A DNA stretch of 63,156 bases, counting the filler, from Folioceros fuciformis (lineage: Eukaryota): NCBI GenBank assembly GCA_049999805.1. It is 3 parts of 3 records of this genome, joined end to end, with 100 filler letters (N's around TTAATTAATTAA, not from the genome) between each part and the next. Parts side by side here need not be neighbours in the genome. Positions count along the whole stretch, not along the records: positions 27,927 to 56,550 come from JBNGIO010005748.1; 2 more parts are not named here. One strand, written 5' to 3'. Under the pieces are notes generated by a model. The model was not told the DNA's origin. It did no database searches and saw only the letters and a program-made list of their open reading frames with translations. This document shows, piece by piece, positions 1 through 63,156 of the stretch (position 1 is the stretch's first letter; every line of letters starts with the position of its first letter). The translations under genes were made by a program, and so were the position numbers.

Positions 1-672
1 GGAACCCACTTGAGTATTGTTGGAGGTCCGCGCCATAGTTGATAGAAGAAAACCCCAAGAATGTCGGTTGCCCTCCTTTACGCAAGGTTATACCCCTACC
101 TCCGTAGGCAGCTGCTCCCAGCTTTTGTGCAGCTGATTTCACGTCCCTTGCACGTTTCTCCCTTTGGTTCTCAACACAGCAAAGCCCTTTCTCTCTCTTT
201 GAGTCCGCTTGGTCACAACAAGTAGGTCCCCGGCGTAGGTGTCTTGTCGCACAACTACTTCCTTATTCCCCGCTATGTAGGTAGATATAGTTCCCTATGT
301 GGAGGTGAGCACCCTTCGTTGATGGGACACCTTAGGTAGGGACCCCTTTAAATACCCTCTTGTCGTAGGTATACTTCTATATGTAGTAACTGCCCTTAAT
401 AGATACCCTACATAGGTGTCCCCTTTTCTGTAAGTAGCTTGCCCTTCACAACTATATTTCTTATTTGGGTACTACCTCCCACAGAGATATCCTCCCTACG
501 TGGGCATACCTCCCTATAGGTAGCCATCCCAAAGAAGGTAACTTCTTTATAATACTACCCCTTATTATCGCCACTCATCTAACCTACTAAACCAAGACCA
601 AACAAAACTGAAAATGTTATTAGTCGCTCCCTACCTACTGCGGGTATTTACCAAAAACCCGCATTCCACAGC

Positions 673-2460
673 ATGGCAGTAACAGCCCTATTGGACAGTG
701 GAGCCAGCCACCACTATATCTCTGAGGTGGCCGCCCACAAGGCGGACCTACACATACAGGACTCGGGTCAGCTGTCCACAGTCGTGATAGCACTGGGCAG
801 GAAGGACACCAGTGCGGAGAAGTGGGTAGAAGCCCAACTTACCTTCCCAGGAGGATAAACGGAGGAGTTGAAACTGATAGTGATGCCCAGCCTTGCCCAT
901 GATGTGATAGTAGGAAAACCCTGGCTAGCAGACCATTCCAAACACCTCCAGATAGATTGGTTGAACAACGTGGTCAACCTGCGAGTGGACCACCAGCAGT
1001 ATGAGTTAGTGGGGGAGGCACACCTCCTAGACAAACACTTGTTTGCAGTGTCCGCGTTACATAAAGCAATTGCCCGTGGCAGCTTCCTATACATAGCTAA
1101 ACTGAAGAAGGTCACCCCGTTGGAAGGCACTGCAGAAACGCGAGCGGAACTATGCAGTCCATGACAAGGTTAACTATGCAGTCCATGACAAGGAAATGTT
1201 AGCTATTGTCCATGCTCTCAAAGCATGGCGCCACTACTTGCTTGGACAAAAGTTCATAGTGCACACTGACCACCATTCCCTCCAACACTTTTTCACCCAG
1301 CCGAATTTGAACACTAGACAGAGGAGGTGGTCAGAATACTTAGCCGATTTCAACTTCGACATCAAATATGTCACAGGACCCTCGAATGCAGTGGTAGATG
1401 CTCTCAGCCGCCGAGCCCTCACTTTGATGTCCTCCCAACTGGACACCATCCGAGCAGTTCAAACAGCTATCCCTGAAGATCCACACCTGCAGGAGATTTA
1501 CCAACAGTTAGTCCAAGATGCAGCAGGGGGAGTACCCACAGCCTTAATGCAAACTTACCAACTTAAGGATGCATGTGTATCCAGAAAAGGCCGATTGGTG
1601 ATTCCCTAGCACTTGAAGGACATCCAGCACAACATCCTACACGATTTGCATGACTCCCCCATCTTGGGACAATTGGGCATTGATAGGACCTATGAATGGG
1701 TGAAGACCCACTTCCACTGGGAGGGCCTGCGCAGTGACTGTATAGAATGGGTAAGGAGCTGGATGTCGTGTCAACAAGAAAAACCTGAACATCAGAAGAC
1801 ACCAGGACTCCTATTACCTCTACAAGTGCCTGAAGGTCGGTTCCAATCCATCTCCATGGACTTTGTGACCGCTTTGCCACGCACCTGCACTGGGAAGGAC
1901 AGTATCTGGGTAATTATGGACAGGTTGTCTAAATGCTGCCACTTCATCCCAGTGAACTCCAACATTACAACACCTAAGTTGGCCAGCATCTTCACCAAGG
2001 AAATCTTTAGACTCCATGGCTGCCCTTAGAATATCGTCTCCGACCGAGACCCTAAATTCACAGTAGGGTTCTGGCGAACCTTCACTGAGACCTTGGGCAT
2101 CCAGCAGAGCTTGTCCTCCGCATGTCACCCAGAGTCAGATGGTCAGACCGAGCGCCAAATCCAAGTATTGGAGGACATGCTACGACATTACACTCACGAC
2201 AAGCAGAACAGGTGGGAGGACCTCTTACCGCTCTTGGAGTATGCTTACAACAGCTCCAAGCATGCAGCCACTAGAGTGTCCCCCTTCAAGTTGCTTTATG
2301 GAGAGAACCCTCCACCACCAGGACTGTGACCCCCAGTGACACCAAGTGGAGGAGTGCAGCAGAAGTCACTGAAGACATATGGCAAGAAATCCAACAGGCC
2401 AAGCAACGACTCCTGTCAGCTCAGGACAGGGCGAAGAAATCCAGCAACAAGCATCGGCGA
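673..2460 (+). mobile_element. Degenerate Ty3/Gypsy LTR-retrotransposon pol remnant (protease, RNase H, integrase; RT absent)
   Basis: LLDSGASHHY aspartic protease motif; [31 protein letters not shown]..RQRRW RNase H; ISMDFVTALP..DRLSK..SDRDPKF..HPESDGQTER integrase core. Gypsy domain order; several stops and frameshifts. Confidence 0.93.
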
Positions 2461-2661
2461 GATATCTCGTATGCGGTTGGACAATAAACCGAGATCAATG
2501 TACTCGTCGCTTCACAAATAAATCCTTCTTACAGACGGACACTTTCGAAACTTTGACTCTAATTACAAAATAGGTGTAGATGTGACAATAATGAGCATCT
2601 TGGCATTCATGTATGTATTATTTGTTGTAGGTTTCAGAACATTCACTCATGACCATGGTGG

Positions 2662-2920
2662 TGTAGGGTGATTAAAGCCCAATGTGTTTAGTCTAAGATT
2701 AATGTCTAGTTAAGTATCATTAGTTTAGATTAGCTTAAGCTAATCTGTAGGAAGCTTCTTGCGCAGCTTCCTGTGCGCTTCTTGTGAAGCTTCCTAGGAA
2801 GCTCTTCTAGAGGGTATAAATACCCCCTTGAGCTCCCTTGCATATTAAGACTCATTGTGAGAGTGTGACCTCTCTTTCTCCTCTCCTCCTTCACCGTGTA
2901 GCTCTTGGAGCGATCCTTCA
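2662..2920 (+). mobile_element. Solo LTR of the Copia family whose 3' LTR lies at 62672-62962
   Basis: TG...CA termini, internal TATAAATA, near-colinear similarity to 62672-62962; flanks GGTGG/AGTGG (4 of 5 TSD match). Confidence 0.85.
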
Positions 2921-3349
2921 AGTGGAACAACGCACATCACATTAGAGCACCATGGACCACTGGATCACTAACATTGTGGTTTAACTTCTTACAAACATGG
3001 CATAAGGAAACCTTGTGGCCAAACTCCTTACACACCTAGCAAAAGGGAACGTGGTGGCTGAACTTCGTACACACTTAACAAAAGGTAACATACGTTTTCT
3101 ACCTTTTTGGCTAAGGGCAGTTGGAGGCTTAGTGCCTTGGCCTGTTGCCATTAAAACAACCTCCTACTGGGATTAACATCAATTATTAGGACGAAGCAAA
3201 CCTCCATTGCCCTAGTAAGGTTGGTCGTACACTATGGAATTAATAAATTGGGACTATTTGAAGTCTCTCTCTGTGTACAGTCGGCCGAAGTTGTTACAAT
3301 TATTGTTATTATTAATTTTTAATGTTTGATTTGCTCTTTAATTTTTTAT

Positions 3350-3621
3350 TGTAGAAGTGGCAAGGCCAAAGTCTATTGCGGTAGCCATTAACCAAGTCTT
3401 AGAGCTTGTGAAAGAAGCTGAACTGCTTATAGGTCTAAAAGGGAAGGATCGTTATCGAAGAAAACTCTGGAGAGGACTTCGACTAGGGTGTGCATGACCA
3501 GAGGAGTTATGTCAGATTGACAACTAAAGGGTATAAATACTCTCTTGAGCTCCGTTGCAAAGAGATAGACCTTGCTTTCTCCTCTCCTCCTTCATCATGT
3601 GGCTCCCCTAACGATCCTTCA
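3350..3621 (+). mobile_element. Diverged LTR related to the same Copia family
   Basis: The 3' half (GGGTATAAATAC..CTTGAGCTCC..CTCTCCTCCTTCA..CGATCCTTCA) matches 2662-2920. The 5' boundary is guessed at a TG and no TSD is visible. Confidence 0.6.
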
Positions 3622-3639
3622 GTAGACCCTCGTGCTAAA

Positions 3640-4400
3640 TTCCTTTATTGACAAGTAGGCCCGAGCACGCCTTGGATCTTGTTCGGGGAAGGGCGCTGGC
3701 TCTTGGCTGTTGGCCCGTCCATGCATCTAGGCTTTCCGAATCGCACCAGCTTCTTTCTCTACCTCGATGAGGTTTCACCTTGGCTTGGTTGTTGGCTTGG
3801 TCTCTCTCTTTTGTTAGCTGTAGGGTCCTCCTCAACGACCCTGGGAGCCACCTAGCACTTTGTCGTATCAGCAGGCAACGCATCGCCATTCATCATGTAG
3901 TGAGGGACGTTATGTTTTCTTTGGCCAAAGAGGCGGTTTCTTCTCCTATAAGGACTGCCCATATACCCTACTCAACGGCGTCTTCCTCATTGCAAACCTT
4001 TGTCTAACCAAGGGGGACCAGGTTTATATAGCGGATGTGGTTGTCATATACCCCACTCGGACAAACATCAGTGAGCACGTTGTTATCAACCCTTCAGGTT
4101 GGGCAGTAGAAGGAAGCGCGACAAGGAAGACTTGCAAGTATAGGCCCATGTAGTAGGGTTATTTGTTCATCCCCCTTGCTATTGAAATGCATGGGGCTAT
4201 GGGTAAGGATTTTTCTAGTTTTTTTAAAGACCTACACGAAGGCCCATCACATGGGTAGGTGCGGAGTAGGGCTTCCCCTATTCGGCATGGTAGCATTTAG
4301 TACAAAAGGCCTTGGTAAATGCTATTTTTTGGACAACATGAAGCGCGGCAGATGCGGCTTTAGCGGCCCCAGTGGTAAGCATGCCATACCTTCTACTTGA
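3640..4400 (+). mobile_element. Decayed 3' fragment of a non-LTR retrotransposon with a restriction-like endonuclease (CRE/NeSL-like)
   Basis: Translated pieces SC..NDPGSHLALC..RIAIHHVVRDV (knuckle plus RH-like motif), IADVVV.YP, RKTCKY and FIPLAIEMHGAMG fit the RLE C-terminal pattern; frameshifted. Confidence 0.6.
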
Positions 4401-5471
4401 ATACGACATCTTGGGGGCGGTAGGGAGTTATAGGCTAGGTGGACAAGAGGGCTAGGCCCCTCATTCTTGGTTTTTTCCCATTGCGGGTTGTTCTCTTTAT
4501 CACGGGGTAGATGGAATTCAATTTTATATATATATAAATTCTTCATAGATTCTTAGGGTCTCTTATTTCCTGATATTTTAGTTATTTATCCTTTTATACT
4601 TGATATACATATAAGAAAAACTATGTGTACTCTATAGGGTTCCACTACTTGGTCATGGCAACATCAACTCCAAGAGTGTGTAGTGGATGACGAGAGTGGC
4701 TTGCTCGTTGTCAATTACTACATATCCTCTTCTACTTAATCCCAGTGGTAGATAGACTCTTTTTCTTCCCATATTATGATGTTTTAGGTGCATTGGTAGT
4801 CATTAGGCTTCAGGGGGTTAGTCCTATAGGGTTTCTATCATGGTTTATCTTCCTCTTTAAGGGTAGATGGGTTTCTCCATCTTATTTTTGAATCACATAA
4901 ATCACCGTCCTTCAATTTACAAGGGCAATCGGACTTGTAAGTACATGGACTAGTACATGTTGTTTTTTCTTTGTAATAGTTCTTGTCCTACATGGTTATT
5001 TTGTGCTCTTAAAGTTATTCAATGCTAGGAAACGATAGGATAAGTAGGTTTGAGGTTAGTGATAATCATACCTACTGTCATGTATGATAATCATATATAG
5101 AGACTTGTGGTATACATTTAAATACATATGACTCTTGGTCTATTTTTAGCTCTGAATCGATATAGTCTCCTTCGGCCAGATATTAAGGGCCATTCTTAGA
5201 CTTCTCTACCCCATCTCCTAGTATTGGGTGCTGTTCGTAGTTTCTAATATGCTTTAACTTAACTAATTAAGTATAAAATTTAATTAGTTCCTTAAACTTA
5301 ATTTTAGATCAAGCTCGCTAAGGCGATGCGCTTTCGTGTCTATATCTGTGTCCGTGATCCGATACCTTCTTCACGACGCTGTCGAGTGGGAACCCTAGGC
5401 TCAGTCCATCAGGGGCTAGAATCTTATCGGGTTTGCACAATTTTGATAGCGTCTTTGTGCGGGTGGCGAAG

Positions 5472-6353
5472 ATGAGTCGGGATGGAATGCTTCAAAGCGT
5501 GGAGGAGTTGCAGGCGAATCTGGACACGTTTCAAGCGCAGCTGGACCAAGTGAAAGAGATCCTTCACGAGGATCCTGAAAATGGCGAGTACAAGGAAATG
5601 GCCAAGGAGCTCGAGGAGATGATAGAGCTCACACGGGATTTACTTCATTCCTCCACACGGCAAGGCGGGGAGGAGCCCGATGAGGAAGTGCCGGGCTCTC
5701 ACCAGCGGTATGCGGGAGGTGCGTTGCAGAAGTTGCTGTCACCAGGGGAGAAGGTGCAGGCTCGGTGGAGCGAGGACGGCGAGTGGTACAACGCCACTGT
5801 GGAGGCGGTGACGGAGAGTGGCTACAGAGTGTTGTATGATGTATGGGGCAACTGCGAGGAAGTTGATGACTCCCAGGTAAGGGAATTGAGAGTGGCGGAA
5901 AATGAGGGCAATGGCGAAACCGATACCCTGGTGGACGCTGAAAGAGAAGCGGAGGCCACTCGGCAAGCCATTAAGCGGAAAATCGCTCATGCTGCTGACA
6001 TGGAAATTATGCCCAGGGACTTGCCACCCAAATTGCGCGTTTTGCCCGAGGATTCTGAGGAGGTGAAGGCGGCGAAGAGGAAGAAGATTCATGCTTTCAA
6101 GTCCAAGCAGAGGATAGAGCAGATGGAGTTAACGCAGAATAAGCGACAGAATGCTTGGCATCAGTTTCAAACTGCTAAAGGCAAGTCGAAGAAGATTGGT
6201 TTTTTCACGGGCAGAAAGAGGGAAAGCATATTCAAGTCCCCGGATGACCCCAAGGGCAAAGTTGGAGTGACTGGTAGCGGCAAGGGAATCACTGAGTTTC
6301 AGAAGCGGGAAAAGCACCTGCACATGAAAATAGGTGTTGAAGATTGGCAATGA
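5472..6353 (+). CDS. SPF30: Survival of motor neuron-related splicing factor 30 (Tudor domain), intronless CDS
   Basis: N-terminal helix (LQANLDTFQAQLDQV..DPENGEY), Tudor domain (GEKVQARWSEDGEWYNATV..YRVLYDVWGNCEEV), conserved C-terminus QNAWHQF..SIFKSPDDPKGKVGVTGSGKG. First ATG at 5472. Confidence 0.95.
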   Translation: MSRDGMLQSVEELQANLDTFQAQLDQVKEILHEDPENGEYKEMAKELEEMIELTRDLLHSSTRQGGEEPDEEVPGSHQRYAGGALQKLLSPGEKVQARWSEDGEWYNATVEAVTESGYRVLYDVWGNCEEVDDSQVRELRVAENEGNGETDTLVDAEREAEATRQAIKRKIAHAADMEIMPRDLPPKLRVLPEDSEEVKAAKRKKIHAFKSKQRIEQMELTQNKRQNAWHQFQTAKGKSKKIGFFTGRKRESIFKSPDDPKGKVGVTGSGKGITEFQKREKHLHMKIGVEDWQ

Positions 6354-8687
6354 TTGCTTATATTTTGGGCCACCAACTCTCTTTGCACAGCCGGATATAG
6401 ATTCATCCATTTTGCTATGGGTTGTGGTGGCTCTGGGCAGGTGTGATGATGTTTTTACGGTTGAAAGATCCAAGGAAGGGTGCTGATTACATCTTTGTGA
6501 GAGAGGCTGCTATATTTTCTCGACAATTCTACCAGATCTGAGCTGGCTTAGTGCTACACAATCCTATGCAGTGGCATTTAAATTCAGGTTCCTCAGGTAC
6601 TCAAACAGTTGTCCGAGAAGAGTGCTTCCCGTGTTGTAGGATGTGCCTCTTAGAGGTTTGGAAAATGGTGGGTGCAGCTTTGATGAAGCACGTTGTAGTC
6701 GTTCAGTTAGTTTCACAAACGTTTTTTCTGCTCAGTGAAACCTGTGCTGTATGATATTCATGTAATGAAGTCTAACCCTGACACTGAACACATTCAGTAT
6801 GCGTGTGAATGCTCTATCTGGATGGCTTCCTTCCTGTGCTTGTTCTGTACTCTTGTACTGGAATTGTTAACCCTGTCTTGAACAGCGATCGCATTAGACG
6901 TATCTCCCATAGATTGGCAATCTGTGAATTAGAGTTCCTAGTTGGCAGAGCCTTATAACCAGAATGAGTCTCCCAATTGTGCAGCGGATCAACGAAGCTC
7001 CGAGGAGCTTTGTGAGGAACTGCTACATGTGTATCGTGTGAGGCAGCACTGCACTTCTCGAAAGAGTAAGCCAAGAGACTTGCTAGAAAGGTATTCGAGC
7101 AGAGGTAATGTTTGGTGGAGTTGTTTTCTCCATGCACATAGGTGACGGGACTCGTCCTTGTGTAGCCGAGTTTCCATTTCGGGGAGGTTGTGTTCTCTGC
7201 TGAACACGAAGTTTTTCATGTTTCTGATATTGCAGATAAACCAAAATGTTTCCTGCAAGAGCCTCACCTAGTGGAGGATTCCCTTTGTTACCCGTTCAAA
7301 GCCACTTGAAAGACTGAAGCCTGTCTACGAAGGGTGATAAAAGGATTTCGTGGCAGTCAGCCCAGTGATCGGTAGTGCGTATGCTGTTTTTCATTTAAGG
7401 ATAGCATGGGTGCGGCTGCCTGAATCCCCCTTTCCAAGGTTCTGTTCGTAGTCCAAGCCTGGGCGGGTGAAAGTCATCTGTTGCTTTTTACCGTCAACGT
7501 GAAATTTCCCGACTGGAGTCATGTGTGTACCTCTATGTGTGATCGCTAAACTCGTTGTCCTAATTTACCGTATTCATGGCTCTTGGACGGTTAACCCTTG
7601 AGGTTGAACATGGAGATTTATCTGCAAGTGCAGAGCGAAAAGTGCCCTGTGTGCCCTGGTGTCGGGGAACCAGATCTACTGTTAAACCCAAACTGACAAA
7701 GCTGGTGATCGTTATCTTCGTGGATTTCCAGGAAGAATGCTGAATATAACGAAAAGGGGGTAAGTGATTTTTTTTCTATGCTTTATTTTTTTCCGCTTTT
7801 TTAGTACGCTCATGTCACAACCGCTAGCTGCATCGGCTGTTGCTTTGCTACTGCAGACGAAAATTGAAATTTGCGTTCTTTTGACCCCAATTGGTTAAAA
7901 TTGGGGCACAAGAGGTGTCGTACGCACACCTGGGCTTAGAGAACTTGGCTAGGGAAGAACCTTTTCCTCTAGCCGCGGGTTGTGAAACCTCAAGATAGAA
8001 GGCAAAGCGGGGCCAACTGCCAGGCGGTGCCGCGCTGATGCCCATGGCCGGCTCCCTCCGGGCATGCTGTCTTGAAGGTCATGTATGTACGTAACCCTAG
8101 CAAAGATAATCGAAGACGAAGGTCTGAGTTTTAGTGAAGTTCAATTCGAAGGGTGTACGTGTTCTTGATGGGGAAATTCCCGCTGTCTGGATGGTTGTGC
8201 CTCGCCTCAAATCTGTGACGTTTAATCTCCGATCTTACACTCCGATGACGACAGTCCCGTCCGTATTGGTACCCTTTCTTCAGCGTGGACTGGGCCAATT
8301 CCAGTTTGCACTGCCAGTTCTTTTTCGCCTGGAACTCGAACAGTTACTGTTCTCGGCGTTTCTCTGTCGTTGTCGGTGTCCAGCCATCGCGGGCGTCGAA
8401 TAGGTCCCATCATTCATGGCTGCCCCGGCGCAGCTGCTGTGCATATATGCACATTGCTGAGCATCAAACATCTAAATCTGGATTCTCTGTATCGCATCTT
8501 GTGGTGAACGAGGCGACCTGTCCATCCTGTACGTTTGTCATCCAACCGCCGGGTCTACAATCATCTTGTAACTTTGAGGTGCGGGACCTGCGTCGTGTGA
8601 TACACACAGACTGCCCATTGCAAGGTCGTGCAGGCGGTCAAGCTATGTGGAAGCCGTTCGTGTGAGTGAGGTCATGGTGTCGCGTGA

Positions 8688-10718
8688 TCACCCATGATTG
8701 GTCTTCACTGATGAGTGTAGGTAAAGTTGTGGTACAGAAGCCCTGGCTTGAGCTATGGCCTCTGAGAGGGTCTCATCGGGCTCCACGTACAGCTTGGCGT
8801 ACTTGGGGTTCCTGTGCTGGTCCGGGAAGCTGGAGACATTCCAGGTCTCGGTGCAAAGGCGTAATTTTCTGGAAAACGCTCCTCTGAAGTGATGCACTCT
8901 CACCACGGATGCATTGAGATGCAACTCGGCTTTCATAGGCGTCACAGGATGGTGGACGGCCGCCGCGGTTACCTTGAGCGGGTCCAAGGCCATTTTGCGG
9001 CGGCCCCATTGCCCAGGACACAGCCACGAAGAGTACTCTTCGGGTTTCCTGTTCAAACATGCCACAAGAGTGCCGTCAACCATCTTCCTCAGTTGTCCTG
9101 CTCAAGAGAGTGCGTCACAATTGTCGTGCTCATTGGAAAGCCCTGGCTGAAGTAAGTTCAAGCCCTTACTTGCATTCAGGTCCAGGTTGTTTCTTGAAAA
9201 CCATGCGTTGGATCGGCCATTCATCGGAGCTCCTTTCGGGCCTGCAGTGAGACGTTCCTACCGGCCAGCTTCCCAAGGTAATGCCAGTTGCATTTCCGGG
9301 AAGGTTCTCAAAGATAGCTGACAGCGTGAGGGGTGGTTGCAAGTAGATGAATTCGTCGAAGTCGAAGAAGAAAGCCCAGTTGGCAAGGAAGCGACTTCGA
9401 TGAAGGCAATCGTTGATGAACAGTACCTGCAGACAGGCCCACCAAGAACACTCGGTGACAGGTGCAAACATAACCAGCAAAGGCAAGTAATGCCGACACT
9501 CGGGCCCGTGCTCGTAGAGAAAATATATCAAAGAAGCTCAGCCTGGTTGAGTACTCGTGCAAGTCGAGCGGTACCTGGGAGTGGTACCAACTGGGATACA
9601 AGTGCTCGTCAGTCACGTTGGTGATCGTCAGAAATCCTCCTGACATATATGGCTCCAAGAGCCTCAGACCCTCCTCTGTGAGGCCTCCCACATTGTAGAA
9701 AAAGAAGTGAGCCCTCCCTTCCATGAGGTAAAGGTGATACGTGAGCCACTGCTGCAGCAGCTCATGGCTCACATTTCCTGCGATGGGGGCGCTGCAGAAG
9801 GAATACTTGAACGGGGGAGGCCCTGCCGCGCGACCAGCGAAGCTGCTGTTCGCTTCTTCTTGCAGCGCAAGCACCTCCTGAACCTGACCGCATAGCAAGC
9901 AGAGAGGGTGCAGTAAGTGGTACAGCCAACTTCAACATATCTATCTGTGCACCAGACTAAGTACTTCTCCAATCCACATTGCTTGGCCACACAAGTTGCG
10001 ATTGTGGATTGGCAATCGAGCTTGCTGTGATATCAGCGAATTGTACATACCGCTCCGGCAGGGGGGGCGGAGGATACGGACAAATAGAGCCGGCCTCCGA
10101 GAGAATCATCTCCAACCTGCTGACGAAAATTGCATCCCACCACCAGTACGCCATAGGCAACATCGTGCTCGTCGTACTTGATGTGGCGCAGCTCAGCGGT
10201 GGTCGTGATGTTGGAACCGTCGTGCGATTCATCGCCAGGACGCCAAACGCAGTCGTAGATGGGCTTGTCAAACCTATTCGCAATCCGCGAATACAGCCCA
10301 ATGACAAAGAAGGAGGCGAGGGATTCCCTGAAGGAGCACAGATCGACCGGAATCGGTCAGCCCGTGCCCGTCGCTTGCACGTACACGTGTAGTAGTAGCA
10401 CAGCAGCAGGGGAGGAGTGAGGACGTACAGCTCTCACCTGTAGGCGCTGTAGCGCACGAAATAGTAATGCGGCTGGCCCAGGGACATCAGCTGCCTTTGC
10501 TCAGGAAGCCTCAGACCGGGAGCATCAATCACGGGGTCGTGGGCAAGAAGCGCAGCGCTCGGCTGCGGCAATTCGAAGCCCAGGAACAGAGCCGCGACGG
10601 CATCGGTGAAGCGCACCGGGTGGGGCTGCTGGTACAGCCCCAACAATGCTGCCGAGACTTGCAGTGCCGCAACCACGACCGTGACCCTCACCACCTGCTG
10701 CATCCTGCCGCTCGTCAT
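8688..10718 (-). CDS. Glycosyltransferase family 92 (DUF23/GALS-like), multi-exon, type II membrane protein
   Basis: N-terminal hydrophobic anchor; YSFCSAPI..QWLTYHLY..HFFFYNVGG; INDCLHRSRFLANWAFFFDFDEFIY (DxD motif); HHFRG. GT-AG introns join the ORF pieces. Start codon approximate. Confidence 0.85.
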
Positions 10719-11342
10719 GGTATGCGAGGTGCCCCAGAATTGTGCTCCACACCTCGACGCTTCAGTCCGTGGGAGGTACCGGACCCGGTTGTTCTCCGCA
10801 GGCCTGACCCGGTGCCAGCAGCTGGACACTCAGATTCCAAGGGCACGGAAACTCGTCTTTCGCCCGTCCTTGGTTGCAATCATGTGGCCGACAGCTGGCC
10901 AGCACTGCGATGACAGCTTTTCAAGTGTTGAAGTGTTGCTTGTGAGAGCGTAGGCACAGCCAGGGGAGGAGAGGGAGGAGCCACTGTAGCATCACCTCGC
11001 CTTCCTTTCGATCTTCCCAGGTCAACCAAAGGAACTTTGTGAAGCTCGCCTAAGACAGCAAAAATTTCCTCTCCGGCCGCTGCCCGCCTCTCTTATATAT
11101 ATGTCTGTATATGACGCTTGCACCGTGTCACCACGTGATTTACGACTACATCGTACGATAGGAGAAGCGACGCCCACGCCCACGCCCACGGCGACGCCGA
11201 CACCCACCAAGTGCGCTGCTCTGTTTTGTTTGCCAAACCGTTTTGTACATTTTAACAACAGTACCATACTTCATCAAGCGACTAACGTACTGTGCTGTAC
11301 ATTTAAGTCACACTGACAAATGATTTGCGTATTTATTTGGCA

Positions 11343-11388
11343 CATGCTCATGCTCATGCTCATGCTCATGCTCATGCTCATGCTCATG
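11343..11388. repeat. (CATGCT)n microsatellite, about 7 copies
   Basis: Directly visible tandem hexamer. Confidence 0.95.
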
Positions 11389-13719
11389 GCCCTTTCCTAG
11401 CTTGTTGTCTTTTCCTTTGGTCACCACCTTCAGACAATGGTCCCTTAATCTGAACTTGACAAGAGAAGAGGGAGCTATGGAAACTAAGGCTCCAACGTAC
11501 AGTATAGCCTTCGAAAACGCAGAGGACTGTGACGGAAACCAAGGTACCCATGTCCGAAGGAACTGTGAGACAGGGCCCCAGGGGCCCTCTCGTGTGCAGG
11601 AGCTTCTGGATTCCTTGCTGCCAAGCGTGTCACTCGACTCGCTACTGTGTTGTGTTGGAGAAAGCAAGGCTTGTATACGGTAAGGATGGGGTCTGCCGTC
11701 TGACACTGGATTCCCTTTTATTGCTGCGAGCTGTGAGACCGGTGGTGATTTCACGAGAATTTCGAAGGAGACTGCCGGGACCATGCTTGGGCTGCTGGCT
11801 TTGCGCCTGCTGCAATGCTGTGGACAGTGCGGCTAACCGTCAGGCACTTGTCAGGCTCGAGCACAATTCCTCTCGCTGGTTGTGTGTCTTGGAGAACTTT
11901 CCACGGCCTGCTAGTAAAACTACAATTATTTGTATTGTTAAGGCCGTTCCTTGACAGACACAACTGGCCCGCCCTTGCCCAGTACTGAATCGGACCTCCT
12001 CGGCCTCGGGGCGCGCACCAACGACAAAGTGGAGGAAAGCAAGGATCTTTGTTTGCGCGGGGACGATGCACAATACATGCAAGACAACCTCATATACACA
12101 CAGAGAGTCATGCAAACCACGTGCATACATACCACGTGGATGGGCTGCCTGCCCCAAGCATGAAGCTTCCAAGCGTGGCTAAAAAGGCTTTAACAAGAAT
12201 TGCTCGCTCCATTTGAGCCACGAATAGATCAGATGTAATACACAACCACACTCATACATTCCATACCCATAGCCAGGAAGTGCAGGCCAGATCCATTTTT
12301 ACTAACGTAACGTTCAAGCGATCCTCCATGGATCCACGTGCTTGCCAGTTCGGCACTGTTGCACTGTGTAGCAGTGTGAACCATTCCGTTTAAATCTGGA
12401 TTTCAGAGATGTATGCGCCACGAAGCCTGCAGAAATCAGTTCGCGATCGGTCAAAATCGATCAAAGGGCAGGCCTGGGCTTCTCATGTGCATTCCAGTCC
12501 CGTGTCAGCGCTCCAAACTCCCATCCTGGAAGGCTTCGTGCAGAACAGGTGAAAGTTGATCCGACCACAGCTTTCAATCCAGACTGATGAGTCTGGAAGC
12601 CCAGTTGGGCAGCTTACAATCCAGTGCGTCGCCTTGCCAGTCGCAGCAACGTGGTTTTCGCTCTCCTCACACACACAGGCCTCCACGGGTTAGCCTTCCG
12701 AAACCGCCGGTTACAATCCTCCGCTCACTTGCCGCCAAACAAGTTGTGCGCAATGCGCTTGGGCTTTGCCTCGTACACGCACCTCCCCGAGTTGCTGCCG
12801 TCCCCCGCATCAGAAACGTTGGATCCCTGCACAGCCACAGCGTATCCACAGAAAACACTCGACCCAGCCTGAGAACCTGAAGTGTACCTGAAGCAACGCA
12901 TCTGCTGCGGGACCCTGCAGATGGGAGCCGGCAATATGCAGCCCGGCGGGCTCTTGCTCGGACTTGACGGCAGCCGAGCGCAGCGACGTCATGAATAGCC
13001 TGCTTTCTGTGGCCAGAATCCTGCACGTGGCTGTATCGCCTGACATCCCGAGGGCTCACCCAGCATCAGCGCTGCAACGGAGATAATTGCCGAGTAGCGA
13101 AGGCACGACGCACGCGCTGTGTGCATTTGCCATTGCTCGCTTGTTCGTCACGGGGAGATGCTATCCATCACCCAAGCTGTCTAGCGCTGTGGATTTCTGT
13201 CGCATCGGAACTCCATCCCTCCATTCCGCAGTATGAATTACCTCAGATCTTGGGACCGGGGAATTGCCAGTTTCTACTCTCCATCATCGGTATCACAAGG
13301 ATCATTGGTATTACAAGGATCATTGGCAAACTTCATTCAATGGCCACTTCAGCCTTCGAGAAAGCACACCAGCGAACAGGCAGTGACTGACCGCTGCACA
13401 GTCCCTTCAGTGTAGTCACAGGTTGGCTTTGCCCTGCCCTTCATCACTGAGTTCCTTGAGAGTTTAAGGACGACTTGAACATATTTTACGAACCCGTCCA
13501 CAGAACGATGGGTTTTTGATAGCTTGAGGAATCCTGCTACTCTGACCAGGATGACGATAAGCGGCATTTTGAAAAGACAGGCACGCATCGGACCACATGC
13601 ACGAGTGCAACGACAGTGAACAGACCGATACCAGTCCACAGTCACCACAGTCACTTGTACAGGTATGTGTAATTGATTACACAAGCGTTGGAACACGCTT
13701 CACATGGTTCATTTGACAC

Positions 13720-15783
13720 TCAGTGGGTAGCAGCATCGTGGTAATCAGACATGAAAGAAATCATTATCACCAACAAGATAAATCCAAGGATCACAAAATT
13801 AAAGGAGCTGAACCTCCGTGGATCATCCTGGTCACATCGCCCAACTTCCTCCTCCTCTTGCGTTGGCTCTATGCTGCGGCTCTGGCCTTCCATGCAGGTG
13901 GAAGCAGTGGAGCAGATTGTGCAGCAGCAACTCCCACCCACCAGCAGAGGGACTCGATCCACCCCACCCAAGCGTTCTCCAAGAAGGCTCAGATAATTGT
14001 CGCCTTCCATGTGTATCTTTCGACGGGTTACTGGCTTCAGCACCTGGTGTGCCAGGAACAAGAACCTTGTTACAGTTGGTCTTCCTTAGGAGGAATGCAT
14101 TTGATGAAAGGCGGGAACAGCACCTGGATCACTGCGTTGGCAATCACTCTGACAACGGCTGGAAGATTGATGACAAACAGAGTTGCGAGCCGAGTGGGAT
14201 AATGCTCTTGCACAAGAAGAGAGCAAGACTTCATCATGCCCCCGGGAAACCCTATAGCATGTGTTCCGTCGCAATCCATTATGACAGTTACCCTGGGATC
14301 GCTTTTATGGAGAAGATGCAAGATTCCGTATTCCACCTGAGAAACTGGGAACAGTAAAGGCGAGGGTCTGTTAGACGGCTTCACACCATAATGCAACCTA
14401 TCAGAACGCCTGGAACCCGAAAACATCCACTAGCGATCTTTCTCAAGGAAGAAGAACCCCAAAAATCAGAACCCATCACTAACATCTCCAATGGAAAGGA
14501 GACCCGGAATACAGGACAGACAAGATACAGGCACAACAGAAAAATACCCACTGCCTGGGCAAAGCGAGGACGATCATTCGCACTCAAGGTGGCATATGCC
14601 TGACCAAGCCGAATAACCAACACCGGCCTCAACTCAGAGTCACGGTCATGCCAATACACAAGACTTGACCATGAATCTAACTCCCGGGGTGACAGAAAAT
14701 AATATGTTTCACGCCATATCAAGGTCTTCTTGACAACTTGAGGAAATCGTTCAAGATCGTTGTTTACTGCCACCAAAAACCGCTCCAACTCATCGTCATC
14801 CAACCTGGAAATGTGAACCCTGTTCAGTTGAGAAGGAATACACAGTCCCCCGCATTTGAGACCTAAACCCGGAGCACTCAATCCCAAAAGAGACAACAAA
14901 GCACGAACCTCTCTGTCAGAGCAAATCCCTCCTCCTCTAGGACTTGCTTCAAAGCTTCAAGTTCCTTGGAGCTTTTGTGTTTTACCGAACTGCTCTCCAC
15001 TTCCCTTCCACTGCCATCAGTTTTACCAGGTTCTCGTTAGGAAACCAAAAGTCCTCTTAAAAAACATGAAACACCATGCTTGCCAAAATGCACAGCGAGT
15101 CACAATCTAGGGAGTGCCTCTGCTTGTCACCAGCAAACACAATGGCACGTAGGCATGGTCGTCAACATACAAATGCTTCAAGAAACAACACGACGAGAAC
15201 CCGTGCTTCTACGACCCCGAAAACAAGCTCACGACGATTGCCTCACGCTCCTTCACACATTGGCGGAACATGTTAGCTGAAACACGAGAAAGGCAGTAAA
15301 GAGAACATACCTTTCCTCTGTATGCACGTCCGTGAGATGAGTGACGCGTCGCTGTTCATCATAAGAGCTTGTGAAAGTGGTAGCAATAGAAAGAAAGAGC
15401 ATAGGTTTCGAGAGGCCCTGCAAACAGCAGATCAACGCGCTTTAAGGACAGGTTCCGACACGTCCCAGCAGCACCACACCAGCTCGACACCGGTGTCATC
15501 CTAAGGGCTAACTGTTTTGCAACCAGCAGCGAGTGCGCTTCAGGAGGCACCGCACTCTATGTGCTGAAATATCAAAACCCATCTCATCCTCCACACCACA
15601 AACCTGCGTGCATTGCGTCAAACGTCGCACATGCTGCCATTTCTGCAGCCACTTGAAGGGCAGCGTTTGCAACAACGAAATTCCCTGCAATCCCCACCAC
15701 AGGGGTCGGCACTTAGCATTGGAGCCCCGTCTGAGGGCCTCCAAGGCAACTACCTTTGCAAGAAACAAGAGCGCCTGGTCCAT
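13720..15783 (-). CDS. Sec14/CRAL-TRIO domain lipid-binding protein, multi-exon, with C-terminal hydrophobic tail
   Basis: Exon 1 MDQALLFLAKVVALEALRR..KC (GCCATGG start context); LDDDELERFLVA..KKTLIWRE..YWHDRDSELRPVLVIRLG; VTVIMDCDG..LVQEHYPTRLATLFVINLP; LGGVDRVPLLVGGSCCC; hydrophobic C-terminus. Confidence 0.85.
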
Positions 15784-16310
15784 GGCCGCTCATCCGCGAG
15801 CGACCACCACTAAGAATCCCATAATTCAGTCTCCCCGTCCAACCCGACACTAAGTGAGCAAGCCAAGCCCCTGGCTCTGGAGATCCACTTAGGTCGAGGC
15901 GAAGAAGCCCCACTCTCTTGAAACTACGAAGGCCTGGTTCCTCCTCGGAATCCTAAACAACCGAGCTGCGACCAACCCGGACTAGCCTGAGCTCCGATCA
16001 TCCTCCGACTATACAGTGCGCAGCCAGTCTCACAATCTGTCCGTCCCACGTGCGCCAGCTAGGGGCCACCACATCAGCAGTCTGCCGACTCACCGTCTCG
16101 TAAAAGCCAGCCTGCAGTTCTCGCCACAGGAGCTCGTTTGAGCCTCTCGCTTGACCTATGTACATACCCTCGTCTACATACGTACAAAAGATACGTGGCC
16201 GGGCCTATCCCCATCGCCGCCAGATGCAGTTTTGCCCCCTTACATACATACATACAGTACAGGACATCAACTTTCAGCCAGGCGCCAGGAAGCACACACC
16301 TTCACTTCAC

Positions 16311-16586
16311 TGACAACACTGGCCCTCTTTGTGACATGGAAATGGCTGGAAATAACAGGGCTTCGATGTCGGCAGGCTGTCTGAAATACGGCAGCTGGAG
16401 GTGCTCGTGGTGGGCTTGGATAATTGTTCGAATCCAGTTCTTGACAACACAGTCCTCTTTGTGACATGGAAATGGTTGGAAATGGTTGGAAATGACAGGG
16501 CTTCGATGTCGGCAGGTTGCCTGAAATCCGGCAGCTGGAGGTGCTGAAGGTTGGCTTGGGAGATTGCTCGAATCCAGTTCTTGACA
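16311..16586 (+). repeat. Tandem duplication (~131-145 bp units) within a decayed F-box paralog
   Basis: Two adjacent similar copies of TGACAACAC..CCTCTTTGTGACATGGAAATGG..CGAATCCAGTTCT. The second encodes LPEIRQLEVLKVG, homologous to TSEIRQLETLKVG near 19335. Confidence 0.85.
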
Positions 16587-17011
16587 TGGCCTAAACTTCT
16601 GGCAGGAAGAACAATCTTTTGATTCCGTTATCATCCGAAACGCTTTATCACCAAACCAGTAATGCAGAGGTACAATCGCCTCACAGCACGGACGAAGAAA
16701 CAGAGCCTTTTCATCCACTACCGAGATCTCAGTTTCCGGTTCGTTTCCTCTTGTCGAGAAAGGTAGCACAAGAGGTGACACCACATGAGCAAACTCGAGG
16801 GATATTCTTGACAGGACCTGGAACAGGTAGAAGCGTTTCTCCTGGTTTCGACGTCAACTGGGTGGTAACTCCATGGACAATCTTACCTAACTGATTCACA
16901 AACCCAAACTTCCAAGATTAATCCGTAAATTTACACGGCTCAGCATTGTGGGCTTTCCAGACTCCCACAGCTCCAACGTGAACTCAGAGAACGTGTGATG
17001 GGAGACAACAT

Positions 17012-17062
17012 ATACCCCATATGGTAGAGAAAAAACATGGGACCCCGTCCGTGGTACATATT
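17012..17062 (+). promoter_or_regulatory. Putative snRNA promoter (USE-like element plus TATA-like box)
   Basis: ACCCCATATGG about 70 bp upstream of U2 (8/11 match to the plant USE RTCCCACATCG) and TACATAT at about -30, the Pol II snRNA spacing. Confidence 0.5.
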
Positions 17063-17085
17063 CCAGATTGTTCCCCAACGGAGGT

Positions 17086-17282
17086 ATACCTTTCTCGGCC
17101 TTTTGGCTAAGATCAAGTGTAGTATCTGTTCTTATCAGTTTAATATCTGATACGTGGGTCATCGACCCACATGATATTAATCTAATTTCTTTCAGGGGCA
17201 GTGCCGTACGAGGTAGCTTGCTGTCTCGGACCTGCGCGCGTCGCTTTGGTATTGCACTGTGTCCATCGCCTGGCGCACCCCA
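17086..17282 (+). ncRNA. U2: U2 spliceosomal snRNA
   Basis: ATACCTTTCTCGGCCTTTTGGCTAAGATCAAGTGTAGTATCTGTTCTTATCAGTTTAATATCTGATA is the plant U2 5' end, with branch-site recognition GTAGTA and loop IV ATTGCACT; about 197 nt. Confidence 0.97.
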
Positions 17283-17399
17283 CCCACCCGAATGAAACAA
17301 TGAAGGACGCTCTCTCCATAACTGGGGCGTACTCCACCCACGCTAAGAAACAAAAAATACTAATAGTAGAGGGAATGACCAGTAGGTTTTCGGTGAACA

Positions 17400-17880
17400 C
17401 TTCGAACAAACCTATTATGGAATGCTCTTCCTTCCCTTCGCACCAATTGTTAAATGCATGCAAGTGACGATGAGGATACGGAGCCGAGGGCTTGGAAGAG
17501 GACACGATGGATTTTGGGTTAGAAAGGAGCTCATACGTCTTGGGATTCCTTCCCCCGGAGAATTTGCTGGAAATTCTCTTGGAGCTGAAGATGGAAGGCG
17601 AAGCGGATGATCACCGTGGATGGTGCAACCTGTTGGGTGATGCAACGAGGAACCATAAACTCCGCTTGTGCAGGCACGTGGTGGGTTACAATATTCCAGA
17701 CAGTTGGTGGCATCTCATTTGCCAAGGTGCGCACAGGCTTTTCTGCAGCAATTTGTACCATTCAAGCCAACAAGTGATAACGTTGCTTGGAAAGGACGAC
17801 AAGTGTTCGTTCATCCAAACAGCCAAGGACATTCTGAAAGAAGCTCTGGCCAGGTTTCCAGTTCAGTTGGTTGGGTAGAA
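17400..17880 (+). pseudogene. Fragment of an F-box-associated (kelch-like) domain, paralogous to 20100-20500
   Basis: CRHVVGYNIPDSWWHLICQGAHRLFCSNLY aligns with CQHVVGYDILDTTWSLVCQGVPGFFSSN*Y; frameshifted relative to that copy. Confidence 0.6.
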
Positions 17881-18833
17881 CCTCGGACAGGAAGAAGCAC
17901 CCCACAGTGTCCAGAACGCTGCCGGCATCAAGCATTCATGCTTGAGCACTGGAGAAGCACAAACTTATCCACCACCTCCCCTTTACACATGAGATGTTCC
18001 ACGATCCAGAGCTTCCCAAAGACAGGCCGCAGAAAACAACAACAAAGCAACAGGCTTCAGACAATGCGATCTACCAAAAGCCAACAAGTGCCTAGACTTG
18101 GTACGAAGCCTTCAGCATTTCCATGCCCTCTGTCCGGCTGCCACCAGAGTAGACCATGTAAGGCTTGAAGTCCTTTTCAGATATAGCAATGCTTTTTCAA
18201 GAAAAGGTGACCTACACCAACGCTTAGCAAGTTTCCGAAGGCAGGGGAAGGATGACAAAGACACCCTGCACGCCTGAGAGGGGAACAAACAAGCCAGCCC
18301 TAAGCCACAAGCAGAACACACACAACCAAGCCAGCTACTTCATCTCCTCCACCCATCCGTGCTCTGGCAAGGAACAGATGCATCGAGTGCACATGACACG
18401 GAGTAAGGTCGCCAGGAGCTCGGGCCAAGGCTGGGTGCAGATCGACCAGCCCTCCGCCATTGTTCGCTGTGCACATAGCTGAAACGTGAAACAGACCTGA
18501 ACTAACTGAACATTATCAAGAAACGTATGTGCAACCTATTTAGACCTAACGCCCGCCGCTTAGCCCCTTTGCATATGACCGACAGAATGGCCTACCTATC
18601 CGCCGAGCCTGCATCCAAAAAAAAAAACAAAACAAAAAGAGACTTTATTATTCGTGAAATTTTGAATTTTCTGGCACATTAGGCCGTGGAAATGGCATCA
18701 TGTACCCGGGTTTGACAATCTGAAATGGCTCTCTTTCGCGCCAGAACTGGGAACTTCAAGGACACCGAGCCGAACTCCCACGTGTTTTCTGACCGTCTGT
18801 CCGTTCGACGGATGGGAGGATCGCAACGGAGGG

Positions 18834-20600
18834 ATGGATTTCCTGAGCTCGCGTCTTCGCAAAGCTAGGGATGAGTGCAATCGAAGTTCGGACTCGTCGG
18901 ACTCTTCTGTGGACCATGATTTTGGGGAGAACAGGACTGCACGCGCGAATGCTTGCGAGGACACAGCAGAATCGACACGCGAGACTTGCTCGATGTGCGG
19001 GAGATGGTCCGAGGAACCCCATTTGCTACTGCATGCCTTGGAAGGTCGGTTGGCGGAACCGTTGGATTTGGACGGCGTGGAGTTGACGCCTTTGTTGTGG
19101 GAGCTCGGCTCACTGTCCTTGGAGTGTCTCCACCACATTCCGGCCGGGGTTCCAATGGGCAGCCGGGTTCGCTTCTCCGTTGTTTCGAAGACGTGGCTAT
19201 CCCTCTTGTCATCTACGGATTCCAAGGTCTTGTGTACTTCCGTGTAGCCTCCACCACTTCCGGTATGCAGCCTGTAGTACCAGCCATCCAAGCTGGCTCC
19301 GTGCAAGCTGCGCGCTTCCGATTTCGCCAGGACCTCTGAAATCCGGCAGCTGGAAACTCTCAAGGTTGGCGTGGCCTGTCTTCCTGCAGAATTCCAGGCT
19401 CTGCACAAACTAGGCTGTGCAGGACGGATTAGTTTGCATCTTCAAGGATTTCAGGTAGAAGCCTGAAAAATCTGAGTTTGAGAACATTTGGCTGAAAAAA
19501 TGCAAGCTTGAATCTCTCAAATACAGAAACCTCAAGGTTGAACCTCAGCCTCCCCAGATGCTTGTATCTCATTCATACGGCGCGGGGGTGAGGGATGGAG
19601 ATGTGGGTGATGAAGATGAGGACGAGGAACAGGGCCACGACGACGAGGGGTGTATCACAGCAGAAGAAGAGGATGCTGAATACCTGCATTATCAATTCGA
19701 TGAGAACTTTCGGCATTATAATGAGGAGGATCACAATTGATTCAGCTTTCGTCGTGAACGTATGTTGGGCAGCAGCGAGAGGGCACTAGGTGTGGATTTC
19801 TGCGTTGCTAATCTTATCGTGGGCACGCATCTACAGTTCCAAGGAGAACAGGCTGCTGGAAATCTACCGCCCTGACTGAGCCACTTGGTTTTCCCTTCAA
19901 GTATGACTACGATGACTCAAACTGTCCTCAGTATGTTCTGTGCAATGGGGGACTGTGACAAGCAGAAGGTGACAACTGTGTGAAAATTCAATGTCTCAGA
20001 GGTGGCCAAGTTATTTGGAATGGGAGATGGAAAGACGCAAGGGTTTACGAAAGTGTTGATGAAATGACAACGAATTCACGAGTTATCCGAAGGATTTACT
20101 GCCATGAACAAGCCTCCGGGCAGGATAAATTGGACTTCGGGGTTTCGGAGCTGGAAAGGACATCATATATCTGGCGGAAGGTCTCGTTTCTGCGTAAGTG
20201 TGTGCAGAAAAAGCTCCTAAAGCCTGTGAAGTACCAGCCGAGGAAAGATAACTTGGAGTTAGTAAAGCAGAAGGCGGAGTGGAGGATTATCCTGGATGGA
20301 GCAACCTTGTTGAGTGATACAATGTACGTCACCATTGGTATTGGGTCCCGGGAGTATCATGAACTCCTTTCGTGCCAGCACGTGGTGGGATACGACATAC
20401 TGGACACCACATGGAGTCTCGTTTGCCAAGGCGTGCCTGGGTTCTTCAGCAGCAACTAGTACATCTCCTCGGACCGAGTTATGTCGTTGTTTGTCAAGGA
20501 CCCGTTGCCATGCCTGAGATCTGTCAAGTGGGTATCCAAGCAGGTAAGTTCCTGCTGTTGGAAGAACTGCCCAATTTGTTTGTTTTTGAGTTGATTCGGC
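18834..20600 (+). pseudogene. F-box protein pseudogene
   Basis: F-box motif LSLECLHHIPAGVPMGSRVRFSVVSKTWLSLLSS followed by in-frame stops (TAG 19245-19247); downstream kelch-like segment with TAG at 20457-20459. Confidence 0.65.
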
Positions 20601-21256
20601 GGAACCTCAGACCGGAGGGAAGCAACCGACAGTGTTTAGAAGGGCGGCCAATTGTTTCCTTCAGCAAGGTTTGAGGCAATCACTGTTGAGAACTTGAGAA
20701 GCACGAAAATAGTATCCTCCGCTTTCCTTCGACCTTGTATAGGGTATGAATGGCATGCTCCAGCTGTCTATGCTGGAAGTCGTGTCGCAAGATTTCAATA
20801 AAATTGGCCAGAAGAATGTGCATCTGAGACATCCTGATTGAAACCAAGCATAGATGTAACGGGTTGGTTGGCAATTGACGGTAATCACAACACAGAGCGC
20901 CGACAAGGCACTTCTCAATCTGATATGCCAACAAGTTGTGGGACTCGGTACGCGCGCCCCCTTCAGCATGTCCACGCCTTTTGTCAGGCTTGCAGAGAAA
21001 ACCATGTAATGTAACTATGCTATATACAGTATATGGCTTTGTACAGTCTATTACCTGCGGCTTCTGTTGTTTTCCATCAAAAGCGGGGAAATAGTGGCTT
21101 TTCCCCCAGTTCTGCAGAACTGCTTCCAAAGTTGTACAGAGACCAATTTCGAAGCAAGCAGCGGGGCGGCGATTCTGGAATTGTGGTAATGCTCTCCGGG
21201 AATTTGAAGTATGTCCGACTCGCTCCGTGAGCCGCGAGGGGAAAGGGCGTGAAGGG

Positions 21257-23785
21257 ATGGACTCCAAGTGTGGGGCAGAAGGTGTGCAAGTAGAGGGAGC
21301 TTTTATAGGAGTTGGCTGCAACAGAATAGTTGGAGCCGCAGCATGGGGTCCTTCAGGACTCGTTGCGTTTGGGGCTCATCATGCTGTTGCTATTCTTGAC
21401 CCCGAGCAAGCCAAAATTTTGCTGAGTCTCCCTGGTCACCATGACCTAGTGAACTGCGTCGAGTGGCTTCCTCGTTATTCTTGTCAGCTAGAGGAGCATG
21501 GTGAACTGTTGTTGCTATCTGGAAGCGCCGATGGTGCCATAATCGTGTGGGGGTACAAGCCAGTGGAAAGGAAGTGGAGGCGAGCTTGTGAGCTGGGAAA
21601 AGCTCATGTCAAAGCAGTCACTTGTATCTCTGGTCTTGTTTTGTCTCCTTCCACTGCTTTGATAGCCTCCAGCTCATCGGATGGAGCTGTACGAGTTTGG
21701 TCGCTGGTACGGACTCCAGCATGCTCTGTGTCCTTGCTTCAGAGTATTACAGTTGGCTCCAGGTCAATCGTGGCTGTGGCACTTGCGGCTCTCGTTGGTA
21801 GCCAAGGAAATTTTATCTTGGCGTTGGGAGGCCTGGACAGCCAGATATATGTATACATTGGTAAAGCAACTGGAGGTTTCTCATTAGCTTGCGAGCTGAA
21901 GGGACATCAGGATTGGATTCGTGGCCTTGATTTTTCCTTCCCCTTTGCAGAGGAAGAGGGAGCTACTCTTTATCTGGCCAGTTGCGCACAGGACAAGTAT
22001 ATCAGAATCTGGAAGATTGTCCCTAGGGATAGGTCGAGGGAGGTGCAATCCACAAGAGTCAGTCTGAAAACCTATATTGATGGACCGGTTTTCAGAGTCG
22101 ATGAAGGAACGTACCAAACGTCTGTAGAGTCTGTTCTCGCAGGTCACGAGGACTGGGTTTACTCTGTCCGCTGGAAACCCCCTGTTCAAGGTGATAGAGG
22201 AAGCGTGAGCCAGTCCATGTGTGTGTTGTCGGCCTCCATGGATCGGACCATGATGATATGGACACCCGTGTCCAAATCTGGAATATGGTTGAATGACGTA
22301 AATGTCGGGGAGCTTGAGCATACAGCTCTAGGATTCTATTCCGGTTTATGGAGTCCACATGGAGACGCAATTCTGGCTCATGGGTACGGTGGTTCTTTAC
22401 ATCTTTGGAAAGACATCAGCTTACGAGGAGACTGGCAACCTCAAATAGTGTCCTCTGGACATTTTGCTCCAGTTGTCGATCTGGCTTGGGCCACCACTGA
22501 TGAGTTTTTGCTTTCTGTAAGCCATGACCAAACTGCTAGGGCATTTGCCTGGTGGAATAGAAGCACATCAAAAGGCATATCAACTTTATGTGCATGGCAT
22601 GAGATTGCTAGGCCGCAGATTCATGGTCATGACTTGAATTGTCTAGCTGTAATCAAAGGGAAGGGCAATCACAGATATGTGAGTGGGGCTGAGGAGAAGG
22701 TTGCCAGGGTTTTCGAGGCTCCTTCAGCATTCTTGGATACTCTTTCTGGCGTTTCAGGGTTAGAAACCTCTACAGAATATATTAGGAGGACTGATGTGTT
22801 GGCGCTCGGGGCAAACATGTCTGCCTTGGGTTTGTCTCAAAAGCCAATATATGTTCAAGGCCAGGGTAGACATGGTGGGGACAACGTGGCAGATAGCCTA
22901 GATACCATGGGGCCATTACCTCAGGCAGAACCATGTGTCGTCACACAGCCACCCCTTGAGGAACATTTAGTGCAAAACACACTGTGGCCAGAATCCCATA
23001 AGCTTTATGGACATGGAAATGAGCTGTTTTCTATGTCCTGCAATTATGCAGGAAGCCTTCTAGCTACAGCTTGCAAGGCATCAAGTGCAGATTTTGCTGA
23101 TATTTGGCTGTGGCAAACTGGTTCGTGGAGGCCCACTGGGCGCCTTCATTCTCATACACTAACCGTCACTCAATTGGAATTCTCGCATGATGACAGATTT
23201 CTGCTTGCAGTATCTAGAGACCGTCATCTTTCTGTTTTCCAACTCAACACATCATCTGAACCGCTTGACGAAGCTCCTTACAGATTGATATTCCGGAAGG
23301 AAGCCCATAAGCGAATAATCTGGGCTTGTGCTTGGAGTCATTGTGACAAGATGTTTGCAACTGGTTCACGAGATAAGTCAGTCAAGGTTTGGGCTGTTGA
23401 GCAAGCTCAGGAAGTACAAGTGAAATTGGTCACCAGTCTGCCACTGTTCGGGAGTAGTGTCACCAGTCTTGCCTGGTGCCCAAGTTTGCCCGATAAACAA
23501 TACCAAGTACTCGCCGTTGGTTTGGAAAGCGGACTGTTAGAATTATGGAAAGGAGCCTTTGAAAGTTCTGCTGGTGCATCACCGCAAAGTCTCGGGAAGC
23601 TTGAGATGAGGTGTTTGATCAGGATTGATGAACACTTGTGTCATGTAGCAAGTGTCCATCGTTTGAGCTGGAGCAGTAAGATCGAGGAAGACACTGACGA
23701 CGAGGGCAGGAAAGCAGCGTTATTGAAATTGGCATCGTGCGGAGCCGATTTTTCTGTTAGGATTCTATACGTAGGCTTGCACTAG
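21257..23785 (+). CDS. ELP2: Elongator complex protein 2 (WD40), single uninterrupted ORF
   Basis: FIGVGCNR..., LKGHQDWIRGLDF, LAGHEDWVYSVRW, WHEIARPQIHGHDLNC, GAEEKVARVF, GANMSALGLSQK, LWPESHKLYGHGNE, EAHKRIIW: diagnostic ELP2 motifs. Confidence 0.97.
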   Translation: MDSKCGAEGVQVEGAFIGVGCNRIVGAAAWGPSGLVAFGAHHAVAILDPEQAKILLSLPGHHDLVNCVEWLPRYSCQLEEHGELLLLSGSADGAIIVWGYKPVERKWRRACELGKAHVKAVTCISGLVLSPSTALIASSSSDGAVRVWSLVRTPACSVSLLQSITVGSRSIVAVALAALVGSQGNFILALGGLDSQIYVYIGKATGGFSLACELKGHQDWIRGLDFSFPFAEEEGATLYLASCAQDKYIRIWKIVPRDRSREVQSTRVSLKTYIDGPVFRVDEGTYQTSVESVLAGHEDWVYSVRWKPPVQGDRGSVSQSMCVLSASMDRTMMIWTPVSKSGIWLNDVNVGELEHTALGFYSGLWSPHGDAILAHGYGGSLHLWKDISLRGDWQPQIVSSGHFAPVVDLAWATTDEFLLSVSHDQTARAFAWWNRSTSKGISTLCAWHEIARPQIHGHDLNCLAVIKGKGNHRYVSGAEEKVARVFEAPSAFLDTLSGVSGLETSTEYIRRTDVLALGANMSALGLSQKPIYVQGQGRHGGDNVADSLDTMGPLPQAEPCVVTQPPLEEHLVQNTLWPESHKLYGHGNELFSMSCNYAGSLLATACKASSADFADIWLWQTGSWRPTGRLHSHTLTVTQLEFSHDDRFLLAVSRDRHLSVFQLNTSSEPLDEAPYRLIFRKEAHKRIIWACAWSHCDKMFATGSRDKSVKVWAVEQAQEVQVKLVTSLPLFGSSVTSLAWCPSLPDKQYQVLAVGLESGLLELWKGAFESSAGASPQSLGKLEMRCLIRIDEHLCHVASVHRLSWSSKIEEDTDDEGRKAALLKLASCGADFSVRILYVGLH

Positions 23786-23977
23786 GGAGAATCTTGAGAT
23801 GCCAGCTCCCAAATTAGCAGAACTGTAAAGCTTGTGGTCAGCTTGTTCCACTAGGTAGCGTAAAGAAAGACGTACATCAAGCCTTCTTTAATGTGTCACA
23901 GGGAGGTTCTGGCACACTGCCCTACCCCGTTAATTCAAATAGATTAAGTGGCAACGACCACCGTTCGTGCTTACGGT

Positions 23978-25460
23978 TCACTGCAAGAAACCGTTTTGCT
24001 TGAAGCTGTTGATGCAATCCTGAAACATTGTCTCTAGGCTCTTGAATTCGGCGAGGCCCAGCCTTTCGATCTTTCCAGTATTCAAGCGATGAGGAACCTC
24101 GTTCCCCTTCTCCTCGAGGTTGGGACTGCAGGGAGTACAGCTCGAAGCTCAATCGTTCGATGCCTAACCAAATCCCAGCTTAAACGTCATGGAGCGCCAG
24201 GCAAGCTACATACCTGAGGGGAAGTGGGTAGTCTGGGTATTGGGTCTTCAGCATTGTGATGACCTCAGCCCAGTGGGCAACCTTTTCGGAGCAGATATAG
24301 CGCCCTGATGCTGTGGGATCTTCATACACAAGCAAATGGGCTGTGACTACGTCATGTATGTGAACAAATCCTATAATTTGGTTCGGAAACGTCTTAGCCC
24401 CACCTGCCAACACGATTCAGGGTTATTTTAGTGTGCAGGTGTCAAGATCGAGGGCCGGATGGCTGGGAATCATGCCGGATACGATTTGGAACGGAAGTAA
24501 CAAACCACGCAGAAGATGAAGAACCATGAGAATGGTGCTGGTTGGCATGGGTGGCAGCATGGGGCCAATCACGAAGGAGGGATTGACGACAACCAAGTCC
24601 ACATGATGCATCCTGGCGAACTCCCATGCTTTCTGTTCGGCCAACGTCTTCGCCAAGGCGTACCACAACTGCTCAGCAAGAGTAATGAGGCATTCGCGCA
24701 GTGAGAAGAGCAGGGACGGTGCGAATTGCAGGAATCCGCCGTAACATTGCACCAGCCCAGAAATTAACCATACATGATAGTGTCTACAGTACTCTGCATT
24801 ACTCCATGTGGATTCATCCAGCGGCGGCTTGTCCTCGCTGCGACCGTAATCGTACCGGATGGCGGAACAGGACGACGTCATCACCACCCTCTTGACGGAA
24901 CGGCTCCTGACGCATGCGCCGAGGACGTTCATGCTGCCCTTGACGCAAGGATCCAGCAGCTTGGCCTGCACGGGAGCCCGCTCAACCACTCACAAATTGT
25001 CATCAATTGAAACGACAATTGCGCTGGGCCTTGCGAGTAGCCTAGTCTAGCCTACATGCTGTGCCGGCGCACCAACCTGGGGATCGTCTTTCGGTTCGTA
25101 CAGCACAGGACTGGCGGTGTGGAACACGCCGAGCACACCATCCACAGCGGCGTCGAAGCTGCCGTCCTTGAGCAAGTCAGCTTCCAGAATGCGCAGTCGC
25201 TCCCTCGCTCCGGGCAGCTGCCAGAGGAAATTGGTTCGCTTGCTGTCCTCTGCACATAGCGCTGGGAAGAATGATCGTGCTTCTAAAACACGCGGTCAGC
25301 ACGAGAGACAGCAAAGGGGGAGGCGGCAGCGTTCTTGACCTGCATGACGAACTGTGGTGCGCACTTTGTAGCCTTTCTTCAGCAATTCTCTGATGAGGAA
25401 TGAGGCGATGTAGCCGGTGCCTCCCGTCACGCACACTTCGTGCGCGTCGGGCAGCCCCAT
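23978..25460 (-). CDS. TKPR2: Tetraketide alpha-pyrone reductase 2-like (DFR/CCR-type SDR, sporopollenin pathway), multi-exon
   Basis: VCVTGGTGYIASFLI (NADPH binding), TSSCSAIRY, WYALAKTLAEQKAW (YxxxK), VNPSFVIGP..PTSTILMVL, GFVHIHDVVTAH..VAHWAEVI; last exon ends MFQDCINSFKQNGFLQ*. Confidence 0.88.
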
Positions 25461-26291
25461 GGATGAATGTGGAGGAGCTGTCGTTGCGCAGGGCGCCTCC
25501 TTTGCTCTTCCCACATTGTCGCCTTAAAGGCGCATTGCACAACGCACTGGTTGCCAAACAACTGGATCATCAAACTGACCGGTAGCACAGCAGTCCCAGG
25601 CCCCACCCTGGGCTGCGGGTAGTTCGCCCGGCCACCTAAGTCCCACACCCTTTGTGATGAGAGGCACCAAGGTCGCTGTGACCGTGGACCGTTCGTCCCG
25701 GCCGTACCATTTTCTTTCACTTCTCAACCTCAGGAGTGTGGTGGTTCTTCACACTCCAATCTGAGTTCATACAAATCATTGAGCCTCACGATTCAAGACC
25801 ATCAGCCTTTTTCAAGGACTTGCAAATGTGCTCAACAACACACCAAATGTTCTAAGTGTATTCAAACCAAGAGACTCAATAATAAGTCTTGCAATGAAGT
25901 CAAGCAAGCAGCTATGCTGTCCATATTGACACGATGTCACCGTATGTGCAGGACTCGATTCAAAATTGGTAGCAAGCTAGCCGGCAGTGAAGTGGTGTGC
26001 TGGACCTTCACCCTGCCTTCATTAGCACATGTCAGGATCACAAACCTGGATTTCTAGATATGAATATGAGGTGGATCTAGGTGTCATGTTAGCGTAGACA
26101 AGAGGACTTGAACCATCAATGGAATGAGGTTGTATGTATCCTATGAGGTTGTATGTTTATATGTTGAGCTAAGAGAAAGAAGCCAACCTAATTCCATTGA
26201 CCGCAGGGACACTTACTTGGCGTGACAACCAACCTTATCCCCTTAATAATGCTGGTGGGCATGCTTGTGCTGAAAATCAATTGCTCCATGT

Positions 26292-26418
26292 CATGTGTAG
26301 CTGCATAAAAACTATGGGCAATCTATCAAGAGAGACATGTGTAGCTGCATAAAAACTACGGCCAATCTATCAAGAGAGACATGTGTAGCTGCATAAAAAC
26401 TATGGGCAATCTATCAAG
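26292..26418. repeat. Tandem repeat, three ~44-bp units
   Basis: CATGTGTAGCTGCATAAAA(A)CTA..GCAATCTATCAAG repeated three times. Confidence 0.9.
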
Positions 26419-26827
26419 TTCATACTGCAGAGACATTTCAAGCATTGCTATAAACGGCAACTAAGATTATTAGCCGCTAAAGAAACCTGTAAGGTGTTGT
26501 GCAGCAATAAGTGCACTAAGAGTTGCCATGATAGTCACCATGTATCTACTTATTCAGAACCAGAGTGGAAAGCATTTATCAACATGTAAAGTTGTATTTA
26601 TTGCATAATACCATACATGCATACATACCTATACATGGTTGCTATAATTTAATTATTACCTTCATACCTGCCATATCCAAGGGTGGTTAGAAGTTTTTGA
26701 ATTGGATACAACAAGGTGGTTCATAGTTTTTGAACAAGAGTGTCATTCCTCAATTGCCAAATTTAAGTAGGTAAGTAAGGTAATCTTTGAGAGTTTGGTG
26801 ATGGAAATCATGAGCAAACTATGTCGA

Positions 26828-26973
26828 GCCTCTCCCACATGCTAGAATGTTAGTAGGATAAAAGGAGCAATGTTCATTGAGCTTATTGGTGCTAAAGATG
26901 CCTCTCCCACATGCTAGAATGTTGGTAGGATAAAAGAAGCAATGTTCATTGAGCTCATTGGAGCTAAAGATGC
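26828..26973. repeat. Tandem duplication, two ~72-bp units
   Basis: GCCTCTCCCACATGCTAGAATGTT..GCTAAAGAT occurs twice with few substitutions. Confidence 0.9.
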
Positions 26974-27826
26974 TTGAATTCGTTCAAAATTATTTGGGTT
27001 TGTTCAATCAATTACATAATTGAACTATTGTATGGAAGGGGACATCTTCCTCCCTCAAATTTCAATCATGTCTCTTGCTTATGTCAATGGTGGGTCTAAG
27101 TACAAGTTTGTAACATGTAAAAGTCTGCAACAACCTCTTAAATGTTGTTGTCCATGTTAATATGTTTGATAACTTATAGTCAATTGATCAAACTAGAAGG
27201 AGATATGATAGCACGAGATGGAGAATCGTACCAAAGTATGTCTAGAACATGAGCCCTCTTGTTTGTTAAGGTCTCTCATGTCTTCTTTTTATAAAATATA
27301 CATTTCGTGTCAACCAACCGTGAATACCTAGAAGGCAGGCTAAATGTGCAAAGCAAATACATTATCTCATCTTACCTTAAAGACTAATTAATAATCTCTA
27401 TGCATATATTATATTATATTGAACTAAATATTAACTTATGCTTAATGAGATAAATGATACTGACCCTGGTGTAGCCGGGTCTAGAAAAAAATAAAAACGA
27501 AGCTTGGTGGAATAACGCTAGAAAGGCCAAAGGTTGAGGGCAAGGCAGAACGTGATAGCCCACGTGGGGGACGTTGTTGGGGTGTTTTGGGGCGCCACTG
27601 TTTTGAGAGACGAACGTCCCCCTCGTACGATTGGCAGAAGAAACAGGGGGTGGAGAGTGTAAATTAGCAAACGATCACGTTCGGCGAGCAGGAGATTTGG
27701 GTATTGCAAGAGCAATAGCTTCCCATGTCTTACTGGAGCTGTGGTAAAGATGGGGTCAAACGATTTATGAAGGGGAGCAGCAACCAAGTTGGCGCCGACT
27801 CCGGAGTGCTGGCATTCCCCATCCCG

Positions 27827-27926
27827 NNNNNNNNNNNNNNNNNNNNNNNNNNNNNNNNNNNNNNNNNNNNTTAATTAATTAANNNNNNNNNNNNNNNNNN
27901 NNNNNNNNNNNNNNNNNNNNNNNNNN
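27827..27926. other. Artificial assembly spacer (N44-TTAATTAATTAA-N44)
   Basis: Exactly 100 bp with a central six-frame stop linker; identical structure at 56551-56650. Confidence 0.95.
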
Positions 27927-28530
27927 TCAAGGAGGGTAAAGTGTCACATTGTGAATGCCCAACTATTTGGGCGGCGGCGCAATTGGGAGACGCAAGTGTA
28001 GCTTGCTTCTTCTTTCAACTCTGTTGCCAACCTAGCTTCTTCACATGCAACAATCCTTGGGCCATCACTAAATTCACAAGTAGTTTGAGCTCTTGTTGGC
28101 CTTGTTTCATCCTTGCTATCCTATTCCTCGCCTTTTTCAACATCTTCACAACAATATCTACTTCGCGTAAGAAAGTCTATTATCTTCAGGGAAGTTCTTG
28201 GGGATGGTCTTTGACCATTTTCGTTATTACTATTTTGTAAAGGATTCTCGAATGGGTTTTTTGAGCTTTTCATATTAATCATAATTGTAGCTAGGAGTGA
28301 GATCCCTCATTGTATCTCTCAAGTCTGTGGGCTAGGAAGTTACTAGTATCCCTTCAGAAGCCTACCGTGGGGGTGCATGCTATTGCAGTTAAGGAGGGAT
28401 TCCTATGTAAAGGAGTATATAATCCTAAGGTTATTTACCTTATTAAATCTAGGGTTATTAAGTAGACTCATAGGCAGTTGTTATGAGACCTAACCGTAAC
28501 TCATGCAACTCAACAATATGAAACATACTC

Positions 28531-28563
28531 TTTATGGGTTTAGGGTTTAGGGTTTGAGGGTTT
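28531..28563 (+). repeat. Short degenerate plant telomere-type (TTTAGGG)n tract
   Basis: TTTATGGGTTTAGGGTTTAGGGTTTGAGGGTTT. Confidence 0.7.
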
Positions 28564-29423
28564 AAACCCACCCTCGTTCTCTTGCTCTCACGCTTTTGCT
28601 ACCACCACACTTGGATCCGCTTTATGGTCTCACAGCAATAAATCTACCTTCCTGCAGACGGTCATCAACACTCTAGCGATACCGTGCCGATGTTCAGAGG
28701 GAGACGATACCAAGACGCCATGTTGTGATGCAGTCTGCGGGCAGAGGTGCAAACAGAAGAATCCTGGTTCCCAGAATTCACCGTGAATTCATCTGCCAGG
28801 ATTGCTATGAGGCAGAAGTTCAGATCTGCTCATGAACCCCCTCGAATCCTCGCCCAAGGGAGCGCATCGAAGTAATCTCTTGCGTTCGTGCAGACCTTGC
28901 AATAACAATCGGCATTCAGATTCGGCCAGATCCCCTTCTCACCGCAGCAACGAACTTGAAGAGTTGAACTTCAAGGTCAACCTACTCCAGGATTTGTTTA
29001 ACAATCTCAGCGACATGATGAACAAGCTTCTTCAAACCGTGTGATGGACAAAGCGCTTGAGGCAGAACGGACGAAAAAGGAGTCACTTTTACCTTCGAGC
29101 TTGCACTGCTGCATTTAAGCGCTTGTCTACATAGATGCAACTGGAAACCTGATGATGACAATGAGTTAAATTTGAACGATGCTGGAATTGTTACTCTAAC
29201 CCGTGAGTTTCAATAGCAAGGAAGGGATGGAGCCAACATCGAGGACGAAGGCATTCAAGAACCACCTTCTCTTGAGAGGCGACAGGATCAAGGGCTTTGT
29301 CAACCTGCTATAACCATTGGTACAACATCATTAGGATTATTTGGCAGTCCACACTTTGGACAACAAAGCGGTGCAGCTTCATCAACTGTGAGCCACCAAC
29401 AAACAGGAGTAGCTCCTGGACAA

Positions 29424-31200
29424 GGAATTGGTAACCCTATTCCGAATCCAGCAGCAAATCCTCCTGTAATGGCTTAGCCTGCTACACTTCTTCCTGGTAC
29501 CTTGAAGATTGACTTTAAGGATCGTGATTGATGTAACAGCACATACTACACTGTATGGTCTATGAGGCTTACTCAAATTCTAGACGAGAATGAGTTAATG
29601 GGAGTTGTCAATGGTTCTGAGCATGGACCTGGAATTGGTAACCCTATTCCGAATCCAGCAGCAAATCCTCCTGTAATGGCTCAGCCTACTGCACTTCTTC
29701 CCGGTACCTTGAAGATTGACTTTAAGGATCGTGATTGATTTAACAGCACAGACTACACTGTATGGTCTATGAGGCTTACTCAAATTCTAGAGGAGAATGA
29801 GTTAATGGGAGTTGTCGATGGTTCTGAGCAATCACTAGTGGCAACTCCGACGAACGCTGACGATATCCTAGCTTGGAAGCAAAAGGACAGGCGTGCACGT
29901 TCCATCATCATTGCCTCTTTGGATAGGACAACGATGCCTCACACTCTGAATGTCGTAACCTCTACAGCTGTGTGGAGAAATTTTACAATGATCTACAAGG
30001 ACAGAGCTCAGCCTCTTTGGTTCATTCTTTCCGAGGTTTATTTTATCTGCGGATGAAGGATGGGGAATCAGTAGAGTCCTACATTAACAAGTTTAGGACT
30101 ACACAAGCCAACCTTGCATATTGTGGGACTGTCTTGAAAGAAGTCCAAGCAGCAACCGCTTTTCTGGCATCACTGCCGGAGGTTTATTCTTATTTTATCA
30201 GTGCTCAACATGCTAAGATAGACTCAACACAATAGCTTGGTGCTAGAAGTGTGCCCAAGATATCACTCGAGGATGTGTTTGGTGCACTCCTTGGAGAAGA
30301 GTGCACAAGAACCCTGACTAAACACAAGGGGCAAAACCCTAACAGTAGCAGAGTACTCTTCACAACTAGGGGCAAGGGCTCATGGTGTAGCAGAGGTGGT
30401 CGAGGCATAGGCCTGCCAACCATAGCAAGATAGCCTAATTTGTAGCGTAAGACTTTTAGTTGCAACTGGTGTAAAATTCCAGGTCACTATGAGCGTGACT
30501 GTAGGAAAAAGAGGGCTGGTGAGCCGAGGAGGGATGGACGTGCTGAGACCAATATTGCTTCCACCACGCCTACCTTGACTGTCAAATCACCTACCATTCT
30601 TATTGTTTGTCTTTCATTCATTCAGATACAAACCAATATGTGGTTCTTAGATTCAAAAACAACCAGCCATATTTGTTTTGATAAGTCTTTTTTTTGCATT
30701 TTCAAACCAACTTATGATGACAGACAATTTGTTTTGCGTGGTAATGACAATGGCTTAGCTATCAAAGGGATAGGTTCAGTCATGATCCAACTTCCAAATA
30801 AGTCTACTCTTACTCTGTCAAGTGTCCTTTTTGTACCATCCATGACTAAAAATCTCATGTCAATACTTAAGTTATCATAAGAGCATGCTTGTAGAGTGTG
30901 TTTTGATCACACAGCGTGCTCTGTTTCACAGCTAGGCAACTGTTCAGAGATTTTCTCTGGAATCCCCTACCATGACTTGTATTTGCTGGATGTTAGAAGT
31001 TTCATCCCTTTAGTGTCAGCCTATGTAGCGACTAGTCCTCATCTGACATCGACACAACTCTAGCATTGCAGACTATGTCACGTTAACTTTCATAAGCTGT
31101 CTGCTCTCATTAAAAATGATGTCTTTAGGCAACCCTTGTCTTTTTCTTTTGATGATTATGCTTTTTGTGATGCTTGTCAGACCAGCAAAGCTGTTTCTCA
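29424..31200 (+). mobile_element. Degenerate Ty1/Copia gag-protease-(pre-)integrase remnant with a 207-bp-period tandem duplication at the gag start
   Basis: YTVWSMRLTQILEENELMGVVDGSE..WKQKDRRARSII (Copia gag), CNWCKIPGHYERDC knuckle, WFLDSKTTSHIC protease, VLFVPSMTKNLMS, HCRLCHVN; many stops. Confidence 0.9.
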
Positions 31201-32517
31201 GTCTTACAAGGATAAACAATGGGGGAGGAATTCTACTAGATGAGCACTCTTGGGCGTGTCTTTGAATCTTCATTCATACCCAATTTTAGCATATTTTGTT
31301 TTACTGAGCATGCTAGGTAGTGATAATAGGCTAAGTGACCTAGTTTAGCCCACGCCCAATTTTTGTTATCATCTTTCAGCATAAGTGGACATAAACTGAA
31401 TTTTCTTCCATGAAAAAACCCTACCCCCTCCTAATGTCCCTCCAGGCACTTGAGTAGCATGGCTTGCACACCAAATTCGTCCTATGAGGGTTTGTGTGCA
31501 TAATCGCCCCCTAATATGACTACAAGCACCGGTGCCCATTTGTACTTTGTTTGGCCTATCGCACGGCTTTTGTTAACTCATTAAAACTTTGAAACTTCGA
31601 AATATTTAGGAGATGGGAAGGCTAAGTGGCTTAGTGAAAATAATACGATATGGGAATAATTATATTTAGTGGATTAATGCCCTTCAAGATAAGATGAGTT
31701 TTTTTTCTCTGTCAATGTCTGAAGTAACGACAAGACAAGAGGAGATGATGGATGCCAGTGGTGGGAGAGACACGTTGCTATGTACGTACTGTACGTACCA
31801 AGCGGATGACCGACATTTTCCCGTGCCCACTCTTTCTAATAACGGCATATCCTATCCTACAAAGTAGGCGGAGCAGGCGCCGCTCCACTGCCGGGTATAT
31901 GTACATGCAGTACAGGACATATGGAGACCACGGTCATACAGTAGCTTTGCGGCTACCAGCTGTTGGGAACCACGCCCTACCAAAGTCTTGTGAAGAAACT
32001 CGTGGAGGAAGCTGTCCAACAGCCCGCATTCTCGTCCTCATTCCACAAATCACAGCCACAAGCCCCCTGGCATCAAAATCTGTTGTAAATGGATCACAAG
32101 CCAGCGGGCGACCTTTCCGTCCCATGGCATGAGGCACCGAATCCACACCTGCTACAGCTGACTTCCTTGGGCCGTCATGACCGCTGAATACACGCCACTG
32201 CACATGTCACACCGCGCGGCAAAAGACCTGGATCTTTTCGAAGTTTGCCAGTCCGTCAGCTCTCCCGGCCCCAGCACGGGGACTCCCGGCCAACTGCCTC
32301 CCATTTGCAGCTCCGGATCCTGGTCCTTTTTCGTAGCGCTAGCCAGTCCACTACACACTACCTTTCTGAGTGTGGGCGCGGCGCAATTTGTCCACCCTTG
32401 TTGCACCAACGGGAGTTCCCTGTGAGCAGGAGGGTCAAGCCATCTTCTAGCTGTGCGTCGTGGACTCGTGACTCGTCCCGCAAGCTCTACCGTCACAAGA
32501 ATCCATCCGCAGCCGGA

Positions 32518-33380
32518 ATGGCGCTCGCTCACGGAGGACCCACGGGAAGCTTGAGCCCTGAGAGCATGGGCAGGCCGGAGGAGATTATCCGCGACTACCA
32601 GCCGGACGAGGACACGCCATGGAGGTTCGGCCTGCCGGACTACGCCATCGTCAACAAGGCGTACTTCCAGCACCGGAGCAAGAAGCACGCGGCGGGCTCA
32701 CTGGAGGAGGTGGTGCAGAAGATAGTGAAGAACTGGGAGGTAATGATGATTGCGAGAGTGGAGCTGTGTCACGAGCAGCGCCTCCACGCTCCGTCTCGGC
32801 TTTGCTCTGTGATTTGACAGCTCTTGCGCGCGTTGCTGTTTGCCATGACGAATCGGACGCCGGGCCGCAGGTGGAGTCGCATCACATCGCGGACGTGACG
32901 CGGTGGAAGACGATGGATGCGCCTCGCTTCCAGGCCTTCTCGAACGGGGCTGGGCCCGTGGACGCGGCGGCCATGGCGGAGGCTGGGCCTTACAACATTC
33001 TGCTGGGAGACTGCATGCGCCACTACAAGGCCAGCACGGAGACCTACGAGTCGGCCAACGAAGCCTTCAAAGAGGCCTTCCCGGAGGGATTCGCATTCGA
33101 GGTGCTGGAGGTGTTCTCGCCACCCCCCGCTGTCTCCTTCACCTGGCGCCACTTCGGGCGCATGGCCGGGCCCTTCAAGGGATGCCCTGCGCACGGGGAA
33201 ATGATCGAGATCATCGGCCACACCCTGGCCCGGGTGAACAAGGATCTTGTCATCGAGGAGCTGCAGGTGCATTTCGACAGGGAGGGATTTCTCGCCGCTC
33301 TCACCAAGATGCAGCGGGAGGAGGAGCCCGCCGTGGCCACGCTGGAGGAAGGCTTGCAAAACATCGCCGTGCAAGCCTGA
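32518..33380 (+). CDS. Pathogen-related protein family member (SnoaL/NTF2-like fold), two exons (intron 32740-32870)
   Basis: TPWRFGLPDYAIVNKAY..GSLEEVVQKIVKNWE|VESHHI..GPYNILL..FPEGFAFEVLEVFSPPPAVSFTWRHFG..FKGCPAHGEMIEIIG; phase-0 GT-AG intron joins the two frames. Confidence 0.88.
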
Positions 33381-33914
33381 GCGCGCAGCACTCAAGTTCC
33401 TCCACCGATCGATACGGGGCTCCCTCAAATGTCATCGTCGGCAGGTGGAGGTGCGGGATCCTGCGGTCATTGTGAAGCTACTTCAGACGTTCTCAGTTGT
33501 GACAAAAAAGGCTTGAACACTTTCTTCCCTGAAAGGCTCTCCGTAATGTTGATCATGTGAGCCCTGCCTTCAGTATTTATTGCCTGTCTCGTCTTTGAAG
33601 ATGGCAGGACGGTCACGACCCGTCCTCGTCCCCCCGTGAATCTTAACCCATCCGCTAATTACGTGATCGAAGCCAGCAAAAGGCCTCTCACTTGAACGAG
33701 CTTTCATGACACCAGAGGGTTTGCGAGGAGCGCGAAGCTTCTGGATCCTCGAGTTCAGGGCCTATGATTTGAAGGTGTGCTCGATGACAAGTACGAATGC
33801 AAGCTGTTGAAGAGCTCCGAGGACGAGTCTCACTTCGCGGGGAGGATGCGTTCCAGGTTGCTTCGTTCGGTACTCATCTATTTTCAAAACAATGTCAGTC
33901 AAGTCATCACGGCA

Positions 33915-34050
33915 GAACAAGCTGCCTTGTAAACCGAGGAACTCAGAAGACTCATGAAAGGAGAAGCTGCCTTATAAACCGAGGAACTCATGACGATGAT
34001 GGGAGAAGCTACCTCGTAAGCTGAGGAACTCGAAGGACTCATGAAAGGAC
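33915..34050. repeat. Degenerate tandem repeat (~45 bp, about 3 units)
   Basis: AAGCTGCCTT(G/A)TAAACCGAGGAACTCA and GACTCATGAAAGGA recur. Confidence 0.7.
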
Positions 34051-34162
34051 CCGAAACATCATGCGACGGGTAAATCACCCTTTGAAGTTTTCTGCCACCG
34101 AAGTTTTAATGTTGCTTGAGTCAATCATTCAATAGTAAATAAAATAAAATATTCATCATACT

Positions 34163-35275
34163 TCAATCATGTTGCGATGCGCTAACTTTTGCTAGCAAAC
34201 TAAGTCCATACCAAGAACTATCACTATTTTGATGGGCAGGGGAGAGATACATAGCATGTCCATTACCAGGCTCCACTTCCATTTCATCCTCCTCAGGTGT
34301 ATTCTGCAAGCTATCATTCTCCATGCCACCAATAAGATTAAGATTGCTCTGAACATCATCTTCCTTCACGCCTACATTTTCATCCTGATGGTTGTCTTCC
34401 GTCGAATTAGACTTATTGTGCATATCACCTTCCTCCACAAGAACAAGACTATTGTTAACAAGTGTTGGCTTTGTTGTAGATGGTCCTTCACAAATAGCTA
34501 GAGGAATACGAGGAGACCCAAGATTTGCTGCGGATGGTGCTTCACAAATAGCTAGAGGAACATGAGGAGACCCAAGATTTGTTGTAGAGGGTACTTCACA
34601 AATAGCTAGAGGAACATAAGGAGAACCACCATTTGCTGCAGATGGCGCATCATAAATAGCTAGAGGAGCATTAGCAGCATCAACATTAAGGGATGCATTG
34701 GCTAGAGGAACATTAGCAGTAGCAGCATTAGAGGATGCATTGGCTAGAGGAGCATTAGTAGTAGCAGCAGCAGTAGAGGATGCATTGGCTAGAGAAGCAT
34801 GAGCAGCAACACCAGCACTAGAGGATGCATTGGATATTGGTACTTTGGTGTAGTAGCACTGCACACTACAATAGTCCCATGTACTTTCGAGGAGATCATG
34901 TTGACAAATTTTGCATCTTCTTGTCAAAGATACATGTTTCTTTCTACTCTTTTCTGTCCACTGCTTTCGAAACAAAGTGTATTTCTCACTATTGCATATG
35001 TTATTACTTTTAATACCGCTATTTAGGATATCCACTTCTAATTCTTGAAGCATAGTTGTCTTACATGCAATTCCCCTTCTATCACATACAAAGCATTGTA
35101 AACATTTGTGATTGCTATGCTCATTCTTCACACATAGCTTGCAGTGAAACCTGTAATCACTACACGTTATACAATAGTAATTGCATTTTTTGTTGTGGTC
35201 TTTGCAATTTATAAATTTACCACGCCTAATATCACTAGCAGAAATTATGTCAAACATCCAAGGTGGAAGCTCCAT
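34163..35275 (-). CDS. Divergent PLATZ-like zinc-binding protein with repetitive C-terminal extension, intronless
   Basis: PPW..F.NC-x2-H-x7-C-x2-C-x6-C-x2-C-x4-H-x2-H and C-x2-C-x11-C-x3-C match the two PLATZ zinc regions; open 370-codon frame from the ATG at 35275. Confidence 0.7.
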   Translation of the reverse strand: MELPPWMFDIISASDIRRGKFINCKDHNKKCNYYCITCSDYRFHCKLCVKNEHSNHKCLQCFVCDRRGIACKTTMLQELEVDILNSGIKSNNICNSEKYTLFRKQWTEKSRKKHVSLTRRCKICQHDLLESTWDYCSVQCYYTKVPISNASSSAGVAAHASLANASSTAAATTNAPLANASSNAATANVPLANASLNVDAANAPLAIYDAPSAANGGSPYVPLAICEVPSTTNLGSPHVPLAICEAPSAANLGSPRIPLAICEGPSTTKPTLVNNSLVLVEEGDMHNKSNSTEDNHQDENVGVKEDDVQSNLNLIGGMENDSLQNTPEEDEMEVEPGNGHAMYLSPAHQNSDSSWYGLSLLAKVSASQHD

Positions 35276-36466
35276 TATCGGCACAATGTGACATAACCTC
35301 AATCAACTTATGGGTTAGAATTAGGTGTAAGGCAACCATACCACCCGCCTATCTATAGAAGAGCTTGCTCTCTTAGTCCATCAATTGTACTTATAACCTA
35401 CGAAGCTAGCTTGAATTAGAACTTTTCTCAATATAATTTACTATTTCCTATACATGCATATATAGAGTGGACTATTTGTGTTCATAGAAAGTTTTCATAA
35501 AAATAAAAAGTTATTTTGATCATGGCAAGTTTTGTGTGTCTATATAGCTTCTTCCAAACTTGGGTTTAGGGTACACTATTGCTAAAAGTGCCGTTAGCTT
35601 CGACGTGGGTTTAGGGACACTATTGCTAAAAGTGCAACCGCCTTCAGATGCTATCAACCCAACTTTCACTTATGCACTCCCAAGCTATTTTTTAAAACAC
35701 ATAAACATCTTGAATGATGTAGCTTAATGCAGCTCCACTTGTGCGCCTATAACTATAGAGGGTTTGCATTTATCAAGTCATCAAAGAGATGAGAATGAAC
35801 ATGAACATCTTAGCCTTTGTCTTGGCAGGTTTTCCAAGATATTAAAGTACTTTATGCCTACTTGGATGGGTTAGTTAGTATATGATATTTATTTTTTGGG
35901 CACTAAGGTATATATTATATATTTAACATATTATTTATTATAGAATGATAATAAAATAACAGTGATAAATAATGAGCTATACGGTTAAAATTATTTACAG
36001 CAAGGTCATTCTCTTTCTAAGTTAAAGTGGTATGTACGACGGCTGTACAGTACGTTGGGCGTCGAGGATAGTGTACGTAGATGCGTTTATCTGCGACCAA
36101 ATTGTAGAATACGAGAGGCGAGCCAACGTTGACTGTTAAATTCTGTGGACTAGTCCAATTTGACAAGCTACCCAGCTACGAGGGCGTATTAGCGGAAGCG
36201 GATCGTCACAGTCTAGGTGGAGTCGGAGGGTACTTCAGCTGCGTAGCTGGGTGCCTGGCAGACAAGACGACTGATGCCCTGCAGGCGACGCAGTATCTCG
36301 CCACTGGCAGCAGCCAGTTGCAATCCGCGACGGAACGTGCCTGTCCAGCTGATTGCCGCACAGATCCAGGTTTGGTGACTGCAGTACCGCCTCCTGCTTC
36401 CGTCTTGCAATTCTGGAGCAAGGGTCGGGAATGCATTTGGTGACGAAGCTGTGACCACTCTCAGCG

Positions 36467-39400
36467 ATGTCAGCAGCTCAATGGCCTCCAACAACGTGGA
36501 AGGTGCGCGCCGTCTCACGCAATTGCCCTCTGCCGATGCTCCTTACCCCACGAGGCCCCTCGGCTCACACCTCGCTGCTGGAGCAGTGCCAGGGTAGCTA
36601 GCGGAGGGATCCGCGACGGGGTCCTCAACCGTGGTGCTTGTGTGCATGCAGGGGTCCTTCTCCTTTGATGATTTTTTCAAGAATCTGGTGAGCGACTATT
36701 TGCCATCTGTTTACGACGATGAGCTCGACGGGGCTGATGGGGCCAACAGTCACGGTGGCCTTTCAAATGGATTGCACCGCCTTGATTCGGACGGGGGACA
36801 TAAGGGCTCTGGTGGCTTCACCGGTCCGGCCTTTGTCGAGGCTGAAGCATTGCTGCCGCTCTTTAAGGAGGCTCGGAGGGAGTTGATGGAGCTCAGCAGC
36901 CAGGTGGTGTTCGTCACGAGGCTTGTCATTTCTCAGGGGATTTGTATTGAAATGGGGTGTCTGGTGTGGTGTTGAGCTTGGCGTCAGTCTGAACATTGTC
37001 CTGACTGGTCTTCGTTGTTGCTTGGGATAGATTGACGGGCGGTTAAAGAAGCTGACGAAGGAAGTGTCCTTACATGATGGCAAGCACAGAAAGAAGCTCG
37101 TGGAGGTGAGGTTTCGAGGACCCTTAGTATCGTCGTGTGTATTCTGAGGCTGTTGCCATGGTTAGTCTATGCTCTGGTGCGTATCGTTGTACGGATGTGG
37201 AGCTCTGTATTCCGAGGTCTGAGCTTAAATTTTTCTGGCAGCTAGAAAAAAACATAGGTGTATTATATGACAGCTTCAACCGTCTAGACAGTCGAATTTC
37301 TGGGATTGGCCAAACTGCCGCGAGGATTGGGGAACATTTACAGGTTGGTAACCCATCCTCCTTAAACTTTCAAGTTTAGTTTTTGGCTTGACCTGTGTTT
37401 GAAAGGAGTTCTGCCCTTTCTTATATGTGATTGTGTCATGTGTTTCAGAATGCTGATCAACAAAAGGAAACGGCCAATCAATCAATCGAACTCATCAGGG
37501 TATCAATAGCTGTCCTCCTCATCTCGTGAAAGTGGTTTCTCGGACTGTTGGGAACTCTGTCGCATCACCTTATGGCCGTTTTAGAACTGATTCCTGACCC
37601 TTGTGCTCCCTCAGTATTTGATGGAGTTCAATGGATCGTATGGTGATCTCATGGAGCTGTCGCCACTCTTTTCTGATGATAGCCGCGTTGCTGAAGCAGC
37701 TGCAATCGCTCAAAAGCTCCGTAAGCCACTTCATCTCTATTCAAGGGCTGGAGCATGTGCTCACAAACTGTGTTCACGTATGCTTTAAGAGGTTTGTATG
37801 AGGTGTTTGGAACTAAACTGCAATACCATTCTAGCACCTTAGGTGCTCTGGCGGAGGGTGACTTGGCAAGGTCTGGCTCGGGCACGTCTGGTAAGGGTAC
37901 TGCAAATGCGAGCTCTGGCCTAGAAGTGGCTATTGCGAACCTTCAAGACTACTGCAATGGTAACTCTCTTGACCGCTACCTTAATTTGCATCCAAAAGGT
38001 GAAACAACAGTATGTCTCTAAATGGTGTCACTCATGTGGTGCAGAACTGGAAAATCGCCTGCTGTCAAGATTTGATGCCGCATCACACAAGCGAGAATTG
38101 GCTACCATGGCAGAGTGTGCTAAAATCCTCGTTCAGGTGACAATTCCTCGTCGACTATGCCAGTATGTGAAGCATGCCTTTTCTGGTGGCCGGCCAGAAG
38201 ATTTACGGCAGGCTCTATGGCGAACTCTGATTTGTTTGCGTAACTTATCTGGCGTCCTGATGTCCTTGTCATATGCGTGTATGGCAGTTCAACAGAGGAA
38301 CAAGCGCAATGCAACGCTATGTTGCGTCACGACCCATGTTTATTGATGTTGAGATCATGACCATGGATGCCAGGACAGTCCTTGGGGAAAAGGGGATACA
38401 GGGGGGTCCAAATACTCTGGCAAGAGGACTGGCGGCTCTTTACAAGGAAATTGTTGGTGATCCCCTGACCAAAGCCTTATTGTTCTGCAATCAGAAGCTG
38501 TCAAAATGTTTTCCTCAACTCAACACTGCTCTAATCTCCATGGCAGAAACTGTGCGCAAGGAAGCAGCTACAGTGGCGGCTGTATTCCCATCTCCTGATG
38601 CCGTGATGGCAATCCTTGTGCAGGTCATTTTTATTTTGATCCTTATCACCCCCGGTTGTAGTGTCAGTTACGAATGCTGGGGTACAGGTGTTCAAAGAGT
38701 TGCTTTCTCTCGATTGTGCAGCGTGTCATGGAACAACGGGTATTTGCTGTGTTGGATCGAATTTTGCCGAGACCATCTTTAACGAATCCCATTCCTCTAG
38801 AAGAGGGTGGTTACCTTCAGGTGTGTTGTGCGGCTCATGAGTCTGCCATGAGTGGTGTTTCAGTGGTACTGATTGTGTGCCTCATGCAGTATCTTCGGAC
38901 ATTCGCCGCTGCTTATGAGCGGACCCAGGAGTTGGCAAAGGAACTGCATGGACTTGGATGTGGAGAGCTTGACGTCGAAGGTCGTCTTTCTCCCCTGCCG
39001 AAAATGTATGCTTTGGGAAGTTTAGAATAATGACTATGCTGGCTTGATCCCATTTGCCTAGTGGCGTATCTGACACTAATATGCTTGAATGGCAGTGAAA
39101 TTCTTTTGCAAGATTACTGTTCAGTAGTACATATGTGAAGGTTATTATCTATGCTTCGCTTAGAACGTCGAAGGTTTGACACCTCTGGTACTGGTGATGT
39201 TCTCAGGGCTTGCTGAGGTGTTGTTCTCAACTCATAGAGAGGAGTATATTGAGCTTGAAAGAGGGTCGTTAAGCCAGCTGTTCCAAGCAAAGGTTCGGAG
39301 ATGCTTTGTGTTGGCTGCGGTCTACTGGAAGACATCAAGGAGCAGGCACTGATGCTTGTTTCTCTAAGCAGATGCTGGAGTTGAAGTCTGGAACTTTGCA

Positions 39401-41423
39401 AGTGGCAGAACAACGGAATAGTCGAGCTGCCGTAACGCTCCTGTCACAGCCTCCAATGTCAGTTGGTGTTGTTACAGAATTCGTGCGGTGGAACGAGGAA
39501 GCTGTTTCTCGCTGTGTTCTGCTAACGAGTCAGGTTACTGCCAAGCATGCCATGTTCTTACCGGACTCAGTCAATCTCAAGTTTTTATCTCTCTACGGTG
39601 GCTACAAGTCTCGTGACAGACAGATGTCCTCTTAGGTTGATCTCATATTTCATGTTTGTCTTTGTTTTGCAGCCCGTACCCTTGGCTACAAACGTGAGAG
39701 CCATCTTTACTTGCCTCCTTGATCAGGTCTGGCTGCACACTTTCACTAAGAATTCTTCACAGCGTGCTTAGTTTTTACGTTTGAATAAAACGCTGAACTG
39801 GTGGTACGTGCAGGTTGGCCAATACACCACGGAAGGGTTGCAAAGGGCACAGGAGGCGCTAAATGAGGCGGGCTCCCTGAGAGAACGATTTATCATAGGG
39901 GCGACGATGAGTAGAAGAGTAGCAGCAGCAGCAGCAGCAGCTGTGAGTTTCTCAACCGTACGTGATGATGTCTTATATCTAGCAGTAGGCGAGCTCATTT
40001 TGATACTTCTTCCACGTCTCCTAACATCGCAGGCGGAAGCAGCAGCTGCAGCGGGGGAAAATAGCTTTCGTGCGTTTATGGTGGCTGTACAAAGGGCTAC
40101 CACTAATGTTGGGCTGGTTCAACAAGTAAGAAACATCTGTCTGTAGCAGTTTGACTAAATGCAGCATAAAATCGTTTGGGCACCGTCATGGGGAAGGCTT
40201 ATCGATTACTCTCCTTATGTGCTTTTGCAGTATTTCGTTAATACAGTCGCTCGACTGTTGTTACCGGTGGATGGAGCTCATGCTGCTTGCTGTGAAGAAA
40301 TGGCTACGGCAATGTCTGACGCTGAAAGTGCAGCCTTGAAAGGCCTTCAGCATTGTATCGATACTATTATGGCAGAGGTGGATGACACGAGAGAAATTTC
40401 TGAATTGTGTATCAGTCCAAAGCCTTACGGTCAGCGTGATCATGATGGAGGGTGACCTAATGCATGATCTTCTGCGCGGATGGCATGCATTGGCAGGTAG
40501 AGCGTCTTCTCACCTCTGAGCAGAAAGTATCCGATTATAAGCCCCCTGAGGATGGCAATCCTCCAGATCACCGCCCAACAGGAGCCTGCACAAGGTGAGC
40601 GGCAAGCAATGTTCCTTGCTTGGTCAGTACGGATTGTATGTACGGTACGGTTATAGGCATACCTTGGTTAACTCTGGTGACATCAGGGTGGTGGCGTACT
40701 TGGGCCGAATGCTGGAAGCAGCTTATGGTGCTTTGGAAGGATTGAACAAGCAGGCCTTCATGACAGAGCTGGTATTGATGCCTGACATTTGCATCAGAAA
40801 GGACTATTTCGTTTGAGGACATTGCACTGATCGCTGCTTTTATGACAGGGTAATCGCCTCTACAAAGGTTTTATAGTACACTGGCAGCGGTTTATCTTCA
40901 GTCCAAGGTATGCAGTCGTTCCTGTGGGGCAACAGTTTGAACTTAGGTCGTGTCACGGCTGGAAGGTGGGTAGAAAGATTTATCTGTGTTTCCTTGCAGT
41001 GGAGGCCTTCGGTTGAAGCGTGACGTTTCCGAGTATGCGGAATTTGTGAGGAGTTTCAAAGCCCCTGCAGTCGATGAAAAATTCGAGCTTCTAGGAACGT
41101 AAGTCTGCGTAGGTCAGATTTCGTAATAACACTCGTAAAGGGCTCTTTGAGAACTATTTAATGACTACTTTTTCTGTTGCAGGATGATGAATGTATTCAT
41201 CGTTGCACCAGAAAGTCTCCCAACTCTTGTGGATGGCAGCTTGAAACAAGCACGGAAGGATGCAATCAAGTACGTTTCAGGATCGTTTGTAGGGCTTGCT
41301 TCGCACCACCCTTCTCCTTTGAACAACTCCTTAATGCTCTTGTTTGTTTGCAGGTTCATCTCACTCCGAGAAGACTACAAAACAGCCAAGATTGCCAGCA
41401 GATTCAGCAGTTTAGCTGAGTGA
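36467..41423 (+). CDS. SEC10: Exocyst complex component SEC10 (EXOC5), about 24 short exons
   Basis: GSFSFDDFFKNLV, FNRLDSRISGIGQTAARIGEHLQ, YLMEFN..DLMELSPLFSDDSRVAEAAAIAQKLR, ELENRLLSRFD, RRVAAAAAAA|AEAAAAAGENSFRAFMVAVQR, VFIVAPESLPTLV, FISLREDYKTAKIASRF. Start exon inferred as MSAAQWPPTTWK. Confidence 0.95.
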
Positions 41424-43409
41424 AATGTACAAGATACCCTGTATTTTACCTGGCTGGCAGTCTTTGCAGTGCTTTGGTGTAACCGCTTCCATTTAATCCC
41501 CGATTATTTTTAATAAAATTCACGTCATGTTGCCACGCAAGCAAGCACTAACCTGCAGTAAGTTTTCATTGATTCGGCCTCCCGCACACTGAAACACTGG
41601 CCTGCAGGAAGTTTCTACTTGATTCCTCCGGGATATCTCTGGAGCGACTCTTTGAACTGGCTACGGTAATTCAAGAAGGCCTGACGAAGGCTGGGCAACC
41701 AGCTTCTGGATATGAGCTTGAAAGAGACGCCAATACGAGGTGAAGGCGGCAAGTGCTTGGTTCCTTTGCCTGGTGTCTGCGGGAGTGTGGGTGTCGCGTT
41801 TTGAGTTGTGTTATTTTTGGAGGACACGATTTTCGTTGTCAGCGGCAAGCTCAGTTCGGTAGCTTGAACCGCAGCTTTCTATGCAGAGCTCTCGTTTCAG
41901 AGGGAGACTGCGAGCTGCGCCGCTTTCGCGCTCTTCCTACATGGACACCATCTGTATGGTAGTAACTTTGTCAGGTTTCTCTGTGCTGGTAGTGCGCAGT
42001 GAGAAGTATGGTAAGTTGCACAAGTCCTCTTTCCGGAACGGTTTATTCACACGATTTGCTGCCTGTGTTTGGGGAGTGTATTCCGTCTGTTGTATGCCTC
42101 TAGGAAAGTAGCGGCGAGATTTCGTTTTGGGTAGGAAGGCAGACGCTCGGGTTCTGCATGTAACAGACGTCCAGCGATTGTTAGTTGGTGATTTTGGAGC
42201 CTGTTGAAGGTGCGTTGGAGTCATTCAGATCAGCGGTACTTGTCCAAGGGGCCTGTTGGCCAGAGGGGGTGCTTTCTTATGTCACAGCTTCACCTGCCAC
42301 TTGATGAGAACCTTTTCTCTAAACCTGAGAAGGGCCGCTTGACCCGCCGAGTAAAGTCTATGCTTTGAACTGTGTGTTTTAGGTTGGTCTTCTTACAGTC
42401 TGTCGTGCATATTTGTGATTTCGGCAACAACGCACAACTGGGGTCTGTGAAATCTTGCGACTGAGGGCTGATTCGAACAGAACTTCATGCCTTGGCACCT
42501 ACTGCATACTCTTGTCGTGAGGACACAACGTAGACAAATTGTATGTCTTTCATGATGGCATTTTCTTTGTAGACCTATTCAGAACCGCACGAGAAATGAA
42601 TTACTTCGCTGCTGTTTCTCCGAGTTTAGCCCGAGTCTTCCTGAACTGCTACTTACATTAGGTGAGGCCTCCGTCTGTCCGCAGCCTGTGTATAGCTGGC
42701 ACCCTACGGAGCTGTAGCGAACCGTGAGCCGGGGACGGAAAATGGCAGACCCATTATCTGTGGGAATGATATTTAAGGTATCAGTTAGGAGGGACTCGTT
42801 TTTCTTTCCCAAGCCCGGAGTGACCCGGGTTTTCTCCTCTTCCTCAGTTTCGAACCCTAAACCCTGGAGGGCAGCACACCTCGCTTCGATTCACAAATGC
42901 GTGCCCTGAACAACGAAGGGGGGGGGGGCAGAATATGGAGTGGTCCTCGCATTGGACAGGTGTTACTGACGCCATTCGCAAGTAGCTAAGGATCCGAGAA
43001 GTCAGTGAATCTCCAGGAGTACATCACCGACCGACGACAGTGAGAACCCTAGCTGCCGCGCTGAGCAGCGGATTCGACGACATTCAACGACATTTCTCCG
43101 TTGGGTTGAGGCATCAGCCTGCTCGGCAATGATTGCGAGGAGACGTGGGCTGATCAAGGGTCGGCTGCAACATCACTTGCGCCGCCTATGGGATCCACCA
43201 TCGGTAACCCGAACCTAGTTTGTGTGCCTTAAAACGGGGAGGGACCGGCAGTGAACAGGAGATTCTCAGATGCATGCGTGTCTGCACTGATAGTGATCAC
43301 GGCTAGGCAGGGGCAATCAAAAGCATATATTCCCAGAGTTATTACTTGATGCACAAGCATTCACAATAGAGAGACCGGATGTAGTTTATATTGAAAAAAA
43401 TTGAGAGGA

Positions 43410-43607
43410 GTGATGAGCGGTACGGTGGAGCGGTGAGCGATGTGCAGTGGAGCAAGGGAGATATGGCGTGGTGAGGCGGTGAGCGATGTGNNNNNNNNNN
43501 GGGAGATATGGCGTGGTGAGGCGGTGAGCGATGTGGAGCAAGGGAGAGGTGTGTGGAGCAAGGAAATACGGTATGGTGGAGCGGTGAGCTATGTGGAGCA
43601 AGGGAGA
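43410..43607. repeat. Minisatellite (~41-bp units) spanning a 10-N gap
   Basis: GGGAGATATGGCGTGGTGAGGCGGTGAGCGATGTG(GAGCAA) recurs. Confidence 0.85.
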
Positions 43608-46600
43608 TGCGGTGTCTCTTACTTCATGGCTTTAACTCGTCCCCACACATTTGATTTAGGTACTTTATCTATTCTAGTGCGGCTTAGTTGGAGACTTTCT
43701 TGGTTGTAATATCTTTGAGCTTTATCATATGAGTATCTATCATATGAGTAAGAGGTGAATCATAAGAATGGTTGTCTTTGGATGTTGAAGTAAGAATAGG
43801 GTCCCTTGCAAAAGTTGTAGGGGGTGAGGATGTAGGAGATTGTAGGAGAAAGGGTAGAAGGGGAGTTTATTAGTGGGTTATGAGTGTGTGATGACTCACA
43901 CACACCTTTAAACATCCTAGATGCCACACCTTCACAAACAAGTGTTTTAGTTAAATCCACAGAGGTTGGGTCATGTGAGTTAGACATTCCTACCATCTTT
44001 GGATTGTCTAACATGAACGAATACAATACTTCCTAGTAAGCTCACTCATAAGCATATACTCTCATGCCATGATTCTTGGTCTCTTGCTTATACTACTTCT
44101 TGAGGGAGTCCATTGTGTTGCGACATGTAAGACCTATTGAAACAAATCCTATGTTAAAGGGTGCAATTTTGAGTGCAATAGTGTCCTATTGATGGCAAGA
44201 AAAGGTTTCCTTTGTGAAGATGGTTAACATACACCTCCTCATACGTCGAGATTAGAGCATGAGTGCTCTCTCATGTCCGTGTAGCCACATTTTGGTTTCC
44301 AAGCTTAGGAATTGTTGAAACTTGTAACCTAGATGCGCTTAGACAAGTACCACTTGTATTGCCAATATGTTGTATTGAAACAGTAAATCCATGAGGAATA
44401 AATTGAGCAACTTTACGAAGACTATCAAGCACAAGCAACAAAGTGGATTGGTGGTCACATGCACCCAACATATATCCCAAGTGCACAAATAAATACATAT
44501 GGTAGATGTTATGGAAAAGCCGTGCTAACTAAAACAGAGCTTTGTCCCTTAAAAGTAGGGTTGCTCTCTACTTTTAATGGACAAAGCTCCATTTCCTTTT
44601 AAAAGGTTCTTCTGTGAATGGTGTGAAAGATGGAGGTGTCCTAATATGTCCTAAGAAGCACTTGAGGCCTCCAATTGTTCAAACTCCATTTTTGGAAGAT
44701 GGGTTCTTTTGAGGTGTCCTTTGTGGAGATAGTTTATTTGACTGGTATCTTAAAGTGTGGACTACCTAAACAAAATAAATGATATGTTGAGAGCTTTTTA
44801 CACTACTATAGTACAAAATTTGCACGTCTTTCTCTGTATCTTCATTGCCGTAGAGGAGCATAAAGGCAACATGTCTCACCTTAGCCCATTTTCAATCAAG
44901 GGATCAATGTTGGCAGGTGCAAACATGATAGCCTACCTTCACATCCACTCTATGATTCTACTTGCACCAAAACTCCCCATCTATAGCATATGAAAGGCAA
45001 ACAATCTTATTGACATAACCTTGGAAATAGATGTCAACCAGTTAGCACCCAGGGCACTTCTGCCCTTTGGCATGATGTTGTTGTTTAGTCAGACTTAGTT
45101 TTCATGTAAACAAGTATGTAATGCACAAAAGCAATGGGAAACTTTGTAGCATATTAATCCAAGATGCATGCATAAAGGAGGAGAGTGTCAATCCAAGAGT
45201 ACCCTTTGTCATTGTTCTCCAAAATTATATGCAATTGCAAGCACCTATCCATGGAAAATCTTAAAATCCATAAAAAAATGTAAGAGGAAGAGATAGCATG
45301 GAGGAGGAAGGTGGGTGAGTAGGAGGTGCGAGGGAAGACGTCACCTTCTTGTAAGGGTTGCGAGTCTTAGGAGTTCAGACCTTTTGATTTTGTCAAAGGG
45401 TTTGTGGATATGACATTGGAAGAAGACTAGGTTTATATATGAGACCTCTCATAAATCAGGGACCTTATTGTTTGGTATTCTTTCGTCCAGCTTTGCGCAA
45501 TACCCAAGTTATCTCACTTGGGACTATTGCTCCTTTTTGACTTTGGACTCTTACTTGTTCTCCAGCTTTGCTAGCAAGTTTGAAAATTCTTGATAGTTGG
45601 ATTATATAGGTGTTTAGGGACATTATAAGTCTCTTGGTACCTTCGAATGTGCCATTGGTTATTTGGTCTAGAAGCGAGATCTTTGCAAGTTGCCTTCGGG
45701 AGCACTAGCCTACTAGCCATGGAGGCCTCGGCTCCAATGACTATCGTTGGTAGCTATTCCTTATCAACCCTAATTCTAGCGTCTCAATTTTTATTATAGG
45801 AGGCTTCTATCTTGGGAGTCAAGGAGGGGGTATTGCCTATTCAAGTGCCTACGAGGCAAACCTTTTTCTACATATGAGGCATAACTTTTTTGACAACTCC
45901 TCTCCGTTGCTTTGCCGAGGCCGCTGGCCAAGTGTGGCGCATAAAACCCCCCCTCGTGCTGTCTCCCTGGTGTCCCGGCAGTGCCGTAATCGAAATATTT
46001 CTTTGTTTGTTTTTATTTTTTTTCAAAAACGTATCAGACTTAATGCCACTTTCCATGTGGCTGAAACAAAACCAAAACTATGGCAGTCCACTTTTGGAGG
46101 GAGGAAAGATTCCTCAATTAGTTTTTGACCCTCCACAACCCTCCTTTCCGCTTTTCGCGCCAACATTTGACGCTTTTCGCGCCAACATTTGACGCCCTTG
46201 GGGACTGTAGGCAGTACCTTTCACCGGTATATCAACATTTGACACCCTTAGGGACTATGGGCAGTATCTTTCACCAATACATCCCGTCACTTTGCAGAGT
46301 AGCCACATTGTTTTTTCTCCATTTGTAAAGATTGTCCCAGTGTCATGTAGCATACTAGAGGTATAGAATCAACAATGGCATTCAATCAGCCCTTGGTTCT
46401 CGATTCCCAGCAACCTCCTCTTCAATCACACCAATTTTTTTCCTTCTATGAGGCTTACAGTACAATCGAGTTGCTATGCATCCGAAAAACCACACATTGT
46501 AGTGAGGAGGGTGTCTTCCTTATCTGCCACTCTCATCTCATACCTTATCTGCCACTCTCATCTCATACGGCAAGAAGAATAGGCAAGAACAATAGAAATG

Positions 46601-47067
46601 TGGACTCTCATCTCATACGGGAAGAAGAATAGAAATGTGGACATTTCGTAGGCACGAAATGTGACCACAACGGCCATCATAGCTGCGAGAATAGGGTGAT
46701 CTTGAGGATCAACAACACATAACTATTTCTGATGTGCACATAACTATTTCTGATGTGCTCGCGGTGGCAAAGTTCTGAGGTGCACCGCGGGAGCAGCGTT
46801 TGGTCACGGTGAGTGCCCTTAAAATCCGGCACTTTTTCATGGTGTTATGGAACATGGAAAGTGGATTTGGGTACACATGGAAAGCGACCCTTAGTCTCAA
46901 GCTGTAACTCGCGTGCTCACATCTGTTCCCTGTAAGCAATTGGAACGCTGGTGGAGCGCCGCAAGACCTTGCTCAGTTATCAGCTGCGTGACTGAGAAGG
47001 TTTGGGAACTGGTTAGATTGCTGGCCTTATATGTGGCATCCATGCCCTGCCAAGGTGCTTGGAGGCG

Positions 47068-50000
47068 ATGAGAATTAGTGGGAACGTCGGCGGACTCGTT
47101 CCTCGACAAGGATGGCACAGGTGTTTCTCGAATCAGGAGTGTCCACCGAAGCGGTGGAAGCCTGGACGGCGCCGCGGTGAGTGTCGGCTTTTCTCAGCTG
47201 CTCGATCAAGTTGCGGCTGCGGGCGTAAAGCAAGTTTGAAGTTGTAGATCCTTGCCTGCAGAAGACAGGCCTATAGCAGCACGGAAGGCATTGTGGAGAA
47301 AGTTCCTGGAGGATCCTTCCCAGTGGTGGGACCACAGGTGCTGCAAGGTACAAGTCTGCTGCCCTCTTGTAGACCAGCCCTGTGAGTTTCTCACGACGTT
47401 GCCTTACTCAGCAAGACTTTGAGGCCTGGTTAGGCGCTGCTTGTTCCACGGTGTGCAGTTGACCATAAGTGATCACCACAGAGGAACGTCAAGTACCCGG
47501 ACTTCGTGCACAGCACAACAAGGGAGGGCTTGTGGATCGACGGCTGGTCCAACCCTGCTTGGGTCAAATCTAAGGTTGCAGCGTTGCGGGAAGCACGAGC
47601 TGGCGGTGCTACTAGAGCATCCTTCCGCGGTGGCTTAGCTCCTGCTGCTTCTTGCGGGGGTGACAGCGCTGTAAGGTGCTTCCGTTTTAACCTGCTCAGT
47701 GTGACAAGGCTGGCTACTGGTTTAGGTTTGAAGTGGTTGGAGGGTTTTGCTGAAAACCTGTTTGTTATGCTTGGTGCTTGCAGAGTAGCCACTGAAGGGG
47801 CTTGGAGTCCTGAAGTCTGGAGCAAGCTCTGTGACAATGGTCAGCTCGAAGAGGCATTTGGAGTGCTTGAACTCATGGAGCAGCAAGGAGTATCGGTACC
47901 TTCAGACATGTTTCAGCGCCTCCTCTCAGAATGCATTGGGAAGAAGAACTTTGGCCTCGGCAGACGTTTACATGCTCTTGCTGTTAGAAGTGGGCAAGAC
48001 TCTAAAACCGTTGTCGGGAATCACATAATTCGAATGTATGTTGCTCAGGGGAGCCTTTTGGAAGCAAGCCAGGTGTTTAGCCGGTTGCCTGCACCGGACG
48101 AGTTCGGGTGGGTGTCTATCATTTCAGCACATGTTCAGCAGGGACAAACTCAGAAGGCTGTTCAGTTCTATATGCAGATGCGAGAATCAAGTGTGAAACC
48201 TAACAGCTATGTGTACGTGGCTGCCCTCAAAGCATGCACCAGCGCCGATGATTTCACCTCTGGCACGGTGGTGCATTCTGATGTGAGGAATAGTGGATTT
48301 GAGTACAACCCGTTTGTTGGCAATGCACTTGTCAACATGTACAGCAAATTTGGGAAGTTGGACGAAGCTCGCAGCCTTTTTGATAGGTTGCCCACGAAGA
48401 ATGTGGTGACCTGGACATCCATGATTTTGGGATATGCACAGCGTGGACTAGGTCAGGAGGGTCTCCGACTTTACGTTAGAATGCAAGAGGAAGGTGTGAT
48501 TCCAAACAAGCTTACATACTTAAGCGCTTTGAAAGCCTGTGGAAGCGTAGGCGCCATACAGGAGGGCGAAAAGATCCATGGTCGGGTTTTGAAAGAGGGT
48601 CTTGAGGCAGATGTCTTTATTGGGAATTCTCTCCTGGCTATGTATGCTGACTGCGGAAATCTAGATATGGCACGTAGGGTCTTCGAGACGTTGCCAACTA
48701 GAAATATTGTGACTTGGACAACAATCATTGGAGGATATGTCCAGCGAGGTCTGGGTGTTGAAGCCCTCGAGCTCTACAGGAGAATGCAACATGACGGGAT
48801 AACACCAGATAGTATCACACTCGGCAGCATTTTAAGAGCATGTGGCAGTGCTGGTGCTATAGTAGAAGGGAAGAGAGTCCATGCTCAAATTGTCCACCGG
48901 GGGCTTGATAGAGATCTGGTCGTCGTCACCACACTCATTACAATGTACATTGATTGTGGATGCCTTGGGGAGGCAGAGAAAGTATTCGAGGGCCTGGCAG
49001 CCAAGAATGTTGTAGCATGGACTGCGATGATTGCAGGGTACCTGCGGCACGGGTCTGGTCAGGAAGCCCTTAAACTATTTCACAGGATGGAAGAAGAGGG
49101 TGTTAGACCAGACACAATGACACTTGTTACCACGTTGAGAGTATGTGGTAGCATCGGAGCCTTACAGGAGGGCAAGAGATTACACGCCCTCGTTTTGGAA
49201 AGGGGGCTTCATACTGATCTACATATCGGGAGTTCACTTATGAACATGTATACCGAATGTGGGAGCTTGGAAGATGCCCTCTTTGTATTTGATAGATTGC
49301 CTAACCGGAATGTGGTCACATGGACTGCGATGATCAATTGCTATGGCCAGCATAACAAGGGGAGACAGGCTGTGCAGTGTTTCGAAGAGATGCTCCGACA
49401 GGGAGTTGAGCCTGACGCCACAACCTACGTCTGTCTGCTTACTGCCTGCAGCCATGTTGCCCTAGTGAAAGAGGGTCAGCATTATTTTCAATTGATGGAA
49501 ACTGAGCATGGTATCATTCCATCAATCGATCACTATAACTGCATGGTTGACCTGTTAGGACGGTCAGGTTGCTTGGATGAAGCAGAAAAGCTTTTGCAAA
49601 CCATGCCAATGGGACCCGACGGTGTGGGATGGATGGCTCTGCTAACTGCATGCCAGATATACAGGCGTGTGGACGTAGGAAAGCGATGTTTTGATCGTCT
49701 CATCCAACTGAATATCCAAACGGGTGCTGCTTATGTGCTGATGTCAAGTATTTATTCTGATGCTGGCCTGTCAGCGGAAAGCGATCATATAGAGCGGTTG
49801 CGAAGATCCTCCGGCGCTAGGAAGCAGCCCGCAACAGCCCTGATCGAAGTGAATGACCAGGTGCACAAGTTTATTGTGGGTGACAGCAGCGCTTCATGGA
49901 GGGAGCCGAGTAGCACGAGCTCAGCAGACCTGTCCCACTGGCCTGAGCTTTACCATAAGTTAAGGAGTTTGAGTGTGCGCATGAAGGAGGAGGGCTATGT

Positions 50001-50274
50001 GCCTAACACCTATGCCGTGCGAAAGCCCCTTTCCAACAGGGAGAACGAAGATGCCCTCTGCGGCCATGCCGAAAAACTAGCCTTAGCTTTTGGCCTTCTC
50101 AACACGCCGGAAGGCACTAGGTTGTTAGTGATTCAGGACTTAAGAATGTGCAGTGACTGCCATAGTGGTAGCAAGGTAATCTCGAAGATGACAGGGCGGG
50201 ATGTTATCGTGCGAGATGCGCACCGTGTCCATCACTTCAAGGCCGGGTCATGTTCCTGTGGGGACTTTCCTTAG
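47068..50274 (+). CDS. PLS-class PPR-E-DYW:KP RNA-editing factor with N-terminal OSB-type PDF motif (exons 47068-47176, 47262-47347, 47482-50274; possible in-frame intron 47676-47783)
   Basis: GT-AG splicing gives in-frame MRISG..HRCFS..RRR/EDRPIAARKALWRKFLEDPSQWWDHRCCK/RNVKYPDFVHSTTREGLWIDGWSNPAWV. Then P-L-S triplets, P2-L2-S2, E1/E2, RKQPATALIEV, CGHAEKLALAFGL, MCSDCH and CSCGDFP*. Confidence 0.92.
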
Positions 50275-50565
50275 TTGGCTGACATTTCGAGGGTGGATTA
50301 CATTGTCACTACGCTATGCAGCATCACTTGGTATGGGGTCAGGTGAAGCTTTGGCCTTCGCACTGCACGGTGGCCGTGGGCCGTGGGCCGTGCACCTAAA
50401 AAACAGGCGGATATGAAACTTACATTTCTATCTCCCATCGGTTGACGAGTTAGCCGAAATTTTTGTCCCCAACTGCTCTTTACGTCGGGCTCCCACGTGG
50501 CGAATCTTCACATTAAACGCGGTGACTAAATTATTCTGTCCTACGGCTCACCTAATCATAGAGAA

Positions 50566-53500
50566 ATGAACCCATTCTGCCGGTGTTTTCACACGGTTGA
50601 ATCTATTGAACTGTTGGGGTGGCCAGTAAAATGGGCCAGCGTGATGGCCGTGTGCTTAGCGCTATGTTGTAGGACAGAAGGCCTGGTTAATTTGTGTTTG
50701 GGAAGGAAGGCGTGCCTGATGATGATTGCTTTTATCTTGGTTGTTAGCTGGACGGTTGACGCTCTGTCCATGGATGGCAAGGAGCTGCTCAGATTCAAAA
50801 GCCAGGTACGGGATGAAGCTGGAAGACTGAGCAACTGGGAGAAGAGCGATGACAATCCATGCTGGTGGGCCGGAGTGACCTGCACACCAGCACGGTCCAT
50901 GGACTCTAACCCCAGTGGTGACGTGCAGTTTATCAATCTGTTGAGCAGCTACAACGGGCCTACTCTTATAGGCACTTTGCAAGCTACTCTCCTCATTCTC
51001 GCTTCTCTCGAGAGCATACGCGGCTTGGACTTGGCCCGCAACAATTTTTCCGGTCCTATGCCTGCGAACTTCGGAGTTATGATGAAGAATCTGTCTTACC
51101 TTCATCTTTCTAGCAACCCACTGACCGGGAAAAAACCCAGCGGCATCGGCGTGCTCTCGAACCTGCAGGCATTGGCGTTGGCATCCGGCGAGCTCACAGG
51201 TACGATTCCTGATCTGCAGGCCCTGTCAGAGCTTCGAGGCTTGGAGCTGTCAAACAACCGCCTTACCGGCAATATTCCCAAGCTTGAAGGTCTGAGAAAT
51301 TTGATGGAGCTCAAACTCTCCAATAACGGGCTTACCGGCACTATTCCTGATTGGGACAGCCTTGTGGGCATGCAACACCTCTCTCTGTCTCACAACAATC
51401 TTGGAGGCAGGATCCCCGACTGCACGGGATTGAAGTCTCTGGCGTCGTTAGATCTGTCCCGAAACCAGTTAGTGGGAGAGATTCCTCAAGGGATATGGAG
51501 CAATCGTTCTGAGATGATAGATTTGTCGGCAAATCGGCTTACCTGTGGCATTCCTGGCGAGCTGCCACAGCCCAGTCTGTGCATGACTACGTTGAACCTG
51601 AGCCACAATTTGCTTGCAGGACGCATCCCCGAGGTGGGGAAATATGGGCTTGGAGGGCAAATGAGCCTTCTCACCACCCTGGATCTGAGCAGTAACCAAA
51701 TAGACGGCCCCATTCCCATGTGGCTCAACAACAGGTCCATGCCTATGCTGAGGCAGCTTTGCCTGCATCAAAACAATTTGAGTGGAGAGGTGTCGACGCA
51801 ACAGTTTGCTGGAGACATCACGGAGCTGCGGTTGGCCCACAACAAACTCACAGGGGACATAACAATGATCGTTTCCAGCAACTTCACAGATATCACTGTC
51901 CTTGATGTGGGCTACAATGCACGACCTGGCAGCAGCGTCTTTGGAGAGAGTGGGGCAGACGAAGGCACCCTGCGTTTCGTCTTCCAGAAGTATGGTAGCA
52001 CCTTGCAGGAGCTAAAGTTAGGGGCCACCAATCTTCCAGGAGCCCTTTTCCAGCGGAGAGATGTTGCCGCTTTTGCATACGCTGGATCTGAGTAACAACA
52101 AGCTGGAAGGGGATACTCCCGGCGCTTACAACATGACCTACATGCCCTTACTGCGTTGGTTGGATCTGTCCAACAATTAGCTGCAGGGCCAAGTTCCTGC
52201 CGGCTTGACAAAGCTGAAGAAGCTTACGTGCCTCAACCTCTCCAGCAACAATTTTTCTGACCCCCTGCCGCCGTTGCCAGAAGCACTTCAGGAATCCAGG
52301 ACCGTGTGGTGTCCCTTCGCCACCTTGTGATGGCTCTTCCCCAGGTATATCTCAGAAACTGCTGAATCGTGACTGCCTGTGAAGTATGATAGTCTCTGTA
52401 ATTCGCAAGCTTTCGTCCCGACGAATCTGACACCGGTGTAGCTTGCAGAGAGTGCGTCATGGCAGGGTTCCAGCACGAGAAGAGAGAAAGGGATGACATG
52501 GATAATGATATTTGACATGGTCGATGTGTCCATACTCGTATACTTGGGAACTTGCTGTCAAGTCGGGTGGCGCTGGAAAATCTACAGCCGCAGACATCTC
52601 CAAGACGCGGAGTTGATCGCGGCAATGCAGAGCAAGGATAAGGCCACCTTGATGTCGCTCCGGAACCTACAAAGGGCCACATCGAACTTTTCACAGGACT
52701 GCCAGATCGGGCAGGGCGCATTCGGCACAGTGTACGCAGGCAGGCTGAGTGACGGCACGACCGTGGCTGTGAAGAAATGCTAGCGTGCGGAGAGTGATAG
52801 GGAGAAGGACCAATTCCTGAACGAGGTCCTCATCCTCTCTAAGTTGAATCACCGCAACCTGGTGAGGCTACTGGGATGCAGCCTGGAGAAGAAGGCCGCG
52901 GTGCTGGTGTTTGAGTACGTCTCCAACGGGACGCTTCGGGAGCATCTCCGAGGGGAGAGAGGAGTCAGGCTCACGTGGCCGCAGAGGCTACAGGTGGCCC
53001 TCCAGACAGCAGACGCCCTAGCGTATCTGCACTCTGCTGCCTACCCTCTCATCTTCCACCGGGATGTGAAGTCCTCCAACATTTTTCTGGATGACAACCT
53101 GAATGCCAAGGTAGCGGACTTCGCATCTCCAAGCTGGTTCCTCTAGAGGCCACACATGTATCCACCATCGCTGTGCTGGGCACTTCGGGATACATCGACC
53201 CGCAGTATTACCAAACCTTCCATTTCACTTGTAAAAGCGATGTCTACAGCTTTGGGGTAGTGCTGCTGGAACTTCTGTCTGCGAAAGCGCCGGTGGACAT
53301 TCGCAGGGGTGCTGAGGAGGCCAGCCTGGTGAACATGGCAATTCCACTCATTGTGAACAGAGAGATACCCCTCATTTTGGACCCTGCGCTTTCCTCAACA
53401 TACCAGTCTACTTCTGGGAAGGAGTCCATCTCCAGCATGGGTAAGCTTGCTGTCCACTGGTTAAAGTCCTCTCCCAAGGACAGACCGACTATGAAAGAGG

Positions 53501-53688
53501 TAGAGAAAGAGCTGCACAGACTCTTGCTCCAGTCAGCCGGCATCTCTGACTGTCTCCTGGATGATGACGCTGCAGGCCCTGACGTTCAGGCAAGCCAGGA
53601 TGCTTTCGTGACTTTCACAGTGCATTCGCATTCCTTACATGCGTCCCCTGTCTCGTCCGCATCACTGGCAGGCTGTGGCTCCATGTAG
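50566..53688 (+). pseudogene. LRR receptor-like kinase pseudogene with a WAK-type kinase domain
   Basis: Signal peptide, LRRNT (LSNW..PCWWAGVTC), many plant LRRs, frameshift near 51920, TM-like segment near 52500. Kinase [15 protein letters not shown] has TAG at 52781-52783, intact HRDVKSSN, and a frameshift at DFG near 53123. Confidence 0.88.
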
Positions 53689-53809
53689 AAGTAGTCGTTG
53701 CAAACATGCCAGTCCACTGGGGCTTCAAGCTATGGGTGCTGTGCTATTCTGAAACGGAACACCCGCACAGTCGACTGACTTTGATGTCGGGAGTGCCCAT
53801 CGCCCCACG

Positions 53810-54970
53810 TGTGAAAGAGTGCAACTCTAGCCCACTAAATTAGGCATAGGGTTTGTGACGTTTCGTATAAGACACAAGATAGTTTCTGTTGTATTCTTTA
53901 CTTACTTCAATTATGAAAAGCATTGTGTGCAAGTCTCGTACGACTTTTTGCTTTGTCACTTGGTATCAGAGCTGACAGATGTATGGACTTTGAATGTCCA
54001 TGACCTCTGGATGCCTGATCTGCCAATGACTTCTCTTACTGACTTAAAAAATGCCTAGAAGACGAGAGTCGCTCTGTGTGTGGCCCCTACCATTTCGCAG
54101 CTGCCAAGGGAACAACCTCATAACAATTCTCTCAGGAATTGGGTGCCTCCACAGCGTGATCAAGGGAGGGTCACTTCCCATCGAAATTGGGTACTCCGTG
54201 CTAGGGAACAGGGCAAGACAGGTCTCTTTGAAATTCTTAGTGAAAGGAGACAGTTTCTGCGTTGGGAGAATCCTAACAACCAAATTGCAGCATGGGAACA
54301 ACACGGCCTTACCTTGCCTAGGCAAGGAGATGTGCCTCCCTATATCAATCCCAGAGTAATGGTTCATTGCTTCAATGAGATCAATGAAAGGATCGATACT
54401 GTAATCTGTATGCATGAGAGCCTGCAACAAACTGGAGAGGAAACCCTATATGTTTGGAGGCCACAGACGCCTCCACCACCCGAAAATTGAAACAGTAAAA
54501 CTTGAACGTTGCATCGTTTGGAGCCACGAGACACACATGCTAGAGAAGGTCACGTCTGTTGGTGATGAATTGGCTTCATGTGAAGCTTGATGACTATGCA
54601 GGTTACTAAATAACTAACCAAGTGGTGCCAAAATACCTAGAAGGTTGTTGCTGTACCTGGAGTTGTGAGGATCATAATTCTCACTGTCCACCTACAAGCA
54701 CAACAAGGCGGGTATTAACACACTTTTTCCGCTACAATGGCTACTAACACAGCCAACATATCAGAAGTCGATTACAGAGATCGATTCAATGGAACTAAGT
54801 ATAACATCTGGAGAATAAGAATGAAGACTGCACTTGAGTTTAAAGAGGTATGGCAGTACGTGGATAGCACATTGCCTCTTCCCGTAGTTGCTGCAGCCAC
54901 AAGTAATACACCAGGTGTCACTCAAGCTAATGTAGATCTCTGGAACCGTGGAGATAGGACTGCAAACTAG
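53810..54970 (+). mobile_element. 5' end of a Copia element: putative short LTR (53810-53958), tRNA-iMet PBS (53961-53972), leader, truncated gag
   Basis: TG...CA followed by TGGTATCAGAGC; gag start MATNT..DRFNGTKYNIWRIRMKTALEFKEVWQYVD. Confidence 0.8.
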
Positions 54971-55799
54971 AAGGTTTCAAAAGTAAACTATCAGATTTCT
55001 GCTAGGCTCCCCATCTGGCATCTGGGTACTGATCCGTGCGTGGAGCGTTTAACTAAGGAGTTCTAATGGCAATGAGTCTATGAGCGACGGATCTTCACTT
55101 GCTTACAACACAATGCAGACCTACATATCATAGAAAGTATTGAAGCCGCTATAATCTTCGGCCACACAGATCAGAGGCGCTGCTCTCCCGTTCTCACAAA
55201 TTCATGCCCAGGGATGAGCTCTCAGTCAAGGTGTTCTCTTCTGATTAGTCTCAGGTCTGTCAGAAGAACAAAATTTGTAAATTGAAGCCTGATTCGGGGC
55301 TAGGAAGCCCAAATAGAAGAGTGATGACTTGAGGACGTGCTAGCCGACAATTGTGGCTGAATTCACTCAGGGAGGAAAGGCTACGAGGGTGCCCAAGGAT
55401 GGTGGTGAGCCTCCCGTGTCACAACGACAAATCGCTTTGCCGATTTCCAATGGCCCCTAGCCCACCGAGGTCTGCACACATGAGGAACGGCGCGCATGGC
55501 CGAAACGGTGCCCCCTTTTGTCGAAACGACAACTTAAGTTGTCATTTCACCAAGGGGAGGGGAATGGGACGCCCGTTCAATGGAACGGTACACCCGTTCG
55601 TGGCCCGCGACCCCTCTTTAATTATATTGCACCCCATTCTCCTGAATTTTTTTTAATCATATTTTTTTAATCATATTTTCAACGACGTTTCTTGTGAGTA
55701 GGTCCAAGTCTACAAGACCAAGATTGGGTTAAGGATTAGCACCGATTTTGCGAGCAGGTCCAAGCCTGCAAAATCAAAGTCCTGGTACTTGCAAATTGT

Positions 55800-56550
55800 T
55801 TTTGCTACCCTTTAAAGACGAAAATTCGAAGTATGGTCTCGCCGAATGAAGACTGCTTTCAATACTCGGGATCTGCTCCCGATTGTCAAACATACCTTCC
55901 CCAAGCCGTCTGGTCCCCAGTCCGCTATTAACGCCCAGGTACGGTAGGACAGACAGGCTATGCATAAGGTAATCTCCGGATTAGACGAGGTTACCTTACA
56001 CCATACTGATGGTGCCATAACCTCTGCTGACGCTTGGAAGCAACTCATAGACATCTATCAATCTACTAATGTGATGACTCTTGTTACGGTACGTTTGGAG
56101 TTCTACTCATTACGTATGCAACCTAACGACAGTGTTGCTCAGCACATAAGCAAGTTTAGGTATCTACGCCCTCAACTTGCAGCATTTAGAATGGCAATCT
56201 CCGAATTTGATGCTGCGGTCTAGCTCTTAGCTAGCCTCCCGGCTAGTTATCAAACCTTTGTCTCGTCCCAGAATCAGATGGTGAGAAATGCTCACCAAGC
56301 TATTAGGTCAGGCCAAGTCCCGAATATAACTGTGTCAGAGATTGCTGGAGCTCTCCTGCACGAGGAGGCTGCCAGGTTCAATGTTGGCACATCTCAATAC
56401 GGGGGAGAAAGGGTCATGTTCGTGACCAACGGTAGGTCACAACAGAATAAGAACAGGAGCTCTCAAAGATCTTCGGGTTCTTCCAAGTCTTCTAAGCGAC
56501 AGTGGACATGTCATTGGTGCCAAATACCTGGCCATTGGGAGAGAGAGTGT
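55800..56550 (+). mobile_element. Copia gag remnant
   Basis: FEVWSRRMKTAF, SADAWKQLIDIY..FYSLRMQPNDSVAQHISKF, CHWCQIPGHWEREC knuckle; in-frame stops. Confidence 0.85.
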
Positions 56551-56650
56551 NNNNNNNNNNNNNNNNNNNNNNNNNNNNNNNNNNNNNNNNNNNNTTAATT
56601 AATTAANNNNNNNNNNNNNNNNNNNNNNNNNNNNNNNNNNNNNNNNNNNN
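56551..56650. other. Artificial assembly spacer (N44-TTAATTAATTAA-N44)
   Basis: Same 100-bp structure as 27827-27926. Confidence 0.95.
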
Positions 56651-58702
56651 GAGGACGAAGTACCTGTAGCTCTTGAACAACCTAAACCTGCTGTCCTGCG
56701 TAGAGGGACATGCCATCGTACAGCTTCACCTTTGGAGTGGGCGGAACCTCCCTTGGCATATAAGTCCTTCTTGGTACAAGATGATGGTGGTCCTCTTGAC
56801 ATGGGAGATCCTCAATCATATCAAGAGGCCATAAATGGGAAGGACGCGCAAAAGTGGACTGAGGCAATTAATTCTGAATATCAATCTCTCATAGATAATA
56901 AAACATGGGTGCTTGAGGATTTGCCCCCTGGAAGGAAGGGAGTAACATGTAAGTGGGTCTTTAAAACTAAGCTTGACGCCAACGGAGCTATCGCACGATA
57001 CAAGGTGAGGCTGGTTGCAAGAGGGTACACTCAAGTGGAGGGGCTCGACTACACAGAAACATTCTCACCTGTAGTTAGAGCAACTTCCATCCGTGCTCTC
57101 CTTGCTATAGCAGCCCAACATGATTATCTTCTTCAACATATGGATGTAAAAACTGCATTCCTCAATGGAAACCTTGAAGAAACCATCTACATGAAGCAAC
57201 CAGAAGGGTACGTTGATCCACAGCATCCCAACAAGGTATGTAGACTTGTCAAAACAATTTATGGGCTTAAGCAATCACCACGAGAGTGGTACAAGAGAAT
57301 AGACACATATCTTAGGAGTTGTGGGTTTGTCCAAAGTAATGCTGATAGTAATGTCTACAGACTACATGATAGAGATGGGCTGGTCTACTTAGCACTTTAT
57401 GTAGATGATGCAGTCCTCATAGCTAGTAGCGCCACAGCCATGTCAAAAGTTAAAGCCATTCTGACTTCAGAGTTCTCCATGACTGACCTTGGTCAGCTTA
57501 CCTTCTTCCTTGGCATTAGAATACATCAGAATCTAGCTAGGCACAATATTTTTATACATCAATCACAATTCGTCCAACAAGTTCTTGCCAGGTTCCGTCT
57601 TCAAAATGCCAAGCCAGCACCAACGCCGATGGCAACTGGGGAGAAGCTAACAACAGATCAGTCACCAAAGACTGAGGAGGAACGACAACAAATGGCAACT
57701 ATACCATATAGACCTGCAGTGGGAGTGCTCATTTACTTTAGAAACTGGACCGGGCCTGAACTATCACACTCTGTAGGAGTTACATCACAGTTCCTTACAA
57801 ATTATGGAAGCGCACACTGGCATGCAGTTCAAAGGATCTTTAGATACCTTGGAGGCACACAAAATCGAGGACTTCTGTACAGCAAGAGACCAGAGAATTT
57901 GTTGCTCACTTGCTTTTGTGATGCAGACTGGGCTGCTGATACAGACAGCAGGAAATCAATCTCGGCCCATTGCTTGATGCTCGGCAAGGATGAGTTTCAT
58001 TCTACCACCATTTCCTGGCATAGTAAGAAGCAGCAAGTAGTGGCCTTATCCTCCACAGAAGCGGAGTACATTGCCACCACCACAGCTGCACAAGAGATTA
58101 TACATGGCCGAGAGCTGCTAGCATCCTTAGGAGAGCCTCAAAATCCACCCACTCTACTGCTCAGTGATAATCAATCCTCCATTGCCCTTGCTCAGAATCC
58201 AATTATGCACGCTAGGACAAAACACATAGAAATTAAACATCATTTCATCAGGCAAGTAGTTTCTGAGGGACAAGCCAATCTACAATATGTCCCAACAGAG
58301 GCAAACATAGCAGATATCCTTACTAAAGCCCTAGCATGTGATAAGCACGAAAGATTCTGTAAGGCAATGGGAATGGTTGAAAATCCAGATGCATAAGAAG
58401 AGTTTCCTACTTAGAATGCACAACTACAAGATGCTACTGAGGTAGAAGGAATGTCATCGAGCTTGGTATTGCTGAAGTGGCATCACGGAGGTGCAGTGCC
58501 GCAAGGGTCTGCATCAACACACAGCGAATCAGTTTTTTTTGCAACAGAGGACTCCACCGGCAGTGGGAGCTAATTCTCGTCAAAGGCATCAGTTCTGATT
58601 ATCAGCTTGTTCCTCATTCGTGAACATGCTGCAGGCAACATGCTACAAAGATGGTCATTTTACAACAGCAACATCAAGTATAAATGCAGGCTAAGTGGGA
58701 GT
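56651..58702 (+). mobile_element. Copia reverse transcriptase/RNase H (open ORF to 58396) with downstream PPT-like AAGTGGGAG
   Basis: CKWVFKTK..RYKVRLVARGYTQ, HMDVKTAFLNG, YGLKQSPREW, LYVDD, CDADWA, SSTEAEY, HARTKHIEIKHHFIR. Confidence 0.93.
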
Positions 58703-59645
58703 AAAAGTATTAAATGTATATAGGTTATAGAAAAGTAGCCTAGCATTTATAAAGTAGAAGTAATAAAATAAAAGAATTATTAAATAAGGGTTTATGAATA
58801 ATGATTCATAAAGCTAGATATAGAAGGGCACGAAACGAAACGCGCCCTAAAAAAACCAAAACTTAAGGGACACGAACCGTGCCCTAAAATAACCATGACT
58901 TATGAGAAGGGGCGTGCGCACCTTAAAAAGGGCACATGGCCCCAACAAGTAACTACCTTTTTTCTGCGCGCGTGCATCCTCCTCCGCCTCTGATCCTGGC
59001 TCAACACCTGTAGATCTTTAGAGATTTGTTGAGAAATCGTTGAGAAATTGCTGGGTGATTGTTTGCTGAGGTTTGGACGAGATTGCTGGGGAATTTCTTA
59101 GGAATCCCTGGATGTTTGTGGAGGACTGAGGAAGGCTACTGATGTTGCTGTAAGATTGCTGGAGACATTGTTTAAGAGTTGGAGAAAACGGCTAAGAAGA
59201 TTGTAGGAGAATGGAGGAGGAATGCTGAAGAGTGGATGCGAAATCTGGAGAGTTGCTGCGAGATTTTGAGGTGTTTGTGAGCGGCTATGGAAGCCTATGG
59301 AGACCCATGAGAAATTGTGAGGGATTGTGGGGAGTTGTGAAGGATTTGTTGGAGATTGGTGGGCATTGCTGAAGATTGAAGCCCTTGGGGGCAGGCCTGC
59401 GAGAATAATTGTGATGCAGAGCCCTTACGTGTGTTTTGTATGTGTGTGGAGTGTTGCATGAGTGAGTGGGGAGGTGTGGCTGATCCGCAAGGCTTTGTTC
59501 CCCAAGGATCAGCCCTTGCATGTGTGGGGAAGCATGGAATAACCCAGCTCTGTGAGTCTGGAAGGTCTAAGGCAGAAACCCATGGCTGGAAACCCGTGGC
59601 GGCGCCTGCGCCGGAAATAATTAGTTAGGGTTTGGGGTGGGACCC

Positions 59646-59775
59646 ACCACGGAGGTAGCCGAAGCGGCTACCGGTAGTTGACAGACCACGGANNNNNNNN
59701 NNACCACGGAGGTAGCCGAAGCGGCTACCGGTAGTTGACAGACCACGGAGGTAGCCGAAGCGGCTACCGGTAGTC
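59646..59775. repeat. 39-bp minisatellite with an internal perfect hairpin, spanning a 10-N gap
   Basis: ACCACGGAGGTAGCCGAAGCGGCTACCGGTAGTTGACAG units start at 59646, 59685 (cut by the gap), 59703 and 59742. Confidence 0.9.
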
Positions 59776-60139
59776 GAAAGACAACGGTAGTAGTCCACCG
59801 GGGAACGAAGGGTAGCCCAGTGGGCAACCAAGAGTAGTCCAGGGGGGGTAGTCCCTGGAGCGACTGGGTGGTAGGAGAGTCGTCCGGTGGGAAAAGTAAG
59901 GGGGCTGGGTAAGGACCGAGCACTGGACGTGTGTGCGTGGGTCAGTCGAGTTTAGGTGCTAATTGACTTAAGAAGCTAACCTGTGTAGTTTAACACGAAT
60001 CATTCCCTTGGGATCGAATCCCAGAGCTACAACGACATAGAGGGCTTGTGTGGACCTCGCGGTACCCCCGGGTACCATATTTTAACCCCAGAGAAACAGA
60101 CAAAGTCACCACATTGAGCAAGAGGTAAACACAAAAGTA

Positions 60140-62962
60140 AACCTGAATTGGTTCACAGTGACGTTTGTGGACCTATGCCCACTATATCGTTAGGCGGTGC
60201 ATCCTATTTTGTCACTTTCATTGATGATTTCTCACACAAGGTGTGGGTTTATCCTTTGAGGAAAAAGGATGATGTTTTGACAATGTTTCAGAAATTTGTT
60301 ACCCTTGTGGAGAATCAGTTTGGCCTCTGACTGAAGTGTCTAAGGACAGACAATGGGGGAGAGTACGTTTCGAAGGCTTTCCAGTCATTCTGTGATTCCA
60401 AGGGAATCAAGAGAGAATTGACTGCCCCGTATACTCCTCCCTAGAATGGTGTGGCTGAACAGATGAACTGGACCATCCAGGAGAGGATGCATAGTTTGTT
60501 GTCAAACTCTGGATTGCCTAACGGATTTTGGGCAGAAGCAGTGGCTACTGCAGTGCATCTTATTAATAAATCTCCTAATAGGGCTGTGGATGAGCAGGGT
60601 CCAGAGGAGATGTGGTCTGGAAAGAAGCCGTCATACAAGCATCTACGAGTGTTTGGCTGCGAGGCATACTACCATGTTCCGAAGGAGTTTCGGGACAAGT
60701 TGGCTCCAAAGTCAAGAAAATGTATTTTTCTCGGCTATGGTGAATCTAGTGAGATGGGATACCGTTTATGGGATCCAGAGGCCAAGAGGGTGGTCCGCAG
60801 CAATGACGTGTTCTTCAATGAGACCAAAATGCACAAGAAGCCTACCCCAACTGTGAAGGTGCGACGGGTGGTCTTCCAAGAAGATGGCCTTGACCGTCCC
60901 GTACAGGTTGAACGTCGTGATGTGCAAGAACCCACTCCTCCACTTGTAGAAGAAGAGAGAATGCAACTAGCTCCGGTCGAGGCACCTGTGCTTTGTAGGT
61001 CAAGAAGGATTTCATGTCCTCCTGACAAGTATGTTGCATCTCTTGATTATGTCATTCTGATGGATTGTGGGGAGCCCTCTTGTTATCAAGAGGGCATGTC
61101 AATGACTAACAAGGACAAGTGGGAGAAGGCAATGCAGTTGCAGATGGATTCGCTCCATAAGAACCAAACTTGGGAGTTGGTTTGGTTGCCTAGGGGCAAG
61201 AAGGCGTTGCCATGCAAATGAGTGTATAAGATGAAGGACATACCCCATTATGGTAAACCCAAGTACAAAGCATGATTGGTTGCTAAGGGTTTTAAGCAAT
61301 AGCAAGGTCTTGACTTTGATGAGATTTTCTCACCAGTTGTCAAAATGACCACTTTGCAATGTGTCCTTGCTCTGGTTTCGAGGAGCGACATGGAACTTGT
61401 CCAGATGGATGTGAAGTCGGCATTTCTGCATGGTGATCTCCAGGAAGAGGTATACATACAGTAACCAGAGGGTTTCATTGAGAAGGGCAAAGAGAATGTA
61501 GAGTGCAGGTTAAAGAAGAGCCTTTATGGTTTGAAGCAGGCACCTAGGGAGTGGTATTACAAGTTCCACTCATTTATGCTTTCTCAAGGCTACAAACGTT
61601 GCGAGGAGGATCATTGCCTCTATACGAAGCAAGCTAAGGATGGAAGCTTGCTCATTCTGGTCCTCTATATGGATGATATGCTAATTGCTGGGACTAGCAG
61701 TGATGAGATTTCAGCGTTGAAGTCAAAGTTGAATGCTCGCTTTGACATGATAGACTTGGGAGAGGCAAGCCATATTCTTGGCATGCGTATTCGTCGAGAT
61801 AGAGAGAAGCATTTTCTTTACTTGTCTCAGACTGAATACATTAACAAGGTGCTTCAACGTTTCAACATGGAGAAGGGGAAGGTATTGAGTACTCCGTTGC
61901 CTCCATATGTGAAACTATCGAGCAAAGATTGCCCAAGCTCTGCGGAGGACAAAGCTGATATGGAGAAGGTTCCATACTCATCAGCTATAGGGAGTTTGAT
62001 GTATGCGATGATTGCTACACGTCCTGACATTGCTTTTGTAGTGGGAGTGGTTAGCAAGTTTATGTCAAACCCTGGTAGGAAGCATTGGGAGGCAGTGAAA
62101 GGAGTTATGAGGTACTTAAATGGTACAAAAGCTTTGTGCTTATGTTTTGGTAGTGAAGATGCATCTGTAGTGGGATATACGGATGCTGATTATGTAGGGG
62201 ATATGGACAAAAGGAGGTCTACATCAAGTTATGTCTTCATGTGCATTGGAGGGGCAGTCTCATGGCGATCTCGTTTGCAATCGTGCATAACGGTATCTAC
62301 CACAGAGGCTGAGTATGTTGCAGTGACTGAGGCGTGCAAGAAAGCCATGTGGCTTGCTCGTTTAGTGAGAGATTTGGGGATCAAGGTTGGTTGAGCTGCC
62401 AGTGTTGCATTGTGATAGCCAAAGTGCTATCCAATTGGCGAAAAATCTAGTGTTTCATGCGAAGACCAAACATGTGGAAGTGAAGTATCACTTCATTCGA
62501 GAGGTGTTGGAAGACAAGAGGGTACAACTTGTCAAAGTTCACACCAGTTAGAACCCTACAGATGTTCTTACCAAGGGGCTCTCTACAGAGCAGTTTGCAC
62601 AAGTTCGGACACTCATGGGCATGAGGTAGACCACTCTCCTATGAAGGTAAATTGGCCTTTAAGTGGGAGGTTGTAGGGTTATTAAAGCCCAATGTGCTTA
62701 GACTATTGTGTTTAGTCTAAGATTAGTGTCTAGTTAAGTATCATTTGTTTAGATTAGCTTAATCTAATATGTAGGAAGCTTCTTACGCAGCTTCCTATGC
62801 GCTTCTTGTGAAGCTTCCTTGGGAGCTCTTCTAGAGGGTATAAATACCCCCTTGAGCTCCCTTGCTATTGAGACTCTGTGTGAGAGTGTGACCTCTCTTT
62901 CTCCTATCCTCCTTGCCTCCTCCTCTCCTCCTTCACCATATGGCTCCTCTAGCGATCCTTCA
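60140..62962 (+). mobile_element. Degenerate Copia element 3' part: integrase, RT, RNase H, PPT and 3' LTR (62672-62962)
   Basis: [67 protein letters not shown] immediately before the TG..CA LTR; many premature stops. Confidence 0.93.
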
Positions 62963-63156
62963 GGTTGAACTTGCCTTTCCCTTTCCCTTTATGCCACTTC
63001 TGCTGAGCCCATACCCGTTGTTGGCTTTCGTGGGATTGAGCTTTTCTTGAAAGCTCACGCATGCACCACCAGCCTTATAAAGTGGCTTAGACATTTGCAT
63101 GTCGAGTTACAGGAACACTTCGTAATCCAACATTTACATTAGCCCAACATTAACTC

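Follow-up and report, generated by a model that had tools for sequence, protein, structure and literature searches.

An OSB-type PDF motif encoded ahead of a PLS-class PPR-DYW protein in Folioceros fuciformis, and a dominant transcript with a stop codon inside the motif

Accounts of PPR editing factors usually name a transit peptide, a tract of RNA-reading repeats and a deaminase, and those of the PDF motif present it as peculiar to the OSB proteins, the guards of organellar DNA. Among the former, the PPR-DYW:KP proteins of hornworts, lycophytes and ferns, together with the designer proteins KP1-KP7, are those that we take to be candidate and designer U-to-C editors. In the parts consulted of the publications on OSB proteins, the PDF motif of OSB1 was reported as sufficient for ssDNA binding, Arabidopsis OSB1 and OSB2 as binding ssDNA through this motif and localising to organelles, and the OSB proteins as favouring ssDNA over RNA (PMC6963530, PMC4166229). 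For the DYW:KP domain, the sections consulted give a conserved Lys-Pro in place of the PG box (PMC11332814), the presence of HAE instead of HSE as a criterion, and DRH and GRP as the named end variants in hornworts (PMC9478123).

The locus described here lies in a window of 63,156 nucleotides, i.e., the whole stretch of Folioceros fuciformis DNA that was analysed. Its transcription was followed through two sequencing runs, X1 and X2, which were taken as RNA solely from their contigs skipping three GT..AG introns, as no record labels them as such. X1 provided one 3354-nt contig with 0 mismatches to the locus and thus comes from the same organism, and X2 one 3335-nt contig with 266 differences over the last exon of roughly 2.7 kb, its source being a relative about 10% diverged; two more runs, X3 and X4, contained only short paralogous PPR pieces. 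The resulting features are as follows:

46878..47067, plus strand: 5' leader of the transcript (first piece of the X1 RNA contig, record 1, 46878-47175)
ATG 47031 to TAG 47076-78, plus strand: first uORF of the 5' leader, overlapping the main ATG (frames read from the sequence)
ATG 47042 to TGA 47069-71, plus strand: second uORF of the 5' leader, overlapping the main ATG (frames read from the sequence)
47068..47176, plus strand: coding part of exon 1, ATG at 47068, 36 codons and 1 further nt (junction seen in the X1 and X2 RNA contigs)
47177..47261, plus strand: intron 1, 85 nt, GT..AG, acceptor AG at 47260-61
47262..47347, plus strand: exon 2, first PDF half ..LW..F..DP..WWD.R..K, ending in phase 0
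47348..47433, plus strand: intron 2 as spliced in both RNA contigs, 86 nt, GT..AG
47434..47481, plus strand: exon 3 extension present in the RNA contigs, 48 nt, 16 in-frame codons with TGA at 47470-47472
47482..47675, plus strand: remainder of exon 3, second PDF half RN..YPDF.H..T..LW....NP.WV (about 47482-47565), then an Ala/Gly/Arg-rich linker
47676..47783, plus strand: intron 3, 108 nt, GT..AG, in frame (RNA contig pieces 47432-47673 and 47782-50510)
47784..49659, plus strand: PLS-type PPR tract, 10-11 Pfam PPR stretches (PPR_2 1.5e-90, PPR 1.3e-78)
49660..49848, plus strand: E motif (PF20431, residues 727-789 of window:47482-50271, 30.3 bits, cut-off 27.3)
49993..50274, plus strand: DYW deaminase domain, KP type, and stop codon 50272-74 (PF14432, 114 bits)
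50134..50136, plus strand: Gln codon CAG at the position of the DYW active-site Lys (alignment with fetched DYW proteins)
50275..50510, plus strand: 3' UTR, to the end of the RNA contig

The protein encoded downstream has the PLS PPR-E-DYW layout (PPR_2 at 1.5e-90, E_motif at 30.3 bits, DYW_deaminase at 114 bits), and exon 1, whose donor is GTGAGT, encodes a basic, Arg-rich leader that reads like a presequence and might direct the product to an organelle. The two uORFs that overlap the start codon are an observation that sits uneasily with the reading favoured below. From the DNA, an earlier note had proposed a GT-AG exon structure joining two upstream exons in frame to a PPR part read as an uninterrupted ORF of 922 aa. 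At the DNA level this structure holds, since the AG at 47480-81 leads in frame into the long PPR ORF, which measures 933 aa from stop to stop. The PPR part is nevertheless interrupted: intron 3 (47676-47783) lies inside it and is spliced out in both RNA contigs, with a boundary ambiguous by 2-3 nt, the genomic frame staying open through it and losing 36 codons on splicing. With the acceptor 47481|47482 used and intron 3 removed, the predicted protein has 959 aa.

The peptide spliced through this acceptor reached 69.2 bits (E 1.6e-20) against an OSB-only PDF profile composed of 170 motif segments from 74 SSB-tagged proteins, with the exon 2 and exon 3 halves alone scoring 29.7 and 39.3 bits, respectively, and the best of the 1593 other six-frame ORFs of the window 6.3 bits. 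By an alignment of 25 motif sequences, the peptide keeps all 9 invariant residues and 6 of the 7 near-invariant ones, the exception being a Lys replaced by Ser. Moreover, the half-motifs WWDHRCCK, at the end of exon 2, and RNVKYPDF, from 47482, each occur only once when the 63-kb window is searched for their patterns in all six frames, and the two halves are 158 nt apart on the same strand. The locus peptide is a genuine OSB-type PDF motif, as the earlier note had claimed, on the strength of its 69.2 bits against the OSB-only profile and its full set of nine invariant residues. A chance PDF resemblance in non-coding DNA, for which the shortness of the motif is the one argument, is at odds with scores of 69-94 bits, where the best decoy reaches 6 bits, and with the presence of all invariant residues; its probability is negligible, and the OSB-only profile scores against the 1593 other ORFs refute it.

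Like the OSB proteins, the window protein is nuclear-encoded and combines a basic N-terminal leader with a PDF motif of roughly 50 aa, which scores 69-76 bits and has all nine invariant residues. OSB proteins differ in carrying an SSB/OB-fold domain, followed on its C-terminal side by one to several motifs, whereas the window protein has a single N-terminal motif preceding a PPR tract, and this motif is closer to the PPR-linked subgroup. No match to SSB (PF00436) was detected in the ORF by a Pfam scan at E<=10. Since the SSB/OB-fold is absent and PPR repeats follow the motif, the window protein is not an OSB and only shares the motif; and since OSB proteins are reported to prefer ssDNA, RNA binding by the window motif is not implied.

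The motif is elusive in common searches. No Pfam model matches the N-terminus of the window protein, and a word-indexed protein search yielded 560 candidates, none scoring, for the N-terminal 110 residues, and 2 candidates without a match for the 42-aa second half-motif; the motif family was recovered only via full-length protein search plus a regular expression. Two models built on relatives predict a mini-domain composed of a helix, short strands and a helix, with pLDDT of 91-98. A sequence search of the PDB gave a single match at E 2.1, Foldseek with the mini-domain model no match at E<=0.001 (best 3.9), and VIA-align against 48,161 chains a best Z of 3.0, while a larger model matched PPR structures only, via its PPR helices. 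A mini-domain with a high-confidence prediction and no solved structural relative makes a structure together with a binding assay informative for OSB biology.

These data also bear on what the mini-domain would do. That the fusion is made but its PDF part works as a protein-interaction, capping or import-related module rather than as a nucleic-acid binder seems to us quite improbable. It would agree with the fact that no PDB fold match points to a nucleic-acid-binding fold, with the model of protein P0227, where the mini-domain is predicted to run straight into the first PPR helices with high confidence throughout, and with ssDNA binding being documented, in the parts consulted, for OSB proteins only (PMC6963530, PMC4166229). 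However, the OSB-invariant residues (four Trp, Phe, Arg, Lys and Asp) are all kept in the PPR-linked copies, as a shared ligand would lead one to expect. Residues of these kinds, aromatic and basic, are typical of single-strand binders, which also argues against a non-binding module.

Fusions similar to this one are present in other plants. A phmmer search with the 58-aa motif of the Diphasiastrum protein P0073 retrieved 657 of 1.84 billion proteins at E<=0.001, including a 'protein OSB2, chloroplastic-like' from Magnolia and an 'organellar single-stranded DNA binding protein 3' from Euphorbia; Pfam SSB was found at E<=0.01 in 8 of 10 sampled matches, five of them above the Pfam cut-off. Among the best 150 representatives there were 11 PPR proteins with an N-terminal PDF motif, the named sources being Diphasiastrum complanatum (several genes, including KAJ7558666.1, KAJ7568880.1, KAJ7517631.1, KAJ7570437.1 and O6H91_07G101600), five Sphagnum species (e.g., S. 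fallax KAH8950713.1 and S. compactum CAM6033764.1) and Adiantum (A. capillus-veneris KAI5061374.1). Eight more are probable N-terminal fragments, one of them from the liverwort Calypogeia. All these proteins are annotated merely as hypothetical, unnamed or 'PPR protein', which bears out the expectation of the earlier note that such fusions sit unannotated in other proteomes. The earlier note knew of no functional description of this architecture, and none came to light in the literature searched.

The window protein resembles these relatives in the order of leader, PDF motif(s) and PLS PPR tract, and in motif identity, which reaches 57% with P0190. Its N-terminus aligns with P0073 without gaps across the 47347|47482 junction (82 bits, E 3e-21 in a 120-protein set), its motif scores 93.7 bits with a PPR-linked profile vs 76.1 bits with the OSB profile, and a weakly resolved 100-row tree groups it with 22 PPR-linked and 3 OSB rows (SH-aLRT 91). 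Differences are found in the motif number, as some relatives have two and the window a single one, and in a PGT(V/I)Q stretch that directly follows the motif in most relatives and is missing from the window. This absence and the Ser at the near-invariant Lys are features of the motif that do not favour the reading proposed below. The C-terminal part differs as well: six of nine PDF-PPR proteins scanned with Pfam have the E motif and two of those six also DYW, with PG-type features (HSE, DYW end), whereas the window protein is KP-type. The fusion is thus not confined to DYW:KP proteins, the two DYW-bearing relatives having features of the PG type and the others ending in the E motif only.

Altogether, the PDF-PPR lineage includes, at the least, mosses, a lycophyte, a fern and this plant, and it represents an accessory domain on a known family, not a new kind of system. 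That PDF and PPR parts are joined hints at a physical connection, so far unexplored, of RNA editing with organellar DNA or with nascent transcripts, for which the Sphagnum and Diphasiastrum proteins are natural constructs for testing.

How the fusion would be expressed from the locus is less simple. Exon 1 is joined to exon 2 in the RNA contigs, so that this part of the splicing proposed in the earlier note is confirmed, whereas the junction that it had placed at 47347|47482 is not the one in the contigs: those of X1 and X2 both join exon 2, directly followed in the DNA by GTACAA, to 47434, skipping 86 nt (47348-47433). The 47434-47481 segment, which would belong to the intron with the AG at 47480-81 as acceptor, as had been proposed, reads ALLVPRCAVDHK, then TGA (47470-72), then SPQ, and then the second motif half. 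The dominant transcript thus carries an in-frame TGA (47470-47472) inside the PDF motif. This stop is probably common to the X2 relative, judging by the lack of any X2 difference at 47463-47564 among those listed, which begin about 32 nt from the ends of the contig pieces. That the stop is present in the one transcript assembled for each species is a further point at odds with the reading put forward below.

Because of this TGA the dominant mRNA cannot encode the fusion, and its product would be a peptide of 77 aa, or else a PPR protein of 799 aa that starts, without the leader, at the first downstream Met (MEQQGV). A PDF motif and a PLS PPR tract come in one polypeptide from the window frame only via the acceptor 47481|47482, in place of the 47433|47434 used in the contigs, and the fusion protein would consequently need this acceptor as a minor isoform. 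The 47347|47482 junction was not seen among the listed joints of the assembled contigs; as Logan contigs follow the dominant path alone and drop minor splice forms, and the joints listed are only a part, its absence is not established. In this line, annotated Diphasiastrum isoforms differ at the same point of the motif, with insertions of 7 and 4 aa exactly before the (R/K)(N/S)xxxPDF point, the 7-residue one in an already degenerate motif copy, and another isoform beginning at the first residue after it.

Two ways of bypassing the stop on the dominant mRNA were considered. Editing of the TGA from U to C in the nuclear transcript was dropped, since the RNA contig has T there, with 0 mismatches. 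Translational readthrough, giving a motif with a 16-residue insertion, would find some basis in the in-frame nature of the 48-nt insertion and in the apparent coding constraint on the exons at both sides. We regard it as highly improbable: no recognised readthrough context was seen on reading the sequence, no aligned motif has a 16-residue insertion at that point (the longest in Diphasiastrum is 7 residues, in the degenerate copy), and no RNA structure around the site and both acceptors rises above shuffled controls (z=0.49).

Comparison of the two species indicates which parts may be translated. Exon 1 has 6 of its 7 listed X2 differences at codon position 3 (P=0.007) and a 3-nt in-frame length difference at its end, the 47565-47624 region has 7 of 10 (P=0.02), and both sides of the TGA pooled have 13 of 17 (P=3e-4), with a weaker third-position bias in the PPR tract (8 of 15, P=0.09). 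Exon 2 has 1 difference in 85 nt, and the motif exons 1 in 187 nt vs about 10% elsewhere (P=7e-8). As for X2 indels, coding exon 4 (2.49 kb) has none, all four (6 letters) being located in about 230 nt of the 3' UTR. Our reading of the few X2 sites listed suggests that selection still acts on the reading frame over its whole length.

Such a pattern has to be set against the possibility, which we hold to be rather unlikely, that the PDF-PPR ancestry is real and the fusion has been lost here, the leader and first half-motif having been severed by the upstream acceptor with its stop codon, leaving a relic leader before a gene bound to become a pseudogene or a leaderless PPR-DYW protein made from a downstream Met. 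The dominant transcript with its in-frame TGA in two species, whose longest ORF of 799 aa starts at MEQQGV, would be expected under such a loss, and so would the uORFs, the near-invariant motif Lys changed to Ser and the active-site Lys changed to Gln. Moreover, P0026 and P0043, two other PPR proteins from the databases, have called ORFs that start inside a degenerate second half-motif. Nonetheless, the third-position bias at 13 of 17 sites, the in-frame 3-nt indel of exon 1 and the near-identity of the motif exons are unexpected if this region is untranslated, the 930-codon frame is intact, with an exon 4 free of indels at about 10% divergence, and a leaderless organellar PPR protein would have no obvious import signal.

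The reading that we favour, with slightly better than even confidence taken as a whole, is that of a live PDF-PPR gene whose fusion protein comes from a minor splice form, with a PDF motif that adds single-strand affinity and a DYW domain that is unlikely to edit from U to C. What was observed is the identity of the motif, the architecture and how it is conserved, the splice junctions, the stop codon and the Lys-to-Gln change; the productive isoform, the organelle targeting, the binding of nucleic acids and the direction of editing are inferences. The locus would be a live gene in the nucleus of a non-seed land plant and belong to an old, unremarked lineage of PLS-class PPR proteins whose single OSB-type PDF mini-domain lies after a targeting-like leader and ahead of the PPR repeats, the motif being split by a phase-0 intron at a position that appears conserved. 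The intact 959-aa fusion would be made only via the acceptor 47481|47482, and the dominant mRNA, with an acceptor 48 nt upstream, would represent an unproductive or gating splice form, the productive one being minor. To judge from OSB1, the mini-domain most likely gives the protein an affinity for single-stranded nucleic acids that does not depend on their sequence, and it would act N-terminal to the PPR tract, which corresponds to the 5' side of the RNA footprint. A much broader proposal, to which we give little credence, is that PDF-PPR proteins form an ancient class of land-plant organellar editing or processing factors, where the PDF motif couples the PPR tract to the nucleoid, the non-template strand or the nascent RNA for co-transcriptional work, under a splicing gate at the conserved motif intron; the member described here would then have mainly an 'off' transcript and be a natural K88Q-like C-to-U editor. 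The tether to nucleoids or ssDNA that the earlier note had suggested is likewise a conjecture.

Regarding the deaminase, the window protein shares with PPR-DYW:KP proteins the PLS-type PPR tract, the E motif, an active-site HAE rather than HSE, Pro-Ala where Pro-Gly would stand, the Zn-ligand motifs and the lack of a terminal DYW. In the alignment its signature reads HAE, CSDCH and CSC, and its box KQPATA, with no PG and with P-A as in five HAE-class relatives (KKPAKA etc.). It differs from them by the N-terminal PDF motif, by K-Q-P rather than K-P at the box and by Gln at the Lys of K-N-L-R-x-C, a position where 51 of the 52 DYW proteins fetched, and all 5 of the HAE class, have Lys. The earlier classification as DYW:KP agrees with HAE and the DFP end; the box lacks PG, but its K and P are not adjacent, and Gln stands at the Lys88 position; this last assignment follows our own residue count, i.e., K91 of the PG type minus 3 missing xHP residues, and not a published figure. 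In the sections consulted of the work with designer proteins, U-to-C editing was reported to depend on Lys88 of KP6 as an essential residue, and K88Q to turn designer proteins to C-to-U (PMC11845758). The role as a U-to-C editor attributed to the window protein is thus doubtful, because Gln replaces the Lys reported as essential for it, and the domain, if active, is more likely a C-to-U editor or a mere RNA binder. The Lys-to-Gln change could also be a sign of decay rather than of altered activity. This natural change at a direction-deciding residue and the stop-in-motif splice form of two species are both testable. As further differences from the KP proteins, the domain has an insertion where xHP is usually missing, and its C-terminus, GDFP, lacks the Asp-Tyr-Trp triplet and gives a DFP end, vs the DRH and GRP described for hornworts in the part consulted (PMC9478123).

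A single gene on the + strand, at 46.9-50.5 kb of the window, holds the two halves of a Trp-rich motif adjoining on the same strand, and each half-motif pattern occurs exactly once in the six-frame translation of the whole 63-kb window. The second half (RNVKYPDF..) starts three codons into a 933-codon frame and is followed by the PPR repeats; Pfam finds in this frame 10-11 PPR stretches, an E motif and a DYW deaminase domain, and no Pfam model matches the N-terminus of the gene product. The parts of the gene are the following:

ATG 47068 to GTGAGT donor at 47177, + strand: leader, 36 codons, basic
After AG at 47260-61, + strand: exon 2, 86 nt, ending at GTACAA, first half of the Trp-rich motif (..WWDHRCCK)
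47473 to 50274, + strand: long frame, 933 codons, stop-to-stop
47676-47783: intron 3, 108 nt, GT..AG, in frame, seen in contigs of sequencing runs X1 and X2
47031-47078: two upstream ORFs (15 and 9 codons), overlapping the main start codon

Neither a solved structure nor a Pfam model was found for the PDF motif, the ssDNA-binding motif of plant OSB proteins, and word-based protein searches with motif fragments returned nothing. A full-length search returned 120 PPR relatives, and a regular expression run over them located a contiguous motif copy in P0073, a PPR protein of Diphasiastrum complanatum. With the downstream acceptor proposed in the earlier note (AG at 47480-81), the N-terminus of the window protein aligns with P0073 without gaps across the junction, at 49% identity over 65 columns (82 bits, E 3e-21 within the 120-protein set). 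Searched exhaustively with phmmer, the 58-aa P0073 motif matched 657 proteins at E<=0.001, 188 of them at E<=1e-10; most are of 250-560 aa with 2-13 motif copies toward the C-terminus. A sample of ten included an NCBI 'protein OSB2, chloroplastic-like' and an 'organellar single-stranded DNA binding protein 3', and eight of the ten had a Pfam SSB match at E<=0.01, which in five passed the curated cut-off. Jackhmmer tagging marked 74 of 139 non-PPR representatives as SSB-bearing, and a profile built from their 170 motif segments only was searched against the six-frame ORFs of the window plus the joined protein. The joined protein scored 69.2 bits, the halves alone 39.3 and 29.7 bits, and the best of 1593 other window ORFs 6.3 bits, so that the OSB PDF identity originally read from the sequence is borne out. 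Of the positions conserved in a 25-sequence alignment, the window motif keeps all nine invariant residues and six of the seven near-invariant ones, the exception being one Lys replaced by Ser. Very long PDF arrays also appeared: a Kingdonia uniflora protein of 1160 aa has 13 stretches and a metagenome protein of 908 aa has 11 (P0121, P0122), far above the 1-5 copies discussed in the available text of OSB papers.

Sampled words of the gene region were present at 89% in run X1, from the same organism, and at 5% in run X2, from a relative about 10% diverged. A 3354-nt X1 contig matches the window with no mismatch, and a 3335-nt X2 contig shows 266 differences across the last exon; three GT..AG introns are missing from both contigs, which are therefore cDNA-derived. 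Intron 1 (47177-47261) is as proposed in the earlier note. Intron 2, which had been placed at 47348-47481, runs in both contigs from 47348 to 47433 (86 nt), so exon 3 begins at 47434 and reads 12 codons, a TGA (47470-72) and three more codons before the second half-motif. Intron 3 had been overlooked inside a seemingly uninterrupted frame; translated from the genomic sequence, it wrongly inserts 36 hydrophobic residues after the linker, ahead of the first PPR repeat. The observed mRNA thus encodes 77 residues from ATG 47068 before the stop, and its long ORF, of 799 aa, starts at a Met within the first PPR-like repeat; use of the downstream acceptor would give an ORF of 959 aa. Logan contigs retain the dominant path only, which makes the observed form major in both species and the alternative, if real, minor. 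The major transcript of the locus cannot encode the fusion.

The selection counts use X2 differences listed in the contig comparison only. In exon 1, six of seven fall at codon position 3, and in the linker after the motif seven of ten (pooled 13/17, P=3e-4 under equal use of positions). At the end of exon 1, 10 letters stand against 7, an in-frame change, and indels number none in 2.49 kb of exon 4 and four in the 3' UTR. Exon 2 shows one difference in 85 nt and 47463-47564 none listed, against ~10% elsewhere (P=7e-8); differences are listed from ~32 nt in from piece ends, which puts the first 29 nt of the 48-nt extension outside the view, and the TGA is inferred to be common to the relative. 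If the stop-bearing form predates the species split, coding constraint on both sides of the stop would suggest, from few sites, that a productive splice form is made. Annotated Diphasiastrum isoforms from two genes differ by insertions of 7 and 4 aa placed right at the (R/K)(N/S)xxxPDF point, on its N-terminal side, and the first residue of another isoform is the first residue past it; the simplest reading would be an intron conserved at the position of intron 2, with alternative splice-site use. The two candidate acceptors of the window fit this picture: the downstream one restores canonical motif spacing, and the upstream one inserts 16 codons including a stop.

The earlier note had guessed that similar fusions may sit unannotated in fern or hornwort proteomes, and fusions of this kind do occur in other proteomes. 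Among the best 150 representatives, 11 match the window PPR tract (BLASTP E<=1e-5; nine below 1e-30) with the motif N-terminal to it. Pfam on nine of these found PPR repeats in all, the E motif in six and, in two of the six, also a DYW domain. The sources comprise Diphasiastrum complanatum, with several such genes, Adiantum capillus-veneris and Sphagnum fallax, S. jensenii, S. tenellum, S. troendelagicum and S. compactum. Eight further short proteins, one from the liverwort Calypogeia fissa, resemble PDF-PPR N-terminal fragments. PDF-PPR proteins are thus already in public databases, unnamed, their labels being all hypothetical, unnamed or plain PPR protein. The window motif scores 93.7 bits against a PPR-linked profile and 76.1 against an OSB profile. 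A tree built from 100 motif segments (58 columns), with poor resolution, places it among 22 PPR-linked and three OSB rows (SH-aLRT 91), and the PPR label needs six changes vs 23 in shuffles, which is compatible with one or few origins without proving them. As judged from these sequences, the architecture appears old and recurrent. In a Sphagnum cluster (P0199), NCBI records give 790 aa with the motif and JGI records 692 aa without it, so annotation pipelines disagree about including the motif exons in the gene. Two PPR proteins called on Logan contigs (P0026, P0043) have their start within the second half, itself degenerate, of a PDF-like motif; either a stop removes the first half, as it does in the main transcript of the window, or the motif is decaying.

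Both DYW-bearing PDF-PPR relatives show PG-type features (HSE, DYW end), so the fusion also occurs apart from U-to-C-type domains. Aligned with 17 relatives, the window DYW domain groups with five sequences having K-K-P-A, HAE, a deletion at the PG-type xHP position and non-DYW ends, the DYW:KP features in the available text of PMC9478123 and PMC11332814. It carries, however, a Gln (CAG, 50134-36) at the K position of K-N-L-R-x-C, where 51 of the 52 DYW proteins fetched, and 5/5 of the HAE class, have Lys. By our own residue count (PG-type K91 minus three missing residues), this position would be Lys88 of designer KP6, described in the available text of PMC11845758 as essential for U-to-C editing, with K88Q giving close to 100% C-to-U. 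The label of U-to-C editor is therefore doubtful. The fusion is of real interest to the organelle RNA-editing field, with two complications at this locus: a major transcript that does not encode it and a deaminase without its lysine.

AlphaFold2 models of two natural relatives, with a 25-sequence alignment as input, predict for the motif (pLDDT 91-98) a helix, two or three short strands and a helix, and the longer model places the first PPR helices directly after it. Foldseek and VIA-align found no solved structural relative of the mini-domain, which is not proof of a new fold. PPR tracts lie on RNA with their N-terminal repeats toward the 5' end, and a PDF domain at the N-terminus would therefore be placed on the 5' side of the recognised sequence. 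According to the available text of reviews (PMC6963530, PMC4166229), the OSB1 PDF motif suffices to bind ssDNA, and OSB proteins favour ssDNA over dsDNA or RNA. Most likely, the domain would add single-strand affinity, on RNA or organellar ssDNA. In line with the earlier note, which knew of no functional description, a search of the PDF, OSB, PPR and DYW:KP literature, within the main texts available, found no paper describing a PDF motif on a PPR protein.

The surroundings are ordinary plant nuclear DNA, with a WD40 gene, an LRR receptor-like gene and Copia-type reverse-transcriptase fragments. Two short tandem duplications lie at 46518-46760, just 5' of the transcript start:

46518 and 46543: tandem duplication, 26-nt unit
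46716 and 46737: tandem duplication, 22-nt unit
21095-23782: WD40 frame, 896 codons open, many WD40 repeats, two beta-propeller regions
50530-52092: LRR receptor-like ORF (LRRNT_2 and LRR repeats), beginning ~250 nt past the PPR gene's stop codon
56603-58393 and 61465-62391: two Copia-type reverse-transcriptase (RVT_2) ORFs

The LRR receptor-like ORF is touched by just two X1 contigs, both of low depth, and the RVT_2 ORF at 56603-58393 has flanking N runs (56551-56650).
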